Source: a virus
Reading direction: 5' to 3' (one strand)
IMG/VR virus record: IMGVR_UViG_3300025288_000012
Location: 32,001-96,000 of that record
Length of the DNA stretch: 64,000 nt
The translations under genes and the position numbers were made by a program. Below the pieces are notes generated by a model. The model ran no database searches. It saw nothing but the letters and a program-made list of their open reading frames with translations, and had not been told where the DNA came from. Below are positions 1 to 64,000 of this stretch, one piece after another. How positions within the stretch are numbered: the stretch's first letter is position 1; each line of letters starts with the position of its first letter.

Positions 1-1
1 A

Positions 2-259
2 CAAGTCTATAGCCTTAACATATTTGGACCTAGTTACCGACCATACTTCGTGATTCTCCGTAACTCTAATTACGCTACCGTCCTCAGTTTCAATCTCAAA
101 CATTCGCTCTGCCGTGTGGTGATGCGAAACGGCTTCGACAAGTCGCAGCTCATGGCAGAACGTAAAGTGGTTGTAAGAGTAGGCTTTATCCCCAACTAGA
201 ACCTCGGATATAGGAGTATAGCCACGCTCTAGAAGAACATAGTTTGACCCAGACAAACA
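2..259 (-). mobile_element. Intein N-terminal region in the polA ExoIII motif (truncated by window)
   Basis: FLKY|CLSGSNYVLLERGYTPISEVLVGD (block A) ... DGSVIRVTENHEVWSVTRSKYVKAIDL (block B TxxH). Confidence 0.85.
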
Positions 260-1444
260 ATATTTTAAGAAATCAGTGGAGTAAAGATTCGTCGTAGATA
301 TGTTCTTACGATCTTTCTTGGAGAACTTCGACTCCATGTAACCAGTGAAGCCATACTGGGAACAGATGTTGGCTAGAGAGTAATAGTACTCACCCGTAAG
401 AGCAGACAGAAATTTGTAGTTCTCGTCCAAGCCAAATTCACCGCCAAAAATATCATGCACATGGTTGTGCATGTAGCGAGTCTTCAGCTGATTCCTCATT
501 AAGTTGAGGTCGAAGTCCGCGTTGGCATAGATGTGATACTTGTTATCGTTGTCACCCTCGAAGTATGCCCGAAGCCTTCTCTTCAAGTATCCTAGTTCTT
601 TAGGAGTGAAAGGTGTGTCCTTATGGTACAAGGGAACTACATACCCAATCGTGTCCTTCACAGCGAACTGAATAGTCAACAGCCTGTTAGCCAATTTGTT
701 TAGGTTGTCGGCTTCTGTATCAACGGCAACATACTCCGCTGCTGCAAGATGATCCATAAGCTTGTTGAACTTCGGAACGTTGTCAATAAGGACAGCCTTG
801 CTGCTCTTCAGGCGATCATTGTCAACTGCATAACGGTGTGTTGCCATTATGGCGTTCGCAAGGTTGCGGATCACATAGCCCAAAAGCCCAGCAGTAGCAG
901 CAGTGCCTTCATTCAGAGACTCAAGACTTAACGTGCTTACGGTAAGGAATTCATGAGTACCTGCCTTACTCCTTACCGGAACACCATACCAGTACGAATG
1001 CTTGTTGTCAGAAAGTTCCAGCTGTGGTTTGAGCAACGCAGCAGAAGCAGAGTGACCGAAGGTAACGACCACGTCTGGCTTGTACTTGAGTATCAGTGCT
1101 CTTATCCGAGCTGCAAAGGCTGACTTGGCCGCGTATTGAACTTCTCTGGTACTACCTGCAGTCTTGAAGGCATTGAAGGTACAAGCAAGCCAGGAGAACG
1201 TTATCTGTTTTTTAAGTTCGACGCTAAACGTAGCCTTCAGAAGTGCCTCAAGCAGCATTCCGGTCTCACCCGAAAGCAGTCTACCCTCGTGCAGGTCTTC
1301 CGTAGGCATATAGTCTAGGACGAAAAGAATCTTACGACCTGAATTGTTTTCGTAGGGAAGTTTGACAAAAGAGTAGTCGTTTAGTGCGGAGAAAGAGCCA
1401 CCGAACTTGTAGTCGAACTTAGTGTATTTTATCTTGTCGAACAC
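2..1444 (-). CDS. polA: Family A DNA polymerase, 5' part (UDG-like N-terminal domain + 3'-5' exonuclease), runs off window; missed by ORF track
   Basis: Manual translation from GTG at 1444 (GAGG upstream) is open to the window edge: ILFVLDYMP..LLSGETG..KYKPDVVVTFG (UDG-like); YVAVDTE (ExoI), YANADFDL (ExoII), FLKY (start of ExoIII) followed by an intein. Confidence 0.85.
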   Translation of the reverse strand, partial: MFDKIKYTKFDYKFGGSFSALNDYSFVKLPYENNSGRKILFVLDYMPTEDLHEGRLLSGETGMLLEALLKATFSVELKKQITFSWLACTFNAFKTAGSTREVQYAAKSAFAARIRALILKYKPDVVVTFGHSASAALLKPQLELSDNKHSYWYGVPVRSKAGTHEFLTVSTLSLESLNEGTAATAGLLGYVIRNLANAIMATHRYAVDNDRLKSSKAVLIDNVPKFNKLMDHLAAAEYVAVDTEADNLNKLANRLLTIQFAVKDTIGYVVPLYHKDTPFTPKELGYLKRRLRAYFEGDNDNKYHIYANADFDLNLMRNQLKTRYMHNHVHDIFGGEFGLDENYKFLSALTGEYYYSLANICSQYGFTGYMESKFSKKDRKNISTTNLYSTDFLKYCLSGSNYVLLERGYTPISEVLVGDKAYSYNHFTFCHELRLVEAVSHHHTAERMFEIETEDGSVIRVTENHEVWSVTRSKYVKAIDL

Positions 1445-1493
1445 CCAAATAACCTCGTAAGTATAGATCCATGACGTTATTTACAGTAATGGT

Positions 1494-1522
1494 AAAAATG
1501 GCCGCACTAGGCGGCCATTTTT
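1494..1522. terminator. Intrinsic terminator-like hairpin
   Basis: AAAAATGGCCGC-ACTAG-GCGGCCATTTTT, a perfect 12-bp inverted repeat with A/T tails just downstream of the 1541-1897 gene. Confidence 0.8.
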
Positions 1523-1540
1523 GAGTGAAGGAACTAGGTG

Positions 1541-1897
1541 TCAGTCAGTACTTGGTTCAGTAGGAACAGTCTTTGGCACTGCGTGAACTCGCACAGCATT
1601 GCGAGTTACAGGACCCTTTGCAAGTGCTTCCTTCTCCTGCGCGAGGATGTCTTCGATTGAAGGATGATAGAGCAGTCCTGACCTCGTGTCCAGTGTAATA
1701 CCAGACGGCCACGGTTTGTGTCCTGCGAAAGGCATGCCGGAGTTGGGCAACCCAGGTAGAAATTCCATTTCAGACTCGAACCGCTTCTTGGCTTCTATGG
1801 ACATGGGACCCCATTGACCGTCAATCGGGCCTTGGTAGTACCCCATAGCCTTCAGGATAAGCTGCTGCCTGACTAGATGGTTGAATGCTGTTTGCAT
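1541..1897 (-). CDS. Peptidoglycan-binding domain protein (PG_binding_1-like)
   Basis: QLILKAMGYYQGPIDGQWGPMSIEAKKRFE matches the LxxLGY..G.vDG.fGp.T..Av..FQ pattern. Confidence 0.7.
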   Translation of the reverse strand: MQTAFNHLVRQQLILKAMGYYQGPIDGQWGPMSIEAKKRFESEMEFLPGLPNSGMPFAGHKPWPSGITLDTRSGLLYHPSIEDILAQEKEALAKGPVTRNAVRVHAVPKTVPTEPSTD

Positions 1898-1911
1898 GTG
1901 TGCTTCTCCAG

Positions 1912-4900
1912 TTAAATTCTTTGAGTGGTCTTAAGGTCGGCAAGCTCTTGTTTGAGCTCCGCGAAGTTTGTCACTACGACACCTTCAGCTCGCATGGAAC
2001 GCACGAATGAGACCAGCTCTGACCTAGCGTTGAAGAACTTGATGTTAAGGCCAGATGCTTCGGCAAACTTCAGGCTCCTTGTACCAGGAATGACTTTGTT
2101 CAGGTGTCTCTTGATTGAAGGGTTGGTAGCAATGTCAACTGTCAACATAAGGCTGCCGTTAAGTATGACCGGGTAGATCTTAAGCTCAGGCCTGCCCTTT
2201 GCATCCTTGCCGCTAAGTTTGTGACGTAGCAGGTAGAAGTTTTTGAACTCTGCAACTGGCGCGAGCTCGACTGCAAATTTCCGGCCTTTTCCGCTCTGAA
2301 ACGAATCCTGCAGAGACTCCAGGCGTCTAAAGATCGGAGTGCTTATGGAGAACTTCGCATCCAGGTAGTCAAGTAAGGCTTCAAAGGATTTTTGGTCCTT
2401 CACTATGGTGTAGGCATAGTCACCAAACTGCTTGAACCCATACGACTTAATGTCAAACTCCGGGTCTTCAGGGCTACCTTCAAGTGCAAGGAATCCATTG
2501 TAGACTACGGGGAACAGCTCAATGTTGAGATTCTGTTCTTCCTCGTCTTCTTCAGGCTCTGGTTTAGGCGCACGTTTCTTCTTACCGAGACCAAGAATGG
2601 TCTTGGCAGCCGCAGCCGCAGCCTTCTTAGCTTCCCTGGCTTCTTGACGCTCCAAGGCTTTACGCGCACGTTCTGCCAGAGCCTTGTCACGTTTGGTAGC
2701 GAGCTTCGTAGTTGGGCCAAAGTCCTTGACGTTATCCTTGGTCACGTTAGTGGCAAGGAAGATCATCGTGGCTGCACCACTGTACGTGTCGCCGTTTGCC
2801 AGCTGCACATCAACCCTAGTGATACGCCGAGCAGCTTCCAGCTCGTTGTCACTTATGCCTTCGACCTTAGGAGGCCGAGATAGGCCAACGCGGCTTATAA
2901 CACCGTTACCGAACTCGGTGTGGACGTAAGAGCCGATAAGGTTCTTACGATCCTTGAGGATAGCCTGAACCGCTGGGTCTTCAGTATCTTGAAGGTACTC
3001 ATTTAGACGCAGCAGACCGAAGTCATGGCGATCCGGAACCTCCAAGTTCGGAACGTAAGGTACCTGCTCAAGTATGCGAGCTTCCTTGAACATAGGTGTA
3101 GGAGGTACGTCCAACATAGTTGACGGACCAGATTGGCGCATGTCCTCAAATTCGGCAGCCTGAATGTGGACCAAGTTTGCGTATGCCTCGATGTACTCCT
3201 GAATGTCAGAAATAACCGGAACACTTGCGATGGTGTCCAAGTTCATACGGATCAAAGGAAGCTGCTGCTCTGCAATTGCTGCATACAAAGGGTTTCCAGC
3301 TTCGTCGAACTGCGTCTTAATGAGCATCTTAGAAATCAGACGCCCCATCTTCGCAACTTCTAGGCTACCGTTGCAGATAATCCAGTCGAGGTACACATTC
3401 TCCCGAGAGAACTTCTTGGAAGGATCAGGACGGAAAATACGCGAGGACGATTGGTCCAACTCACCAGGTGACCAGGGTGACTCCATACGAATGATGCGGC
3501 TAGCACAGTTGTGCACCAAAACGGGGATAAGCGTATTGTGTCTATCGTTTGACCCAGCACAAGCAAAGAAGTTGTGGTTACCCTTTACGTTAAGGTCGTA
3601 CTTGTAATCTCCAATAAGCTTCTTGGATTTTCCAAATGTTATTGATGTTACGGTAAGGTAGTGGTTGTTGATGAAAGACTCAAGGCGGGCACGAGTATCG
3701 GCCAAAGTAGCCTCATGGTAGCACGAATCTGCATCTACAATCAGGCATTCGATACCAACTTTAGCATAAGCCTTTATCAACTCTCGGTCATACTTCTTGT
3801 CCCTGTAAGCACGAGCCCCAATTACTTCAACAACCTTGTAAGTTCTGCCTTTAGAGTTCAAGTGATTTAGGGATACGAAATCTGGGTTTTTGTTTACGGT
3901 ACGACCACCCATTGTTAACGTTACCCAATAATCACCGTCACCCGTGTACGCAAGTCCCTTTATACCAAGATCAATAACATTACTCTCTGGGATGTTTAGT
4001 AATGTACCTTGAGCCAGCAACATAGCGCCTACGCCAGCCTCAGTGTACCCTGGGATGTTAGCATGGCACCATGCAGTTGCAGCGCTCTTGCGTTGCCTTG
4101 CTTCGGGTGTAGAAAGGGCTGCCTGTAGCCGTGCGCTGTGTAGATCTCTCATGCCGGGCTTTGCCCAGTGTTTCCGTAGAGATTTTGAGATCTTGCGTTT
4201 AACCTCGGGTCGGGCATTAACTTCTGTGCGAGTGGCTGACATCTGTTCTTGAGCGTCGAGATCTTCATAATAACGAGTAAGCTTTTCCTCTATAGAGGAA
4301 CGACCTTCCGGAGAAGAATAAAACTTCTTCAACGACTTTGAAAGAGTTTCTGGGCAGGAGTTGAAGGGTGAGAACTTTCCGCCATACGTTATGAGTTGAT
4401 CACCAACTTTCAGGTCTCGTGCCTCAATCTCGGAGCCATCCTTAAGGAAGACCGGGTGTTCTTCAGTTAGAAGTAACGGACTAGCCTCACCTGTACGGTT
4501 ATCCTCAACTCTTACGTTAAGGTACACATCCTTTGGTTTAACTTTGTGCCGTAGCTTACCATATATCTTACGTTTCTCTATCTTGCGGGTCTCAAGGTTG
4601 TAAGAAAGTACATGGGTAATCTCAGGATTGGCATAGATTTCACCAATAGACATTGACTTTCGGTAGTCAATCATTACCTGAGTTTGAGCAGGGAAGCACT
4701 GAAGGTTGTGGCCCTCGGAGATGGATTGCTCGTTGGCGATTAAAATTTGCGGGTCCTTCGTAAGGCTGAAAGGTGATGTCTTGAATCGGTCAAACCCTTC
4801 CATCTTGTTCTTGACTTCGCCGTGGAACTTGATTGCTATCTTCTTCAAGTCAGGTGGAAGTGCCTTGTACACCGCATTAACGGTACGAGTGTAACGGCAG

Positions 4901-7900
4901 AACACAATGACTTTACCTTGGGGCTCGGGCTTCCAACGTGGATCCTTGGCCGGGTCGATGTGAGATTCGTACTCTAACTCGTAGTCGTCGAGCGTCAACA
5001 CTTTTCCTGGGACACCCATGAGTACATAACGCTCACCGTTAGAGTCAGCGAGATCTTTCAGCTTGTACTTCTTGCCTTTAACCCAAGGATACTTGTCGAA
5101 GTTCCTACGAATACGCTCTATGCACTTCTGCACTTTGTTGCTAACGAAGTTGTCTTTCGCCATACCACCGAAGTACACTTCACCGAAGGGGTCACCTACA
5201 GGATCGGTAAGTAGCTGCTCAAGGCGGGCCAAGTACGGCTCCAGCTTAGACTCAAGGTCTGCGAGTGTAGCGTCATCCAGATCGTTGTCTGTAGGCAACA
5301 CCTGCGGTGCACCATCGTCATCCTCGTCGTCATCATCTTCAGAATGGCCTTGCAGAAGTGCCATTACATCCTTATCCTGCTTGATCTCCTCCAGAGTTTC
5401 CTTAAGGATAGCGTCGTACATCATCTGGTGAACAAGTCCACCTTCAGCGTCGGACTTCTCCATACGAACAGGAATGAAGGTCTCAATAGGACGGGGTAAC
5501 ATGAACGCCCATTCCTTACGCTTGGCAGTAATGACAGCCGCATGTTTTGAAAGCTGTGCTCTTGCAAGTTCAGGAGTGTTGGGCTTCCAGGTCATGACCT
5601 GGAACGTGCCGAGCTGTTCACTATTCTCTGCCTCGTACTCTTCAGCAGTACGGAAAATCTGAGCATTGAACAACGCAGCCTGACCAACAACGTCAGTCAA
5701 ACGGTCCTTAATCAAGGTACCTGTTGCAAGACGCACGTACTTTACGGTGCTAGCTACCATCACCTGACGCAAAGCCTTGTGCACGCCCGAGTTAACGTTC
5801 TTACCACGATGGGATTCGTCAAGCGCAATGTACTCGAATCCGAACTTACGGGCGAACTCAAGAACAGCAGACACGCTCTCAACGTGGTTACCAATAACGA
5901 TTGGATACTTGTCAAGTTTAAGCACTGACGTACTCATAACGATGATGGTGTTGCGCGGAGCTTCCTTAATGAGCTTCGTCAAACGCTCGTCACCCCAAGT
6001 ACGGTACACAGCAGTAGTGATTGGGATTACGTTCCACTTGCCTTCAGTGACCTTATGAAGGTCTTCCACCCAGTTACGGACCAGTCCATTAGGTGCAAAG
6101 ATGCAAGGCGGACCTTTGATAAGGCCCTTGCCGACGATTCCTGCTGCATCTGCCAGAAGCAAAATGGTGTTATGCCCATAAACACCTCCCACGGAATAAG
6201 AGTGAGGGCCAGGGACACTAAGGTCGTAAACATCCTCAGGTGAATCCTCCTTAGAAGACTTTACAAACACCCAGTACTTGGAGAGTAGTGTATTCAGGGT
6301 CTCAAGAATACACTTGACCCTTGGGCTCTTCAGCAATTGACTCCTTATCATCGGTTCAAGCGCTTCTATAGCTCGTACCAGGCGAATTACTGAATAACGG
6401 TTAGTCGCTCCGTGTGGGTATTTAGCGGGCGCTAAGTTCCGGCCCATGCCACTATCTCGAAGTAGCTTTTGAACAGACCAGGTCTCAGTCCGACCACCAC
6501 TGCCCCGCGTATTAGTTGGTACGTCGTACTCAAATTGAGCTAAAGTATCCTCAAGGTGCCCTACAAGTTCGCAGGTAAGGGCATGAGCTGGAAGCTTATT
6601 CCACTTACCACCAACCTCCATATTGGTAGTTTGCTTGGCCTCATAGCTGGACCAGTTCGTTTTTGCGGCTGCACTTTGCAGTTTACTATGTTTCTCTTCA
6701 CTTAAGAAGCCAATGCACTCTGCAAACTTTGGGATGTCTTTCCAGTCTACACCGAGAGTGTGAACTCGCTTGGGGTGGTCATGGTTATTGGAGTAGTACT
6801 TGTCACCTATGCCCATTGTAACAGGTATGCCCATGTTCTCCATCATTAACTTGACCTGCGTGGCGAGCGCGGCACTTATGGTACTGTACTGTATACGCCA
6901 GATTCTTCTCTGGTTAGCCCCAGTGCTACCGTGCCATATTGAGCCGTCACCCTCCCACAGTGATCTAAGGAATGCAATTTGGTACCGTTTAGGGGCAGCG
7001 CGTATACAACGAGGAACCTCCTTGAAGGAGGACGTGCCCAACACTAGCTCACGCCTGAGAAACTCAATTACGTCGGTGAAACTTCTAGCTACACCAACAC
7101 TTGTTCTACGGCTATCTATCTGGTGATAGGAACCAGGACCGAATACAGACTCGAACTTCGCTATGTAGCGTTCGCGATTTGCTGTATGGTGTTGCTCAAA
7201 GCTTATGGTTTCGGCATCAGCAGGTGTGTAGCCCTCTGCTACCAACCATCCGAACACCTCGGCCATGTCCTCTGAAAGTTTAATAGACCGATTGCCAAGT
7301 GCTAGAGTAGGAGTTCTAGTTGCATAAACTTCGTCACCTATGGCCTTAGAAATCCACATGCCCTTTCTTAAGTCATTAAGCTGAATAAACTCTTCATCAA
7401 GCGACCCACTTTCAAGTGCCCACAATTTATGTTCGGGCAGGCCTTGTATAGAGGAACCGTCTGAAAGCACGACCTTGCGAGTTCTCCCAGCTGACTTGAA
7501 TGCTTTAGTTGCTTGGACTACCGTTCTTTCATGTGATACTACCTCTACTTGATCTAAGCTCTGGAAACCGTTTCTTAGTGAATTTGGGTCGGACTGATCC
7601 CACAACTCTGAAAGCTTCAAGAGTCCACTTGTGGTTGGTACTAAATGGTCACCGGTAAGGCACTTGCCACCACCTGGGGCGACGTCCAGTACTGCGTAAC
7701 GAGGATGGTTCTGAAGGTATTGGTGCACCTTCAATTGGTGCGGGAATACCTGAAAGCCGCTCTTTGAACCAGGCATCACAATGTCGCTAGCAGTGATACT
7801 CTGATTACGCTGATTGGATTCCTCCAGTTCGTTTGCCTTTTCTATAATGGTGCTACTGTTAACTGTGTACTTGCCCAGTATAACGATTGCAGGCATTACT

Positions 7901-10137
7901 TCCTTGACCAACGCTTGAAAGTCCGGCAAGGTGAACATGTTGCTGGGGTTGATAACGAGGAACTCTTTACGAGGAACTTCCAGAATGTGTTCGCACAACT
8001 TCTGGAAGATACGACCACCCAAGTAGGAGTAGACGTTTTTGAACTCGCCTAGAGAGAAGAACTCCGGATTGAAGTAGTGTTCATTGTCCTTAACGTCACC
8101 ACCATCCTTCAAAGCTTCTCGAGCAAGATTGGTACCAGGGGCACCGGAGGAGTCACGAATAGCTGCACCCAGAAGGGTAAACAGTGCCCTTGTCTGAGCC
8201 TCGATTTGATCTGCGCTCAGTATCTGGTTAAACTCAGGCTTCACACCCAAAGTGTTATCCATTATGGCGCGGTAGATATTAACGTCATAAGGAGCAGCCT
8301 CAAGGTCAAGAGTCTTAAGATTCAAGTCCTTCGCAGCAGCAAGTACAAGGTCTTGCAAAACTGGGACTTTCTTCTCAGCCAGCAGGTAACGGTACAGCCT
8401 GTGGACACCCACAAAGATTGTAGTCTTCAACATCGCAAGCGCAGGCCCACCCTTACCGAAGCTAGCCTCAGTAATCTTACCCGATCGGTTTCCACCATCA
8501 CTAACGGCCATTGAGGTGTTGAAGAGAATAGCCATGGATTCAGCAAAAGGCTTACGCAGGTAATCTGCAATGCTGAGGTCATTGGGTACAGCGGAGCCAG
8601 CCAAGCTGTACGAAACAAGTCGTTCCGGATCAGTGGAAGCACTTGTAAGGATGACGTTGTAGTCCCAGCTGAAAGTCTGCATGGAACCAGCATAGGCGGA
8701 GATCTTTGTTTTTATATCCTTGATCTTCTCCTTGTACGCAGGAGAGCCCACGCCAAACACCTTGGCAGTTTCACCGATCTGACTGGCGTTTAAAGGTGTA
8801 CCCGCATCGTAGGACAGACGCAGGGCTTCTTCGAGAAGAGCCTCGTAGTTCTTTGCGTTGTCCAACGCCAGTTCAGTTGAAGGAGGACACCAGTTGAAGC
8901 GACCTTTGTCAGAGATAAAGATTCCATCCTCATTGTTACGACCAGGCTCAGAGAAGAATCCCAATGCCTTGCGACGTTCAATCAGCATGGACGTCTGGCT
9001 TGCACTGAGAACGTAACGAGGTGCATTGTAGGCATTTACCCTATCGCCGCCCTTTGTTTTCTGGCGCGGAACCTTCATCAAGGCGCTAGTCCAGATGCTG
9101 ACCCAGGTGTTTAGTGGCACCAGAGGAATTTCTGCTGAGGGAGGAGTCTGCGTTATGAACGAGGCGAAGACTTTCGGTATCGAGAGGTAGAAACTGAATC
9201 CAAGATTTGAGTTGAATGCCAAGCCGTACTTCGAGAGCGTGGAGGTTTGCTCCGTCAGTTCGGGAGGCGTGGGCGACTTGCCCATGTAGTCAACAGAGCT
9301 CTTTTCAGCTTCTTGGACGACTAAGAGGTTCAGGTACTTTTGTAAGCCTTGCACCATAACCGGATCGGGCTTGGGCGGGTGAACATCACCGAACAGGTCA
9401 ATATTCGGGATGAAGGTACTTGCAAGCTCATTGAGACGCGTAAGGAACGCGCTCATGTCGTAGGACAAAGGCAGCTTGTTCAGCTTACGCTTGTGCGAAG
9501 ATCCATATGCCGCTGGTTCACCCGCGAATTCTTTGTTAATGGCTTGCGCGAGTGCATGGGCCATCTTGAATTCTTGTTTCTCGAACGTGCTGAACGTGCC
9601 TGGACGAGACATTTCCTCATGCTGGTAGCTTGTAGTGTAAGTGGGGAATTCATCAACTTTCAGAGCTGCCTTCATGCAAGTACCTGGAAGTCCACTGAAC
9701 AGTATGTCAAAGCCGACCTTTGAAGGAACGATTACATGCTTGCCCCTTATGCCTTCAAGGTAGTTCTTCACCATAAGAGTTTGAGCACCTTGGTCATTTG
9801 CCGCAACCACTAGACGAGCAAATTTCGCGGCTGCAGTACGCACTAATGTGGCCTCGTCGTAAAAAGTGGCTTCAAGGGCTATGGTGGTTATGTGGGCACG
9901 AACAGCTGCAAAAAAGGAAGTGAGCTTCGCCATGTAGACGGCAAGCTCATAGTAGTGTTTGTAGCTAGTGACGAAGCCTTTAGGTTGACGACGTTTGGGG
10001 AAAAATGTGTTTACATACTCGTCAAAGTCTTCATCCTTCATCTGAACTGGGAGTAACGCCTCCGCAGATGAGGCTGCGGCAGCAACGAATATGGATTCGT
10101 CCCTTCCTACAGGATTCAAGTTCAAGGTCAGCAGCAT
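1912..10137 (-). CDS. Giant SNF2-family helicase precursor with two inteins and a ~820-aa unknown N-terminal region
   Basis: Spliced motifs APGGGK|T (I), LDESH (II), LATGT (III), VIVFCRY (IV), SISEGHNLQ|CAS (V), QSSSRIFR (VI). Track start is 10173; the ATG at 10137 overlaps the upstream TAA (TAATG) with GGAG upstream and is the more likely start. Confidence 0.9.
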   Translation of the reverse strand: MLLTLNLNPVGRDESIFVAAAASSAEALLPVQMKDEDFDEYVNTFFPKRRQPKGFVTSYKHYYELAVYMAKLTSFFAAVRAHITTIALEATFYDEATLVRTAAAKFARLVVAANDQGAQTLMVKNYLEGIRGKHVIVPSKVGFDILFSGLPGTCMKAALKVDEFPTYTTSYQHEEMSRPGTFSTFEKQEFKMAHALAQAINKEFAGEPAAYGSSHKRKLNKLPLSYDMSAFLTRLNELASTFIPNIDLFGDVHPPKPDPVMVQGLQKYLNLLVVQEAEKSSVDYMGKSPTPPELTEQTSTLSKYGLAFNSNLGFSFYLSIPKVFASFITQTPPSAEIPLVPLNTWVSIWTSALMKVPRQKTKGGDRVNAYNAPRYVLSASQTSMLIERRKALGFFSEPGRNNEDGIFISDKGRFNWCPPSTELALDNAKNYEALLEEALRLSYDAGTPLNASQIGETAKVFGVGSPAYKEKIKDIKTKISAYAGSMQTFSWDYNVILTSASTDPERLVSYSLAGSAVPNDLSIADYLRKPFAESMAILFNTSMAVSDGGNRSGKITEASFGKGGPALAMLKTTIFVGVHRLYRYLLAEKKVPVLQDLVLAAAKDLNLKTLDLEAAPYDVNIYRAIMDNTLGVKPEFNQILSADQIEAQTRALFTLLGAAIRDSSGAPGTNLAREALKDGGDVKDNEHYFNPEFFSLGEFKNVYSYLGGRIFQKLCEHILEVPRKEFLVINPSNMFTLPDFQALVKEVMPAIVILGKYTVNSSTIIEKANELEESNQRNQSITASDIVMPGSKSGFQVFPHQLKVHQYLQNHPRYAVLDVAPGGGKCLTGDHLVPTTSGLLKLSELWDQSDPNSLRNGFQSLDQVEVVSHERTVVQATKAFKSAGRTRKVVLSDGSSIQGLPEHKLWALESGSLDEEFIQLNDLRKGMWISKAIGDEVYATRTPTLALGNRSIKLSEDMAEVFGWLVAEGYTPADAETISFEQHHTANRERYIAKFESVFGPGSYHQIDSRRTSVGVARSFTDVIEFLRRELVLGTSSFKEVPRCIRAAPKRYQIAFLRSLWEGDGSIWHGSTGANQRRIWRIQYSTISAALATQVKLMMENMGIPVTMGIGDKYYSNNHDHPKRVHTLGVDWKDIPKFAECIGFLSEEKHSKLQSAAAKTNWSSYEAKQTTNMEVGGKWNKLPAHALTCELVGHLEDTLAQFEYDVPTNTRGSGGRTETWSVQKLLRDSGMGRNLAPAKYPHGATNRYSVIRLVRAIEALEPMIRSQLLKSPRVKCILETLNTLLSKYWVFVKSSKEDSPEDVYDLSVPGPHSYSVGGVYGHNTILLLADAAGIVGKGLIKGPPCIFAPNGLVRNWVEDLHKVTEGKWNVIPITTAVYRTWGDERLTKLIKEAPRNTIIVMSTSVLKLDKYPIVIGNHVESVSAVLEFARKFGFEYIALDESHRGKNVNSGVHKALRQVMVASTVKYVRLATGTLIKDRLTDVVGQAALFNAQIFRTAEEYEAENSEQLGTFQVMTWKPNTPELARAQLSKHAAVITAKRKEWAFMLPRPIETFIPVRMEKSDAEGGLVHQMMYDAILKETLEEIKQDKDVMALLQGHSEDDDDEDDDGAPQVLPTDNDLDDATLADLESKLEPYLARLEQLLTDPVGDPFGEVYFGGMAKDNFVSNKVQKCIERIRRNFDKYPWVKGKKYKLKDLADSNGERYVLMGVPGKVLTLDDYELEYESHIDPAKDPRWKPEPQGKVIVFCRYTRTVNAVYKALPPDLKKIAIKFHGEVKNKMEGFDRFKTSPFSLTKDPQILIANEQSISEGHNLQCFPAQTQVMIDYRKSMSIGEIYANPEITHVLSYNLETRKIEKRKIYGKLRHKVKPKDVYLNVRVEDNRTGEASPLLLTEEHPVFLKDGSEIEARDLKVGDQLITYGGKFSPFNSCPETLSKSLKKFYSSPEGRSSIEEKLTRYYEDLDAQEQMSATRTEVNARPEVKRKISKSLRKHWAKPGMRDLHSARLQAALSTPEARQRKSAATAWCHANIPGYTEAGVGAMLLAQGTLLNIPESNVIDLGIKGLAYTGDGDYWVTLTMGGRTVNKNPDFVSLNHLNSKGRTYKVVEVIGARAYRDKKYDRELIKAYAKVGIECLIVDADSCYHEATLADTRARLESFINNHYLTVTSITFGKSKKLIGDYKYDLNVKGNHNFFACAGSNDRHNTLIPVLVHNCASRIIRMESPWSPGELDQSSSRIFRPDPSKKFSRENVYLDWIICNGSLEVAKMGRLISKMLIKTQFDEAGNPLYAAIAEQQLPLIRMNLDTIASVPVISDIQEYIEAYANLVHIQAAEFEDMRQSGPSTMLDVPPTPMFKEARILEQVPYVPNLEVPDRHDFGLLRLNEYLQDTEDPAVQAILKDRKNLIGSYVHTEFGNGVISRVGLSRPPKVEGISDNELEAARRITRVDVQLANGDTYSGAATMIFLATNVTKDNVKDFGPTTKLATKRDKALAERARKALERQEAREAKKAAAAAAKTILGLGKKKRAPKPEPEEDEEEQNLNIELFPVVYNGFLALEGSPEDPEFDIKSYGFKQFGDYAYTIVKDQKSFEALLDYLDAKFSISTPIFRRLESLQDSFQSGKGRKFAVELAPVAEFKNFYLLRHKLSGKDAKGRPELKIYPVILNGSLMLTVDIATNPSIKRHLNKVIPGTRSLKFAEASGLNIKFFNARSELVSFVRSMRAEGVVVTNFAELKQELADLKTTQRI
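3508..4698 (-). mobile_element. Intein 2 of SNF2 (397 aa) with NUMOD3-like repeats and a Vsr/PD-(D/E)xK-like nuclease
   Basis: GHNLQ|CFPAQTQV ... LLLTEEHPV ... YDLNVKGNHNFF ... VLVHN|CAS; internal NPDF..VVEVIG..AYAKVGIECLIV. Confidence 0.9.
6169..7662 (-). mobile_element. Intein 1 of SNF2 (498 aa) with LAGLIDADG homing endonuclease, in Walker A
   Basis: GGGK|CLTGDHLV ... FGWLVAEG, FLRSLWEGDG ... YDLSVPGPHSYSVGGVYGHN|TILL. Confidence 0.92.
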
Positions 10138-10562
10138 TATAGTGCTCCGTTGGTTGCGATAATTTTTAGCCACACGTCGTTAGGTTCGAGGTTCCGTCGA
10201 GCACAATCATTTACCAAGCTAGTCGCTATAACTAGCCTTACATTTTTCGGCTTGTCCAGGAAATACTCCGAGGAGTAGAACTTGTTTATGAACGGTACAG
10301 TTAGCTGGGACAACGAATACTCAAAAGAAGACCTGAACATAGACAGTTCCTCTTCAGTATACACCGCGTCTTCCTTTGACTCCGGGGACTGAAGTATTAA
10401 GATCTGTTGGTTAAGTCGAAGTATCTCTTGTCTCAAGCTCTCTACCAAGTTAGAGTCAACGTTGCCTTCCGACAACGATACCAGCAGACGAGTTGAAATA
10501 ACGTTTGCAGCAGCAGAAGTTTGAGCTAGTTCATGGATAATGTGGCGGAGTCTAGAGGGCAT
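10137..10562 (-). CDS. Hypothetical protein (internal LLVSLSE motif)
   Basis: 141-aa ORF in a tightly packed minus-strand run. Confidence 0.6.
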   Translation of the reverse strand: MPSRLRHIIHELAQTSAAANVISTRLLVSLSEGNVDSNLVESLRQEILRLNQQILILQSPESKEDAVYTEEELSMFRSSFEYSLSQLTVPFINKFYSSEYFLDKPKNVRLVIATSLVNDCARRNLEPNDVWLKIIATNGAL

Positions 10563-10583
10563 GTTAGTGATTTCCTTGAATTT

Positions 10584-11384
10584 TTACAGTTTGTCAGAAG
10601 TTTTTAAGGCTTTCCAGGTCTTGGCGAGATAGGTTTTCGCTTCGTCAGGCTTACCCAGTGCGATAAACTTGCCTAGATACACTACTACCTTAAGGACAAC
10701 AGCATCACGGGAACGTCGGACTGACACTACGTATGACTTTGTCTTAGTCAGAACTAGCCATCCCCAGTCTTGAGGTTCTTTCTGCTCCAGACTACTTGAG
10801 GTAGGCAACACCGATTTACCCTTTACCGTCTTGTCCTGCAACTGCACAGGTAGCTTTCCAGAAAATCCAGTAAGCCTAGACAGAGCCTGTTCTAGCTGAA
10901 CTTTTACTTTAGGCTGGAGAGTTGAGTAGCTCGTTACCTGGTATAGCTTGCCGGTGTCAGCCACACTGACTACGATGCGTTTACGCGTAAAGACAGATTG
11001 GAAGTTGTACCTTCTCACTACCTTATCGGATTCGAGTACCAACTGGGATAGTTGCTCAGTAACAAGCCGCTTGTAGACTTTATCGGGATTGAGTGCGGTC
11101 TTCGTTACTGGGTCAGCTACTTTACGCGCAAAAGGGTTAACCCTATTGTAGCGCATGTACCTGATAAACTCCAGTATAGTGTAGAGTAGCCTTGAGTCTG
11201 CATCAGGAGCAGCGAAGTCGGATTCTTCGATAAAGGTCCTCCACTCGGCCTCGTACTTCGGATTGAAGACTATAGGAAGTGTAACCTTGCTGGTATTAGT
11301 AACACCGAATGTCTGCAGCAACTTTTTTACTGAGTCTGCAGAGCTTCTAGAAATCAAACGGTGAGTTACACTTAACGCGTCCAT
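10584..11384 (-). CDS. Hypothetical protein
   Basis: 266-aa ORF abutting neighbours. Confidence 0.65.
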   Translation of the reverse strand: MDALSVTHRLISRSSADSVKKLLQTFGVTNTSKVTLPIVFNPKYEAEWRTFIEESDFAAPDADSRLLYTILEFIRYMRYNRVNPFARKVADPVTKTALNPDKVYKRLVTEQLSQLVLESDKVVRRYNFQSVFTRKRIVVSVADTGKLYQVTSYSTLQPKVKVQLEQALSRLTGFSGKLPVQLQDKTVKGKSVLPTSSSLEQKEPQDWGWLVLTKTKSYVVSVRRSRDAVVLKVVVYLGKFIALGKPDEAKTYLAKTWKALKTSDKL

Positions 11385-11385
11385 G

Positions 11386-11895
11386 TCAATCCTTCAGGTC
11401 AGAAACAGTCTCTTGGTGAAACTGGCAGGACGCCGGCTTAGCTGCAAGTCTCCTGTTAATTGAACTTATGCGGTTCGTAAGCTGTGGAGTCTCGTCAATG
11501 TCTGTCCACAAGGTTACATGCAGCATCAGATCATCGTAGGAATGCTTGGCACCACGACCAATCCACACCTTATGACGTTTCTGTAGTGCGTCCGATTGTA
11601 GCTTCGCGGTCAGGTACTTCTTGTCGTCAGAGCCCCTGAAGATTTCAACTTCATTCAGCTGGGCGTCGTACTTCTTGGCAGGGTCGGTCTCAACAGAATT
11701 CGGAGTAGCGTCCTTGCTGTACAAGACCGTTATGTGGAACTTTGAAGGGTCGGGCTTTACACCCAAGGCTTCAGCCAGTGAGGACAATAGGGCGGCCGTA
11801 GCCTTCGTGGGAATAACCGACACATACGCACCATTGCCGCCTGTGAAAGGCAGCATCTCAAGTGTCGGAGAACTTAGAGAGACCATGACTTTCAT
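11386..11895 (-). CDS. 2H phosphodiesterase, Acb1 (T4 57B)-like anti-CBASS nuclease candidate
   Basis: Two HxT motifs (FHITVLYS, LHVTLW); GAYVSV, LQSDALQKRH..GAKHSYDD and the C-terminal ETVSDLK parallel T4 Acb1 as I recall it. Confidence 0.75.
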   Translation of the reverse strand: MKVMVSLSSPTLEMLPFTGGNGAYVSVIPTKATAALLSSLAEALGVKPDPSKFHITVLYSKDATPNSVETDPAKKYDAQLNEVEIFRGSDDKKYLTAKLQSDALQKRHKVWIGRGAKHSYDDLMLHVTLWTDIDETPQLTNRISSINRRLAAKPASCQFHQETVSDLKD

Positions 11896-12317
11896 TTTAG
11901 TGCCTCGGACGAGAAGCGGAGCAGCTCAAGGTTTGTGTTCAAGGTAAACGTCTTGAAAGGTATCGCAATCATGCGGGCGAAATGTTCCGGGTCAGCCTTT
12001 GACCACTCGTGGTACTTGTCACCACGTTTTTCCATTTCGCGGAACAACACCTTCGCAGTACCAAGCACACCCTCAAACTTGGCCATGTTACGCGTACCAC
12101 GCAGCGTAACGATAGTGTTCTTAGACTTGGCCTCAAGCCTAGGAGTAGCGATACGGATCAAGAAATCCGTCATACCAGGACGAATACGGGCTAGTTCAAT
12201 GCGAAGATAGGACAGCAACGGGCTGCCACTTTCACTTAGAAAGGAGTCGGTAGATTCGCTGTACTGGAGATACGGGCAAGGCTCGTGGTTGGGTTCGTTG
12301 TGAATGCGCGGTTCCAT
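11892..12317 (-). CDS. Hypothetical protein
   Basis: 141-aa ORF, 4-nt overlap with the next gene. Confidence 0.6.
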   Translation of the reverse strand: MEPRIHNEPNHEPCPYLQYSESTDSFLSESGSPLLSYLRIELARIRPGMTDFLIRIATPRLEAKSKNTIVTLRGTRNMAKFEGVLGTAKVLFREMEKRGDKYHEWSKADPEHFARMIAIPFKTFTLNTNLELLRFSSEALK

Positions 12318-12327
12318 ATCAACTCCA

Positions 12328-12837
12328 TTAGGTGAAAAGTGGTTTGAACTTATGAGTGTCTATGTCAACACTGCGTGACGGTGCGAACTCACCGTAAAGT
12401 CTCTTAGGCATATCTGAAGCGCCAAGGTAACGTACCTTGAAACTAGGTGTGTACTTCTCACCTTCTTCAAACTTGTATCTCGAGTATCCACCGAAGGCTG
12501 CCTGAACAGCAACTATCATACTGGTGCCACCTTCGGTCAGTAAAGCTTGGGCCCGGTGTCGACCTTCGTGTTCTTGGATCTGTCCTATTTTTACAGGACT
12601 ACCGAACCTAACGGTGTCGAAGCTGACCTTAATGGTTGGGATCTGAGAACTTCCAGACGTAGCCCATTTATTGTATTCATCAAGTGTCTTTGCACTGTTC
12701 TGTATTTCGTCCAGGGCTGCGGAACTATTCGTAGTAAGGTAAAGGAAGTCTTTCGGGTGGATGAAAATTAGTCCGCAGCACTTGTTACCTCGCGCGAGTT
12801 CTAACATCTTCCGAGTTATGACTAGGAACTTTTTCAC
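12328..12837 (-). CDS. ParB/Srx-like N-terminal domain protein (tentative)
   Basis: IQEHEGRHRAQAL resembles the ParB (D/E)GHxR box. Confidence 0.4.
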   Translation of the reverse strand: MKKFLVITRKMLELARGNKCCGLIFIHPKDFLYLTTNSSAALDEIQNSAKTLDEYNKWATSGSSQIPTIKVSFDTVRFGSPVKIGQIQEHEGRHRAQALLTEGGTSMIVAVQAAFGGYSRYKFEEGEKYTPSFKVRYLGASDMPKRLYGEFAPSRSVDIDTHKFKPLFT

Positions 12838-13184
12838 GACAGACTCTTCAGCACATCAAGATGCTTCTTCAGCATGGCAGGTAGTTGGTTGACAAACAGA
12901 GCTTCATCCGTGAAGGATACTCCGTCTGACAGATACACCTTGGACTCAGTCTCAAAGAAAAAGACCCTTAAAGGAATAGTTTCAGCCTTCGTGCTTATAG
13001 GCAGACTGAAGCGAGTAGCAAAAAAGTTCTTCCCAGTCTTGTAGTCCTTGTAATTCACATAAGCTACCTGAATTCTACTTCTTGGTATGCCTAGTAAGCC
13101 AGCAAGCAGAGCCAGCAAGACTGTTGAGTGAGCTGAAGATTTCGTCATCTTAGGTGCGAATGAAGGGGTTGCTTGCTGTGACAA
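12834..13184 (-). CDS. Hypothetical protein
   Basis: 116-aa ORF in the operon-like run. Confidence 0.5.
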   Translation of the reverse strand: MSQQATPSFAPKMTKSSAHSTVLLALLAGLLGIPRSRIQVAYVNYKDYKTGKNFFATRFSLPISTKAETIPLRVFFFETESKVYLSDGVSFTDEALFVNQLPAMLKKHLDVLKSLS

Positions 13185-13414
13185 TTAACGCAGAGTGTTT
13201 TTAGATTGTACGACACTGTGCGACCTCCTCTGCTTACTGGTACTATGTGATGCACCTCAAGCCTAACCAAACGTCTAGGGGTTCCACACTTCGTGCATCG
13301 GTACCCGTCTCGCTTCATCACTGCCTCGCTTATTGCAGGCCAGTTGGTCGTGTAAGCAGTTGTGCGAGTCCTACGGATTTTCGATACGAGTTTAGGCTTG
13401 GTGTAGAGTCTCAT
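13145..13414 (-). CDS. Small HNH endonuclease
   Basis: RDGYRCTKC..LEVHHIVPVSRGG..NLKTLCVNCH. Confidence 0.85.
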   Translation of the reverse strand: MRLYTKPKLVSKIRRTRTTAYTTNWPAISEAVMKRDGYRCTKCGTPRRLVRLEVHHIVPVSRGGRTVSYNLKTLCVNCHSKQPLHSHLR

Positions 13415-13707
13415 AGCTTGAAGGTTATGTCACTCAATCCGGTTATGTCTATCAATCCTTTTGCGAAGGCATCTCGAAGTTCAAGAATCTCCTTCTCGGT
13501 AAGTTTACGATAGAAGGTCCACTTGTCTCTAGTGTAGCGTACGGCACCTTGGAGCTTGTTGGTCCTAGAGTCGTAAACGTAAGCCTGATTGTGTCGTGGA
13601 ATATCGACCCTACGACCACGGCTTACTAAGTACACACCATGATCTTCTACCCACTTGCGGAGGGGTTTCGTTATTTCATCTATGTCGTTAGGGATCATAA
13701 TAATCAA
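13411..13707 (-). CDS. Hypothetical protein
   Basis: 98-aa ORF with coupled start/stop. Confidence 0.55.
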   Translation of the reverse strand: MIIMIPNDIDEITKPLRKWVEDHGVYLVSRGRRVDIPRHNQAYVYDSRTNKLQGAVRYTRDKWTFYRKLTEKEILELRDAFAKGLIDITGLSDITFKL

Positions 13708-13977
13708 TTACGGCTTCAGCGTTAGTACGAAGGGCTCGGACTTGCCCGCAAAACGACTTGCAACCATCTTGGTGGAAGCAGGAAGAACACGCATCAGTTT
13801 CTTCATTATAGCCAGGAGCATGGTCATGGCGAAGCCAGCCTCAACCTTGAAGGTAAGTTTCAGATTGTCGCCCTCGGCCTCTACTTCCAGGAGAGTGATG
13901 CCAGGCAGAAAGACACCCTTCATTTCTTCAAAGAGCTTGAGGTAGTCTTCACCAGATATTGAGATATTGAGTTTCAT
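13708..13977 (-). CDS. Hypothetical protein with MKLNISIS leader
   Basis: 89-aa ORF with coupled start/stop. Confidence 0.55.
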   Translation of the reverse strand: MKLNISISGEDYLKLFEEMKGVFLPGITLLEVEAEGDNLKLTFKVEAGFAMTMLLAIMKKLMRVLPASTKMVASRFAGKSEPFVLTLKP

Positions 13978-15875
13978 TTGGTTTTCCTTTCAACTTTTTT
14001 GGTCACACCCCATCCAGCCTTAAGGGCGTTTTTGAATCGTGCGGGGCCACGAATGAACAAGAGAGTGTCTAGTTCAGTCTTGGTTAGAGGTAGCAGTGAA
14101 GGCAGAGACTCACTAATAAATTTCCACGCTGTCTTTACCTTCGCTTGGTCACTGCTAAGCCGATACCAAGAGCCTACCTGTATGCCGTTAAATTCAGAAA
14201 CAAACGCTTGTAACTGTCGGATCATTCCTGTGTGGTTAATCAAGAACGAAGCAGCCTTTGTTTTGTTCTTCATGAGGCAAAGAGCAAAGAAGGTATCGAA
14301 ATAATCGTACAGGTAACCAGAAGTTGATAGCTTTGCAGCACGTGCACCTGACTTAAGGTCAGCAGCAGCATCAAGTGCAGCAGATTTCGCAGCCAGATCT
14401 GCTACTGTACTAGCTGCGTACATCTTTATGGCACTAGCAAGCTTGGGTGGTAAATTGGTATAGTTCACACCACTCTTGCGCGATTCTTTAACATCAGACA
14501 CAGGTCTAGACACAGCGAAGATACGGCTCTGCAGGGATTTGGGTAGTCTTCCCATATCGTATCCTTCGAGGACAAGTAGGAGTGACTTTAAGGCATCGTC
14601 CTCTATGGAGGTGACGTTGCCCATCGTCCGCACTATTACTTTACCCAGCAAGGACACGAAAGGCTTTCCAGTTGAGTTGCGGATAAGGAAGCTGTCAGCA
14701 TCATCACCCAATATATTCCTCAAAGCAAGGGGCGATAGGTCGGGAGTTACTAACGTAAAGTCGCCCTCGGTTTTAACCTTGTACTTAGTAGCCAGATACT
14801 TAAGGACGTCTGAATCTAGGCCACGGAAGAAGATACCAAGGTCATTCAAAGGCTTGCTGGAGTACAGCTTTATTTTGTCCCCGCCCGACAGCTTAGGTAT
14901 TTCGCTGGGTAAGAGATCCAAGTTTAGATTGAACCCCAAGTCGTAAGGCTCGCCCTTGTAGGTAACTATTCTGTTACTATGATAACTTTCGCCTTTTGCC
15001 ACCACGTAAGGCAAAGGACCCACCTCATCTTTTCTTAAGGCCTTTCTGAACGTCAACTCTCCAATTGACAGGCGTAGCTTGACGCCTTGTTTAGTAGCCT
15101 TTGAGGGTAGGAAGCGTAGTAGGTTGTTGTCCTCAAGGTACTTCATGGTCAAAGACTTAGAAATTCCTGACTGGTCAAGTCGTATAGTCTCCCACGGCTG
15201 GAAGCCGAAGAATGGGTAGACAAACGGTCTGTACTTAGGTATTACCTCGTCGTTTGTCTTACCTTTTATCTGCATAATGTCCTTACCTTCAACCTCAACC
15301 GTTACATGAGGTTGATTTTTCGAGTCGCGAAGGGAATAAATTTGTTTGTGGCCTTCAGAGACTTCGTTGCAGTAGCTGCCTACGCAATGACCCATTATCT
15401 TGCCTTCGCGGTCAAGCGACTGCATGCCTGTGACCTCTACCCAGTAGTAGCCCTGAGCTAGCTCCAGCACTACTTTCGTACCATCCTCGACGTCACTGAC
15501 GGTCTTGGCTGTCTTTAGACTCTCGTGCCACTTCTCTGACTTTGTTATGGCATAAGGCACGGACATGCGTTCAAAAGGTTCACTGGCAGCTTTCAAGTGA
15601 CGTAGGTAGTCGATAAGACGTGCAGAAATTTCCTCAACTTCACCCCATTTTACTTGCTGGAGGTCTTTCTTGGCGAAGGCAGTTTTTGCCCACTCTGGAG
15701 CACTGGCGTCTAGCTTCTCTACGTCTTGTGCGGGAGCATAATTCTGAACCCAGTTCTTGAAGGTAGACTTTATCCACTTAGCTATGGCAGGGTCGTTCTG
15801 GCCTGCAGCTATCTCAGCACAGTGCGACTTAACATCGTCAAGGAGATTGCGGGATAAGGAGACAAATAGTTTCAT
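13974..15875 (-). CDS. PcfJ-like domain protein with MKLFVSLS leader
   Basis: EGKIMGHCVGSY..IYSLRD..PHVTVEV..IMQIKGKTN is the PcfJ-like pattern. Confidence 0.65.
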   Translation of the reverse strand: MKLFVSLSRNLLDDVKSHCAEIAAGQNDPAIAKWIKSTFKNWVQNYAPAQDVEKLDASAPEWAKTAFAKKDLQQVKWGEVEEISARLIDYLRHLKAASEPFERMSVPYAITKSEKWHESLKTAKTVSDVEDGTKVVLELAQGYYWVEVTGMQSLDREGKIMGHCVGSYCNEVSEGHKQIYSLRDSKNQPHVTVEVEGKDIMQIKGKTNDEVIPKYRPFVYPFFGFQPWETIRLDQSGISKSLTMKYLEDNNLLRFLPSKATKQGVKLRLSIGELTFRKALRKDEVGPLPYVVAKGESYHSNRIVTYKGEPYDLGFNLNLDLLPSEIPKLSGGDKIKLYSSKPLNDLGIFFRGLDSDVLKYLATKYKVKTEGDFTLVTPDLSPLALRNILGDDADSFLIRNSTGKPFVSLLGKVIVRTMGNVTSIEDDALKSLLLVLEGYDMGRLPKSLQSRIFAVSRPVSDVKESRKSGVNYTNLPPKLASAIKMYAASTVADLAAKSAALDAAADLKSGARAAKLSTSGYLYDYFDTFFALCLMKNKTKAASFLINHTGMIRQLQAFVSEFNGIQVGSWYRLSSDQAKVKTAWKFISESLPSLLPLTKTELDTLLFIRGPARFKNALKAGWGVTKKVERKTK

Positions 15876-16429
15876 GACTTGGGCCCTAATAGAATGTTCT
15901 GAGTGTTTGATGCTGCAACATCGTAAGAGTGCTGCAACGCTTTAGTAATTTCTTTGACTATTGTTTCTATGGTGTCCATTGCAAACTTAGTTTCTTTTGG
16001 TGTAGTTGTTTCTTTAGCCAAGGTACGCAACTGGTAGAACGAATTGACGATGACCTGTCCCATTGCCTGAGAGAATGGTTGAAGCACATCCTTAACAAGC
16101 ATGTCAACCTGACCAGTCATGTCAGTCATGGTGCGAATGTCAGCAATAACCTCACGCTGCTGACTAAGTAACGTACAAAGGGCGTAGTAATTACGCCCGG
16201 AAGGGTTTGACACAGCATCACGTTTAGCTTGCCTTACCAATGTACGGAGAGATTTGTACATGTAAAGGTACTCTTGCAAGTACTCTTTATCACCCATTAC
16301 TGCTTCAGCCTTTTCTATTATCTGCTGGTCTTTTTCAACTGACCTCGCTAGACGTGCAGCTTTCTCCTTAGCCCTAGCAGGAGAACGGGGTTTTCTTTTC
16401 TTGCGGGTGATCTCTATTTCATCAGTCAT
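15872..16429 (-). CDS. Hypothetical helical protein with basic N-terminus
   Basis: 185-aa ORF; no recognisable motif. Confidence 0.6.
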   Translation of the reverse strand: MTDEIEITRKKRKPRSPARAKEKAARLARSVEKDQQIIEKAEAVMGDKEYLQEYLYMYKSLRTLVRQAKRDAVSNPSGRNYYALCTLLSQQREVIADIRTMTDMTGQVDMLVKDVLQPFSQAMGQVIVNSFYQLRTLAKETTTPKETKFAMDTIETIVKEITKALQHSYDVAASNTQNILLGPKS

Positions 16430-16707
16430 GAGTTGTACAGTGTACAGTAGGAGCGCAGTCGATTGTTGAAGTCAGTGCACCCCTTAGACAACCTGATTAG
16501 GTCGTGCAATTCATCAAGTTGCTCTTTCATTTCCTTGAGTATGAGGGACTCTGCACTACGCGAGTCGTCATGAAAGCTCAAGTTGTCAACGTAGGACCGT
16601 TGGTTCACAAAGTCTCTGGAAAGGCATTCGGCATGAGCAGTTAAGACACTTGTGGTATCTTCTCCAGGTAACAAGTCAGTGGGTAACTGAAGTTTAACAC
16701 TGCTCAT
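16426..16707 (-). CDS. Hypothetical protein
   Basis: 93-aa ORF with coupled overlap. Confidence 0.5.
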   Translation of the reverse strand: MSSVKLQLPTDLLPGEDTTSVLTAHAECLSRDFVNQRSYVDNLSFHDDSRSAESLILKEMKEQLDELHDLIRLSKGCTDFNNRLRSYCTLYNS

Positions 16708-16717
16708 GCTGAGTCCT

Positions 16718-17365
16718 TTACGCTGCTTCCGTCAAAGCTTTCTTTGCTGCACGGAATTTGGCCATGTCGGATTTGCTGATACTGACAACGTTGTCCGCGC
16801 CCAGTTTCACCAATACGACTTTGCCGAACATCGACTGCGACTCGACTACGTTTGCCTCATTCAGACCAGCCTTACCCAGCAGATCCTTCAGCATACCGAG
16901 GGACGAGTCGAACACTTTCAAATCGGCTTCACGAACGGCGCCACGAATCTTCGTCGCCTTTGTTTTTACAGAGTCAGATTTGGTTACATGGCGCTTGATG
17001 GCAGCATGGGCAAGTTTGATCTGTGCAGCCAGTGCAGCTGTAACACCAGGCAACTTCGGAGCAAGGATGGGCAACAGGAGCTTGACGTTGGGATTGGTCG
17101 TAATACGCTTGCGGAAAGTCAGCTTGACAGCACGTTGGGACATGTACTTAACGTCAAGCTTCTTCTCTTTGGCCGCACTGTAACCGATCGGTTTGGCCTT
17201 GCGAGGGTAGTAGTACGCACCCAGAACCTGGGCGTTACCCCCTTCGGGAGTTATGTACTTCGCAGCACGTTCACCCAAGGTGATGATCTTGGGCAAGTTC
17301 ACCATACCGTCGGCCAAGAGGTATGGATTGGGTGCTGCCGACAACGAGATGATTTCTTTAGACAT
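16718..17365 (-). CDS. Basic Ala/Lys-rich hypothetical protein, possibly virion
   Basis: 215 aa, strongly biased codons (AAG, GCC), AGGA upstream, IISLSA near the N-terminus. Confidence 0.7.
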   Translation of the reverse strand: MSKEIISLSAAPNPYLLADGMVNLPKIITLGERAAKYITPEGGNAQVLGAYYYPRKAKPIGYSAAKEKKLDVKYMSQRAVKLTFRKRITTNPNVKLLLPILAPKLPGVTAALAAQIKLAHAAIKRHVTKSDSVKTKATKIRGAVREADLKVFDSSLGMLKDLLGKAGLNEANVVESQSMFGKVVLVKLGADNVVSISKSDMAKFRAAKKALTEAA

Positions 17366-17430
17366 GATGATTCCTAGACGTAGTGGTTAACGATAAAAAT
17401 TACTGGTGTGACCTGTTCGCGTGCCCTCAT

Positions 17431-17649
17431 TTACCTTAGGTTTAGACGAAGTGAGTGCCTGCAGTCGTCTGGCAATAACAAGTGAGTTGGAACTAGGAAT
17501 TTTACCTTTATATTTCTCCTTGAATACCGCGAATTTAGCCCTGACTGCAGCGCTTTGCTACTGCGATTACGCTGGACGTTGCTGTGTACCTTCTCAAGCA
17601 AGGAGAGAAGCAAAGATGAGCCAGCGGAAAGTGACACCAGTAGTTTCAT
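17431..17649 (-). CDS. Small protein with MKLLVSLSA leader; possibly frameshifted
   Basis: Start overlaps the upstream stop; an alternative frame after about 17560 reads as more protein-like. Confidence 0.4.
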   Translation of the reverse strand: MKLLVSLSAGSSLLLSLLEKVHSNVQRNRSSKALQSGLNSRYSRRNIKVKFLVPTHLLLPDDCRHSLRLNLR

Positions 17650-18464
17650 AGCGTACTCCCACGGGCGTTAGACTGAATCCAGTTCCAAGCTATAGTACTA
17701 AGCTCTTCACGGCTAGCCGTGGCAAGACGTGTCAACTTCTCAATTTTCCGAGCAGAGGCAGTTGAACCATCGTGGGCATAGATAACACAAGCAGCTTCCA
17801 GGTGGTCCATAGCATCTGCTAGCTGCAACGACACCATATCAAGGTCAGCTTCCCTTGTGTCGGCGTCACGTATCGCAAACTTGTACAGTCGAGGTACGCT
17901 GCTCGTAAGGATGTCCTGAGCCACAGCAACTGCAGCCTTGTCACGCCCAGACTTTACAAGTTCCCTTGCAGGAGCTGCACTAAACAAAGGCAAAACCTTA
18001 AGTATCGCTGCACCCCAATCACCATCCTTTTTAGAGATAGCATCGAGCTTCTTTGCGATAGCACGGAACTTCTTGACAAGCCCGAGATTGAAAGTCCATG
18101 CGGTAGGCTGAGCAGACTTCAAGGCAGCGTTAAGAGCCTTGCTGACCTCAGCAAAGTTCGATGCCTCACCTGCTTTCTTACCTGCCTCTTTAGCCCGCTT
18201 GAGAACGTAGGCTATATCAATGTCGTCCAAGGTGTAGAGGAGTGTCGGACCACCAGTCTTAGTGATAAGACGTGAGTCTTTACCATTGGACGACTTACGG
18301 ATACCGAACAAGTCACCTTTCCTCAAGGTGTCACTTTTACCACGCCTTTCCAGTCCAAAAGGAACACCCGCAGTGTACTCATACCAGGTGTAAGTTCCGG
18401 TGTCCTTAACTGCAGACACCGAAAGCTGAGCAACAGCCGTTGCTAAAGAGACAGTAAGTTTCAT
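17646..18464 (-). CDS. Hypothetical protein with MKLTVSLA leader
   Basis: 272-aa ORF with GGAG RBS. Confidence 0.65.
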   Translation of the reverse strand: MKLTVSLATAVAQLSVSAVKDTGTYTWYEYTAGVPFGLERRGKSDTLRKGDLFGIRKSSNGKDSRLITKTGGPTLLYTLDDIDIAYVLKRAKEAGKKAGEASNFAEVSKALNAALKSAQPTAWTFNLGLVKKFRAIAKKLDAISKKDGDWGAAILKVLPLFSAAPARELVKSGRDKAAVAVAQDILTSSVPRLYKFAIRDADTREADLDMVSLQLADAMDHLEAACVIYAHDGSTASARKIEKLTRLATASREELSTIAWNWIQSNARGSTL

Positions 18465-18478
18465 TGCAGCCCTCCAGA

Positions 18479-19348
18479 TCAGCAGAACGAATGTTGCTTG
18501 ATGCGCTTGGCGAATTCAAGGAAGAACTTCGGGTCGCTGTTGTAGATGCGCTTATAGTAGTCGATCATGTAGTTGATGTCTACACGGCCAGAGCTTAATG
18601 CTACTTCCTGGTCAACAACTTCTTCGGTGTTCAGAGCGGGCTCGGGGAAGCCTTCCTGATTGTGAACGTCCACAACCGCATCGGTTTTGATGACTTCCGC
18701 TTCTTTGGCACCTTGTTGTAGAACCAGAGCTTCGTCTTCGTCAGTAGTTGCAACCACGAAACCCATGACAACCTGATTATTCAGATCAACGTAGGAAACG
18801 TAGGAACCACCTTGCACTTGAGAGGCAATGGCGCTGCACATAGCTTGCAGTTGACCATACTCATGAGAGCTGCGGTGTCCAGCAGAAGCGGTTGCTTCCA
18901 GCAAGTTCAGCAGGCTGAGGTCATCCTCGGAGCTGGTCTTGATAAGGATATCGCCGGCCACAGTACGCTTCAGTGCCCACATGTCCTTTTCGTCATCCAT
19001 GAACATGTTGGAGGATATGGCGCGGAAACCTTTCAGTGCATTTTCGTCAACGGCCACTATCTCGCGAACCTTGCCCACGACACCGGTGATACGGTCGGTG
19101 AAAGCGCCACTCGACACGGTAACGAAGGACTCACGAACTGCCTCGAAACGACCTTGCAGTTTGCGACCAATCGAGGCCAGGATAAGGGCGGCGTTACCGC
19201 GACTCTTGGAAGAATGGGTAACGTCGATTACTACACGGGCCATATCCTTGCCCGCAGATGAGTAGCTCTTCAGCTCAATGGTCGGTTCATCGGACTTGAC
19301 CTGACCGATGGCGGCGTGGATGGAATGATCGTGTCTAGCGTTTTTCAT
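18479..19348 (-). CDS. Putative virion structural protein
   Basis: 289 aa, highly biased codon usage, strong AAGGAG RBS; function inferred from context only. Confidence 0.55.
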   Translation of the reverse strand: MKNARHDHSIHAAIGQVKSDEPTIELKSYSSAGKDMARVVIDVTHSSKSRGNAALILASIGRKLQGRFEAVRESFVTVSSGAFTDRITGVVGKVREIVAVDENALKGFRAISSNMFMDDEKDMWALKRTVAGDILIKTSSEDDLSLLNLLEATASAGHRSSHEYGQLQAMCSAIASQVQGGSYVSYVDLNNQVVMGFVVATTDEDEALVLQQGAKEAEVIKTDAVVDVHNQEGFPEPALNTEEVVDQEVALSSGRVDINYMIDYYKRIYNSDPKFFLEFAKRIKQHSFC

Positions 19349-19412
19349 GAAAAACTCCTTGAAGTGTTAAAAATGCGACGAGCAAGTCACATGGGATTAA
19401 ATTACAAAACCA

Positions 19413-20540
19413 CTACCTATGACCAATAAAGACTGGGATACCAAAAGGTAGACGGGTTGTTGGTGCATTTATCAAACCTAAGGTTCCCTTAGACGAGGCA
19501 ACATTAAGATTCTTGCTTCCAATTGATCCATCACCTGACCTAAGACCTTGAACTGCAAGTTTGGCCTTCATAGGAACTACCTTGTCACTTATTGCCGACT
19601 CTATACGACCTAGTGCTGCATCCAACTGTGGAGTCCTATCCACATTAAGAGAGATACCTTGACCAGAAAAATCAAAGGACAAACTTCCTTCTGCTAGAAG
19701 CTGAGCACTCAAGGCGTAGTAACATGAACAAGTAAGCCACCCATCCAGAAGTACACCCTGCATATTCATGCCATTCCATGAACTAGGCTGCCCTACTCCA
19801 TTGAACAAATACAGACCACGCTCAAGGTACGACACTAAATCACCTGAAGTGTATTGCAGCTCAGGTATGGTATTTTCAATTCTAGACTTGTTAAGGAAGT
19901 CCTCTAGGAAGTTCATCGCTAGAAGAATCTGAGGCGTTATGGTCCACATCTTGTACACGAAGGACCTGCTGGTGCCGCCCTGGGGTGTAACGTCTACCTT
20001 CAGTAGAGCTGCTTGCAGTGAAGGCTCAGGGAACACCAGAGGCAGCAAGATGCTGGTCTTATCAACGGTACGAGTTATAGCGTTGGACGAATTTATATCA
20101 CCAGGTGTAGAAAGAATGGGCTCATTGTTGAAGTATATTTGGTACGTACCCGTATCGGCTGCTGCAAAGTGTGTAGGCAAGACTAAGGTGAACGTTGCGT
20201 CACCCCACAAGGCTATTACGTCAGACTCCCGGTACTCTGTCTTCGGTTCAACAATGACTGCAGAGGTTTCTCGGAACTTGTCACCTTGAGGCGTGTGGAA
20301 TACCCACACCAAACGTAGTTCCTGCTTAGTGGACACACCCATCGTAGGAATACTTACGTTCGCAACCCACACACCAGGAGTAGCTGAAGGCGATGCGGTG
20401 CTTAGGCTTAGCACAGCCTTAGAGTCGTCGTACAGACGTACTTTAGGGTATCCGGCTGCTGCAATTAGTGGTACATCAGCATCGTCTAAGAACTCTTGAG
20501 AGGCGGAAAGAACTGTTCCGTCTACGGCATTATAGATCAT
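19413..20540 (-). CDS. Putative virion neck/head-completion-like protein
   Basis: 375 aa with a beta-rich N-half; C-half (LSFDFSGQGISLNVDRT) is reminiscent of jumbo-phage neck proteins; unverified. Confidence 0.4.
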   Translation of the reverse strand: MIYNAVDGTVLSASQEFLDDADVPLIAAAGYPKVRLYDDSKAVLSLSTASPSATPGVWVANVSIPTMGVSTKQELRLVWVFHTPQGDKFRETSAVIVEPKTEYRESDVIALWGDATFTLVLPTHFAAADTGTYQIYFNNEPILSTPGDINSSNAITRTVDKTSILLPLVFPEPSLQAALLKVDVTPQGGTSRSFVYKMWTITPQILLAMNFLEDFLNKSRIENTIPELQYTSGDLVSYLERGLYLFNGVGQPSSWNGMNMQGVLLDGWLTCSCYYALSAQLLAEGSLSFDFSGQGISLNVDRTPQLDAALGRIESAISDKVVPMKAKLAVQGLRSGDGSIGSKNLNVASSKGTLGLINAPTTRLPFGIPVFIGHR

Positions 20541-20549
20541 GGATGTTCC

Positions 20550-21689
20550 TCAACTGAAGGATATGTTTTGAACTAGCTTGTCAGTGTACGCAGCATCTGC
20601 TGAGAACATCTTCTGAGCCACGTGGTCAACAGGCATGAAAAGCTGTCCCAGGTTTGTATCTGGTCCTTCAAAGGCCTTTACCATGTAGGCTGCGCGTTGT
20701 CGAAGCTGCCCCCACAGCCTGCTATCGGTTGAGTAGTCTAGTTCTATCTTAGAATGACCTGTTGACACAAGGCTATCAACTACAGCTGGTGCAAGCACAT
20801 CTTCGGCCGACTCGAAATCCGTATCAGAGGTGTTTATGCTTTGGATTAGTCGAATCAAACTATTGGACAGGTGGTCAAGTATGGTGTTCTTTGATACAGT
20901 GGGGAAACCAATCAGCTCTTTCGCAGGTGCTGATAGTCTGTTCAGGTCAGTTGTGTGAAGCTCTGCAAAGTAATACAGGGCTACTTCAGCTGTTATCATC
21001 TTTGAGGTAAGGAGATTGGGTGCGTATCTCCAGATCAGAGGATTGAACACCCACAAGTAATATGGAGTAGACGTTAGAATTTTGTACAGGCTACTTGACC
21101 CTACACCCTCTTTTAGGTATTTCAGTCCTTTGTCGTACTGAGCATCGTAGGAGTCGATCTCGTAGAAACGGCTGAACTTCGCCAAGGACTTTGTCATAAC
21201 ACCCAGTATGTTGTACAGGTAGGCTAGGTGTTCAGTGTACAAAGCATGGCACCCAAAACGAGCACATTCAGTACCAGTTAGGCCGATAGTTGTGAAGGCT
21301 GATTGTGATTTGCGATTACCAAACTGACTAACTGAATTGGAGCGTTTATTCTTGACCGTCAACTTCATTTCATTTGGGTCGTCGTACAAGTCGTAGGCAA
21401 AGGTGAACGTCAATTGCCTATTAGCTGGACACACGTCTTCAGGCGGAGGCTTAGACACTCCTCTGGAGAAACTCGAAGGTCTAGAGAAAATATTGACCAA
21501 CGTGAAGTTAATCTTGGACGAGCTAAACCTGGGTGAACTGATCAACTTAGAGGCAAGAAATTCGTAGAGCTCACCAGTTTTTATCTGCAGGAACTTCGGC
21601 TTGAGGAAGAACATGGCAGAAGCCGCAGACATGTGGAACACGCTACCTCGAAAAGTAACGGACTGGTAAGTGTGAAACTTAGGTTTCAT
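20550..21689 (-). CDS. Hypothetical protein
   Basis: 379-aa ORF. Confidence 0.65.
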   Translation of the reverse strand: MKPKFHTYQSVTFRGSVFHMSAASAMFFLKPKFLQIKTGELYEFLASKLISSPRFSSSKINFTLVNIFSRPSSFSRGVSKPPPEDVCPANRQLTFTFAYDLYDDPNEMKLTVKNKRSNSVSQFGNRKSQSAFTTIGLTGTECARFGCHALYTEHLAYLYNILGVMTKSLAKFSRFYEIDSYDAQYDKGLKYLKEGVGSSSLYKILTSTPYYLWVFNPLIWRYAPNLLTSKMITAEVALYYFAELHTTDLNRLSAPAKELIGFPTVSKNTILDHLSNSLIRLIQSINTSDTDFESAEDVLAPAVVDSLVSTGHSKIELDYSTDSRLWGQLRQRAAYMVKAFEGPDTNLGQLFMPVDHVAQKMFSADAAYTDKLVQNISFS

Positions 21690-22969
21690 AAGAAACTCTT
21701 GAGTGCTTTTTTGATAGCAGTGAGCTCTTCAGGCGTAAGGTCTAGTGCAGACTGAAGCTCTTGCAGCTTCGTCAAGTTGAGTAACAGTGTTGACTTGTCG
21801 TCAGCACGCAGATCCGGTGTGAGGATAAAGTGGATGGAGGTTCTTCCTCCAGCTGCCTTGACGATTTTCCGCTTGAACACCGACTTAGAGCGAGAGGTAA
21901 GACCAACTACAGACTTTAGCAGCGGTATTATCTGCGTAACGATAGAGTTGAACTTGGAAGGTGGGATGTTTGGCTTCAGATAGACGATTATGGCGTCATC
22001 TTTAACATCTGCACTCGACACATAAGGAATCTTGTTTATGCCCTTGGAGTTCAACTGCTCTTTAGTAGCAGGCATTGGGCGACGTTCAGCGTCACTAAGT
22101 ATGTCATTGGCACCAAGTAGGAACTTAATCCGCTGAAGTGCAGCTTTCTCATTGGGCACTTCCTTACCTAGATCATACTTGCCCGGTACCTTGAAATCAG
22201 GCAACGTATTCAGGTAATATGTGATGGCGTTATCCTTGACCACACCTGTCAGAACAATGTAGAACTCTGAGTAAGTGAATCCCTTGTCATCCTTTAGGTC
22301 CTGAAGGCACAGGTAGAGCGAGAACCACAATTGGTCTTTACCAGTGGACACATAGACAAGCTCAGTTATGTCAGAGTAAGTCTTGGGATCAACTGTGTCC
22401 AGAACAAAGCCGATAAGGCGAGTTATCAAGGTCTTCATTTCTGAAGGTACATGCTTATCTGCGATGCGGCTAAGAGTAGTCAGAGCCTTATTGATAGCGG
22501 AATTTGCCTCGTTCTTCAGAGCTTTAGCGGCAGCTAGTGCAGCAGCCTGGTTCTTTGTTCCCTCAAACGACTGGGACAACAAGGCTTCAACCGCGTCAAG
22601 CTCGCTTGTGTTGTCGTATAGGCTTTGCACTATACCTACGCTGGACTGGATCTTGTCAAGTGGTGGGACGACAAACTTCTTGAGCTTCACACCAAGGGAA
22701 CTGGCAGTTGGTGCAGTCTTAGTGTTGATACGTCTAGATGACGGACTAGGTACCTTAACCGTCTGAATCTTGATCTCGTCAGTCTCTTCAATCTTCTTGG
22801 CCGAAGTGGAAGATAACACCTCAACTAAGTCTCCTACAAGGATTGAATTGTGCTTAATCTCCTTAGCGATTTCTCGTAGGATTGCAGTAAGATCGTTGAC
22901 TGACCGAGCTTTTCGTATGGCCGAATGCCTTTTCTCGGTAGAAGAGCTCGATAGCATTAGCTTGCTCAT
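21686..22969 (-). CDS. Hypothetical protein, possibly virion
   Basis: 427-aa ORF, MSKLMLSSSS start. Confidence 0.65.
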   Translation of the reverse strand: MSKLMLSSSSTEKRHSAIRKARSVNDLTAILREIAKEIKHNSILVGDLVEVLSSTSAKKIEETDEIKIQTVKVPSPSSRRINTKTAPTASSLGVKLKKFVVPPLDKIQSSVGIVQSLYDNTSELDAVEALLSQSFEGTKNQAAALAAAKALKNEANSAINKALTTLSRIADKHVPSEMKTLITRLIGFVLDTVDPKTYSDITELVYVSTGKDQLWFSLYLCLQDLKDDKGFTYSEFYIVLTGVVKDNAITYYLNTLPDFKVPGKYDLGKEVPNEKAALQRIKFLLGANDILSDAERRPMPATKEQLNSKGINKIPYVSSADVKDDAIIVYLKPNIPPSKFNSIVTQIIPLLKSVVGLTSRSKSVFKRKIVKAAGGRTSIHFILTPDLRADDKSTLLLNLTKLQELQSALDLTPEELTAIKKALKSFL

Positions 22970-23043
22970 TGGTGTTCACCTAGTGTCGTTTAACGTATGA
23001 AAATTATGAATTATTGTCCACAACTGATTCTGTTAGCATCATA

Positions 23044-23433
23044 CTAAGGTGATCCCATAAGGTCAGTTTGCTCCTCCATTTCCTTTATTACTGCCCTGAT
23101 GTTGGCTAGTATCTGGTTACGTTGAGTCTCGTAGAAGCCAGAAACACTAGCGCTTTCCTCTATAGCTGGATACTTCAACAGCAAGTTCACAAAAGGACGA
23201 AGTATGTCGAAGTACCCTTTGGAATTCTCGGATAGGCACTGACGATAACGCTGCATGTAGTGCATCAAAATTTCACCAGCGTGCATTAGGTCGTTGTCAT
23301 TGCGACGTTTCAGATAACCAAATATCTGAAGTGCATAGTTCATTTGAATCATTCGCAGAGCTATTGGGTAGAGTTCGTTAGGTGAGGTCATATTATTACC
23401 TAAATTTAAGTGTGAAAGTAAGAAACGGGCCAC
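23044..23433 (-). CDS. Hypothetical protein (start probably later, at MTSPNE)
   Basis: The track start lies inside the terminator hairpin. Confidence 0.5.
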   Translation of the reverse strand: MARFLLSHLNLGNNMTSPNELYPIALRMIQMNYALQIFGYLKRRNDNDLMHAGEILMHYMQRYRQCLSENSKGYFDILRPFVNLLLKYPAIEESASVSGFYETQRNQILANIRAVIKEMEEQTDLMGSP

Positions 23434-23448
23434 TAGGGTCCGTTTCTT
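23420..23448 (-). terminator. Intrinsic terminator after the histone-like gene
   Basis: AAGAAACGGGCC-ACTAG-GGTCCGTTTCTT, 12-bp stem with one mismatch. Confidence 0.65.
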
Positions 23449-23479
23449 GTGCTGCGTACTCAGTCCAACCGAGTGCTAA

Positions 23480-24112
23480 TTACTTAGCCCGCGGGCGAGT
23501 CACCTTGCGAGCTGCCGGGCGGGCGGTGGTACGAGCCTTACGAGCGGCGGGCTTGGTAGCGCGGGGCGTACGAGCCTTACGAGCGGCGGGCTTGGTAGCG
23601 CGGGGCTTGCGAGCTGCCGGGCGGGCGGTGGTACGAGCCTTACGAGCGGCGGGCTTGGTAGCGCGGGGCGTACGAGCCTTACGAGCGGCGGGCTTGGTAG
23701 CGCGGGGCTTGCGAGCTGCAGGTTTGGCTGCGCGAACCTTGGCGGCCTTCTTCACCTTCGGGCTGGCTTTGGCGGACTTGGCGATCTTGGCGTTGATCTT
23801 GTGCTGATTGACTTTACGGGTCTTGGCGGCCTTCTTGGCACGCAGAGACTTTTCAGCCTTGGTCATCTTCTTGGCTGCGAGCTTGGCAGTCTTGGAGGCA
23901 ACCTTGTCGATCTTGATCTTGCCGTCACGCTTGAGCTTGGCAACCTTCAGCTTTGCGGCTTCGGTCTTGGGGGCATGGGTCTTGCGAGCGGGCCGGGCTG
24001 CGGGAGAAGCAGCGCGGGTTTTACGAGCGGGCTTTGCGGCGGGAGAAGCAGCGCGGGTTTTACGAGCGGGCCGGGCTGCGGGAGCGGCTGCCTTACGGGT
24101 ACGAATTGCCAT
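23480..24112 (-). CDS. Histone H1-like / AlgP-Hc2-like K/R/A/P-rich DNA-binding protein
   Basis: 210 aa, almost no acidic residues, repeated KPAARK(A/P)R units; AGGAG RBS. Confidence 0.8.
   Translation of the reverse strand: MAIRTRKAAAPAARPARKTRAASPAAKPARKTRAASPAARPARKTHAPKTEAAKLKVAKLKRDGKIKIDKVASKTAKLAAKKMTKAEKSLRAKKAAKTRKVNQHKINAKIAKSAKASPKVKKAAKVRAAKPAARKPRATKPAARKARTPRATKPAARKARTTARPAARKPRATKPAARKARTPRATKPAARKARTTARPAARKVTRPRAK
23505..23719. repeat. 102-bp tandem duplication (2 copies + partial) inside the histone-like gene
   Basis: Units 23505-23606 and 23607-23708 are identical and encode PRATKPAARKARTPRATKPAARKARTTARPAARK. Confidence 0.9.
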
Positions 24113-24234
24113 TTTGAAACTCCTTAAGAGTGGTTAACAAACATGATGCGTTTAGCAACTTGTGCACCTTTGCACAAATCGTGAAAAAAAATTATTAACA
24201 TCAACAATAAAACACAAAGATTGAAAATAAATTT

Positions 24235-25317
24235 TCATCTGATCGGTAGCGTTTTGTGTATAAAGTTCAACCCTTCGGTAGGTTGTAGTACCCTTACGTT
24301 GACCTGCCAGTCAAGATTACGGTCTTCGGCCGTTCGCAGATACTGTTCATCCGATATCTTGAACGTAGTATTGCGTGAAGGAACATGAATAATGTCACCT
24401 GGAGCTACATCCCTTATTGTCATTGGTAGTATTATTTGGATGTTACCTAAGGTGTCAAACATAGTCCAGTCTGTAGCCTTTGACGCCTGCGATAGATTGG
24501 CCCACACACGTTCTGTACCTAGATCGAACTCTATAACTGCATGGGTGAACATATCACTCATGCAGCGCACTAGTGCCACACCACCTGAGGATGCCCTTAA
24601 GTACGCTTCAGTAATAGGCATCCCAGTGCTGTCAACAAGAACTTCGTCAACCAGCAATGAAGTGTTATTCCGAATCGAGTACGCTACACCCTTAAAATAC
24701 TTTGGAACCTCAACAACGAAGTCAACATAGCCTTGAGCCGGGTCCAACTTTACTAGAGTATGAGGACTAGTAGTGATGTTCTTGTGGTAGCCATAAGTGT
24801 CTGCTATGTCGAAAGTAGTAAGAACTCTGCGATCATGACCGTAAAGCTCAAATGCTGGTATGTGTCCCGATCGGTAGCATATACCGCAATCTGCACTTGA
24901 GGAGAACAGACTATCGACGCGATCTACACCAGAGTCATCGTCCACAAGGGCAAACTCGTCTTCATCGGATTCATCTTCTGCTGAAAGTGAATCACCAACG
25001 GCACCGAACAAGGGCCTTACATAGTCGATGACTATTTCCTGGTCAGCATTTCCGTTAGTTTTGGTCATTGTGGCAGTCGATGCAGACTTTCCAACGGGTA
25101 GTTCTGTTTGCTGACAGGTACAGAGTTGCACTGAGGTACACTGGTGGTAGTATTTTACCTCGAATGAATCCACACCTAGTGCTTCTAAACCTTGGTTTTG
25201 GTAACTGGTAACCACCTCTCGTAGACGGGCATCTGCTTGCTTGTGAATATAGTTCTTAGGGTGCCTACGCTTGATAACGCCAGTTCCTTTGGTAATCATG
25301 GCCAATTCCTTATTCAT
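24235..25317 (-). CDS. Putative virion structural protein (head-closure-like, tentative)
   Basis: 360 aa, Cys clusters (CTCQ, CGIC), beta-rich C-terminus. Confidence 0.5.
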   Translation of the reverse strand: MNKELAMITKGTGVIKRRHPKNYIHKQADARLREVVTSYQNQGLEALGVDSFEVKYYHQCTSVQLCTCQQTELPVGKSASTATMTKTNGNADQEIVIDYVRPLFGAVGDSLSAEDESDEDEFALVDDDSGVDRVDSLFSSSADCGICYRSGHIPAFELYGHDRRVLTTFDIADTYGYHKNITTSPHTLVKLDPAQGYVDFVVEVPKYFKGVAYSIRNNTSLLVDEVLVDSTGMPITEAYLRASSGGVALVRCMSDMFTHAVIEFDLGTERVWANLSQASKATDWTMFDTLGNIQIILPMTIRDVAPGDIIHVPSRNTTFKISDEQYLRTAEDRNLDWQVNVRVLQPTEGLNFIHKTLPIR

Positions 25318-25429
25318 TTGACCCTGTAAAATTACGAATAGAACTGTAAAGGATCAAGTTCGGTTACATTTCAAATTCACCCTCGCTTTGTGTAATTTCA
25401 ACTTCACATACAATATTTAGGAAGCACAA

Positions 25430-25477
25430 ATGCACATGACGCTGCTCGGTCTTGATCCTGGGAAAAACAATGGCTAG
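25430..25477 (+). pseudogene. Orphaned 5' stub of a RuvC-like gene
   Basis: ATG..TAG reads MHMTLLGLDPGKNNG*, i.e. the RuvC first motif (hhhxDPG); AGGA upstream; overlaps the ATG of the next gene. Confidence 0.65.
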
Positions 25478-27026
25478 ACGTAGAACTACAACTCCAGAAG
25501 GTTATAGGAAAGCCTTAACTGAAAAATATGGTAAAGACACTTATCTGAGTGGATTTAAGTCAATGTCGGCACCAGCACTCCACACTTGCCCCAAGTGTGG
25601 AGTGGAATTTTTGAAATCACCTGGACTAATGTTGGGTAGTAGGAGATATGCAAACTGCTTGAAATGTTCTCGCGCAATAACTACATTAAAACAGAGAGTA
25701 CCAGAGAAAAAGTTTAGGGTTGCACTAAAGAAAAAGTTTGACTACATTGAATGTTTGGCCTATACTACTAATCACAAGCCATCAAAATTTAGATGCGGAC
25801 TGTGCGGGAATGAATGGGAAACAAAAGCATACGAGTTGATGAAACTTAAACATGGCTGCCCCGTGTGTGCTAGTGTTGAGGCAGCTCGTGCGACTACTCA
25901 CTCTATTGAAGAAATACGCGAGCAGCTTAAAGAAGCAAATCCAACTTTGCGAGTACTGGACACGAAGAGAAGGAAGGACAAAGGGTTTGTACAAGTACAA
26001 GGAGAGTGTGGTCACAGTTGGATTGCCAGTATAGGAAACTTGGTCCATAATAAAACTGGTTGCCCAATTTGCTCAAAGTTCAAAGGAACTGAATACAGGA
26101 CCACAGCCAAGTTTGTGCATCTGGGTAAACGAAAAGTTGCAGTTGAAGGGTCTGAGCACATAGCTTTAAAATTTCTGTTGAAAAAGGTTGCCGCTACTAA
26201 AATAGCCGTGTTTAGTGAAGGCACTATAGACCCAGTGCCCTACACTTTTCAATCGGTAGAAAGAGAATACTGGCCTGACCTTAAAATTGGACCAAGACTA
26301 CTGGTGGAAGTAAAGTCGACCTACACTCTGTTCAAGGATTTTTTAAAGAACAAAGCCAAGGTAGCAGGGTGCAATAAAGCAGGGTTCAGAATAAAATTTC
26401 TGGTAGTTGTAGGTAACAGGACTATCGTCCTGCCTAAAGAATGGACAACCTGGAAGCAAGATAAAGTAGAAGCCTACCTTAGGACAAAAACTTTAAACTC
26501 TTTAAGGGTGCTATCCTTAGACCCAGGTGTTACAAATTTTGCATGGGCAGTTACTGAAGCTGATAGGTCAAGTATGCTAGTTCTAGCGTCAGGAATGCTA
26601 AACAATACCATAACAGACTTGAAGGTAAGTATAAAGGACCAGTCTAAACTATTTAAGGAAGAGATACTGGAGATAATTCAAGAGTACCAAGTAGATAGCA
26701 TAATACTAGAACGGTTTATGTCACGAGGTCATGGTGGAACAACTATAGAACTTGTAAACATAATGATAGGTGTTCTTCTTGGCATGCCTTGTGCCGCATT
26801 AAAGAGGTGGAAATTAGTTACAGCCGCGCAGTGGAAGAATGAATGGAACCGTAGAGCAGACCTAAGTGCATTTTATTCAAAAGTAAGTGGAACCGTACAC
26901 CAAGTTGATGCAATAGGAATAGGGATGTACGGAATTGACACATGGTTCGATCAAGTACCATTCGATTATCTGACGGACGACTTTCAAAAGAAACTTGCTT
27001 TAAACATAAGCCGTACTTCAATATGA
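25470..27026 (+). CDS. Fusion: Zn-ribbon repeats + PD-(D/E)xK endonuclease + RuvC-like Holliday junction resolvase
   Basis: CxxC pairs; YWPDLK..LVEVKS; then VLSLDPGVTNFAW, IILERF, HQVDAIGIG. ATG at 25470 (track start 25452 is TTG). Confidence 0.8.
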   Translation: MARRRTTTPEGYRKALTEKYGKDTYLSGFKSMSAPALHTCPKCGVEFLKSPGLMLGSRRYANCLKCSRAITTLKQRVPEKKFRVALKKKFDYIECLAYTTNHKPSKFRCGLCGNEWETKAYELMKLKHGCPVCASVEAARATTHSIEEIREQLKEANPTLRVLDTKRRKDKGFVQVQGECGHSWIASIGNLVHNKTGCPICSKFKGTEYRTTAKFVHLGKRKVAVEGSEHIALKFLLKKVAATKIAVFSEGTIDPVPYTFQSVEREYWPDLKIGPRLLVEVKSTYTLFKDFLKNKAKVAGCNKAGFRIKFLVVVGNRTIVLPKEWTTWKQDKVEAYLRTKTLNSLRVLSLDPGVTNFAWAVTEADRSSMLVLASGMLNNTITDLKVSIKDQSKLFKEEILEIIQEYQVDSIILERFMSRGHGGTTIELVNIMIGVLLGMPCAALKRWKLVTAAQWKNEWNRRADLSAFYSKVSGTVHQVDAIGIGMYGIDTWFDQVPFDYLTDDFQKKLALNISRTSI

Positions 27027-27058
27027 AAGCAGTATTGCAACCTTGAGGAATCGTATAA

Positions 27059-27598
27059 GTGCAACCGAAAACTAACACCTGTCTTTATGTGGAATGGTAC
27101 AAATTTCACAAGTGTGAGATACGGACTTGTAAGAACTTCACCTCAATAACTAGAACTAGCTGTCTTGCACTTGATAGGGTTAACCCATCAGGTGTGAGGG
27201 CCATAACTGACGCAGAGCTTCACATGTACAAATACCCGGAGGCAAAGGTTAGTACAAGGCTGATAGCGCTAAAGCGTAAAGCAGCAGTTGACAGGGTAAA
27301 GGCTATGTTAGTTCTGCGCGAACTTATAGAGTTCATCCGGGAGAAGAACCACGTTGGACAAAGTGTAGAGACACCTGCAACAATAAAGCTTGAGTCACTG
27401 TACCCGCTGAAGGTAAAGAAATTGAAGTTTGAATCATGGATGTGGCCACATATAGTGTCCACTAAAACCTACGAGGAATTTTTGTCACGACAAAGTGGCG
27501 AATGTTCCCAGATATACCTTCACCAGCTGTTAAACATCACGGCTATGAAGTTTGATGCACTAGCACGTTCACTAACCAAGGAGTTTGAAAATGACTGA
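27059..27598 (+). CDS. Hypothetical protein
   Basis: 179-aa ORF, Cys-containing N-terminus. Confidence 0.6.
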   Translation: MQPKTNTCLYVEWYKFHKCEIRTCKNFTSITRTSCLALDRVNPSGVRAITDAELHMYKYPEAKVSTRLIALKRKAAVDRVKAMLVLRELIEFIREKNHVGQSVETPATIKLESLYPLKVKKLKFESWMWPHIVSTKTYEEFLSRQSGECSQIYLHQLLNITAMKFDALARSLTKEFEND

Positions 27599-28175
27599 AT
27601 CGAAAATCAAGCAATTTATTTCCATCGGAGAATCAGAGAAGGATGAGTCTTCTTCTGTGTGGGTGTTGAACTCGTCCGACCCCAAAGGTAACATCAACTT
27701 CTCGGTGTCAGATGGTATGGGCGGCCAGGTAGTTATCCACCTTCCGGTTACCTGGATTCCGATGGACCTGACTACCCAGGCTACAAAAGCTACCATCCTT
27801 GCAAGCCCGCGATTCCGCAACCTCCTGGCGCAGAAAATGATCCAGCTGGTATCGGCTCAGTACGCTGAGTCTGTCATGACCCAGTCTACGGCAATCTCAG
27901 AAGCTCGTCGGGTGTACAACCGCACCATGCACCAGGAGCTGGATAACAGTAACATGCCCAGTGCTGCCCAAAGTATTGTGGCCGAGGGCATGGGTGACGT
28001 TAGTGGCTTCGCCATGAACATTGCTCATAGCGACTCACTGGATGAAGACAGTGCACTCAACGCACTTCGCGGTCAGGAGTCAGTTCTCACCAAAGCTGAC
28101 ATGCAGTTCATCGCTCAAAACTCTAGCTTGGCACGGGTCAAGGAATATGCAGCTCAGCGTGTTACCCAGATGTAA
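27585..28175 (+). CDS. Hypothetical protein
   Basis: 196 aa, biased codons, followed by a terminator; likely start MTES at 27591. Confidence 0.65.
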   Translation: MKMTESKIKQFISIGESEKDESSSVWVLNSSDPKGNINFSVSDGMGGQVVIHLPVTWIPMDLTTQATKATILASPRFRNLLAQKMIQLVSAQYAESVMTQSTAISEARRVYNRTMHQELDNSNMPSAAQSIVAEGMGDVSGFAMNIAHSDSLDEDSALNALRGQESVLTKADMQFIAQNSSLARVKEYAAQRVTQM

Positions 28176-28194
28176 GGTGTTCGCAGCAAAGGAG

Positions 28195-28220
28195 ATGGCC
28201 GCTAATTGCGGCCATTTTTT
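28195..28220 (+). terminator. Intrinsic terminator between convergent genes
   Basis: ATGGCCGC-TAATT-GCGGCCAT followed by a T run. Confidence 0.8.
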
Positions 28221-28237
28221 TCGTCTTGACAACAAGG

Positions 28238-29242
28238 TTAAATGAAATCGTGCTTATCGTTAAGCAGTGCTTTCAACTTTCGGATGTAGGACTCAGGCAT
28301 ATTACCTGGGTCATACTCTTTGCCGGAGCTAGAAGGTGGTATGCGTATACGCTTAAGCGACACCTTAGTTGTATCGAATATGGACTTTATGGTATTCCAA
28401 GTAACGTCACCACCAGAATCTCCATCAGTCATGGCATAGATGTGCGTTATACCCAACGACAGCACAAACAAAGCCTTAGTGCGATTTGAAGTACGTGCAC
28501 CCAGTAGTGCAAGTGCTGGTATACCGTGGGAAAGCAACCTAAGTGCATCCCGTGGTCCCTCTACGACAATAACGAACTTGTAACCTGTTCTGCGCAGGAG
28601 ATTTTTCGTGTAAACATAAGGGAACAGTCCATAAGACTTTACCCACTCTCCTCGCATTGTTATGTAGCCCAGCTTTCCCTTTTGTCCGTCTTGCTTTTCA
28701 AAGATAGCCTTTACTCCACCACGAACCTTCCCGGCTATCTTTACAGGGAACAGTACTGCGATAGAGTCGTTGTGGTAATCTTCAATGATGTGACCACCAA
28801 CGTCATGAACTAGTTGCCCTTTGTACCCACGCCATTCAAGACTTATAGGCCATCTCTGAGCTTCGGTGCACCCCATCTTCCTCTTGACTTCTTTGAACGT
28901 AATACCTGCATCACCCAGTAACTCATTGTCTGTGTCTGCAGTTACGATGTTCTTCGCTACTGAACCATTGCTGTCGTTAGCCCAGGCTTGGATTGTAGGT
29001 AGACCAGTCTTTTCGGCGAAGACGTTCCAGTGACCGTGTTCTCCGCACCCAAGGCAATTGAAAGAGAACTGTTCGCGTTTCCCAGTTGACTCAGCTACAT
29101 AAATACCCAGCGATGGGTCAGTGTCATCATGGAACGGGCAGCGAACCATATGCCAACTTCCAGCTTGTTTCTGTGGGCCACCGTACTGACGCAGACCCGT
29201 TAGTACAATGTCCAGGTTGTCCTTCTGTGTGTACGTGGTCAT
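28238..29242 (-). CDS. DNA primase (Zn finger + Toprim)
   Basis: RCPFHDD..NCLGC; VVEGPRDAL; TDGDSGGD. Start MTTYTQK at 29242 (track 29428). Confidence 0.88.
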   Translation of the reverse strand: MTTYTQKDNLDIVLTGLRQYGGPQKQAGSWHMVRCPFHDDTDPSLGIYVAESTGKREQFSFNCLGCGEHGHWNVFAEKTGLPTIQAWANDSNGSVAKNIVTADTDNELLGDAGITFKEVKRKMGCTEAQRWPISLEWRGYKGQLVHDVGGHIIEDYHNDSIAVLFPVKIAGKVRGGVKAIFEKQDGQKGKLGYITMRGEWVKSYGLFPYVYTKNLLRRTGYKFVIVVEGPRDALRLLSHGIPALALLGARTSNRTKALFVLSLGITHIYAMTDGDSGGDVTWNTIKSIFDTTKVSLKRIRIPPSSSGKEYDPGNMPESYIRKLKALLNDKHDFI

Positions 29243-29270
29243 TTTTATGTAAACAATGTGATGTATAACG

Positions 29271-30269
29271 ATGTGTTTACAGTGTTCTAGGGGAACTAAA
29301 GTGTTCGGTCCAAAGAAGTTAGTGTATACTACAGGCACTGATATACGCGATGTGCTGAAAGAGTTTGACACTGAGTACAGGTCAGCAGTACAGGAACAGT
29401 ACCCAGACATAGTCGTACGGGAGGACAAACTACGGGTGTCCTCCTTCCCCTACTGCGGATTGCGCCACATGTACCGCAGACTAGTGCAGGAAGAAGCCGT
29501 TACAAACTTCGGGGCAGCCTTCTACACAGGTGTGGGTACAGTAACACACGAAGCCATACAACGATGGCTAGGTCATTCAAAGAGGATGCTGGGAAACTGG
29601 AAGTGCAGTTCCGCAAAGTGCAAGGGTAAGAGAGAGTTCTCGTTCAGGAATGTCTGCCCTAAGTGTGGATCAGAAATGCTGTACGAGGAGTTTGAAGTAG
29701 AAGCCTTGAAGCACCTATCGGGGCACCTAGACGGCATCTATAAGGCACGTAATGGGAAATTCTATCTCATAGACTACAAGACTAGCTCAGTTAGAGTGAT
29801 AGGCTCTAACTGGAAGACTAAGATGTTGCCCTACAAGTACAACGTGTTTCAGATAACGGCGTATGCGGCTCTGATAGAACAAGTGTATGACATTGAGATC
29901 AGTGGGTGGATACTTTACTACCTATCTCGGGATAGCCCACTCTACGTTAGTAAGGCTACGGGTGCAAACATAAGTAGTAAGGAGAAACGAGACTATTTGA
30001 GGCGCATGGAAGTATGGGCTGACCACTATGAGCACGTAATGGTCAGAACGAAGAAACTCAGTGACTTGAGCTTCTTAGTGGAGAACAAACCTTGCAAGTG
30101 CATGAAGGACTACAACGAAACCTACAAGGCGTACGATATATGTCCTCTGGCTAAGAACGGTGTGTGCTTCGATAGTGAGAAGCTGAGCACAAAGCTAAAA
30201 GCACTATGGATAGCCAAGCCTGATAACTGGCAGACGTTTAACGCGCCCAAATACTTGGAAAAACTGTAA
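29271..30269 (+). CDS. Cas4-like PD-(D/E)xK exonuclease
   Basis: PYCGLR..GHLDG..LIDYKT..QITAYA plus terminal Cys cluster (CKC..C..C). Confidence 0.75.
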   Translation: MCLQCSRGTKVFGPKKLVYTTGTDIRDVLKEFDTEYRSAVQEQYPDIVVREDKLRVSSFPYCGLRHMYRRLVQEEAVTNFGAAFYTGVGTVTHEAIQRWLGHSKRMLGNWKCSSAKCKGKREFSFRNVCPKCGSEMLYEEFEVEALKHLSGHLDGIYKARNGKFYLIDYKTSSVRVIGSNWKTKMLPYKYNVFQITAYAALIEQVYDIEISGWILYYLSRDSPLYVSKATGANISSKEKRDYLRRMEVWADHYEHVMVRTKKLSDLSFLVENKPCKCMKDYNETYKAYDICPLAKNGVCFDSEKLSTKLKALWIAKPDNWQTFNAPKYLEKL

Positions 30270-30312
30270 AGAAAATGCAGACAATTGCTGGCAAGAGCTA
30301 GGGTATAGACAA

Positions 30313-31746
30313 ATGAAACACAAATACACCACACCGAAAAGTCCTAAAAAAGGTTACGCGTTTGTAGCTGCGGGTACACTGTACCGGAATGCAGGTGGCA
30401 TAAGCGTGTATGTGAAGTACGGTAGTAATGATCCACACAAGATTTCAGTCAAGCAAATGACTGACGAGTACGTGTGGTTCGTGTGTCCCGACCGAGAGCT
30501 GGTCATAGTTCGAGACGGTCAAACGTTAGGCGCGTTCTACCCGTATGGAGATTCGTTCGATGAATGCTACGACTTCAGTCCGTTCAATGACCGTGCAGCC
30601 AAAGGTATGGGTCTGAAGTACATAATGACCAACTTTGTTCATAGTCCTAACTCAAAGAACTGCAGGTTGAAGTCTGAAATCCCTGAAGAGCATCGAATGA
30701 CTGTATTGTCCGATAGCGGTGGACTTCAGCTAGTAGCCCGTAAGGATAAATCTCTAGTGATTGACCCCAGAGACCTTATAACGTTCTACAACAACAACGT
30801 TGACGCGGGCATGGTACTGGACATACCACTTGCAATTGCAGACCGAAAGACTACAATGAGGGCTGCTCGACTTCAGAAAAGGAATAACGAGCTGCTCCTG
30901 AAAATGTCCAAGGGCGTGGAACTGATAAACATATTCCACGGTCACAACGATGAAGAGCGAGCGAAGTACAGAGAGATTGTTGAGAACGAGGCAATACCTA
31001 GAGTTGCATTGGGTGGAGTAGCGTTCAACTCTTTAATGTCTGGTGTAGACCTGATATACTCGTCTATCAATGGTGATCTACGATACAAACAGTACCATGT
31101 GCTGGGTGTATTCCTTGCTGCCCATTTGCCCTTGCTCGTTAAGATAGCAAACACAGGTGAGAATCCAGTTCACATAACGAGTGACAGCACAAGCCATATT
31201 CAAAGTGCGGTCAACAAGGCGTACCACTTCCAGTTCGACATTAACACTACGTCCAAGCGCCTTCCTATAGGTGCCAGATCTACAGTGCCGAACAGCAACA
31301 GGCTGTTACCGTGTCAGTGTGCAGTGTGCAAAGTTATAAAGTACACAGACATACTAGGGTTTGGTGATGGAAGGCACACTACTGAACTTCTTGCGCTCCA
31401 CAATGCACTTGAAATGACCAGGTACACGGATCAGCTTCAGGAAGCTTGTGAGACTTTGCCCAGCAAAGAGTACAACAAACTGGTACGTGAGCAGCTAGGT
31501 AAGAACCCAGCAATAGTTGAATTCACCCATTGTCTGGAGTTCATTGAAATCGCAGCTGAAAACCACGCCAAGGCACGAACAAAGTACGCTGCGATGATTA
31601 ACAAGAGAAAGGCGTCTAAGACAGCGCTTGCACCAAGCAACAGTTTGTTTGGCGATGCGACGCCCGACCTATATGCAAAGAGGCAAGAGCACGTGCTAAC
31701 CTTGATGGGCAAGATGGAACGTATGCTGGACAACCTCGGAGGATGA
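30313..31746 (+). CDS. TGT-fold guanine transglycosylase, DpdA-like
   Basis: SDSGGLQ, MVLD, FHG, ALGG, HVLG, SDSTS and the zinc site CQCAVC..HN in TGT order. Confidence 0.8.
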   Translation: MKHKYTTPKSPKKGYAFVAAGTLYRNAGGISVYVKYGSNDPHKISVKQMTDEYVWFVCPDRELVIVRDGQTLGAFYPYGDSFDECYDFSPFNDRAAKGMGLKYIMTNFVHSPNSKNCRLKSEIPEEHRMTVLSDSGGLQLVARKDKSLVIDPRDLITFYNNNVDAGMVLDIPLAIADRKTTMRAARLQKRNNELLLKMSKGVELINIFHGHNDEERAKYREIVENEAIPRVALGGVAFNSLMSGVDLIYSSINGDLRYKQYHVLGVFLAAHLPLLVKIANTGENPVHITSDSTSHIQSAVNKAYHFQFDINTTSKRLPIGARSTVPNSNRLLPCQCAVCKVIKYTDILGFGDGRHTTELLALHNALEMTRYTDQLQEACETLPSKEYNKLVREQLGKNPAIVEFTHCLEFIEIAAENHAKARTKYAAMINKRKASKTALAPSNSLFGDATPDLYAKRQEHVLTLMGKMERMLDNLGG

Positions 31747-31747
31747 C

Positions 31748-32179
31748 ATGATAGCATTTGATCTCGATGGAGTACTGCAGCCTGATTTGCGATACACGAA
31801 AAACTTCAACCTGGTAGAGGTTAACTCCGTAAGGAATCTAATGATTCCCTTGTACCAACCCAAAGGAAAATGGTGTATCATAACTTCAAGGTCGATGGAG
31901 GATGCAGACGAGATAGCACGGTGGATTGACAAGTCATTTGAAGTTAAACCTGCGCTTGTAGTTCAGTCTTGCAGAGAAGGTGAGATTAGCAGCGTGTACA
32001 AGGCACGCATGTTGGACAGGTACACGAACATAACTGCCTATATTGAGAGTGACCATGAAACTGCTTTGGACATAAAGGCAAACATGGTTCGCAGAGATTG
32101 TGCTATACTGTCATTGACCAATCTATTGGATAGAGCACTTAGCGAATCCATGATTCTCACAACTATATTCGCGGTGTAA
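31748..32179 (+). CDS. HAD-superfamily hydrolase
   Basis: N-terminal FDLDGV, ITSR, YK, YIES. Confidence 0.7.
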   Translation: MIAFDLDGVLQPDLRYTKNFNLVEVNSVRNLMIPLYQPKGKWCIITSRSMEDADEIARWIDKSFEVKPALVVQSCREGEISSVYKARMLDRYTNITAYIESDHETALDIKANMVRRDCAILSLTNLLDRALSESMILTTIFAV

Positions 32180-32182
32180 GCT

Positions 32183-32677
32183 ATGAAAAAATTTCTTGTT
32201 GACTACGCGACCTTCCTTTCGGGTACACGCTCTTTGGCATCTACGTTGGGTAACGTTGGCCTCGTGCTTACGTTGCCTCGAGGTGGTATGTCCTTCGCAC
32301 ACATACTCAGTCTAGAGTGTGGATGTGCCTGCAAAATGCTGGACTTGGATATAAAGAACATCGACCTAGAAAGCTACATCGAGCGTGCTGTTGAAAACAA
32401 AGGGCACATAGTAATAGCTGACGATTCCATAGGGACGGGAGCTACTTACGAACGAATCAAACGGTTGATGGAGTTAATGCCTGTAACTTGGGTGTACGCA
32501 GTGTTCTACGTAGACGGTGCGTTCAACTCCGAAGACAAAGAGATCAAGTACGTCATGAAGACAAATCAATGGGTTGTACTTCCGTATGAGGACCCTGAAC
32601 TGATCGAAGTTGGAAATCAGAATAGCCTGTTTCGCAACGGAACTGATCCGTACCAAGCCACTCGAAGGAAAGGGTAA
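32183..32677 (+). CDS. Type I phosphoribosyltransferase (purine PRTase-like)
   Basis: LPRGG loop, PRPP motif IVIADDSIGTGAT, WVVLPYE. Confidence 0.8.
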   Translation: MKKFLVDYATFLSGTRSLASTLGNVGLVLTLPRGGMSFAHILSLECGCACKMLDLDIKNIDLESYIERAVENKGHIVIADDSIGTGATYERIKRLMELMPVTWVYAVFYVDGAFNSEDKEIKYVMKTNQWVVLPYEDPELIEVGNQNSLFRNGTDPYQATRRKG

Positions 32678-32682
32678 GTAGT

Positions 32683-33609
32683 ATGACTATAACTACCTGT
32701 GTAAGCTGCGGTGGCCGAACAGAGACTCTTCAGTTAGTGCATTGCGATGACTTGGAAGACTTGTGGAAGAGAGAACTTGATCTAGATGTGACATTTGACT
32801 TGCAGTTGCTAAGGCTGCACAAGTGTACACAGTGCGATCTAGTGCAGTACTCTCCGATGGAAAGAGCTATAGGTGACTCCGAGTTCTACGACAAGCTGAC
32901 GTTGAAGACAAAGGATTTCATCTACCCTAAGTACAAAGAAGAATTCAGGGTTATAGGGAAGCTTATAGGTAGAGGTGCGTCGGTATTGGATGTAGGGTGC
33001 GGTAGTGGTGCACTATGGTATCACCTGGATGATGATGTTTCCTACACCGGCATAGACTACAGTGCGGTATCGTGTCAACTTGATCCAGGTGTTGACGGTA
33101 AGATACTGTGCGAATCTCTGAAAGAGCACAGTGAAAACAATGTAAGGCAGTACACTGACGTAGTCATGTCCCAGGTGCTCGAACACGTGGATGACCCCAT
33201 TGGGTTTGTGAGGTGTGCACTCAATACACTTAAAGTTGGTGGAAGCCTGTATATAACTGTACCCAACGGTGATTCTTACTTGAAGTACTTGGTAAACGGT
33301 GCACTAAATTTGCCACCGCACCACGTGTCAATGTGGAATGAGAAGTCTTTGGACACGTTGGCAGAAGGCTTAGGTTTGACTAAAGCCTTTGTGTTTAGGG
33401 AGACACTTCAGGATGTTCATGAGATTGACTTCATGGAAGCATTCCTATACTCCTTTGGATTTTTACGAGAGCCAAAAGAAGCAGTTCGTTGGTCTTTATG
33501 GGCAAGAACTGTAAAAAAATATGCTAGGTATCTAACGTGGCTAATCCCCAATACCAATAGTCAAGTAACGGGCCATTCCATCACCATCCAGTACAGGAAA
33601 ACAACATGA
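32683..33609 (+). CDS. Class I SAM-dependent methyltransferase with N-terminal Zn ribbon
   Basis: CVSC..CTQC; VLDVGCGSG; SQVLEHV; LKVGGSLYITVPN; PPHH. Confidence 0.85.
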   Translation: MTITTCVSCGGRTETLQLVHCDDLEDLWKRELDLDVTFDLQLLRLHKCTQCDLVQYSPMERAIGDSEFYDKLTLKTKDFIYPKYKEEFRVIGKLIGRGASVLDVGCGSGALWYHLDDDVSYTGIDYSAVSCQLDPGVDGKILCESLKEHSENNVRQYTDVVMSQVLEHVDDPIGFVRCALNTLKVGGSLYITVPNGDSYLKYLVNGALNLPPHHVSMWNEKSLDTLAEGLGLTKAFVFRETLQDVHEIDFMEAFLYSFGFLREPKEAVRWSLWARTVKKYARYLTWLIPNTNSQVTGHSITIQYRKTT

Positions 33610-34727
33610 AAAATATTTGGTTGCTAAGTCTTGAACGTGTTCCCACCCGATACACATGGGAATGGGGTACCTTCATCCCTCAGGAGATTCTGCGTCAAGC
33701 AAAGATCCGAGGTATTGAGGAGGTAGTTGTAACTGATGCTGAAAACTACATCCCGTACTCCGGTCTATCCATAGTCGACGTAACGGGTGAGTTGCCGACT
33801 CAGACTGCCTCTACTGGCGGTTTCCTTAACTGGGCAACTACTAACATCTGGAAAAGTTCGCAGCTCAAGAAAGTTGCGGAAATGTTCAACAAAGGGTACG
33901 TAAGGAATGGTGACATTTTCTACGTTACTGACGCATGGAACCCGGGAATACTTCAGATCAAGTACATGAGTGAGTTGCTTGACGTTGACGTGAAGATCAT
34001 GGGCCAGTGGCACGCTGGTGCGCACGATCCTTGGGATTTCCTGGGTCGTAAGATCAAGGACAAGAACTGGGTGTTCGAGCTGGAACGTGCTCTGTTCCAT
34101 GCAATCGACTACAACCTGTTCACTACGAAAGCCTACATTGAAATGTTTGGCTGCAACCTTGGACTTAACATGGAAACACCCAGGGTCATACGGACGGGTT
34201 ATCCCAACAGATACTTGTTGAAGTCTTTACCGAAGTACAAAATTGGAACACGGGACAACAACATCCTGTTCCCTCACCGTATCGCTCCTGAGAAGCAGCT
34301 TGATATTTTCCTAGACCTGGCGAAAGAGTTGCCGCAGTACAACTGGATCGTATGTCAGGACAAACAGCTTTCAAAGGAAGAATACCACACACTGCTGGGT
34401 AACTCCAAGCTTGTGTTCTCGGCAGCGTTGCAAGAGACCTACGGTATTGCCCAGACTGAGGCAATCATTGCAGGTGCAATGTCTCTTAGCCCTGACAGAC
34501 TCAGCTACAGTGAAATGTACTTCGAGGAGTTCCTGTACCCCAGTGAATGGACCTGGGACTTTTCAAGCTACCTCCAGCATAAAGATTCACTGGTGGGTCT
34601 AATAAAGACCATGATGGAGTCGTATGAAGATGAGGCCATGAAAAACTTGATCTCGAAGCAAGAAGACCATCTGGTAGAAAATGACTACTTAGGTGGTGAG
34701 AAAATTTGGAATCTTTTACTTGACTAA
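33606..34727 (+). CDS. GT-B glycosyltransferase (GT4-like)
   Basis: ILFPHR..EKQ..LQETYGIAQTEA (ExxG...E) donor-binding motif. Confidence 0.8.
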   Translation: MKNIWLLSLERVPTRYTWEWGTFIPQEILRQAKIRGIEEVVVTDAENYIPYSGLSIVDVTGELPTQTASTGGFLNWATTNIWKSSQLKKVAEMFNKGYVRNGDIFYVTDAWNPGILQIKYMSELLDVDVKIMGQWHAGAHDPWDFLGRKIKDKNWVFELERALFHAIDYNLFTTKAYIEMFGCNLGLNMETPRVIRTGYPNRYLLKSLPKYKIGTRDNNILFPHRIAPEKQLDIFLDLAKELPQYNWIVCQDKQLSKEEYHTLLGNSKLVFSAALQETYGIAQTEAIIAGAMSLSPDRLSYSEMYFEEFLYPSEWTWDFSSYLQHKDSLVGLIKTMMESYEDEAMKNLISKQEDHLVENDYLGGEKIWNLLLD

Positions 34728-34736
34728 GGCTGATAT

Positions 34737-35693
34737 ATGTCGAACATTATTGTCACGGGCGGTGCAGGTTTTATTGGTGCAGGTCTAGTCAGGAAGTTGT
34801 TGGAACTGCAAGACGTAAAGTCACTGGTAATAGTTGATTCGTTCCTTACAGGCGACGAGCGCAATATTCCAGAAGACTCACGAGTACAAGTCATGCAGAA
34901 GGACGTTATTGAGGTGCAGCCGCAGGACTTTAGTAAGGTGGATCAAATTTACCACCTTGCATGTCCTGCAAGTCCTGTCTGGTACGAGCGTGATCCGGTC
35001 CATACCATCAAGTCTGCCTTCGTCGGAACCTTGAACATGCTCAATGTTGCGAAGGTATACGACGCGAAGATTCTCATTACGTCTACGTCTGAAGTTTACG
35101 GTGATCCTGAAGTGTCTCCGCAAAAAGAGTCGTACAACGGAAACGTACCTATCAATGGAACTCGTTCATGTTACGACGAAGGCAAACGTGCAGCTGAAAG
35201 TCTTGCATTTGACTTCTGGCGTATGTACCGCACTGAAATCAAAATTGCTCGCCTGTTCAACACCTATGGTCCTAAGATGTTGGATAACGATGGAAGGGTA
35301 GTTAGTAACTTCATTGTGCAGTCGTTGAAAGGGCTGCCTGTAACCATCTACGGTGATGGAAGTCAGACTCGTTCGTTCTGCTACATTGACGACACGGTGG
35401 ACTTCCTTATTAAGTTCATGCGCAGTGACCGGCACATTACGGGACCGATAAACGTAGGCAACCCTACCGAGTTCACGATAAAAGATCTGGCAGAGAAAGT
35501 GTCTTCCATGGTAAGCGTCTTAACAGGTTACGCTCCAAAGTTCGTGTTCAACAAACTTCCGAGTGACGATCCGAAGCAACGAAAGCCCGATATCACTAAG
35601 GCTAATGAGTTGCTGGGATGGGCTCCCATAGTTGGCATTGACGAAGGCTTGGAAAAGACCATCAAATATTTCATCACGGAGGGACTGGCATGA
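34737..35693 (+). CDS. UDP-glucuronate decarboxylase / UDP-xylose synthase-like extended SDR
   Basis: TGGAGFIG, HLACPASP, STSEVYGDP, RSCYDEGKRAAE, FNTYGP, DGRVVSNF, DDPKQRKPDI. Confidence 0.88.
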   Translation: MSNIIVTGGAGFIGAGLVRKLLELQDVKSLVIVDSFLTGDERNIPEDSRVQVMQKDVIEVQPQDFSKVDQIYHLACPASPVWYERDPVHTIKSAFVGTLNMLNVAKVYDAKILITSTSEVYGDPEVSPQKESYNGNVPINGTRSCYDEGKRAAESLAFDFWRMYRTEIKIARLFNTYGPKMLDNDGRVVSNFIVQSLKGLPVTIYGDGSQTRSFCYIDDTVDFLIKFMRSDRHITGPINVGNPTEFTIKDLAEKVSSMVSVLTGYAPKFVFNKLPSDDPKQRKPDITKANELLGWAPIVGIDEGLEKTIKYFITEGLA

Positions 35694-36151
35694 CTGAGAA
35701 ACTTGGACAACAGGTTTTCATAGACCCGAGTAAGAAGGACTACTTGGTTAGAATGGACCTTGATACGGTTGGTCTAGGTAAGACTCAACCACTTATCCTT
35801 ACAACCGGCGAGACTCTAATCTTTGTGAAGTTCGCACTTCCGGGTATTCATTGCTACCCCGATGCACCTGATGACGTAAGCTACCTTCGTAGTCCTCACC
35901 GTCACCTATTTCACTTCAAGGTCGGTGTTCCCGTTAACCACGCAAACCGTGAAATCGAGTTCCATCAGTTCTTGAACTGGTGTAAGTCACTTTTCACGGA
36001 GAGCATCCTAGACTTGAGTTACAAGTCCTGTGAAATGATTGCGCAGGACGTAACAAATGCAGTCTTCGGCAAGTATGCAGTAAGCAAATGCGTGGTTGAG
36101 GTCTGGGAAGATGACGAATGTGGAGCAGTGCTAACCACGTCCAGAATCTGA
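35690..36151 (+). CDS. QueD-like T-fold protein (DpdL-type motif)
   Basis: GIHCYP..YLRSPHRHLF..REIEF..SCEMIA..VEVWED; LxxxHRHxF motif. Confidence 0.65.
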   Translation: MTEKLGQQVFIDPSKKDYLVRMDLDTVGLGKTQPLILTTGETLIFVKFALPGIHCYPDAPDDVSYLRSPHRHLFHFKVGVPVNHANREIEFHQFLNWCKSLFTESILDLSYKSCEMIAQDVTNAVFGKYAVSKCVVEVWEDDECGAVLTTSRI

Positions 36152-36454
36152 TAGAAGGGAAGGCATAATGGACATTACGCGCATCCGCAGATAGGTTTTT
36201 GCACCAAACAGCGATGGTGGTCGAAGAAGTAGTGAGTGAGCCAAAAAGCAACCTACGCTACGAAAAAAGAGAAGCTTACGTTTCTAGCCTCTCATAACGC
36301 TTGGTGTGGTAGCTGTGTTAGTCGGATCATTGATCTATGGTCTGGTAAGGGGAAAGCTTCCTATAAAGGACTTAATTAGTCAACTCGGTCCAACAAACAA
36401 GCAGGAATGTTGCTTGGATATTGGGTACGGGACAATCAAACGTAAAGGTTCACC

Positions 36455-38275
36455 ATGATAAACCCAGCAAAATCGAAAAAGACTTCTGGCTTGCCTGATC
36501 CAGTACGGGCTGCAAAAGGTCTTAGCCTCACTAAGTTATGGAGGAGTACTCCAGCTTACTTCAAGAACAAGTCAAGGGATGACGATGTTCGTCTAAAGGC
36601 GTACAAGCTTACCCAGACTAAAGGTGGCATGCCTGCAGTAGTAGCAAAGGCTACCAGTTTAGCGCAACGCCCACCACGTAGTATTCATACCTGTAGCATC
36701 ATAGGTCTGGATAAAGAGGTACCGAAGCTTAGTGCGCAGAAACGTGTTCTGGTTAGTTGTGGGTGCGAATCCTATACGTTCACATGGGAGTATGCGAACT
36801 GGACGTGGGGAGCCTCAAAGATACTGTACTCAAACGGTGATCCTGCAGTTGTGAAGAATCCAGGCAACAAGCCTGGTGTGTGTATTGCAAAAAATGCGCT
36901 AGTAACAACTGAAGAAGGTGAAAAGTTAATACAAGATGTAAAAGAAGGGGATTCTGTTCTTACACTCGAGGGTTATAGAACGGTAATCGCAGCAAGAAAA
37001 ACGGGTATTAAAAAAACTAGGAAAGTAGTTACTTCCGGTGGTCACTCTCTTCGGCTGACTAACGAGCACAAAGTACTTGCTTTCGATACTAGATTTAGAT
37101 GGAAGAAAGTTAAATTTTTGAAATCTGGTGATTTCGTTTTCCAGGAAAAGGCAAAAATACAATCCACGACGTTCTACCAAATAGACTCAGAAGGATTCCT
37201 TGCGGGGCTACTTATAGCCGAGGCAGACGAGTCTGGATACGCACCTGTAGAACCGATGGTGAAATCCCTGCTAGAGAAACACTTCAAGAAAGTTTTTGGA
37301 ACTAGCCCAGCGTATACTAATGCTGAGGCTCAACATATCCAGTTGTCAAACATCGACGAAGTAAGTAAAAAGTTAGGCTTTGTGTATACCGTTTCAGAAA
37401 AACAAAGAATACCTTTAGAGTTTCAGACAAGGGACTTAGACTTTAGAAGGTCCCTTATATATGGTCTGTGGATGGGTGATGGTCACATTGCTGTAGAAGG
37501 TTCTTACGCCTCTTACGGATCGACAAGTTTAGAACTAGCCAGGGATGTGCAAAATATACTCAGGTCGTGCGGAGTCTACTCAAGAATATGGGAAAATGAA
37601 GAATCCACCCTAGACCCCTTATATCACGTAAGAGTTCCACCCTCAAGTATTGGGGCCTTCCTCAGCTGTATTTGGAAGTACAAAAGTACCTTTGAAAAGT
37701 ATGGTAATGGTTCCCCCACTAACGGTGTGGAAAATACTTTAGGGATACCACTGAAAGCCTGGGCTAGATCCGTACGCAAATCAGTATTCAAGGATTTGGT
37801 ACCAGAAGATACGGGCGATACGTATCACCTAATACGCGGAGAAACTACGGATACCGGTAAAGTATTAGCGTACCTAATAGCCAATCATGACCAAGAGTTA
37901 CTAAAGGTCATGCTTCCTGGAAGCTTTAAACCCAGCTACTGCGCTAAAAAAGGGCTAATAACGTATGCCTCCCTACAAGTACGCAGGAAGACTAGTTTAA
38001 GAATGGTTCCATCCTGCCCCGATACCTCTAATCTCAGACTCAAGGAGTGGTTAACTTCCATTAAGGTACCTCATGCGCAGCTTGATATACTTAGAAGTAT
38101 TCTTCGCTCTGGTGCCACAGCCGAAAAGGTCGAAGCAGTTTCGTGGATGGGGAAAAGCGAAGTATATGATCTTGAGATTGAAGGAGCCCATCACTTTCTA
38201 GCTAACGGTTTTGTAGTGCATAACTGTAAGCACTTGGTTGAGCTTATACGAACAGTAATGGAGCGTAAGGACTAA
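36455..38275 (+). CDS. Small SWIM-type Zn-finger protein (~158 aa mature) interrupted by an intein
   Basis: Spliced product contains VSCGC ... PGV|CKHL (CxC..CxH). Confidence 0.75.
   Translation: MINPAKSKKTSGLPDPVRAAKGLSLTKLWRSTPAYFKNKSRDDDVRLKAYKLTQTKGGMPAVVAKATSLAQRPPRSIHTCSIIGLDKEVPKLSAQKRVLVSCGCESYTFTWEYANWTWGASKILYSNGDPAVVKNPGNKPGVCIAKNALVTTEEGEKLIQDVKEGDSVLTLEGYRTVIAARKTGIKKTRKVVTSGGHSLRLTNEHKVLAFDTRFRWKKVKFLKSGDFVFQEKAKIQSTTFYQIDSEGFLAGLLIAEADESGYAPVEPMVKSLLEKHFKKVFGTSPAYTNAEAQHIQLSNIDEVSKKLGFVYTVSEKQRIPLEFQTRDLDFRRSLIYGLWMGDGHIAVEGSYASYGSTSLELARDVQNILRSCGVYSRIWENEESTLDPLYHVRVPPSSIGAFLSCIWKYKSTFEKYGNGSPTNGVENTLGIPLKAWARSVRKSVFKDLVPEDTGDTYHLIRGETTDTGKVLAYLIANHDQELLKVMLPGSFKPSYCAKKGLITYASLQVRRKTSLRMVPSCPDTSNLRLKEWLTSIKVPHAQLDILRSILRSGATAEKVEAVSWMGKSEVYDLEIEGAHHFLANGFVVHNCKHLVELIRTVMERKD
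36881..38224 (+). mobile_element. Intein (448 aa) with LAGLIDADG endonuclease
   Basis: PGV|CIAKNALV..LTNEHKV..FLAGLLIAE, IYGLWMGDG..YDLEIEGAHHFLANGFVVHN|CKH. Confidence 0.92.
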
Positions 38276-39357
38276 TGACTTCTGAAGATTGCCTTCCGAT
38301 CCTTAAGGGATACGATAAGAACTCTCCTACTGACTCACTTACGGGTGGGCAAATTCAGAGCATGCTGGACTTGTTGATTCTAGAGTCATTAGCTCCCATA
38401 ATACGAAACTCCGATGTGTTTGACATACAACTAGTTCACCTCTTGTCTGTCACAGCTAGAAACAGAAAAAGGCGATTGTCAGCTCTTCCTAGAGAAGAGT
38501 TAATAAATGAGCTGTGTCAGGCTCTGGCCGTAAATGACAGGGCTAGAAAAATAGAGATCATAAGTCAAGCCAAGATAGAGCGAGGTTTCCTGTACAAGTT
38601 TGTAGTGAACTTCCTTCGGCAGTGTAGTGGTTATGAGAGACTGTACTATGAATACCTTACTGAGTCCTCACCAAAGAAAAGAGAGTCTCTGCATCTAAGG
38701 CTAAGGTCAACTGAAAAAGCTCTTGGGTTCAGCAGAGACCGGCTGTACAGCAGCATACAAGCATCAACGGACTACCTCGAACTGATGTACGAGTTCAGAA
38801 ACGTCATAGTTGGCAACTACATTCGGTTCGCATATCAGCAAGCTAAAATGTACGTTAGCAAAAAGGGTAGCAACTTCAACTTCAATGATGTGTACCAGAA
38901 CTTCTTGGTCATAATAACAAAGGCTATCGACAAGTATGATGCGTCCAAGGGTGCTCTAACAAGCTACGTAAAGTGGTGGATACTTAACGCCCAAACAGCT
39001 AATAATTCAGATCATGGTCACGAATACGGAATAGCATATACCTTGCCGCAGATGCAGAAAAAGAGTATGGCCACTAACGGAGTTTCAGATGGTCAGGTTA
39101 ACTTCAGCATAAGCCTTAACAAACTTGTAGGTAAGGATGGTGACGAGACTGAGTTTGGTTCGTCACTCAAAGGGAGTGAAGGTGTAGAGCACGAGCTAGA
39201 GAGAAAACAAGAGTTAGATCAAATAAGGTATCTAGTAAAGAAGGCAGACATACGAGGAATGGCCAGACTCTCATTAGAGATCGACGAATTCTTTTCAGCT
39301 AAGGAGCTTAAGCAAATGAGGGAAGTTATGAGAACGCAACTAGGAGTTACAGTATGA
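38275..39357 (+). CDS. Phage sigma-70-like RNA polymerase sigma factor
   Basis: Region 2 pattern NYIRFA..DVYQ..ITKAIDKYDASKGALTSYVKWWI. Confidence 0.8.
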   Translation: MTSEDCLPILKGYDKNSPTDSLTGGQIQSMLDLLILESLAPIIRNSDVFDIQLVHLLSVTARNRKRRLSALPREELINELCQALAVNDRARKIEIISQAKIERGFLYKFVVNFLRQCSGYERLYYEYLTESSPKKRESLHLRLRSTEKALGFSRDRLYSSIQASTDYLELMYEFRNVIVGNYIRFAYQQAKMYVSKKGSNFNFNDVYQNFLVIITKAIDKYDASKGALTSYVKWWILNAQTANNSDHGHEYGIAYTLPQMQKKSMATNGVSDGQVNFSISLNKLVGKDGDETEFGSSLKGSEGVEHELERKQELDQIRYLVKKADIRGMARLSLEIDEFFSAKELKQMREVMRTQLGVTV

Positions 39358-39545
39358 ACTTAGGTAATATGGTACCACTTAAGGACTTGCAAGTTCCTCA
39401 CAAGTGGTTTGCCTGGAAGCCAGTCACAGTAGAACGGAAAGGAAGTGACGGACAGATTTACTGTCAAGTGAAGTGGCTTTGCGTAGTGAGCAGAGCTTTA
39501 GTCAGGATGCCAGGCGTATCGGTATTCAAATATGAGTCCTTTTAA
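39354..39545 (+). CDS. Small hypothetical protein
   Basis: Coupled start (GTATGA) after the sigma gene, GGAG RBS. Confidence 0.45.
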   Translation: MNLGNMVPLKDLQVPHKWFAWKPVTVERKGSDGQIYCQVKWLCVVSRALVRMPGVSVFKYESF

Positions 39546-39611
39546 AACTGTAAATGCAATACAATGGTGACTTTTTAGTGCACCATTTAATCAACCACAA
39601 AGGAATATGCT

Positions 39612-40808
39612 ATGAAACTTGGAGACGTTAAACCCAAAGTTGGCCGAGAGCGTGTTGACTTGAACGACGTTCTTGGCATGGTTGTGCTGCCCAAAGATAA
39701 ATGGGTAACAGTACGCTTGCTTCCTATGGATGTGTTGCCTGTTCGTAGGCACTGGGTTAACATCATTGCGGGGAAGGACAAACGTGAAGTAAAGATCCCG
39801 AAGATCTGCGTGGCGTTTGATACCACTACTGAGGCTGACAAAACGGGTGTACATTGCCCGTATTGTGAACTCGCTGATGGACCAGAGCAGTTCTACTTGG
39901 CGAACGTAATCGTTCGGTCAGAGCAGGAAGATGCTCCCGCACGTCTGAAGATGACTCCTGAAGAAAAAGAAAGCGGCTTCAAGAACAATAGCAGCACGTC
40001 GTGGACACCGGTACGAGTTCTTCGCATTACATCCGGACTAGCGAAGAAAATACAAGGGCTGAAAGACCTGAACCGAGTCAAGAGCAAGAAGACAGGCAAA
40101 ACCCTTACCTACGACATTTCTGACGAACGCTACGGCTGCGATATTGAAGTAAAGTACAATAGTGACGCCAAGGGTGCAGATAAGTACCAGGTTCAGAAGG
40201 GGGAGCGTTCAGCCATTACGGAAGACGAAAGTGCTTACTTGGTCTACGAGCTGAATGACTCATTACTCGATGAAATCGGTCGTGAAACTGAGAAAGAGGC
40301 TGCTGCTGAATTCAAGCGTATGCAGATTGTCGGCGAAGATGAACTTCCGGATGAAGACGAAGAAGAGGAAATGAGTCTGGGCAAGAAGAAGAAAGCTCCT
40401 GCCAAGAAGCGTAAGCCTGCAGATGATGACGAAGATGATGAAGACGAGGATGATGAAGACGAAGATGACGAGGATGATGATGAACCTCCGGCTCGTAAGA
40501 AGAAGGCACCAGTGAAGAAGGCTCCTGCCAAGAAGTCACCCGCAAAACGTAAGCCTGCAGATGACGAGGATGACGAGGAAGAAGAGGATGACGAGGAAGA
40601 AGATGATGACGAGGACGACGAGGATGATGACGAGCCAGCTCCTCGCAAGAAAAAGCCTGCACCGAAACGTAAGCCTGCAGATGATGACGAAGATGATGAA
40701 GACGAGGATGATGAAGACGAGGATGAACCTCCGGCTCGTAAGAAGAAGGCACCAGTGAAGAAGCGCAGGCCTGCTGATGATGACGAAGACGACGACATTC
40801 CGTTCTGA
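39612..40808 (+). CDS. Single-stranded DNA-binding protein (gp32-like core) with long acidic/basic tail ending DDDIPF
   Basis: VTVRLLP, HWV, C..CPYC; immediately upstream of recA; bacterial SSB-like C-terminus. Confidence 0.7.
   Translation: MKLGDVKPKVGRERVDLNDVLGMVVLPKDKWVTVRLLPMDVLPVRRHWVNIIAGKDKREVKIPKICVAFDTTTEADKTGVHCPYCELADGPEQFYLANVIVRSEQEDAPARLKMTPEEKESGFKNNSSTSWTPVRVLRITSGLAKKIQGLKDLNRVKSKKTGKTLTYDISDERYGCDIEVKYNSDAKGADKYQVQKGERSAITEDESAYLVYELNDSLLDEIGRETEKEAAAEFKRMQIVGEDELPDEDEEEEMSLGKKKKAPAKKRKPADDDEDDEDEDDEDEDDEDDDEPPARKKKAPVKKAPAKKSPAKRKPADDEDDEEEEDDEEEDDDEDDEDDDEPAPRKKKPAPKRKPADDDEDDEDEDDEDEDEPPARKKKAPVKKRRPADDDEDDDIPF
40380..40800 (+). repeat. Imperfect modular repeats encoding D/E tracts and KKKAP/KRKPA blocks
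   Basis: GATGAACCTCCGGCTCGTAAGAAGAAGGCACCAGTGAAGAAG occurs twice; (A)AACGTAAGCCTGCAGATGA-type units occur three times. Confidence 0.8.
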
Positions 40809-40829
40809 TAGCTACTAGCACTAACCCAA

Positions 40830-40858
40830 TGGGTGGATTCGTCCACCCAACCCATTTT
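40830..40858 (+). terminator. Hairpin/terminator between ssb and recA
   Basis: TGGGTGGA-TTCG-TCCACCCA, then CCCATTTT. Confidence 0.55.
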
Positions 40859-40879
40859 AACTTAAAAGGTGACTTTATC

Positions 40880-43567
40880 ATGGTTAGAGAAATTCAAAGG
40901 TCAACAAGACAGGCCAAACCTGCTCCCGCTAGAGCACGGAAATCTAGGTCAGAGCCTGAAGAAGAAGTTGTCGTTACGCGAGCAGTAGCTAGATCTGGAG
41001 CTAGGGTTCCGAAGGTTTCAGTAGTGAAGGAGGCTGAATATGAAATGTTCAACCCTCTAATAAACATTGATGACCAGTTAGATGCTATCGAGAAGGACTA
41101 CACGTTAAGTGGTTCTTCAATGGACCCTGACGAAATAAGGCAGCCAACTGGCCTACTGGTTGTTGATCTCATGCTAGGAAGAGGATTGGTACCTGGATGG
41201 TACACGTTCTTCGGACCAGAGCAGTCGTGCAAGTCAACAGGTGCTTCTACTTTCATGGGTGCAGCGCTAAACTCTGGTATACCAGTCATTTCGTATTGGG
41301 ACTTTGAGGGTTCTGTTTCTCATAGCTATCTTACCAACATCATTGAGACCCAAGGTTTCAAGATGGATCTAAAACATGTGTTCGGTCTAAAAGATGCGGC
41401 TGGAAACTGGACAGTAAAACCTCGAGTGCGTTACTACTCCGAAGGTGTTGCTGAGAAGTTCTTTGACTACCTTGCTAGCCTTGAACGTAAGCTTCCAGAC
41501 AAGGTGAAGATCAATGATAAGTGGTACATGATTTACGAGAACACCAAGGCTAACCAGAAGTTGCTGGCTGGACACTACGATCCCAAATACTTGTCCAAAA
41601 CTGGAAGGCTTCGCATACCTGCTAATGATGGTACTTTGCAAGCGTTAGTAATTCTGGACTCGTACCCAGCTATGTTGCCTGAGCGTCTTGACGTTGACGA
41701 TCCAGGTGCTGGTATGGCAGCTCAAGCTCGTATGTTCAGTGAACAACTTCGTCGAGTTAAAGGCAAGATGAAGGCGAAGCGTATTGCCGTTATAGGCGTC
41801 AACCAGCTCCGCAAAGCACCAATGGTGATGTTCGGCTGTTACCATGGTAGCGTAAGTGTAACTATGGCTGATGGGTCGAAACCTACTATCAAAGAAGTAG
41901 TTGAGAATAAGCTTACTGGACCAGTTCTGGCGTTTGACCCGTCAACCAGTACCTTCGTGCCCAAGCCAATAACTGGGTGGTTTAACAATGGTCCAGCAAA
42001 GAAGTGGTTAAAAATAACCTACGAAACTAGCAGGAACAACCGGGGCGCAAATAAGGATAGCATCGTCGTAACCCCAGAGCACTTGATGTGGAGTGAAGAG
42101 TTCAAAACGCTACTAGCTGCACTCAAGTTTAAAAAGGGTGATACGTTTTCAGCACCTTCTCCGTATGCGTTATCCTATCATGCGGAACAGCTGTACCTAG
42201 GGATGATGCTGGGTGATGGGTGGTTTAGCGTAAAGGAAGACTTCCTAAAGATTAGTTTCATGCACAAGGAAGAATATCAGTGGCTTACGGCGTGGAAACG
42301 GTCAATCCTTAACTTCGGTGGCTGTGATACCAAGCTATTGACTCAAGAGATGCCCTACGTGTACAACCCCAAGCTAGCCAAACTTGCTATGGAACGTAAG
42401 TCTGGTTGTGAAGGACGCGAGAAAAGGCTGTCACAGGAATTTTGCGAAGCACTCGATCTACCTGCAGTAGCAGTGTGGTACATGGATGACGGCGGCAAGG
42501 GAGGTAAGCTACGGAAGATGCAATCCTATCCCTTACAGGATGTTAGACTTCTTTGCGATGTCTTGAACAAAAAGTTCAAAACAAACTGTACAGTGGCCAC
42601 ATGGGCAGATAACTCCTGCGTAAGTGGTGTGGGACATGGGATTAAATTCGACACACGAATGTACAACCTTATGGCACCTTATGTGCACGCTAACTTCCGA
42701 CAAGAGGTTGCGGACCGAGTAACTATCAACTGCAACGCTTCCGGTATAGTGAGGCCAGAAACGATTCGCAAGCATACCCCGAAAGGAATCCGGTACTTTG
42801 GGGAATTCAAGGCATGGGGTGCTTGTGGTACGACGCAATCCATTCCTGTAAAAATTCTAAAGGTAGAGGAAATCTCGAAAGGAAACTATGGTCGCAAGGC
42901 ACAAGCAGATAAGTTCGTACTAAGCGATTCTCGTTATGAGATTGAGATAAAGGATTTGGGACTATTCGTAGCTGATGGTGTCGTGGGCAAAAACTCGCCT
43001 GAATACGAACCTGGTGGAGAGGCTATAAAGTTCTTCAGCGACTGCCGGTTGCGGGTGTTCCCAAGGGCCCTTAGTGGTGTTCCTGGTGCAAAAGGTAAGG
43101 GGATGATAGAAGAAGAACCAAGCATCCTAGAGTCTGGTGGTAAGGACTCCTATCGCTACATTCATATCCGTGCTCACAAGAACAAGCTCAGTGTGCCAAA
43201 TCTCGAAGGCTGGTTACGTCTGTGGATTACGGATGGTGAAGGCGTGGCTCGTGGTTTTGATCCGGTGTGGGATGTATACTACTACTTGCGCGAGACAGGT
43301 CAGATAAGTGGTCAACGATCTAAGCTCAAGCTAGCTTTGGATGGTAGAGAGAATCCGAAGAAGGCATTGCCGTGGATGGACTTGAAGGCACTTGTCATAG
43401 GTACTAAAGCTCAAAGGATTGAAGTGTGGAAATCTTTGATGCCTGGTTCTAGGCCGTTTGATCTTAAAGGATTCTGCAAGAAGCAACTGCAGGAGCGTAA
43501 CGGGCTCGATCTGTACTTTAGTCACATGAAGGCATCATCTGCTGCAGACGAAGAGACTGAGGACTGA
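40880..43567 (+). CDS. recA: RecA/UvsX-like recombinase with intein
   Basis: FGPEQSCKST (Walker A), LVILDS, QARMFS, NQLR..VMFG|..|SPEYEPGGEAIKFFS. Start MVREIQ at about 40880 (track 40829). Confidence 0.9.
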   Translation: MVREIQRSTRQAKPAPARARKSRSEPEEEVVVTRAVARSGARVPKVSVVKEAEYEMFNPLINIDDQLDAIEKDYTLSGSSMDPDEIRQPTGLLVVDLMLGRGLVPGWYTFFGPEQSCKSTGASTFMGAALNSGIPVISYWDFEGSVSHSYLTNIIETQGFKMDLKHVFGLKDAAGNWTVKPRVRYYSEGVAEKFFDYLASLERKLPDKVKINDKWYMIYENTKANQKLLAGHYDPKYLSKTGRLRIPANDGTLQALVILDSYPAMLPERLDVDDPGAGMAAQARMFSEQLRRVKGKMKAKRIAVIGVNQLRKAPMVMFGCYHGSVSVTMADGSKPTIKEVVENKLTGPVLAFDPSTSTFVPKPITGWFNNGPAKKWLKITYETSRNNRGANKDSIVVTPEHLMWSEEFKTLLAALKFKKGDTFSAPSPYALSYHAEQLYLGMMLGDGWFSVKEDFLKISFMHKEEYQWLTAWKRSILNFGGCDTKLLTQEMPYVYNPKLAKLAMERKSGCEGREKRLSQEFCEALDLPAVAVWYMDDGGKGGKLRKMQSYPLQDVRLLCDVLNKKFKTNCTVATWADNSCVSGVGHGIKFDTRMYNLMAPYVHANFRQEVADRVTINCNASGIVRPETIRKHTPKGIRYFGEFKAWGACGTTQSIPVKILKVEEISKGNYGRKAQADKFVLSDSRYEIEIKDLGLFVADGVVGKNSPEYEPGGEAIKFFSDCRLRVFPRALSGVPGAKGKGMIEEEPSILESGGKDSYRYIHIRAHKNKLSVPNLEGWLRLWITDGEGVARGFDPVWDVYYYLRETGQISGQRSKLKLALDGRENPKKALPWMDLKALVIGTKAQRIEVWKSLMPGSRPFDLKGFCKKQLQERNGLDLYFSHMKASSAADEETED
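41837..42994 (+). mobile_element. RecA intein (386 aa, LAGLIDADG), ends KN
   Basis: VMFG|CYHGSVSV..WFNNGPA..VTPEH..LGMMLGDG, AVWYMDDG..VVGKN|SPE. Confidence 0.9.
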
Positions 43568-43568
43568 C

Positions 43569-43907
43569 GTGACAACTGATTCTACTCGTGGTGAGGTCAA
43601 ACAGATTGACCAGAGTTCTTACTTTGACTGTCCAAAGCTTTGGGCACGCCTTAAAATAAGTGCATGTTATGAGTACATGGAGAAGTCAAAGGAACGATGC
43701 CCTGCGAATAAAACCCCGAAATACGCGATGGCTTGTTCAAAGTGTACGGAGTTCAGTACCTACCATCGGGTAGTAATCAGTAGCGAGGAATTTGAAGGTA
43801 AGGTTCTTTCTGACCTTGGTGGTGCAGAGGGTCTGGCAAAGCAGGAAGACCTCGAGGATTTGGAGTTGTGGGAGAAACGAAGACTTCGAGGCTTGTCAAA
43901 TTCTTGA
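43569..43907 (+). CDS. Cys-rich hypothetical protein
   Basis: 112 aa, GTG start right after the recA stop. Confidence 0.55.
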   Translation: MTTDSTRGEVKQIDQSSYFDCPKLWARLKISACYEYMEKSKERCPANKTPKYAMACSKCTEFSTYHRVVISSEEFEGKVLSDLGGAEGLAKQEDLEDLELWEKRRLRGLSNS

Positions 43908-43956
43908 AGTGCTAGTAAGTTTGCCCACGTAGTAATTTATAACGGTTACTTATCCT

Positions 43957-44826
43957 ATGAGAATATTGTTGGTTGACGGTAACAACTATGCGTATCGAGG
44001 CATGTACGCTATAAAGGACCTGAGCTCTAATGATGGAATACCCACTAATGCAGTACGTGGGTTTTTCACTATTTTGAGCACAGACATAAAAGTACTAAGA
44101 CCTACTCACGTTGCTCTGTCATTTGACCGCACACCTTCATTCAGACGACTTGAAATGTATCCTGAATACAAAGGTACTAGAGATCATAGTGGTGTAAACA
44201 TTGATCCCCAGCTACGGATCATCCGTAAGCTTACCCGAGCTTCGGGTCTGGCTACATTGGATGTGATAGGTGAAGAGTCGGATGACATAATTGCTACACT
44301 GGCCGTGTTGTTCGGTGAACTAGACTTTGAGGTACTTATCTCGTCGACTGATAAGGACTTTGCAGCCCTAGTTGGAAAGAAAACGAAGATAGTCGAGCCT
44401 CGTACTAGGAGCCTCATAGGTCAGAAAGGGGTTATGGCGAAGTTCGGTGTACGCCCTAATCAAATGCAGGACTTACTAACACTAATGGGTGACAAGGCTG
44501 ACAATGTCCCAGGTGCAAAAGGAGTAGCGAAGAAAACAGCCGCAAAGCTACTGTCAAAGTATGGAAGCATAAAGGGCATCTACGGTGCTGTGAAGAGAAA
44601 TGAGCTAACGCCTGCTCTTACACGAAATTTAGTTGAGTTCAGATCGAGTGGACAGCTAGAGCTTAGCTACAAGCTTATCAAGCTGTTCACTGAGGTAAAG
44701 GTCAATAGTGATCCTAGTAGATTCGATCTTAGTACAAAAAGAGTAGATGCGAATCTAGTTAGGAGAATGTGTGAGGAGTTGAATCTTACCGACACTCACA
44801 AGCTAATAAGGGGCATGAACAAATGA
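43957..44826 (+). CDS. 5'-3' exonuclease / FEN-like (PolA N-terminal family)
   Basis: LLVDGNN, YPEYKGTR, ESDDIIATL, STDKDF, LMGDKADNVPGAKGVAKKTA. Confidence 0.92.
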   Translation: MRILLVDGNNYAYRGMYAIKDLSSNDGIPTNAVRGFFTILSTDIKVLRPTHVALSFDRTPSFRRLEMYPEYKGTRDHSGVNIDPQLRIIRKLTRASGLATLDVIGEESDDIIATLAVLFGELDFEVLISSTDKDFAALVGKKTKIVEPRTRSLIGQKGVMAKFGVRPNQMQDLLTLMGDKADNVPGAKGVAKKTAAKLLSKYGSIKGIYGAVKRNELTPALTRNLVEFRSSGQLELSYKLIKLFTEVKVNSDPSRFDLSTKRVDANLVRRMCEELNLTDTHKLIRGMNK

Positions 44827-45047
44827 AAATGAAGTTAATGGTTATAAAGCAACCAACTGAACCTGAAGTCACGTACTCCGCTGAGGGTGAAGAAGAAGTA
44901 AAAAGAAGCGTAGAGGAAATAGCTATAGAGCTTCAGAAGGTGAACCTTGAGCTTAGCAGCCTAACAGGCGAAATTGAGTCCATGGAGGACGAACTCCAAA
45001 TAACCTTCAGCGATATAGTTGAGACTAAAGAGGCCACTCATGGCTGA
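44823..45047 (+). CDS. Small acidic coiled-coil protein
   Basis: 74-aa ORF with coupled overlaps. Confidence 0.5.
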   Translation: MKMKLMVIKQPTEPEVTYSAEGEEEVKRSVEEIAIELQKVNLELSSLTGEIESMEDELQITFSDIVETKEATHG

Positions 45048-45669
45048 AATGGCTGAATTGATTAGGGCTGAAGTGGAACACCGCGAAGAAGAAAGTCACA
45101 ACTTCGAGCAGGACAAAACAGAAAGGGAGAAGTTCAAGTTCAGGGACGTAGCAGAGTCGGATAGACATAATAGAAGAGAAATATCCAACGCTGTAAAGAA
45201 GCTTTTTAAGAAGATCTCGATGAAGACTCATCCTGATCGTACACAGAACAAGTCTGACGAAGAGAAGAAAATTCTACACGAGCTTTTCCTGGAAGCTAAA
45301 ATTGCGTATGCCTCAGATGACCTTCATGGGCTGGAGGAAATTTGGAGTTGCGTAAAGTCCATGAAGCCGCGTCTTCTCAGCAGGCTGATTGAAAAGTTGC
45401 AGCATCTAATGCTGCAACTTCAGAAGTCAAAAGTATCACTCAATATGCTAAAGAAGTCGTCGCAGTACAATATGCTAACAGACTTCAAAGTTGACCGGGC
45501 ACGACCCAAGGTAGAGCAGTTCTACAAAGGACTTCTACTGAGAAAGATCGAGAGGTTGAAAAGAGAAATAAACTTTAGGGATGCAACTAGGTATGGTGAA
45601 GAAGCGAAACCACAAACCATCGCTATAACTATAATCACCACAACTAATTCTGGTTGGACAAGCCTTTAA
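45040..45669 (+). CDS. J-domain (HPD) protein
   Basis: VKKLFKKISMKTHPDR..LFLEAKIAY; ATG at 45040 with GAGG (track 45019). Confidence 0.75.
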   Translation: MAEMAELIRAEVEHREEESHNFEQDKTEREKFKFRDVAESDRHNRREISNAVKKLFKKISMKTHPDRTQNKSDEEKKILHELFLEAKIAYASDDLHGLEEIWSCVKSMKPRLLSRLIEKLQHLMLQLQKSKVSLNMLKKSSQYNMLTDFKVDRARPKVEQFYKGLLLRKIERLKREINFRDATRYGEEAKPQTIAITIITTTNSGWTSL

Positions 45670-46730
45670 CAAGGAACAGCATGAGTCTTCACGGTGTAAG
45701 TACTAGCGATTGGCATCTAGGTGGTATGCAAAGGGTCCTAACTGACCCAGTTGGTAGCATGATTAGGGAGATTAAGAAGCCTTATGAGTATGCACTTAGC
45801 CAAGGCATTAAGTATGTATTCGTACCTGGTGACATAAGTGATTCACACCACATGGATGACCACACCTTCATCCAGTTGTTGACTCTGCTTCTTACCTACG
45901 ATGAACACATAACTACGTTCTACTTACGAGGTAATCATGACGTAGCGCATAAGTACAAGACGTCACTCGATGCTCTTGAATTCATGGCGAAGAACAATTT
46001 CTTCAAGAACTTCAAGGTTTACAGCTCACCCAAGGCTGTCGGCATTGACGGTGTGAGCGTAGGATTTATCCCATTCCCTGGATCAGAAGTCAAGGCAAAA
46101 AGGCCTCCACTCATATTCGCGCATGTGGAAGAGCCTGGTGCGATAGGGGATAACGGAAGACCTCTAAAGACAAAGGAGAGTCAGATCATCCGTAGGGCTG
46201 GTGACTACATGATCTCAGGTCACTTGCACCAATTCCAAGTACTTGAGGCGAGACGTACTCTGTATAACGGTTCACCCTACCAGAAGACATTTGGTGAGTC
46301 ATTGCCTAAAGGGTTTGTTGACTTCAAAGCTGAGTACGTCAAAGGCAAGCTAGAAGTAGATCACGAGTTCATAAATAGTCATCCGAACTTTGAGTTACGA
46401 AACATCCTCATACGGAAAAGTTCTGACTGGGAGAAGATTGTTGACGATCCTAACATACGGTACAAGGTGGTTGTTGACAAGTCAGCTGGTGTAGTGGTAC
46501 CAAAGGACATAACACTCAGCAGACCCAACATAGTGTACTTGAATGGGTCAGACTCATTGGTCAAAGTGAAGGATGTTCATGATATTGAAGGTCAATCACT
46601 GGCATCGCTTCCGATCTTCAATCCCATCAAAGGACTTAGAGCGTACTTAGAACGTTCGGGTCTTGACGAAGTCACAGTGAAACTAGGTATATCAATGACC
46701 AAGGAAGCGTGGAAGCACCTGAATAAGTAA
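45654..46730 (+). CDS. SbcD/Mre11-like metallophosphoesterase nuclease
   Basis: SDWH, GD, GNHD, AH, GHLH, YNGSP; likely start MSLHG. Confidence 0.88.
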   Translation: MDKPLTRNSMSLHGVSTSDWHLGGMQRVLTDPVGSMIREIKKPYEYALSQGIKYVFVPGDISDSHHMDDHTFIQLLTLLLTYDEHITTFYLRGNHDVAHKYKTSLDALEFMAKNNFFKNFKVYSSPKAVGIDGVSVGFIPFPGSEVKAKRPPLIFAHVEEPGAIGDNGRPLKTKESQIIRRAGDYMISGHLHQFQVLEARRTLYNGSPYQKTFGESLPKGFVDFKAEYVKGKLEVDHEFINSHPNFELRNILIRKSSDWEKIVDDPNIRYKVVVDKSAGVVVPKDITLSRPNIVYLNGSDSLVKVKDVHDIEGQSLASLPIFNPIKGLRAYLERSGLDEVTVKLGISMTKEAWKHLNK

Positions 46731-46746
46731 CGCGTAAATCACCTAT

Positions 46747-46776
46747 AAAAGCCTGCAACTGTGCAGGCTTTTTTTT
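46747..46776 (+). terminator. Intrinsic terminator
   Basis: AAAAGCCTGCA-ACTG-TGCAGGCTTTTTTTT. Confidence 0.88.
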
Positions 46777-47705
46777 CGTCTCCACTTCCTACGTTTATGC
46801 GTATAAAAATGGGTGGGTGCACCCAGTAATAACTGAAACTGCGGATCGATTTTGGCCCGGTTGTGTGATCTTGTACGACGAACTCGCGGGTAGCGAATTC
46901 AGGTTTTCGTGCTTTCGGTAAAAAACACCTGTTTTTTGAGCTTCTGTTCCGGGAAAATAGGGTGAACTAAGGTGCATTTTTGGGTCATGAACCTCCACTT
47001 TTCCAAAAGGCTCCCGAAATATCGATTTTTGTCAAACCCGTAAAAAATATTTATCTCATTTAGAATCAAAGACATACGGTTCCAATTGTTGCGCTGCAAC
47101 AGCGCGTACAAGGTGTTTCAACCGGGAAAAACTATGGCGGCACTGACAGTTCACGAACCAGTACGTGCAGAGCACTACATATGGTTCAACATACTGTTTT
47201 CCGCCTGGTTTGAACCCACGTAAAAACGCAGTTTCGTGCAACCTAACTGTAAACGACGTGTAAGACGTGCCGTCATGGCTGATTGAATCAAATTGTGAAT
47301 GTGAGCCGCGTATCACTAAGTTCCATGATGCCTCGTATGATGTACGATGCGATGTGCGGAGCAATTGCGAGACCACGAGGCAGGAGTCGGAGACGACCAA
47401 TAATGGTCAGGTACCGCAGAGGCTGATTGAATATTATGTATCCTGTGAAATAAGTATCAGTATCAATGTGGTTTTACCGGTTTCGGGGGAAACCGGTCGG
47501 GGTAGAAAATTTCGGATGGTTTAGAACTATTGATCGAATACGAGCCTAAGGCGAGTTCGATCAATAGTTCATCAAACACGCTGGTGTGTAGCGTGTTTGA
47601 GATTAAGCGTAGCCAGTGTGGTAAAAAGGTGGACGAAAACAGCGTCCTTGCAATATCGGCGATAGCCCTGCCTGATTTTCCTGCAGAAAATGCAGTACCA
47701 CCCAC

Positions 47706-47834
47706 AAAACCTCAGGAAAACCATGGCTTTACGTTAAAACCTCAGGAAAACCATGGCTTTACGTTAAAACCTCAGGAAAACCATGGCTTTACGTTAAAAC
47801 CTCAGGAAAACCATGGCTTTACGTTAAAACCTCA
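47706..47834. repeat. 30-bp tandem repeat, 4 exact copies + partial
   Basis: AAAACCTCAGGAAAACCATGGCTTTACGTT x4, then AAAACCTCA. Confidence 0.97.
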
Positions 47835-47853
47835 CAATTGCTAGAGTCCTTAT

Positions 47854-48192
47854 ATGCCAAATTTGGACCTCCGGTCCAAATTTGACGGTTCTGTAACATT
47901 CCGCCGCGCGCCCCGCCCGCCCGCCGCCCCTCCACCTCGAACGAACATACCAACCTATATGAAAATCTTTCCACTTGCCCCGTTTCATCTCCATGTACCG
48001 ACTACTAATGCTCAGATGTACTGCTGCCTAACGGAAGAAGAACTCGCAGATCGTAACCAGAAAGCAGATCTGTGCATGTTGGTCAAGAGGCTAGTGCGAA
48101 CCCTGGAAGCGGTGTCACCCAACAATGAACTTTCAACTATTGCGATGGACTTCATTAAGAATGCCACTGACATTGGTAAGCCTTTGCGATAA
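47854..48192 (+). CDS. Possible small hypothetical protein
   Basis: 112-aa ORF; the Pro-rich N-terminus crosses a hairpin and GC tract, so the true start is uncertain. Confidence 0.35.
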   Translation: MPNLDLRSKFDGSVTFRRAPRPPAAPPPRTNIPTYMKIFPLAPFHLHVPTTNAQMYCCLTEEELADRNQKADLCMLVKRLVRTLEAVSPNNELSTIAMDFIKNATDIGKPLR

Positions 48193-48274
48193 TGGAACTA
48201 GAACTTTCACTAGAACTTTCACTACAACGTTGTAGTGAATTCGGTCATTCGTGCTGAATGAAGCACGAATGACC

Positions 48275-48290
48275 CAACTATATGTTGGCT
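48275..48290 (+). promoter_or_regulatory. NrdR-box-like site upstream of nrdJ
   Basis: CAACTATATGTTGGCT fits the conserved core CwAtATaTwG with one change at a weak position. Confidence 0.3.
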
Positions 48291-48391
48291 GGGTATAGAG
48301 GAGTTTGAGCTACAGGATTTTTCCATCGTTTCATGCACTCCTGCAGATGGCTATTGCCCGTTAGTGCTAGGCATGATTACTGTAAAATGAA

Positions 48392-51300
48392 ATGTTATTC
48401 ACTACTTCGGGAATGGGCATGAACATAGGACTACAAGAAGCTTCATTTGACATTTGGGATACCAAATATCGGCTGCGTGACTCGGAAGGCAATCCAGTAG
48501 ACAAAGACCTAGAAGCCTCGCGCAGGCGTGTCGCTACTGCCTTAGCTGAAGCGGAGCCAGCCGAGATGCGAGCTAGTTACGAGAAACTCTACTATGACGC
48601 TCTGGAGTATGCTATCCCTGCTGGGCGCATCTACTCCAATGCTGGTGCATCGGATCATAAAAGAGCCGTGTCTCTAATCAACTGCACGGTCAGTGATACC
48701 ATCCAGGATTCGATGGACAGCATCCTGATGAAGCTATACGAATCTGGTCTTACGCTACGGGCAGGGTGCGGTATAGGATATGAGTTCAGTACTTTGCGCC
48801 CGAAAGGCAGTTTCGTTTTCGGTGCGGGTGCTGTAACATCAGGCCCGTTGTCCTTCATGGACGTATATGACAAGACGTGCTTCACTATTTCTTCAGCAGG
48901 TGGTCGTCGTGGTGCTCAGATGGCCACCTTCGACATTTCACATCCTGACGTACTTGAGTTCATACGGGCAAAGCGTGAGGATGGCCGTCTGCGTCAGTTC
49001 AACCTATCAGTGTTGGTTACTGACGAATTCATCCACGCCGTCAAGAATGATTTGACCTGGGTGTTTAAGTGGGATGGAAAGCCGTATGGAAATCCCATTC
49101 CGGCTAAAGAGTTGTGGGACATCATTATGAAGTCCACCTACAACTTCGCTGAGCCTGGCTTCCTCCTTGTAGACCGTATTAACCATTACAACAACCTTTG
49201 GTTCTGCGAGAACCTTCGTGCTACGAATCCTTGTGTCACAGGGGATACCTTAGTTGCAGTAGCAGGGCGTGGTCCAGTACCTATTAAGCAACTTGCTGAA
49301 GAAGGTGTAGATATACCCGTATACGGGTATGACTTTGAAACAGGAAAAACCGTAGTCAAGTACGGGCGAAACCCACGTCGAACCGGAATAGGACATAAGG
49401 TTTATCGCGTAACACTTGATGACGGTTCCTCTTTCAAAGGTAATGCTAAGCACAAAGTTCCACTACGCGATGGGTCAATAGTGGGGATTGAGGACTTAGT
49501 GGGTGGGGAAAGTCTCGTACCTTTCGTCCTAAAGGACGACCGTTATGGCACATTTGTTCAAACTACGGACGGCTATAGCAAAGACTACCAACTCCTGCTG
49601 AACTGCAAGTATTATGGCACGGATCTGGATTTTGGTACAGGTGTAGGTAAAATCCATAGTCACCACGTAGATGGTGACCACTTCAATAACGACATGGACA
49701 ATCTAGAAGCTATGTACCATGAGGAGCATACGTCCCATCATCTTACAGAAGCAAATTACGGCGTAGTCAGTCAAGGACGTGTTCAACCTCTCAAGGTTCG
49801 TAAGACAAAACACTCTAAAACCACACGTAGGTTAATCGGACTTAAGACGCTTGCTCGATTTTCTAATAACCCAGCTTTTAAAGCTAATCATCGCGCGGCC
49901 GTAGCTGAGGCAATGCAAAAACCTGAGACACGTGCTTTACTGTCAAAGGTTAAAACTAAAGATCGCCAAGTATTGAGCTGCGTGTGTGAGGGGTGTGAAA
50001 CACCTTTTAATCTTACCGTAATTGTAGGACGGACTAGCCCACAACGCTTCTGTAGTCAATCGTGTGCTGCTGCGCACAACTCAGCTATAGCTGCGAATAC
50101 ACCTCGTACCCAAGAGACGTTAGACGCAATATCAAAGGGGTCCAAAGCATTTGCAGCTACTCGAAAAGGGCGTAAGTCTAAACGTGCTGCTGGTTCTGCC
50201 TCTATTGTGCAGAGTTCCTTGAAATGTGGCTCGATGATGCTTCATCTTGGACATAAAATCTCAGCACGTACTTGGGACTCCTTGAAGTACGTTCTTCATG
50301 AGGCTGGGATCAAACCAACTATCGGTGCTGCCTGGATTGATAATCAGTGGGATGGTGACTGGAAAGCCTTCACTAAGGAGTGCAAGGCCTATAATCACAA
50401 GGTAGTAAGCATTGAGTACGTAGGGCGAGAAGACGTTTACAATCTAACTGTGGACGATGTACACAATTACTGCATAGTGACAAAGTCTTGGAAGGATAAG
50501 GGTATCACATACTGGACAGGTGTGCTGCAAAAAAATTGCGGTGAGCAACCGCTTCCCCCTTACGGGGCGTGCTTGTTGGGTTCCCTCAACCTGACCAAAT
50601 TCGTACTCAATCCGTTCACTTCAGCTGCTACCTTCGACTTTTCAAAGTATGAGGAGATCATCAAGATCTTTACCCGTATGCTGGACAACGTCGTAGAAAG
50701 TAATGGTCTTCCCTTGATCCAACAGCGTCATGAGATCGAGTCCAAGCGTCGTCACGGAATGGGTTTCTTGGGTCTCGGTTCTACCTTGACTATGCTAGGT
50801 ATGACCTATGGCAGTCCAGAGTCAGTAGCCTTCACCTCTGAGGTCACGAAATGTTTGGCCATGACCAGCTTTGATGCTGGTGTTGACCTGGCTATCGAAA
50901 AAGGTGAAGCCCCTATTCTGCAACAAGAGTTCAATTCGGTTGAGCTTCAAAATTCTCCCAATGGTCGTTTCAATACCAACATGCGGTACGCGAACGAGAC
51001 CTACACTGGTCGTCAGCTTTTGCTTCAAAGCCATTACTTCGATGCGTGGCGGAGCGACGAGAGAGGGTCAGCAATTCTCAAGCGTATCAAGAAACACGGC
51101 TGTCGGTTTACCCATGCTACGTCTTTGGCACCTACAGGCTGTTGCCTGTCCTCAACTAAAATAATAACTGATGCTGGAATAAAGTCTTATCAGTCTATTA
51201 TGGAGGAGAACGGTATTGACTGGAAGTCTATAGAAAAAACAAACGAAAAGCAATGGCTACCACTCAAGCCTTTCACCTTACCGTCACTTGATAACTATGC

Positions 51301-51478
51301 TGACAGCAGTGATAAAATTTGGTACAATGGTTACGAAGAAATTTACGAAATTGTATTTGAAGATGGCTCTATCTTTGAGTGTACTCCCATTCATAAACTT
51401 TTTGTACGAATTGGTAAACATATCGTAGAAGTTGAAGCACAATACTTGAAAGGAGACGAAGATATTGTGTCCTACTAA
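48392..51478 (+). CDS. nrdJ: Class II ribonucleotide reductase NrdJa, N-terminal fragment, with a contiguous intein and the N-half of a split intein
   Basis: PAGRI, SLINC, GCGIG, GGRRGAQM, ATNP|..|CGEQPL, GACLLGS, HATSLAPTG|C. Likely start MNIGLQ near 48419. Confidence 0.92.
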   Translation: MLFTTSGMGMNIGLQEASFDIWDTKYRLRDSEGNPVDKDLEASRRRVATALAEAEPAEMRASYEKLYYDALEYAIPAGRIYSNAGASDHKRAVSLINCTVSDTIQDSMDSILMKLYESGLTLRAGCGIGYEFSTLRPKGSFVFGAGAVTSGPLSFMDVYDKTCFTISSAGGRRGAQMATFDISHPDVLEFIRAKREDGRLRQFNLSVLVTDEFIHAVKNDLTWVFKWDGKPYGNPIPAKELWDIIMKSTYNFAEPGFLLVDRINHYNNLWFCENLRATNPCVTGDTLVAVAGRGPVPIKQLAEEGVDIPVYGYDFETGKTVVKYGRNPRRTGIGHKVYRVTLDDGSSFKGNAKHKVPLRDGSIVGIEDLVGGESLVPFVLKDDRYGTFVQTTDGYSKDYQLLLNCKYYGTDLDFGTGVGKIHSHHVDGDHFNNDMDNLEAMYHEEHTSHHLTEANYGVVSQGRVQPLKVRKTKHSKTTRRLIGLKTLARFSNNPAFKANHRAAVAEAMQKPETRALLSKVKTKDRQVLSCVCEGCETPFNLTVIVGRTSPQRFCSQSCAAAHNSAIAANTPRTQETLDAISKGSKAFAATRKGRKSKRAAGSASIVQSSLKCGSMMLHLGHKISARTWDSLKYVLHEAGIKPTIGAAWIDNQWDGDWKAFTKECKAYNHKVVSIEYVGREDVYNLTVDDVHNYCIVTKSWKDKGITYWTGVLQKNCGEQPLPPYGACLLGSLNLTKFVLNPFTSAATFDFSKYEEIIKIFTRMLDNVVESNGLPLIQQRHEIESKRRHGMGFLGLGSTLTMLGMTYGSPESVAFTSEVTKCLAMTSFDAGVDLAIEKGEAPILQQEFNSVELQNSPNGRFNTNMRYANETYTGRQLLLQSHYFDAWRSDERGSAILKRIKKHGCRFTHATSLAPTGCCLSSTKIITDAGIKSYQSIMEENGIDWKSIEKTNEKQWLPLKPFTLPSLDNYADSSDKIWYNGYEEIYEIVFEDGSIFECTPIHKLFVRIGKHIVEVEAQYLKGDEDIVSY
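49232..50536 (+). mobile_element. NrdJ intein (435 aa) at the NP|CGE site with HNH nuclease, ends KN
   Basis: NP|CVTGDTLV..HSHHVDGDHFNNDMDNL..VYNLTVDDVHNY..VLQKN|CGEQ. Confidence 0.9.
51140..51478 (+). mobile_element. Split intein N-half (112 aa) on NrdJa-N
   Basis: APTG|CCLSSTKII..FEDGSIFECTPIHKL..LKGDEDIVSY*. Confidence 0.9.
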
Positions 51479-51544
51479 GACTTAATCTGCTAGGTGCAAT
51501 CGAGCAATCATCACTGTAATTTAATGATGTTAAAATAGTGGAGA

Positions 51545-52858
51545 TTGCACCAGATGAAAAATCTACCAATAGACTGCATATTAGGTTGGTATTCCAAGTC
51601 GTTTAAGTGGTTTTCTGAGCATTCCACTTCGGAATTAAAGAGAGAACTAGTTGCACTACCTAAGTCGCAATTAAGAATTTTATACGGAACTCCAGCTGGG
51701 TATGACAACTCAATGTTTTCTAAGGTACCAGAATACGTTTTGCGAAACGGTCTTTTATACGCAAAAAAATTTAACGATAGACATGCAGCATTCAAGTACA
51801 TTAAGTATACTCTTGAGTTGGATACTTTAGACCATTTGATTCCCGGTCAGTTTGGTATATTTCTTGAGCTTTTATTGAAGCGGGGCGTTACATTGCAGCC
51901 TAAGACTAGGGAGTACGCGGTTGCAAAATACGGAGAAGCGTTAGGTCCATATTATCGTACAAAGGTTTTAGCTAAGGCAAACCCATACAGCGTAGAGGCC
52001 GTTATGACTAGGAACGGTCTATGCAAGTCTGATGCCTTAAAAGTAATAGAAGAGCGCAAGAAAGCAACTTCAGGATCTTTAGAAACTTTTGTAAAACGCT
52101 ACGGTGCAAAGGAAGGAAGTCGAAGGCACAAACTTTTCGGGCAACGCTCCTCACATACTAAAGAGAAATTTAAAGAGAAATACGGCAAAAGGTGGGCAAA
52201 GAAATGGAGATCTTATAGAAGATCGAAGGATAGCTCTTCATTAGAATTCTGGATAACGAAATTGGGTCCAGAACTCGGTCCTGCAGCGTACAAAAAGAAA
52301 ATTTTAGCCTGTACGTTTAACTACGAGGAGTGCTTGCTAAAATTTGACGGTGATGAAAAGAATGCAAGCAAATTCTACAGAGACTACTGTTTACGAAAAA
52401 CAAGACATTGGAGAGGTGCTGGTAATGGAGGTGCTCTAACAAAAGAATCTAAAAAGTTTTTCAATCCTATACTTGACTATTTGGATGAAATAGGAATTGA
52501 CTATATAATAGGTGACTCACGTGGTGGTAAAGAATACTACATCTGGGATAATTTTCAGAAGAAAATTAGGTATTATGACTTCTGCATTCCTGATATCAAA
52601 TACATAATAGAGTTTGATGGTGGTACACATCCTAGTCCTTTGCTCTCAAAAAATGAGCTTAGAACTTGGCGGTGTTTTTTAAGTGGTGTTTCAGCACAAA
52701 CCCGATTAGAAGATGACAATAGAAAAGAATACTTAGCAGTTAGAAAGGGATTCACCTTTAGCCGCATACACGTGGACGAGTTTAGGGCCGATCCACATAT
52801 GCAAATTAAAAAGCATTTGAACCAAATAACTAAACTTCTTAAAAAGGAAAGACCGTGA
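51545..52858 (+). CDS. Free-standing Vsr/DUF559-like homing endonuclease between the split-intein halves
   Basis: YYDFCIP..IIEFDGG.HP..DDNRK..AVRKGF..RIH; N-terminal SLExFxxxYG-type repeats; A-rich. Confidence 0.8.
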   Translation: MHQMKNLPIDCILGWYSKSFKWFSEHSTSELKRELVALPKSQLRILYGTPAGYDNSMFSKVPEYVLRNGLLYAKKFNDRHAAFKYIKYTLELDTLDHLIPGQFGIFLELLLKRGVTLQPKTREYAVAKYGEALGPYYRTKVLAKANPYSVEAVMTRNGLCKSDALKVIEERKKATSGSLETFVKRYGAKEGSRRHKLFGQRSSHTKEKFKEKYGKRWAKKWRSYRRSKDSSSLEFWITKLGPELGPAAYKKKILACTFNYEECLLKFDGDEKNASKFYRDYCLRKTRHWRGAGNGGALTKESKKFFNPILDYLDEIGIDYIIGDSRGGKEYYIWDNFQKKIRYYDFCIPDIKYIIEFDGGTHPSPLLSKNELRTWRCFLSGVSAQTRLEDDNRKEYLAVRKGFTFSRIHVDEFRADPHMQIKKHLNQITKLLKKERP

Positions 52859-53595
52859 AGATATCGTCAGTGCGAAAAACAGGTTTTAAGAAACCTACCT
52901 GGGATATTGAGGTAAGAGAAAAACACTGCTATCAACTTTCTAATGGAGTTTTGTCTCATAACACAATCGCTTTGTCACTGGGCGACAACTGCTCAAATGG
53001 TATCGAGCCGAGTTACTCACACAGCTACGTGCGCAACGTTATCCGCGAAGGCCGCAATGCCAAGGAAGCAGTTATGGTGTACTCTCACGAGTTCCGAGTG
53101 TACAAGCACCTAGTTGAGAACGAAGGCTTGCCCCATACTATTACACCTGAGCAGAAAGCTCAAATGATTGAGCAGGACCTAGATCCAAATGTGCCGCATC
53201 CTCGGTTCATGCCAGAGTGTTTCAGTACAACTGATACCATAGATCCTGAGCACCACATTGATATTCAAGCTGCTGCCCAAACGTGGATTGATAGCTCTAT
53301 CTCTAAGACTATCAATGTACCTACGGACTTTCCCTTCGAGAAGTTCTCAGACATCTATCTCAAGGCGTATGACGCTGGACTTAAAGGCTGTACTACGTTC
53401 CGGTTCAATCCAGAGGCGTTCAGTGGAGTCCTTGTGAAAGAGGAAGACCTGAAGAACACAAACTACACGTTCGTCCTTCAATCAGGTGAGGAGAGAACAT
53501 ACAGTGGAAATACTCTTATTGAGTATGAAGGTCAGACACAGACTGCCGCAAATCTGTTCGACGCTGTTAAAGAAAACTACTTCGGAAAGCACTGA
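52855..53595 (+). CDS. nrdJ: Split intein C-half (36 aa, 52855-52962) fused to the NrdJa C-terminal fragment
   Basis: MKISSVRKTG..TWDIEV..LSNGVLSHN|TIALSLG..SNGIEP..QTWIDSSISKTIN..LKGCTTFR. Confidence 0.92.
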   Translation: MKISSVRKTGFKKPTWDIEVREKHCYQLSNGVLSHNTIALSLGDNCSNGIEPSYSHSYVRNVIREGRNAKEAVMVYSHEFRVYKHLVENEGLPHTITPEQKAQMIEQDLDPNVPHPRFMPECFSTTDTIDPEHHIDIQAAAQTWIDSSISKTINVPTDFPFEKFSDIYLKAYDAGLKGCTTFRFNPEAFSGVLVKEEDLKNTNYTFVLQSGEERTYSGNTLIEYEGQTQTAANLFDAVKENYFGKH

Positions 53596-53596
53596 A

Positions 53597-54223
53597 ATGC
53601 ACACCACTACTCCCGCTAAAATAACCGAAAAAATTGTGTCAGTCAAGCTCAGCGAGTCGGCACCTGTTCCGCTTCAATCACTTCATGAGAAGATGAAGCG
53701 GCCCAAAAAGCTACCTGCTACTGCGTATCAACTTCGGACACCCTTGGCAAACAGTTCAGTTTACATACTCGTAAGTGACATAGTCCTTAATGAAGGAACT
53801 GCAAACGAGTCGCGTCGTCCTTTTGAGATCTTCATCAACTCCAAGGAGATGGAGAACTTTCAATGGATCGTTGCACTGACTCGTATGCTGAGTGCTGTGT
53901 TCCGTAAAGGCGGTGACGTTGCTTTTGTAGTCGAGGAACTGAAGGAAGTTTTCGATCCTCGTGGTGGTTACCTATCCAAGTCTGGTTATATTCCTTCTCT
54001 TGTAGCTGAGATCGGAATGGTATTGGAGGAGCATTTCACCATGCTGGGAATAATAAAGAAAGATGACTCGCTGACTAAGGCCATCGAGGAAAAGAAAGCA
54101 CAGCACCTAGCGAAAGGTGGGTCAATCAACGGTGCAACTTGTCCGAAGTGTGGATCCCCCACGTTGGTTCCTCTTGATGGATGCCCAACGTGTCTTACTT
54201 GTGGACATAGTAAGTGCGGCTAG
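53597..54223 (+). CDS. NrdJb-like subunit (TSCPD domain + C-terminal Zn ribbon)
   Basis: RPFEIFINSK..LTRMLSAVFRKGG..CPKC..GCPTCLTCGHSKCG; start MHTTT at 53597 (track 53486). Confidence 0.85.
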   Translation: MHTTTPAKITEKIVSVKLSESAPVPLQSLHEKMKRPKKLPATAYQLRTPLANSSVYILVSDIVLNEGTANESRRPFEIFINSKEMENFQWIVALTRMLSAVFRKGGDVAFVVEELKEVFDPRGGYLSKSGYIPSLVAEIGMVLEEHFTMLGIIKKDDSLTKAIEEKKAQHLAKGGSINGATCPKCGSPTLVPLDGCPTCLTCGHSKCG

Positions 54224-54362
54224 GCGTGGAAACGGAAGATCAAGTAGTGCCTGATGGAGCTGCTGCACCAGTCGTTAAACTCTAGCAGCTCCTGAGGAAC
54301 ATACAGCTCCTCCAACTTTCCAACTTTCCACTATCCGTAAGGGATAGCACTAAAGGTGCTCT

Positions 54363-54833
54363 ATGTTTGTTACTCGCGGTAAGCTGCTGGCTTTTGATTT
54401 CGTCAAACTAGATAGTGACTTTGACCAGGACAGACTACTAGCACGAATTAGACATTCGTTTTCAGCCCACTCTGGTTTCATTGCCTTCTACGGGTTTTTG
54501 AACTACAGCAACATTGGGCATCAACGACTAGAGCACCTTTTCAATCAACGACTCGAGTTGCATTTTGCTGACGAGAATTGTGACTTGAGGCAGACTGTTG
54601 CCGGTCCAAGATTGTTCGGCTTCGATCTTCCACTTCAACTTGGTTTCGACAAGCAAGCAAAGATCAAAGCACTGTCAGCCTTGGGCGTCAACTGCCTAAA
54701 ATGTTTGGGCACAGCTACCCCATCAATCTGGGGTAGTTCCATTATGACTGCACCAGGTGAATTTTTTAAGTCGAAGTACAACTTTCGTGCCGACAACGCA
54801 TGTACGTTAGGTGATTTTCTACTCTTGAGGTGA
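54363..54833 (+). CDS. Hypothetical protein
   Basis: 156-aa ORF, no motif recognised. Confidence 0.4.
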   Translation: MFVTRGKLLAFDFVKLDSDFDQDRLLARIRHSFSAHSGFIAFYGFLNYSNIGHQRLEHLFNQRLELHFADENCDLRQTVAGPRLFGFDLPLQLGFDKQAKIKALSALGVNCLKCLGTATPSIWGSSIMTAPGEFFKSKYNFRADNACTLGDFLLLR

Positions 54834-54837
54834 GGCT

Positions 54838-55038
54838 ATGACACACAATGAACTTCTTGCACTGCGTCCGGGTGACGTTATACACCATGAGTTCTTCAAA
54901 GACACAGTGATGGTTTCGGCAAACTACGGTGGCCGAGTTACAGCAGTAAGGACGTATGACGTTACCAACCCCTCCGAGTGGAAGGTAGTTGCAAAAGTAT
55001 CCTATGACGACAATAAGGAACAGCACGACAATGGTTGA
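54838..55038 (+). CDS. Small hypothetical protein
   Basis: GAGG RBS, 66 aa. Confidence 0.55.
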   Translation: MTHNELLALRPGDVIHHEFFKDTVMVSANYGGRVTAVRTYDVTNPSEWKVVAKVSYDDNKEQHDNG

Positions 55039-55738
55039 CGTCGTTAGAAACACAAGCTTATCACCAACGGTGTCAATCATGTTTCTTACGGGGAACATGC
55101 ACTCAGGTAAGGATACCTTCGCCGACTTCTTGCTGACTGCCACAGACAACTCTGTAAAAATCGGAATGTCTGATGCTATAATAAGTGTTGCCTCGTACCT
55201 GTACAACCTTTACGACCCGAGCGCTTGGACGGACCAAGAGCAGCGAAAAGTACCCCGTAAAGAATTAGGTGGGAAAACTACCCGGGATATTTTGCGCTGC
55301 GTTGGTGACTCTCTTAGAGAGAAGGATCCTTACGTTTGGACCAGACTTATGGTTCGTACCTTATATGAACTCACGCGCACGGGTGACAAAAAATTGATCG
55401 TGGTAACTGGAATACGACTTATCTCTGAAGCCTTTGTTGCCCGTTCTATTGGAAGCTTAGTTGGCCTTTCAAGAAAATCCCTTACAGTGGATGACACACC
55501 AACTGAACGGGAAGTATCTTTCATCCTGGAAAATTTATGCCACAGCGTAGTAAAAAACGACGGCACTCTATCTGATCTTAAGATAGAGGCATTAAGAGAA
55601 CTGGCGTACTGCCCGAAGCTTACGCCACGTTCTACACTTGAACTCCAGACTCTTGAGTCCACAAACTTCCTTAGTCTTAAAAGTAGTATCGATCTTCATC
55701 AACTATCATTTAAGGAAAAATCATGTTTGACATGTTGA
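55031..55738 (+). CDS. Deoxynucleoside monophosphate kinase (T4 gp1-like)
   Basis: LTGNMHSGKDT P-loop, TTRDILRCVG, WTR, VVTGIR; start about 55031 (track 54989). Confidence 0.8.
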   Translation: MVDVVRNTSLSPTVSIMFLTGNMHSGKDTFADFLLTATDNSVKIGMSDAIISVASYLYNLYDPSAWTDQEQRKVPRKELGGKTTRDILRCVGDSLREKDPYVWTRLMVRTLYELTRTGDKKLIVVTGIRLISEAFVARSIGSLVGLSRKSLTVDDTPTEREVSFILENLCHSVVKNDGTLSDLKIEALRELAYCPKLTPRSTLELQTLESTNFLSLKSSIDLHQLSFKEKSCLTC

Positions 55739-56199
55739 CCCAACTTTCATTCGCTGCAGTAGGTATCAAGGCCAAGCGTCTACATCCAAAGGCTATTTTA
55801 CCTCAGGTGATGACTCCGGGATCAGCTGCTGCTGATCTTTATGCTGTTGAGGATCAGTGGCTTCACCCCAACAAGCCTACGTTGTTCGGCACCGGCTGGG
55901 CTTTTGAGCTGCCTAGCAACATGCTGTACTTTGAAGTTGTACCGCGTTCAGGTCTGGCGTACAAGGAAAACATGACTGTGGCAAACAGTCCTGCCACTAT
56001 CGACTTCGACTATCGGGGTGAGCTGAAGGTCATGCTGTACAACCGTACTGGTCAGCCTATCAATATAAAGGCAGGTGAGCGTATGGCACAGCTGATAGTC
56101 GGCATTACCTTTACATCAATGGTGCCTTTCAACGAAGTTGAAGAACTTACCAGCACCGAACGTGGTGAGGGTGGATTCGGTTCAACCGGAAAGAGCTAG
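55723..56199 (+). CDS. dut: Trimeric dUTPase
   Basis: AAADL, PRSGLA, TIDFDYRGE, GERMAQL, RGEGGFGSTG. Confidence 0.95.
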   Translation: MFDMLTQLSFAAVGIKAKRLHPKAILPQVMTPGSAAADLYAVEDQWLHPNKPTLFGTGWAFELPSNMLYFEVVPRSGLAYKENMTVANSPATIDFDYRGELKVMLYNRTGQPINIKAGERMAQLIVGITFTSMVPFNEVEELTSTERGEGGFGSTGKS

Positions 56200-56207
56200 G
56201 AACTTTA

Positions 56208-56525
56208 ATGCACACCGAACCCAAAACATGCCTCACCGATGGAAGCCCTCCTGATCTCGACTACGACAAGATTGGTGAGAACGGCCAGCAGAAAGACTAT
56301 CTGGTCCTTTGCCCGGAGGAGAGAGCTAGAGGTTTCATTCGCCCTGTCAGGCAGAGTTATCGTCATACAAAATGCGGTGCCGTAACTACTATGCAACTGG
56401 CACTTGCTGAGACTTACGCAAGAGACCCGAAGTTCTATTCAGGTACCTATTGCGTAGGCTGTGGTGCGCATTTCCCTGTTGCAGAGTTCACTTGGGAGCC
56501 TGACGGCTCAGTTCTAGGGTCTTAG
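56208..56525 (+). CDS. Small Cys/His-containing hypothetical protein
   Basis: HTKCG..YCVGC; 105 aa. Confidence 0.6.
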   Translation: MHTEPKTCLTDGSPPDLDYDKIGENGQQKDYLVLCPEERARGFIRPVRQSYRHTKCGAVTTMQLALAETYARDPKFYSGTYCVGCGAHFPVAEFTWEPDGSVLGS

Positions 56526-56526
56526 C

Positions 56527-56848
56527 ATGATCTGTATCATCGTATGCCTGTGCGGCTCGTCACGCTTCTACGGTGCTTTTCAAGAGCACCTGTACCTTGA
56601 AGAGCCGAAGGGAAAAATCATCCTTACCATGGGTTTCTTACCTCACGTTGGTCCGAACGATCCATCATGGTATGTTGGGCATCACTGAAGAGCAGAAAGA
56701 AATGCTGGATACCCTTCTCCATCGTAAGATAGACCTTGCCGATGAAATTCTAGTCTTGAACGTAGGAGGCCACATATGTAAATCAACTGCGCGTGAGATC
56801 GAGTATGCTCTTAACCAAGGCAAATCATTAACTACTTGGAGCCACTAA
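56527..56848 (+). pseudogene. Frameshifted nucleoside 2-deoxyribosyltransferase-like (DUF4406-type) gene
   Basis: Frame A gives IVCLCGSSRF..KIILTMG; frame B gives QKEMLD..RKIDLADEILVLNVGG..REIEYA. Confidence 0.55.
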
Positions 56849-57103
56849 ATGGCGTCTAACCATCCCCAACGTAAGAAAAAACAAAACGTAACAAAGCCGG
56901 AAGAGTTGACGCTAGACGCGCTCCGAAAGCTCATAAGCTCAAAGTACGGTCGGTTCCCACCGTACAAGCTTGCACATCCTGAATCCGTGGTTGTTGCAGT
57001 GTATATGTTCAACCACGAGCAAGATATGCAGCTACTGCAATTCCAGTCATTCCTTCTCCGGACCTTAACAGCCTTCCAGCACGGTAGACTTCAGTCCCAG
57101 TGA
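56849..57103 (+). CDS. Hypothetical protein
   Basis: 84-aa ORF abutting the upstream stop. Confidence 0.4.
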   Translation: MASNHPQRKKKQNVTKPEELTLDALRKLISSKYGRFPPYKLAHPESVVVAVYMFNHEQDMQLLQFQSFLLRTLTAFQHGRLQSQ

Positions 57104-57134
57104 TCATCTTCAAATAACCTAAAGGAAAAATCTC

Positions 57135-58544
57135 ATGAACACCACCGATGTAAATCAAAAGGTATTCGTCGTAGATCAGTTGGAACCTGAAGTTACAGCT
57201 ATGCTACAGGCGTTCTACTCGCGTTCGGATACGTCTATCGAAGACCGGCTGTCCACACTTGGTACTGACAGTGCAAAAATCAAAGAAAATCTGAAGAAGT
57301 GGTACATCGGCTACGGTCACTCCAGCATTGCGGACTGCGGCGACACTACTCTGTTCATCGAGAACGTGTCCATCATTGCAGCTAAGGCCATTCAGGATGA
57401 CCCGCTGTACAACGGTCAAGAAACATCGACTCGCTATTTTGACTTCGAGCATCGGGCATTTGTTAGCCCGTTCGGTTCCACCTACAGGGAACTCGCCACA
57501 GTTCAGCAACGGCTAGTTGACCTGTATGCCCGTATGCGACCTCTAGTTCTGGATCGTATTCGTAGCGCCCATCCCTTCTACTTCAACGAGTCTTCTGAGG
57601 ACTCTTCGCAGATGCAACTGAAGAAGTGGGAGAATGCAACTAACGCAAGGTCGTTCGACATTGTGCGCGGTCTTCTGCCTGCCGGCATGACTACCCAACT
57701 AAGCTGGAAGGGAAGCCTACGTCGCATTTCCGAGAGGCTTAACACACTCTCCGACCATCCGTGCTCTGAGATCAGTATGCTGGCGCAGTCCGTAAATGCG
57801 CAACTCGTGGAGCGTTATCCTAGTTCGTTCAAGCCTATCGCTGAAGACTCCAGCTCATTGCCTTGTCCCTTCTACGATCTTGACTCTCCTTGCACTGACC
57901 TAGGTTTTGAAATCGGAGCCTTGCACTACAGCTACACGAACTTCAGGGAGTTCAATGACTCCCAGTACTACAAGGCGTTCCTGCTTAACCGTGATCGTAA
58001 GACGCAAGTTCCCAACTTTTTCAACTTCTACGGGCAGTTCCAGTTCGAGTTTCTACTTGACTACGGTTCATTCCGTGACATCCAGCGTCATCGTAATGGA
58101 CTTACACCCTTGCCTATGCTCGGAGCCTACTCCATAAATGGAGTGCCGAACATGTTTCATCCCTGGTACTTGGAGCAGCTGGGTGACCTACGAGAAGAGG
58201 TTGAGTCTGAGCTGAGTGAAATCTACTCTACCATCGACGAAGTATTGCTCGAGTGTGCGGCATTGAACCTTGACATGCACGTTGCCCATGCGCAGATGCA
58301 GTACTACTACCCGATGGGAACCATAGTCCCAGTCAGCGTCATCTACGGACTGGCTGAGGCTATCTATGTAAGCGAGCTTCGCACCCAGGCAACGGTTCAT
58401 CCCACACTTCGTGTAGTTGCACATGGTATCGCTGAAGCCGTAAAGGAAGTCTTCCCTGACATTGCACTTCACATTGACAAATCTGAAGACGGATTCGTTC
58501 TTCGTCGGGGTAGTCAAGACATCTTTGAACAGACCGGAGTCTGA
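57135..58544 (+). CDS. thyX: Flavin-dependent thymidylate synthase, long two-domain ThyX-like form
   Basis: YGHSSIAD, QETSTRY, RGLLP and a second-domain RDIQRHR; AAGGA RBS. Confidence 0.8.
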   Translation: MNTTDVNQKVFVVDQLEPEVTAMLQAFYSRSDTSIEDRLSTLGTDSAKIKENLKKWYIGYGHSSIADCGDTTLFIENVSIIAAKAIQDDPLYNGQETSTRYFDFEHRAFVSPFGSTYRELATVQQRLVDLYARMRPLVLDRIRSAHPFYFNESSEDSSQMQLKKWENATNARSFDIVRGLLPAGMTTQLSWKGSLRRISERLNTLSDHPCSEISMLAQSVNAQLVERYPSSFKPIAEDSSSLPCPFYDLDSPCTDLGFEIGALHYSYTNFREFNDSQYYKAFLLNRDRKTQVPNFFNFYGQFQFEFLLDYGSFRDIQRHRNGLTPLPMLGAYSINGVPNMFHPWYLEQLGDLREEVESELSEIYSTIDEVLLECAALNLDMHVAHAQMQYYYPMGTIVPVSVIYGLAEAIYVSELRTQATVHPTLRVVAHGIAEAVKEVFPDIALHIDKSEDGFVLRRGSQDIFEQTGV

Positions 58545-58545
58545 T

Positions 58546-59166
58546 ATGACTAGCGGAAAGTTCATAGTAGTAGAAGGCATTGATGGTTCGGGAAAAACCA
58601 CCCAAACAAAGCTTCTGGAAGAACGGCTCGGTGAAATGGGCATCCAGACTATACTTACTCGTGAACCAGGTGGCACTGAGCTTGGTGAACGTCTTCGGAC
58701 GTTTGCCTTCGCCAACAAGTTTCCGTCTGACCTGGACTCCTGCCTTATGTACAGCGCCCGTTTACTCAATCTGGAGCAGACTATTCGTCCTGCTCTCGAG
58801 TGTGGTATATGGGTAATATGCGATCGGTTCACAAGCTCTACGTGGGCGTATCAGTCTGGGGCATCCATTGATGTACTGGTAGCCCTCGATAAGGCTCTGG
58901 TAAACTCTGGTTTGCCCATGCCCGATCTTGAGTTCTTCCTAACTCTTGACCATGCGACCTCAGCTGCTAGACGTCGAAATCGAGCTGGTGATGCAGTTAG
59001 ATTTGAAGAGCAATTGGAAGTTACTGAACGGGCGTACGCTAGTCGTTACCGCGAGCACCCGCCAGCTTGGCCAGTCAAAGAAATTTATGCAGGACAAGGA
59101 CTGGCAAAAGTAACTGATGCCATCATGACTAATATTATTGAGCTGGTTAGCTTACCCCGGAGTTAG
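58546..59166 (+). CDS. tmk: Thymidylate kinase
   Basis: EGIDGSGKTTQ, TREPGGT, CDRF..STWAYQ, PDL; ATG at 58546 (track 58462). Confidence 0.93.
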   Translation: MTSGKFIVVEGIDGSGKTTQTKLLEERLGEMGIQTILTREPGGTELGERLRTFAFANKFPSDLDSCLMYSARLLNLEQTIRPALECGIWVICDRFTSSTWAYQSGASIDVLVALDKALVNSGLPMPDLEFFLTLDHATSAARRRNRAGDAVRFEEQLEVTERAYASRYREHPPAWPVKEIYAGQGLAKVTDAIMTNIIELVSLPRS

Positions 59167-59171
59167 TACAA

Positions 59172-60134
59172 ATGAAATTGACCAACGGTGACTACATCGT
59201 ATTGGACTTGGCCCGGTCGCACTTGGCCAAGGTCGTAAGTGCAGAGAAGCCATATCAGGCTATCTTGGAAAAGGATCGTGAAGGCGAGTTCCAAAAACTC
59301 AGCCCTATCGAGTTCAAAATGTCTGAAGTTCTTGCCAACTTGGGTCGATCACCCAAGGCTGGTTCCGTGCACGGTGTGAAGGTTGAGCCTTTGTTCCGCA
59401 CCGAAGAATCAAAGTTCTTCGGTGTAGTTCGAATCTATCAGGACATGAACGACGAACGCTACTCTGCGTTCCGTAAGTACATGGTTGCGTTTGTTAAGAC
59501 CATCAAACAGAAGCGACTTGATGGTGCTAAGATGGAACTCGAGGTAAGACCTGTGTCTGGAAAGTACGCTGGATACTACAAACACCGTCCTAAGCAGGAC
59601 GCAGACATCCTGTGTGTACGTCCCAATGAAGTACTAGATGGTCTGCAGTATGTATTTGCCCATGAGTACGGTCACAGTATTCACAACCGTATGATGCCTC
59701 GTAATATCTGGCTTCGTTGGATCAAACAGTACCACAACCACATCTCTATCACTGCCGTTGACGACGCTGAGTTGGTACAGATACGGGAAGAGATCGAAGG
59801 CGTACGATCAGTCGCTGAGTACCTTCGTGACTGCACCGACGATACCAAGCCTGTTATCCGTGCCTGTCTGAAGTACATATCCCAAGTGCATGGACTAAGC
59901 AAGCACCACATCGAAGCTATGCTTGGGTCAGACGAATCGTTGGAAAACATCTGGCCCTCTGCTATTGAACTGTCTGACAAGGACATGGTTATAAGCGAGT
60001 ATGCTGAAAAGTCTCCCGAGGAGTTTTTTGCTGAATGCTTCGCCTTCCATTTCCTGGGTCGCATATTACCTAAAGCCCTAGTGTCTTTGATGGAAAAGAC
60101 CCTGTCAAACTTAGTACACCCGAAAGGCAATTGA
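59172..60134 (+). CDS. Protein with C-terminal zincin-like HExxH domain
   Basis: FAHEYGH and distal SEYA..SPEEFFAE. Confidence 0.65.
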   Translation: MKLTNGDYIVLDLARSHLAKVVSAEKPYQAILEKDREGEFQKLSPIEFKMSEVLANLGRSPKAGSVHGVKVEPLFRTEESKFFGVVRIYQDMNDERYSAFRKYMVAFVKTIKQKRLDGAKMELEVRPVSGKYAGYYKHRPKQDADILCVRPNEVLDGLQYVFAHEYGHSIHNRMMPRNIWLRWIKQYHNHISITAVDDAELVQIREEIEGVRSVAEYLRDCTDDTKPVIRACLKYISQVHGLSKHHIEAMLGSDESLENIWPSAIELSDKDMVISEYAEKSPEEFFAECFAFHFLGRILPKALVSLMEKTLSNLVHPKGN

Positions 60135-60135
60135 C

Positions 60136-60657
60136 GTGGGTAGTGCAACCTTGCTTGCGGCCTCTCAAATTCAGGAGCTGAAGGGCTTCCTTGGTCTTGT
60201 CGTAAGCAAAATTGACAGACCTATCTTCGTAGTACCTAACAAAGAAGTCATGCTGACGGCTTTACGAACTGTGCAGCTTTCTCTCACTAGCGTCTGTAGC
60301 GTCTGCATACTTTCACTTGAAACGCGAGGGTCTGAGCTAGAGTCGTACCTAGATGAAGAAAGTTGTAACTCCTTGCGAACTCGCCTAGACTACGTAACTC
60401 AAAGCTTAGACTTCTTCAAGCAACGTTCCCCTGTTGCGTTGTTCCGCACACACGGCGTACCAGGTGGAAGTGAAATAGGTGCACTACTGGACATGTGCAG
60501 TCACACATGCTTCTCGGTTCAGGCCTTACTTAAGGCAGACTCGTTAGCTGCAACCTACTTTTCTTCTCTTGCCTCACTACTTTACGAAATTGCTCGATAC
60601 TTGAATGCCTCAGTTGGGCAACGTGAGCTAGAGTACACTGTAAAAATGAGTCTCTAG
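60136..60657 (+). CDS. Degenerate PduO-type cob(I)alamin adenosyltransferase-like protein
   Basis: VPGGSEIGALL..TC..TYFSSLASLLYEIARYLN..G..E parallels the PduO PGG..AA.LH.ARTV..YLNRLSD.LF..AR pattern. Confidence 0.5.
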   Translation: MGSATLLAASQIQELKGFLGLVVSKIDRPIFVVPNKEVMLTALRTVQLSLTSVCSVCILSLETRGSELESYLDEESCNSLRTRLDYVTQSLDFFKQRSPVALFRTHGVPGGSEIGALLDMCSHTCFSVQALLKADSLAATYFSSLASLLYEIARYLNASVGQRELEYTVKMSL

Positions 60658-60671
60658 CACGGATTACGAAA

Positions 60672-61418
60672 ATGACCACAACTCGAACAACTCGGAAAGT
60701 ATCTAGCACTTCATCCAAACCTAAGATGAAGATCGAATCGCTTGCAGTGAAGTACCGTCCTAAAGTATTGGAGGACTTGGTAGGACAGCCACACCTAGTC
60801 TCACAGCTTCGCGGCATGTTCAAGGCTGGCAAAATACCAAGTGCAATCCTTCTGGCAGGCGAATCAGGTACGGGCAAGACGACTACTGCTCGTATGATTG
60901 CACGTTATCTGAACTGCAATAACCCTGATCCAGCAACACATGCACCTTGCGGTGAGTGCATAAGCTGCAAATACGGTGATGGTCACCCTGACTTCCTTGA
61001 AATGAACATGGCCGATGCCCGAGGCATTGACGACATTCGCGGCCTTATTGCCTCGTCCAAGAACATGCCTGTCATGGGTGAGAACCGCATATTTCTTCTG
61101 GACGAGTGCTTCCCCCCAGATACAGAGATTGAGGTAGAGCCCGGTAAGTTTAGAACTATCAGCGATATATGCTCAGACCCTCAAGACGTAAACGTGCTTT
61201 CGTTTAATCATGAAACTGGTGAAGTTGAGAGTAAACAAGTTGAAGCGAAGCTCCCAAAACCATCTGATGACCGAGAAATGGTTGAAGTCATTCTAGCGGA
61301 TGGCTCTGTCCAACCTTGCACTTCAAATCATAAATGGTGGAGTGTAACACGGGGCATGATGGTAGAGGCCAAGGATCTTATGCCCGAAGAGGAGTTACTT
61401 GTCATTTACGAGTCATGA
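60672..61418 (+). CDS. dnaX: DnaX-like clamp loader N-fragment + split intein N-half (61107-61415, 103 aa)
   Basis: KYRP..DLVGQ, GESGTGKTT, C..C..C, RGIDDIR, FLLDE|CFPPDTEI..CTSNHKW..AKDLMPEEELL*. Confidence 0.92.
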   Translation: MTTTRTTRKVSSTSSKPKMKIESLAVKYRPKVLEDLVGQPHLVSQLRGMFKAGKIPSAILLAGESGTGKTTTARMIARYLNCNNPDPATHAPCGECISCKYGDGHPDFLEMNMADARGIDDIRGLIASSKNMPVMGENRIFLLDECFPPDTEIEVEPGKFRTISDICSDPQDVNVLSFNHETGEVESKQVEAKLPKPSDDREMVEVILADGSVQPCTSNHKWWSVTRGMMVEAKDLMPEEELLVIYES

Positions 61419-61480
61419 GTCCACTGAACAGTTTACCTTCTCGGTAGTGACTTTCTCAAACCCATTTAGGAACCTACACA

Positions 61481-62359
61481 ATGCGAGTCTCAACCATCAA
61501 GGTTTCGAGTGTACGCCACATCTCCATTGCGAGCAACCAGGTATTTGACTTAACAGTTAAAGACAACCATAACTTTTTCGTTCGCCCAAAAGGAGCAACT
61601 GGTTCTGTATTGGTTTCAAATTGTCACCAAATTACTCCCCAGGGAGCGCAGGCTCTTCTGAAACCTTTGGAAGAACCACCTGCGTCTACCTTGTGGATAT
61701 TGGCCACTACAAATCCTGAGAAGCTACCTCCTACTGTTCGCGGTAGATGCCATCAGTTTGAAGTGAAAGCCATAGCTCCTAACGAGCTCTCACGACGCTT
61801 GAGTCGCATTGCCCGTCTTGAGGGCATTGACACCAAGGCTATTGAGGACTGGTCAGGCATAACAAAGATCATTTCCGACCTTGCTAATGGCAGGATGCGT
61901 GACTCTATTCAGATGCTGGAGAGCGTGATCTTTGCACTCAACAGTGGAGAGGACGTTGATCCGCGTTCTGTAATCAAGACCTTCCTAAACTCTACTGAGG
62001 CTGAGCTTGACGAGAGTGCAGCCCGACTGTTGCTGGGCATAATTCAGGCAAACATGAAGGTGTGTCTGAAAGAGATTCGTGGGTGTGGTAATGCTCGTGG
62101 CTTGATGAACAAGCTGCGCTGGTTGATTGTTTACCTGACTGACAACTCGGTAGGGCTGGCTAAGTTCACCCCGTGGTCAGGCAAGGCATTTGCAAAGCTT
62201 GCACAGGGTACCGGAGTGCGGATAAACCTAGCCCTGCTGCTGAACCTCCAGTCGCTGTTGATAGAAATGGAATTCCGTTTCAACTCACTGAGCCTTGAGG
62301 AATCAATAGTCATGAGCGCTATGCTGGCTGACTTCATTACCAAGAGAAAGAACGAGTAG
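61481..62359 (+). CDS. dnaX: Split intein C-half (47 aa, 61481-61621) + DnaX C-fragment
   Basis: MRVSTIKV..VFDLTVKDNHNFF..VLVSN|CHQIT..QALLKPLEEPP..ILATT..TVRGRC..GRMRD. Confidence 0.92.
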   Translation: MRVSTIKVSSVRHISIASNQVFDLTVKDNHNFFVRPKGATGSVLVSNCHQITPQGAQALLKPLEEPPASTLWILATTNPEKLPPTVRGRCHQFEVKAIAPNELSRRLSRIARLEGIDTKAIEDWSGITKIISDLANGRMRDSIQMLESVIFALNSGEDVDPRSVIKTFLNSTEAELDESAARLLLGIIQANMKVCLKEIRGCGNARGLMNKLRWLIVYLTDNSVGLAKFTPWSGKAFAKLAQGTGVRINLALLLNLQSLLIEMEFRFNSLSLEESIVMSAMLADFITKRKNE

Positions 62360-62364
62360 GCGGC

Positions 62365-64000
62365 ATGATTAAATTACTCAAACTTGAGTTATCGAATGTA
62401 GTGTACTTCAAACAAGCCTCAGTTAGACTCGATAGGAGCAGCATAGTATTTATAAGAGGCCAGAACAAAGATAGCGACCCAGCAAACCCAAGTTCTAATG
62501 GTGCAGGTAAGTCGTTGCTTATGTCTACGATACCTAACGTGTTTTACTCTGCTACACCGCTATCCATAAAGAAGAAGTCGCGTAAGGACATATTAGGTAA
62601 AGGAAGTAGCGTTTCACTTACCTTTAGGTCTGAGGATGGCTCGAAGTACAAAGTCACCCAGTCTCCTTCAAAATACCAAATAGTGAAAGATGGGGAAGAC
62701 TTAGACATAACTCGCATACCTCTAGCTGAGGCGATGATTAGAGAGTTGTTCCCTCTATCCGAGGTACTGTTCTACTCAACGTGCTTTGTATCTACCCAGC
62801 GTCCTTTTCCTTTTCAACAAGACTCTGACAGTGCACGGCTGGAACACCTAGTGGACATGTTCAGGCTAGACCAGTACGACAAAATACGCGATTACTTCGC
62901 ACAAAAGCTGCGAGCTTTGAAGGACGATGAAGTAAAGCTATCGGTGCTTGAGCAGCGTGTGGTTGTTGCCAGTGACAAAATCAAGGCACTACAAGCTATC
63001 CTGGACAGCATAGACAGCAAGTCTCTAAAGTCCAAGAGTGAAAAGTACGAATCTACACTGAAAGCATTGGAGTCAACTCAGTACGAACACAAGGCAGAAC
63101 TAAATGCCTTGAAGACGTTGTACGATGTTGAGGTAGAGCTTGATTCCCTTCGAGCAGCGTACATGTACACTACTCCACCGGACGAAACAATAGCGTACTT
63201 AAAGTCTGTACGTGCAGACGTTAGGACCTACGAGACGTACAAGAGCAAAGAGGAACAGTACAAGAAGTCGTCAGCCTCAATAACTAAGAGCATCAAAGCC
63301 CTTAAACTGCCTGACCGAACAAAAGAAGAATGCTCCGAGCAGTCGCAGCTTTTCACCAAAGAGCTTTCCTCAGCAAAGACTCGTCTGAAGGTGTCAGAGG
63401 AAAAAAGCGCCCGTTACAAAAAGGTAGTGACAGACGGTAAATCTGTAGCCGAAGATTTACTTCACGTAGGTGTGGACGTCAAGCATGGTGACGTAGTTGA
63501 TCTGAAAACTGATCTTGAGTCGCAGCTGTCAATCTACAAGACAACTCTTAAGCTTGAAAAGCTGCTGAAGGATCATGACCACGAGGGTGGGGTAGTATGC
63601 CCCACATGTCTTAGCGACATTGACCTTGAAGGTACCCGCAAGGCTGCAAGTGATGCCAAAAAAGCTATTCCCAGACTAGAACAAAAAATTCATGCGCAGG
63701 AACTGTACCGATCGTACTTAGACCTTAAGGTAAAACTCAAGGAGATAGACTTCCGTAAAGCAGCTCACGATAGGCTATCTTCCAAAGTAAAGGAGCTTGA
63801 GGCTGCCTTAGAGCAACTCGGTCTAGACCTTGACGTGTGGCTTCAGCACAGTACGTACACAAAGACTCTTGCTTCACTCGAGCGTCCAACTAAGGTCGCG
63901 ACACCCGTTACTGACCTATCCGTACAGGATATTGATTCGCATCTTGAACTGTGTGCTGACATTAAGAAGCATCTTGAGGCAAAGTCAAAACTTGTACAGA
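62365..64000 (+). CDS. SbcC/Rad50-like ATPase, partial; missed by ORF track
   Basis: MIKLLKLELSNVVYF..SNGAGKS Walker A, coiled coil, zinc hook CPTC near 63600; runs off window. Confidence 0.88.
   Translation, partial: MIKLLKLELSNVVYFKQASVRLDRSSIVFIRGQNKDSDPANPSSNGAGKSLLMSTIPNVFYSATPLSIKKKSRKDILGKGSSVSLTFRSEDGSKYKVTQSPSKYQIVKDGEDLDITRIPLAEAMIRELFPLSEVLFYSTCFVSTQRPFPFQQDSDSARLEHLVDMFRLDQYDKIRDYFAQKLRALKDDEVKLSVLEQRVVVASDKIKALQAILDSIDSKSLKSKSEKYESTLKALESTQYEHKAELNALKTLYDVEVELDSLRAAYMYTTPPDETIAYLKSVRADVRTYETYKSKEEQYKKSSASITKSIKALKLPDRTKEECSEQSQLFTKELSSAKTRLKVSEEKSARYKKVVTDGKSVAEDLLHVGVDVKHGDVVDLKTDLESQLSIYKTTLKLEKLLKDHDHEGGVVCPTCLSDIDLEGTRKAASDAKKAIPRLEQKIHAQELYRSYLDLKVKLKEIDFRKAAHDRLSSKVKELEAALEQLGLDLDVWLQHSTYTKTLASLERPTKVATPVTDLSVQDIDSHLELCADIKKHLEAKSKLVQ

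Follow-up and report, generated by a model that had tools for sequence, protein, structure and literature searches.

A candidate naturally split class 1 intein in the Walker B region of a phage DnaX-like clamp loader

The stretch of DNA analysed here (the window) is 64,000 nucleotides long and corresponds to positions 32,001 to 96,000 of the IMG/VR virus record IMGVR_UViG_3300025288_000012. Within it, the single DnaX-type clamp-loader ATPase of an uncultured ~190-kb phage is encoded as two adjacent plus-strand open reading frames (ORFs), DnaX-N and DnaX-C (Table 1). DnaX-N encodes the first part of the ATPase (N-extein) fused to an N-terminal intein half (IntN), and DnaX-C begins with a C-terminal intein half (IntC) before resuming the ATPase (C-extein). 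A previous sequence-only reading of this DNA had described DnaX-N as LLDE/C followed by an acidic IntN and a stop codon, then a short spacer containing AGGA and a gene in a different frame that starts with a basic IntC ending in VSN/C (slashes mark splice junctions). The sequence bears out this description in full, and all of its numbers are correct. Following the ...VLVSN at the end of IntC, DnaX-C continues with CHQITPQGAQALLKPLEEPP.

Table 1. Features of the two-gene dnaX locus, in window coordinates.
Feature	Position	Strand	Description
DnaX-N ORF	60672..61418	+	248 aa; residues 1-145 DnaX, then IntN, TGA stop
N-extein	60672..61106	+	145 aa; P-loop GESGTGKT, Walker B IFLLDE, end ...NRIFLLDE
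IntN	61107..61415	+	103 aa, net charge -13; begins CFPPDTEIEVE
IntN Cys1	61107-61109	+	directly 3' of LLDE
IntN block B	Thr72 61320-61322, His75 61329-61331	+	C-T72-S-N-H75; consensus CTxxH
DnaX-N stop	61416-61418	+	TGA
Spacer	61419-61480	+	62 nt; no endonuclease ORF
Ribosome-binding site of DnaX-C	61468-61471	+	AGGA; 9 nt 5' of ATG at 61481
DnaX-C ORF	61481..62359	+	292 aa; IntC, then C-extein
IntC	61481..61621	+	47 aa, net charge +4 (6 K/R, 2 D)
IntC block F	Asp23 61547-61549, His30 61568-61570	+	VFDLTVKDNHNFFV; pattern VFD23LTVKDNH30NFFV
IntC block G	Ser46 61616-61618, Asn47 61619-61621	+	VLVSN
C-extein	61622..62359	+	245 aa + stop; sensor and lid domains
Cys+1, then His	Cys 61622-61624, Cys-His 61622-61627	+	DE-CH restored

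Both exteins were recognized by clamp-loader profiles. The N-extein matched positions 1-109 of the 161 in Pfam DNA_pol3_delta2 (E 3e-15) and the clamp-loader family phrog_5846 (E 3e-35), and the C-extein matched positions 104-159 of the Pfam model (E 2e-12) and covered positions 99-360 of phrog_5846. In the closest extein relative (L007/P0003), DnaX is a single 395-aa protein without interruption, with 94-95% amino acid and ~82% DNA identity to the window exteins. This intein-less allele reads exactly IFLLDECHQITPQGAQALLK across the site, matching the junction that splicing would create in the window. The closest intein-less alleles have the +1 cysteine natively, with DECH at this position, and more distant alleles carry DEAH, DEVH or DEFH. 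Comparison of the window with intein-less L007 showed no co-conversion tract beside the insertion site, and the junction was not enriched in mismatches.

The inserted sequence has the properties of a class 1 intein. In a PDB search, IntN alone matched the solved NrdJ-1 split intein 8ubs (E 1e-3) and a second intein domain, 8w20, and a profile of the DnaX-intein family (alignment A5) matched 44 intein/HINT chains at E values from 1e-20 to 6e-3, including NrdJ-1, Npu and Ssp DnaE, gp41-1, and the Spl DnaX mini-intein 7cfv (E 2e-10). A family profile built from IntC only matched Npu DnaE IntC chains, the same Spl DnaX mini-intein 7cfv, and gp41-1; IntC alone aligned to positions 119-148 of Pfam Intein_splicing with an E value of 0.004 that misses the curated cutoff. 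The class 1 catalytic set is complete in the window (Cys1, Thr72/His75, Asp23/His30, Asn47 and Cys+1) and is conserved across the family, with Cys1 invariant in all members (alignment A5) and the terminal Asn and Cys+1 invariant in alignment A7. The two halves carry opposite net charges (Table 1).

Contiguous mini-inteins are found at the same DnaX site in P0121, P0122, P0124, L016, L019 and the 485-kb uncultured phage LR745208.1, and the window IntN and IntC tile these phage inteins with no block missing. The end of IntN (...EELLVIYES) and the start of IntC (...TIKVSSVR) adjoin in contiguous inteins L019 and L016, and IntN stops after the EELL strand, which is the canonical point of both splitting and endonuclease insertion. 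The AF2 model of L016, which is 43% identical to the window in IntN and 38% in IntC (alignment A5), has a pLDDT of 92.6, and its sole weak segment falls at the position of the window's break. Foldseek searches with this model retrieved the RecA, NrdJ-1, DnaB and NpuDnaE inteins with probability 1.00; by proxy of this homologue, the window intein is predicted to adopt a HINT fold. A word-based search found no larger proteins carrying the window IntN. The data support the assignment of the locus as a genuine naturally split class 1 intein at the Walker B DE/CH site of a phage DnaX-like clamp loader, and its sequence makes it highly likely that the intein is functional in trans-splicing.

Fractured genes, split inteins and the gene-breaking model that accounts for them were described by Dassa, London, Stoddard, Schueler-Furman and Pietrokovski in 2009 (PMC2677866). 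As in their loci, the window contains a phage replication gene broken at an intein, with halves of opposite charge and a short non-coding spacer. The reported sizes of 88-105 aa for IntN and 33-54 aa for IntC (PMC2677866) compare with 103 and 47 aa here, and NrdJ-1 ranks near the top of the solved structures matched by the window family. A further likeness, the free-standing Vsr-like endonuclease gene between the halves, is found in relatives of the window. The window layout of a stop, a short spacer and a new start with the endonuclease gene absent is that of the step III locus gp41-7 of that study. In contrast, DnaX is not among the eight fractured host enzymes reported in 2009 (PMC2677866). 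All 26 loci described there have the three genes on one strand, whereas the endonuclease gene of the DnaX relatives is oriented opposite to the host gene and encodes N-terminal DUF723/DUF4379 zinc-ribbon repeats. The locus represents a step III fractured gene without an endonuclease, at an intein site that was already known, and it leaves the 2009 concept unchanged.

The insertion point is shared with site a of cyanobacterial DnaX, after the Walker B DE and before Cys-His. In BLASTP, DnaX P0362 of [Limnothrix rosea] (VYVIDE/CLTGDT...LLVHN/CHMLS) aligns to both window junctions, and the likeness includes Cys1, Cys+1 and sequence similarity through blocks A and F/G. However, the cyanobacterial inteins are contiguous, either as mini-inteins or with an endonuclease domain, whereas the window intein is split and is hosted by a phage gene. 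Novikova et al. 2016 report a single PolIII gamma intein site, in cyanobacteria only (PMC4760082), and the split Ssp DnaX inteins that have been described are engineered ones only (PMC6486613, PMC3443213, PMC3620165). Phage DnaX inteins at DE/CH are clearly the closest relatives of the window intein; among solved structures, NrdJ-1, DnaE and a BIL domain all match the family profile with better scores than the cyanobacterial Spl DnaX intein does. The Ssp and Npu DnaE inteins provide a second comparison, being natural trans-splicing inteins of a replisome subunit, as is predicted for the window. They share Cys1, Cys+1 and the block F pattern V[YF]D..V..[DN]HNF, have solved structures matched by the family profile, and do not have a penultimate His (Sun et al. 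2005, as cited in PMC4031507). They differ in host protein and in that their halves are encoded at distant genomic positions (step IV in the scheme of Dassa et al.) rather than separated by 62 nt.

The sequence-only reading had proposed a search of related phages for other alleles, and this search recovered intein-less and contiguous-intein alleles as well as split alleles with and without an endonuclease gene. Intein-less dnaX was found in L007, P0005 and many others. Six split alleles have a reverse-strand gene between the halves, encoding 319 aa in L001, 267 + 142 aa in L004, 462 aa in L006, 472 aa in L013, 361 aa in L067 and 571 aa in L068. Split alleles with no intervening gene are those of the window, L005 and L066, with spacers of 62, 90 and 4 nt, respectively. 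The intervening proteins were classed as endonucleases by their PHROG and Pfam matches together with a sequence motif. All six match the zinc-ribbon families DUF723/DUF4379, the four that were scanned against PHROGs (L001, L004, L006 and L013) also match the endonuclease PHROGs 559 and 681, and a Vsr-like motif (VDG...FEFLGxxWH...VWExD) is common to five of the six. A PDB sequence search with these endonucleases returned nothing informative. The L004 copy is divided into two ORFs and the L001 copy is without the distal motif, which suggests that these two endonuclease genes are decaying.

Consistent with the earlier claim that the split intein has no endonuclease, the window spacer holds no endonuclease ORF, and no recognizable remnant of endonuclease coding sequence was found in its 62 nt. 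The spacer is similar to that of L005 (score reached by none of 300 shuffles). The whole spacer also aligns to the 57-nt segment that, in L001, separates the DnaX-N stop from the endonuclease gene's 3' end (score reached by 1 of 300 shuffles). The L001 endonuclease gene therefore constitutes a clean indel of ~1 kb immediately 5' of the IntC start. The spacer is more conserved than the intein coding sequence on its flanks. Examination of the spacer found no terminator-like site, no sigma-70-like site on the plus strand, and no conserved RNA structure (z = +1.3, with only 4 weak consensus pairs). A spacer motif considered as a repeated promoter was rejected, as it has a single exact copy in the window.

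In the published gene-breaking model, the stop and start codons at the break come with the invading endonuclease element, which is later lost, with gp41-7 as the step III example (PMC2677866). This model and the visible decay of endonuclease genes in L004 and L001 make endonuclease loss the likelier history for the window: a free-standing Vsr-like homing endonuclease gene would formerly have directly preceded the IntC start, and it has most likely been lost. We consider this history reasonably probable, with the direction of change inferred. The proposal in the sequence-only reading that the locus is at a late stage of the fractured-gene cycle is accordingly supported, by the allele series and by spacer homology to an endonuclease-bearing relative, with the same proviso on direction. 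It is also possible, though we think it somewhat unlikely, that the endonuclease-free state is no relic of loss and represents either a homing target that has not been invaded or a cassette acquired whole by recombination. In a maximum likelihood tree of the exteins, the split window allele is sister to the intein-less P0003, followed by intein-less P0005 and then by L001, which is split with an endonuclease gene. Split and intein-less alleles therefore interleave, and homing gain and precise loss cannot be ordered. The same tree places L004 (with endonuclease) and L005 (without) as sisters. Their exteins are 89-91% identical, their IntN and IntC only 28% and 44% identical, and their DNA homology ends at the intein borders, indicating that cassettes have been exchanged horizontally as units. 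These relationships, together with the endonuclease gene being a clean indel directly upstream of the IntC ATG, are the observations that favor an uninvaded or recombined cassette over endonuclease loss. Against it stand the endonuclease origin of the breaking codons in the published model and the decay of the relatives' endonuclease genes.

The class 1 intein sits directly after the Walker B Asp-Glu of the phage's single dnaX-like gene, as the split allele of an intein lineage that is seen at the same DE/CH site as contiguous mini-inteins in other phages and, in cyanobacterial DnaX, as an intein bearing an endonuclease. The two ORFs are probably co-transcribed and translated separately, DnaX-C from its own AGGA ribosome-binding site. 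The acidic IntN and basic IntC would then associate and fold as one HINT domain, in which thioester formation at Cys1, attack by Cys+1, cyclization of Asn47 and an S-to-N shift would release a 390-aa DnaX with the junction ...IFLLDE-CHQITPQ.... The clamp-loader enzyme is thus most likely joined at the protein level, as far as can be judged from the coding sequence. The junction peptide previously suggested for detection by mass spectrometry ends in K-P, which is a poor trypsin cleavage site.

The sequence-only reading had singled out the Ser-Asn terminus of IntC, in which Ser46 replaces the penultimate His of block G that is common, though not obligatory, in class 1 inteins. The substitution is present as described, but it is not an oddity. 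In a set of 17 DnaX inteins from this family, 10 carry Ser and 7 carry His at the penultimate position, and six of those with Ser are contiguous (P0122, P0123, P0124, L011, L016 and L069). Since contiguous inteins with a penultimate Ser must splice for DnaX to work, this residue is ordinary in the lineage; the Ser-Asn terminus is no defect and is the commonest state in the family. The Npu DnaE intein likewise ends in Ser-Asn. These observations bear on the alternative that the DnaX pieces merely dock non-covalently, splicing having been lost or become very slow with the change of the penultimate His to Ser. There is precedent in the Aeh1 NrdA, a fragmented phage enzyme that is assembled without splicing (PMC3045599), and the penultimate His assists Asn cyclization in many inteins (PMC4031507). 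However, inteins lacking this His have been documented to splice, the naturally split intein of Ssp DnaE among them (Chen 2000 and Sun 2005, as cited in PMC4031507), and Ser is the majority residue in the family, which includes contiguous members that need to splice. In addition, the window intein has kept all of its nucleophiles and the assisting residues of blocks B and F, and under docking alone a HINT domain of ~150 aa would stay wedged in the Walker B/sensor region of the ATPase. We therefore regard docking without splicing as very unlikely; the window split DnaX intein very probably trans-splices.

A further alternative is that the locus is a decaying pseudogene in a phage that uses the clamp loader of its host. 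The gene is interrupted, and the 190,918-bp IMG/VR record contains just this one dnaX, in two pieces; with a CheckV completeness estimate of 78%, a second copy elsewhere is conceivable. Compared with intein-less L007, however, the N-extein is 94% and the C-extein 95.5% identical in amino acid sequence, with dN/dS values of 0.034 and 0.040, respectively (dS ~0.9-1.6). Neither extein is damaged, and both are subject to strong purifying selection. The corresponding dN/dS of the intein halves (window against L001) was not used, as dS is saturated, but the halves retain every catalytic residue, and the split layout is conserved in at least 20 protein clusters from public metagenomes. A pseudogene is highly improbable on this evidence.

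The two ORFs are in different frames, with DnaX-N at position mod 3 = 0 and DnaX-C at 2. Within the spacer, TGA, TGA and TAG close the DnaX-N frame, and TAG-TGA (61445-61450) closes the DnaX-C frame. The ORFs could therefore not be joined by one indel or one ribosomal frameshift, and fusion of DnaX-N to DnaX-C by frameshift or read-through is ruled out for this reason. Although the contig is derived from a metagenome, the break is almost certainly not an assembly or sequencing artefact in a contiguous mini-intein gene, as fusing the ORFs would take at least two frame changes and the loss of five stop codons. In addition, another assembly has yielded a 248-aa protein identical to that of DnaX-N (P0001), and the two-gene layout recurs in independent assemblies (L001-L006, L013 and L066-L068) that share the break point and differ in their spacers.

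To our sequence-only predecessor, no characterized split DnaX intein was known, and a full-text literature search likewise found no naturally split clamp-loader intein, returning only the engineered split Ssp DnaX. In deposited phage genomes, 138 of 50,697 match the N-extein and only one of these 138 has an intein, the contiguous one of the unannotated 485-kb LR745208.1. Among the best 150 metagenome protein clusters (50% identity), about 20 are proteins of 212-252 aa that match through IntN to their C-terminus, while roughly 30 others are longer and have the intein in contiguous form. The split DnaX layout is not rare in metagenomes.

With these findings, the range of DnaX inteins widens from cyanobacteria to include phages. 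Protein ligation relies chiefly on natural split inteins, of which few families have been characterized; the locus adds a candidate ligation pair with Cys1 and Cys+1, halves of 103 and 47 aa, and strong charge complementarity. The unusually complete allele series also provides a ready comparison set for the cycle of intein splitting and homing in large phages. If the proposed splicing occurs, the clamp loader of this phage would have to be assembled post-translationally, and the same reasoning applies to its DNA polymerase and its ribonucleotide reductase.

The window phage has three split inteins (PolA, NrdJ and DnaX), two of which are paralogous with about 36% identity. An IntN-spacer-IntC cassette could conceivably be mobile as a unit even without an endonuclease of its own, a proposal that we rate as unlikely and that draws on the divergent inteins (28-44% identity) found at one site in L004 and L005, whose exteins are ~90% identical. 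If it is true, cassettes would be spread by endonucleases of co-infecting relatives acting in trans, and replisome assembly would depend on mutually orthogonal trans-splicing pairs. Homologous inteins were also observed at three insertion points within 12 residues of the Walker B region.

Homologous inteins occupy three insertion points in phage DnaX, all of them in a stretch of about 12 residues that follows Walker B. The first point (DE|CH) and the third each have both contiguous and split inteins; the middle point carries contiguous inteins only among the forms seen. In the related metagenome phages L004 and L005, which have split dnaX genes with and without an endonuclease gene, respectively, the DnaX exteins are 89-91% identical and the split inteins only 28% (IntN) and 44% (IntC) identical. 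DNA homology between the two stops no more than about 10 nt from the borders of the intein, indicating that the whole cassette was replaced.

The dnaX spacer of the window (61419-61480) shares the conserved sequence CGG[T/A]AGTG.CTTTC.CAAACCCA with that of L005, although the intein halves on either side have a protein identity of only about 50%. Neither an RNA fold nor a promoter-like match accounts for the conservation of this spacer. Two ORFs are located upstream of the split dnaX in the window, with sub-threshold family matches in both.

All six endonuclease-bearing split dnaX loci encode the endonuclease on the strand opposite dnaX. This arrangement differs from the loci of Dassa 2009 (PMC2677866), in which all three genes lie on one strand. 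In locus L044 the middle of the contiguous intein is also open in a second frame, which resembles an out-of-frame nuclease layout.

Features of the window, its parent record G000 and related loci (L) and proteins (P)
Feature	Location	Details
Middle insertion point	P0123, P0126, L011	DExHx|C..N|CT
Third insertion point	P0125, P0007, P0008, L006, L067, L068	..AQQ|C..N|C-LLK
ORF, 320 aa	window 59172-60134	HEYGH zincin-like motif; Pfam ATLF, E 0.004 (sub-threshold)
ORF, 173 aa	window 60136-60657	Cob_adeno_trans, E 1e-4 (sub-threshold)
Endonuclease gene, split dnaX locus	L001:6784-7743	opposite dnaX
Endonuclease gene, split dnaX locus	L004:5705-6933	opposite dnaX
Endonuclease gene, split dnaX locus	L006:5735-7123	opposite dnaX
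Endonuclease gene, split dnaX locus	L013:3054-4469	opposite dnaX
Endonuclease gene, split dnaX locus	L067:2878-3963	opposite dnaX
Endonuclease gene, split dnaX locus	L068:4632-6347	opposite dnaX
Contiguous 351-aa intein	L044:3508-4560	DnaX DE|CH site
DUF559-type nuclease ORF, 280 aa	L044:3668-4507	other frame, within middle of intein; Pfam E 5e-12
Split-intein family-A DNA polymerase	L070:2394-5945 = G000:C1 about 29893-33444	minus strand; IntN end reaches into window 1-1444
Fractured nrdJ	window 48392-53595	same strand; IntN + endonuclease gene + IntC

The family-A DNA polymerase (PolA) of the same genome is interrupted by a split intein with a 174-nt spacer, in which an endonuclease gene is absent. 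Its halves are 36% (IntN) and 35% (IntC) identical to those of DnaX and share the motifs DGSV..T.NH.WSVTR and VFD..V..N.NFF with them, and are paralogous to the DnaX halves. Despite this paralogy the polymerase IntC is acidic (net charge -3), raising the question of cross-reactivity or orthogonality. The fractured nrdJ has a 112-aa IntN, a 36-aa IntC with the terminus SHN|T and a 437-aa DUF559/Vsr-like endonuclease gene; compared with the DnaX and PolA halves, its own intein halves show 20-32% identity. With DnaX, PolA and nrdJ each split, this one phage therefore carries three split inteins. The Pfam Intein_splicing model produced 18 matches over the 190,918-bp record, indicating a very high intein load.
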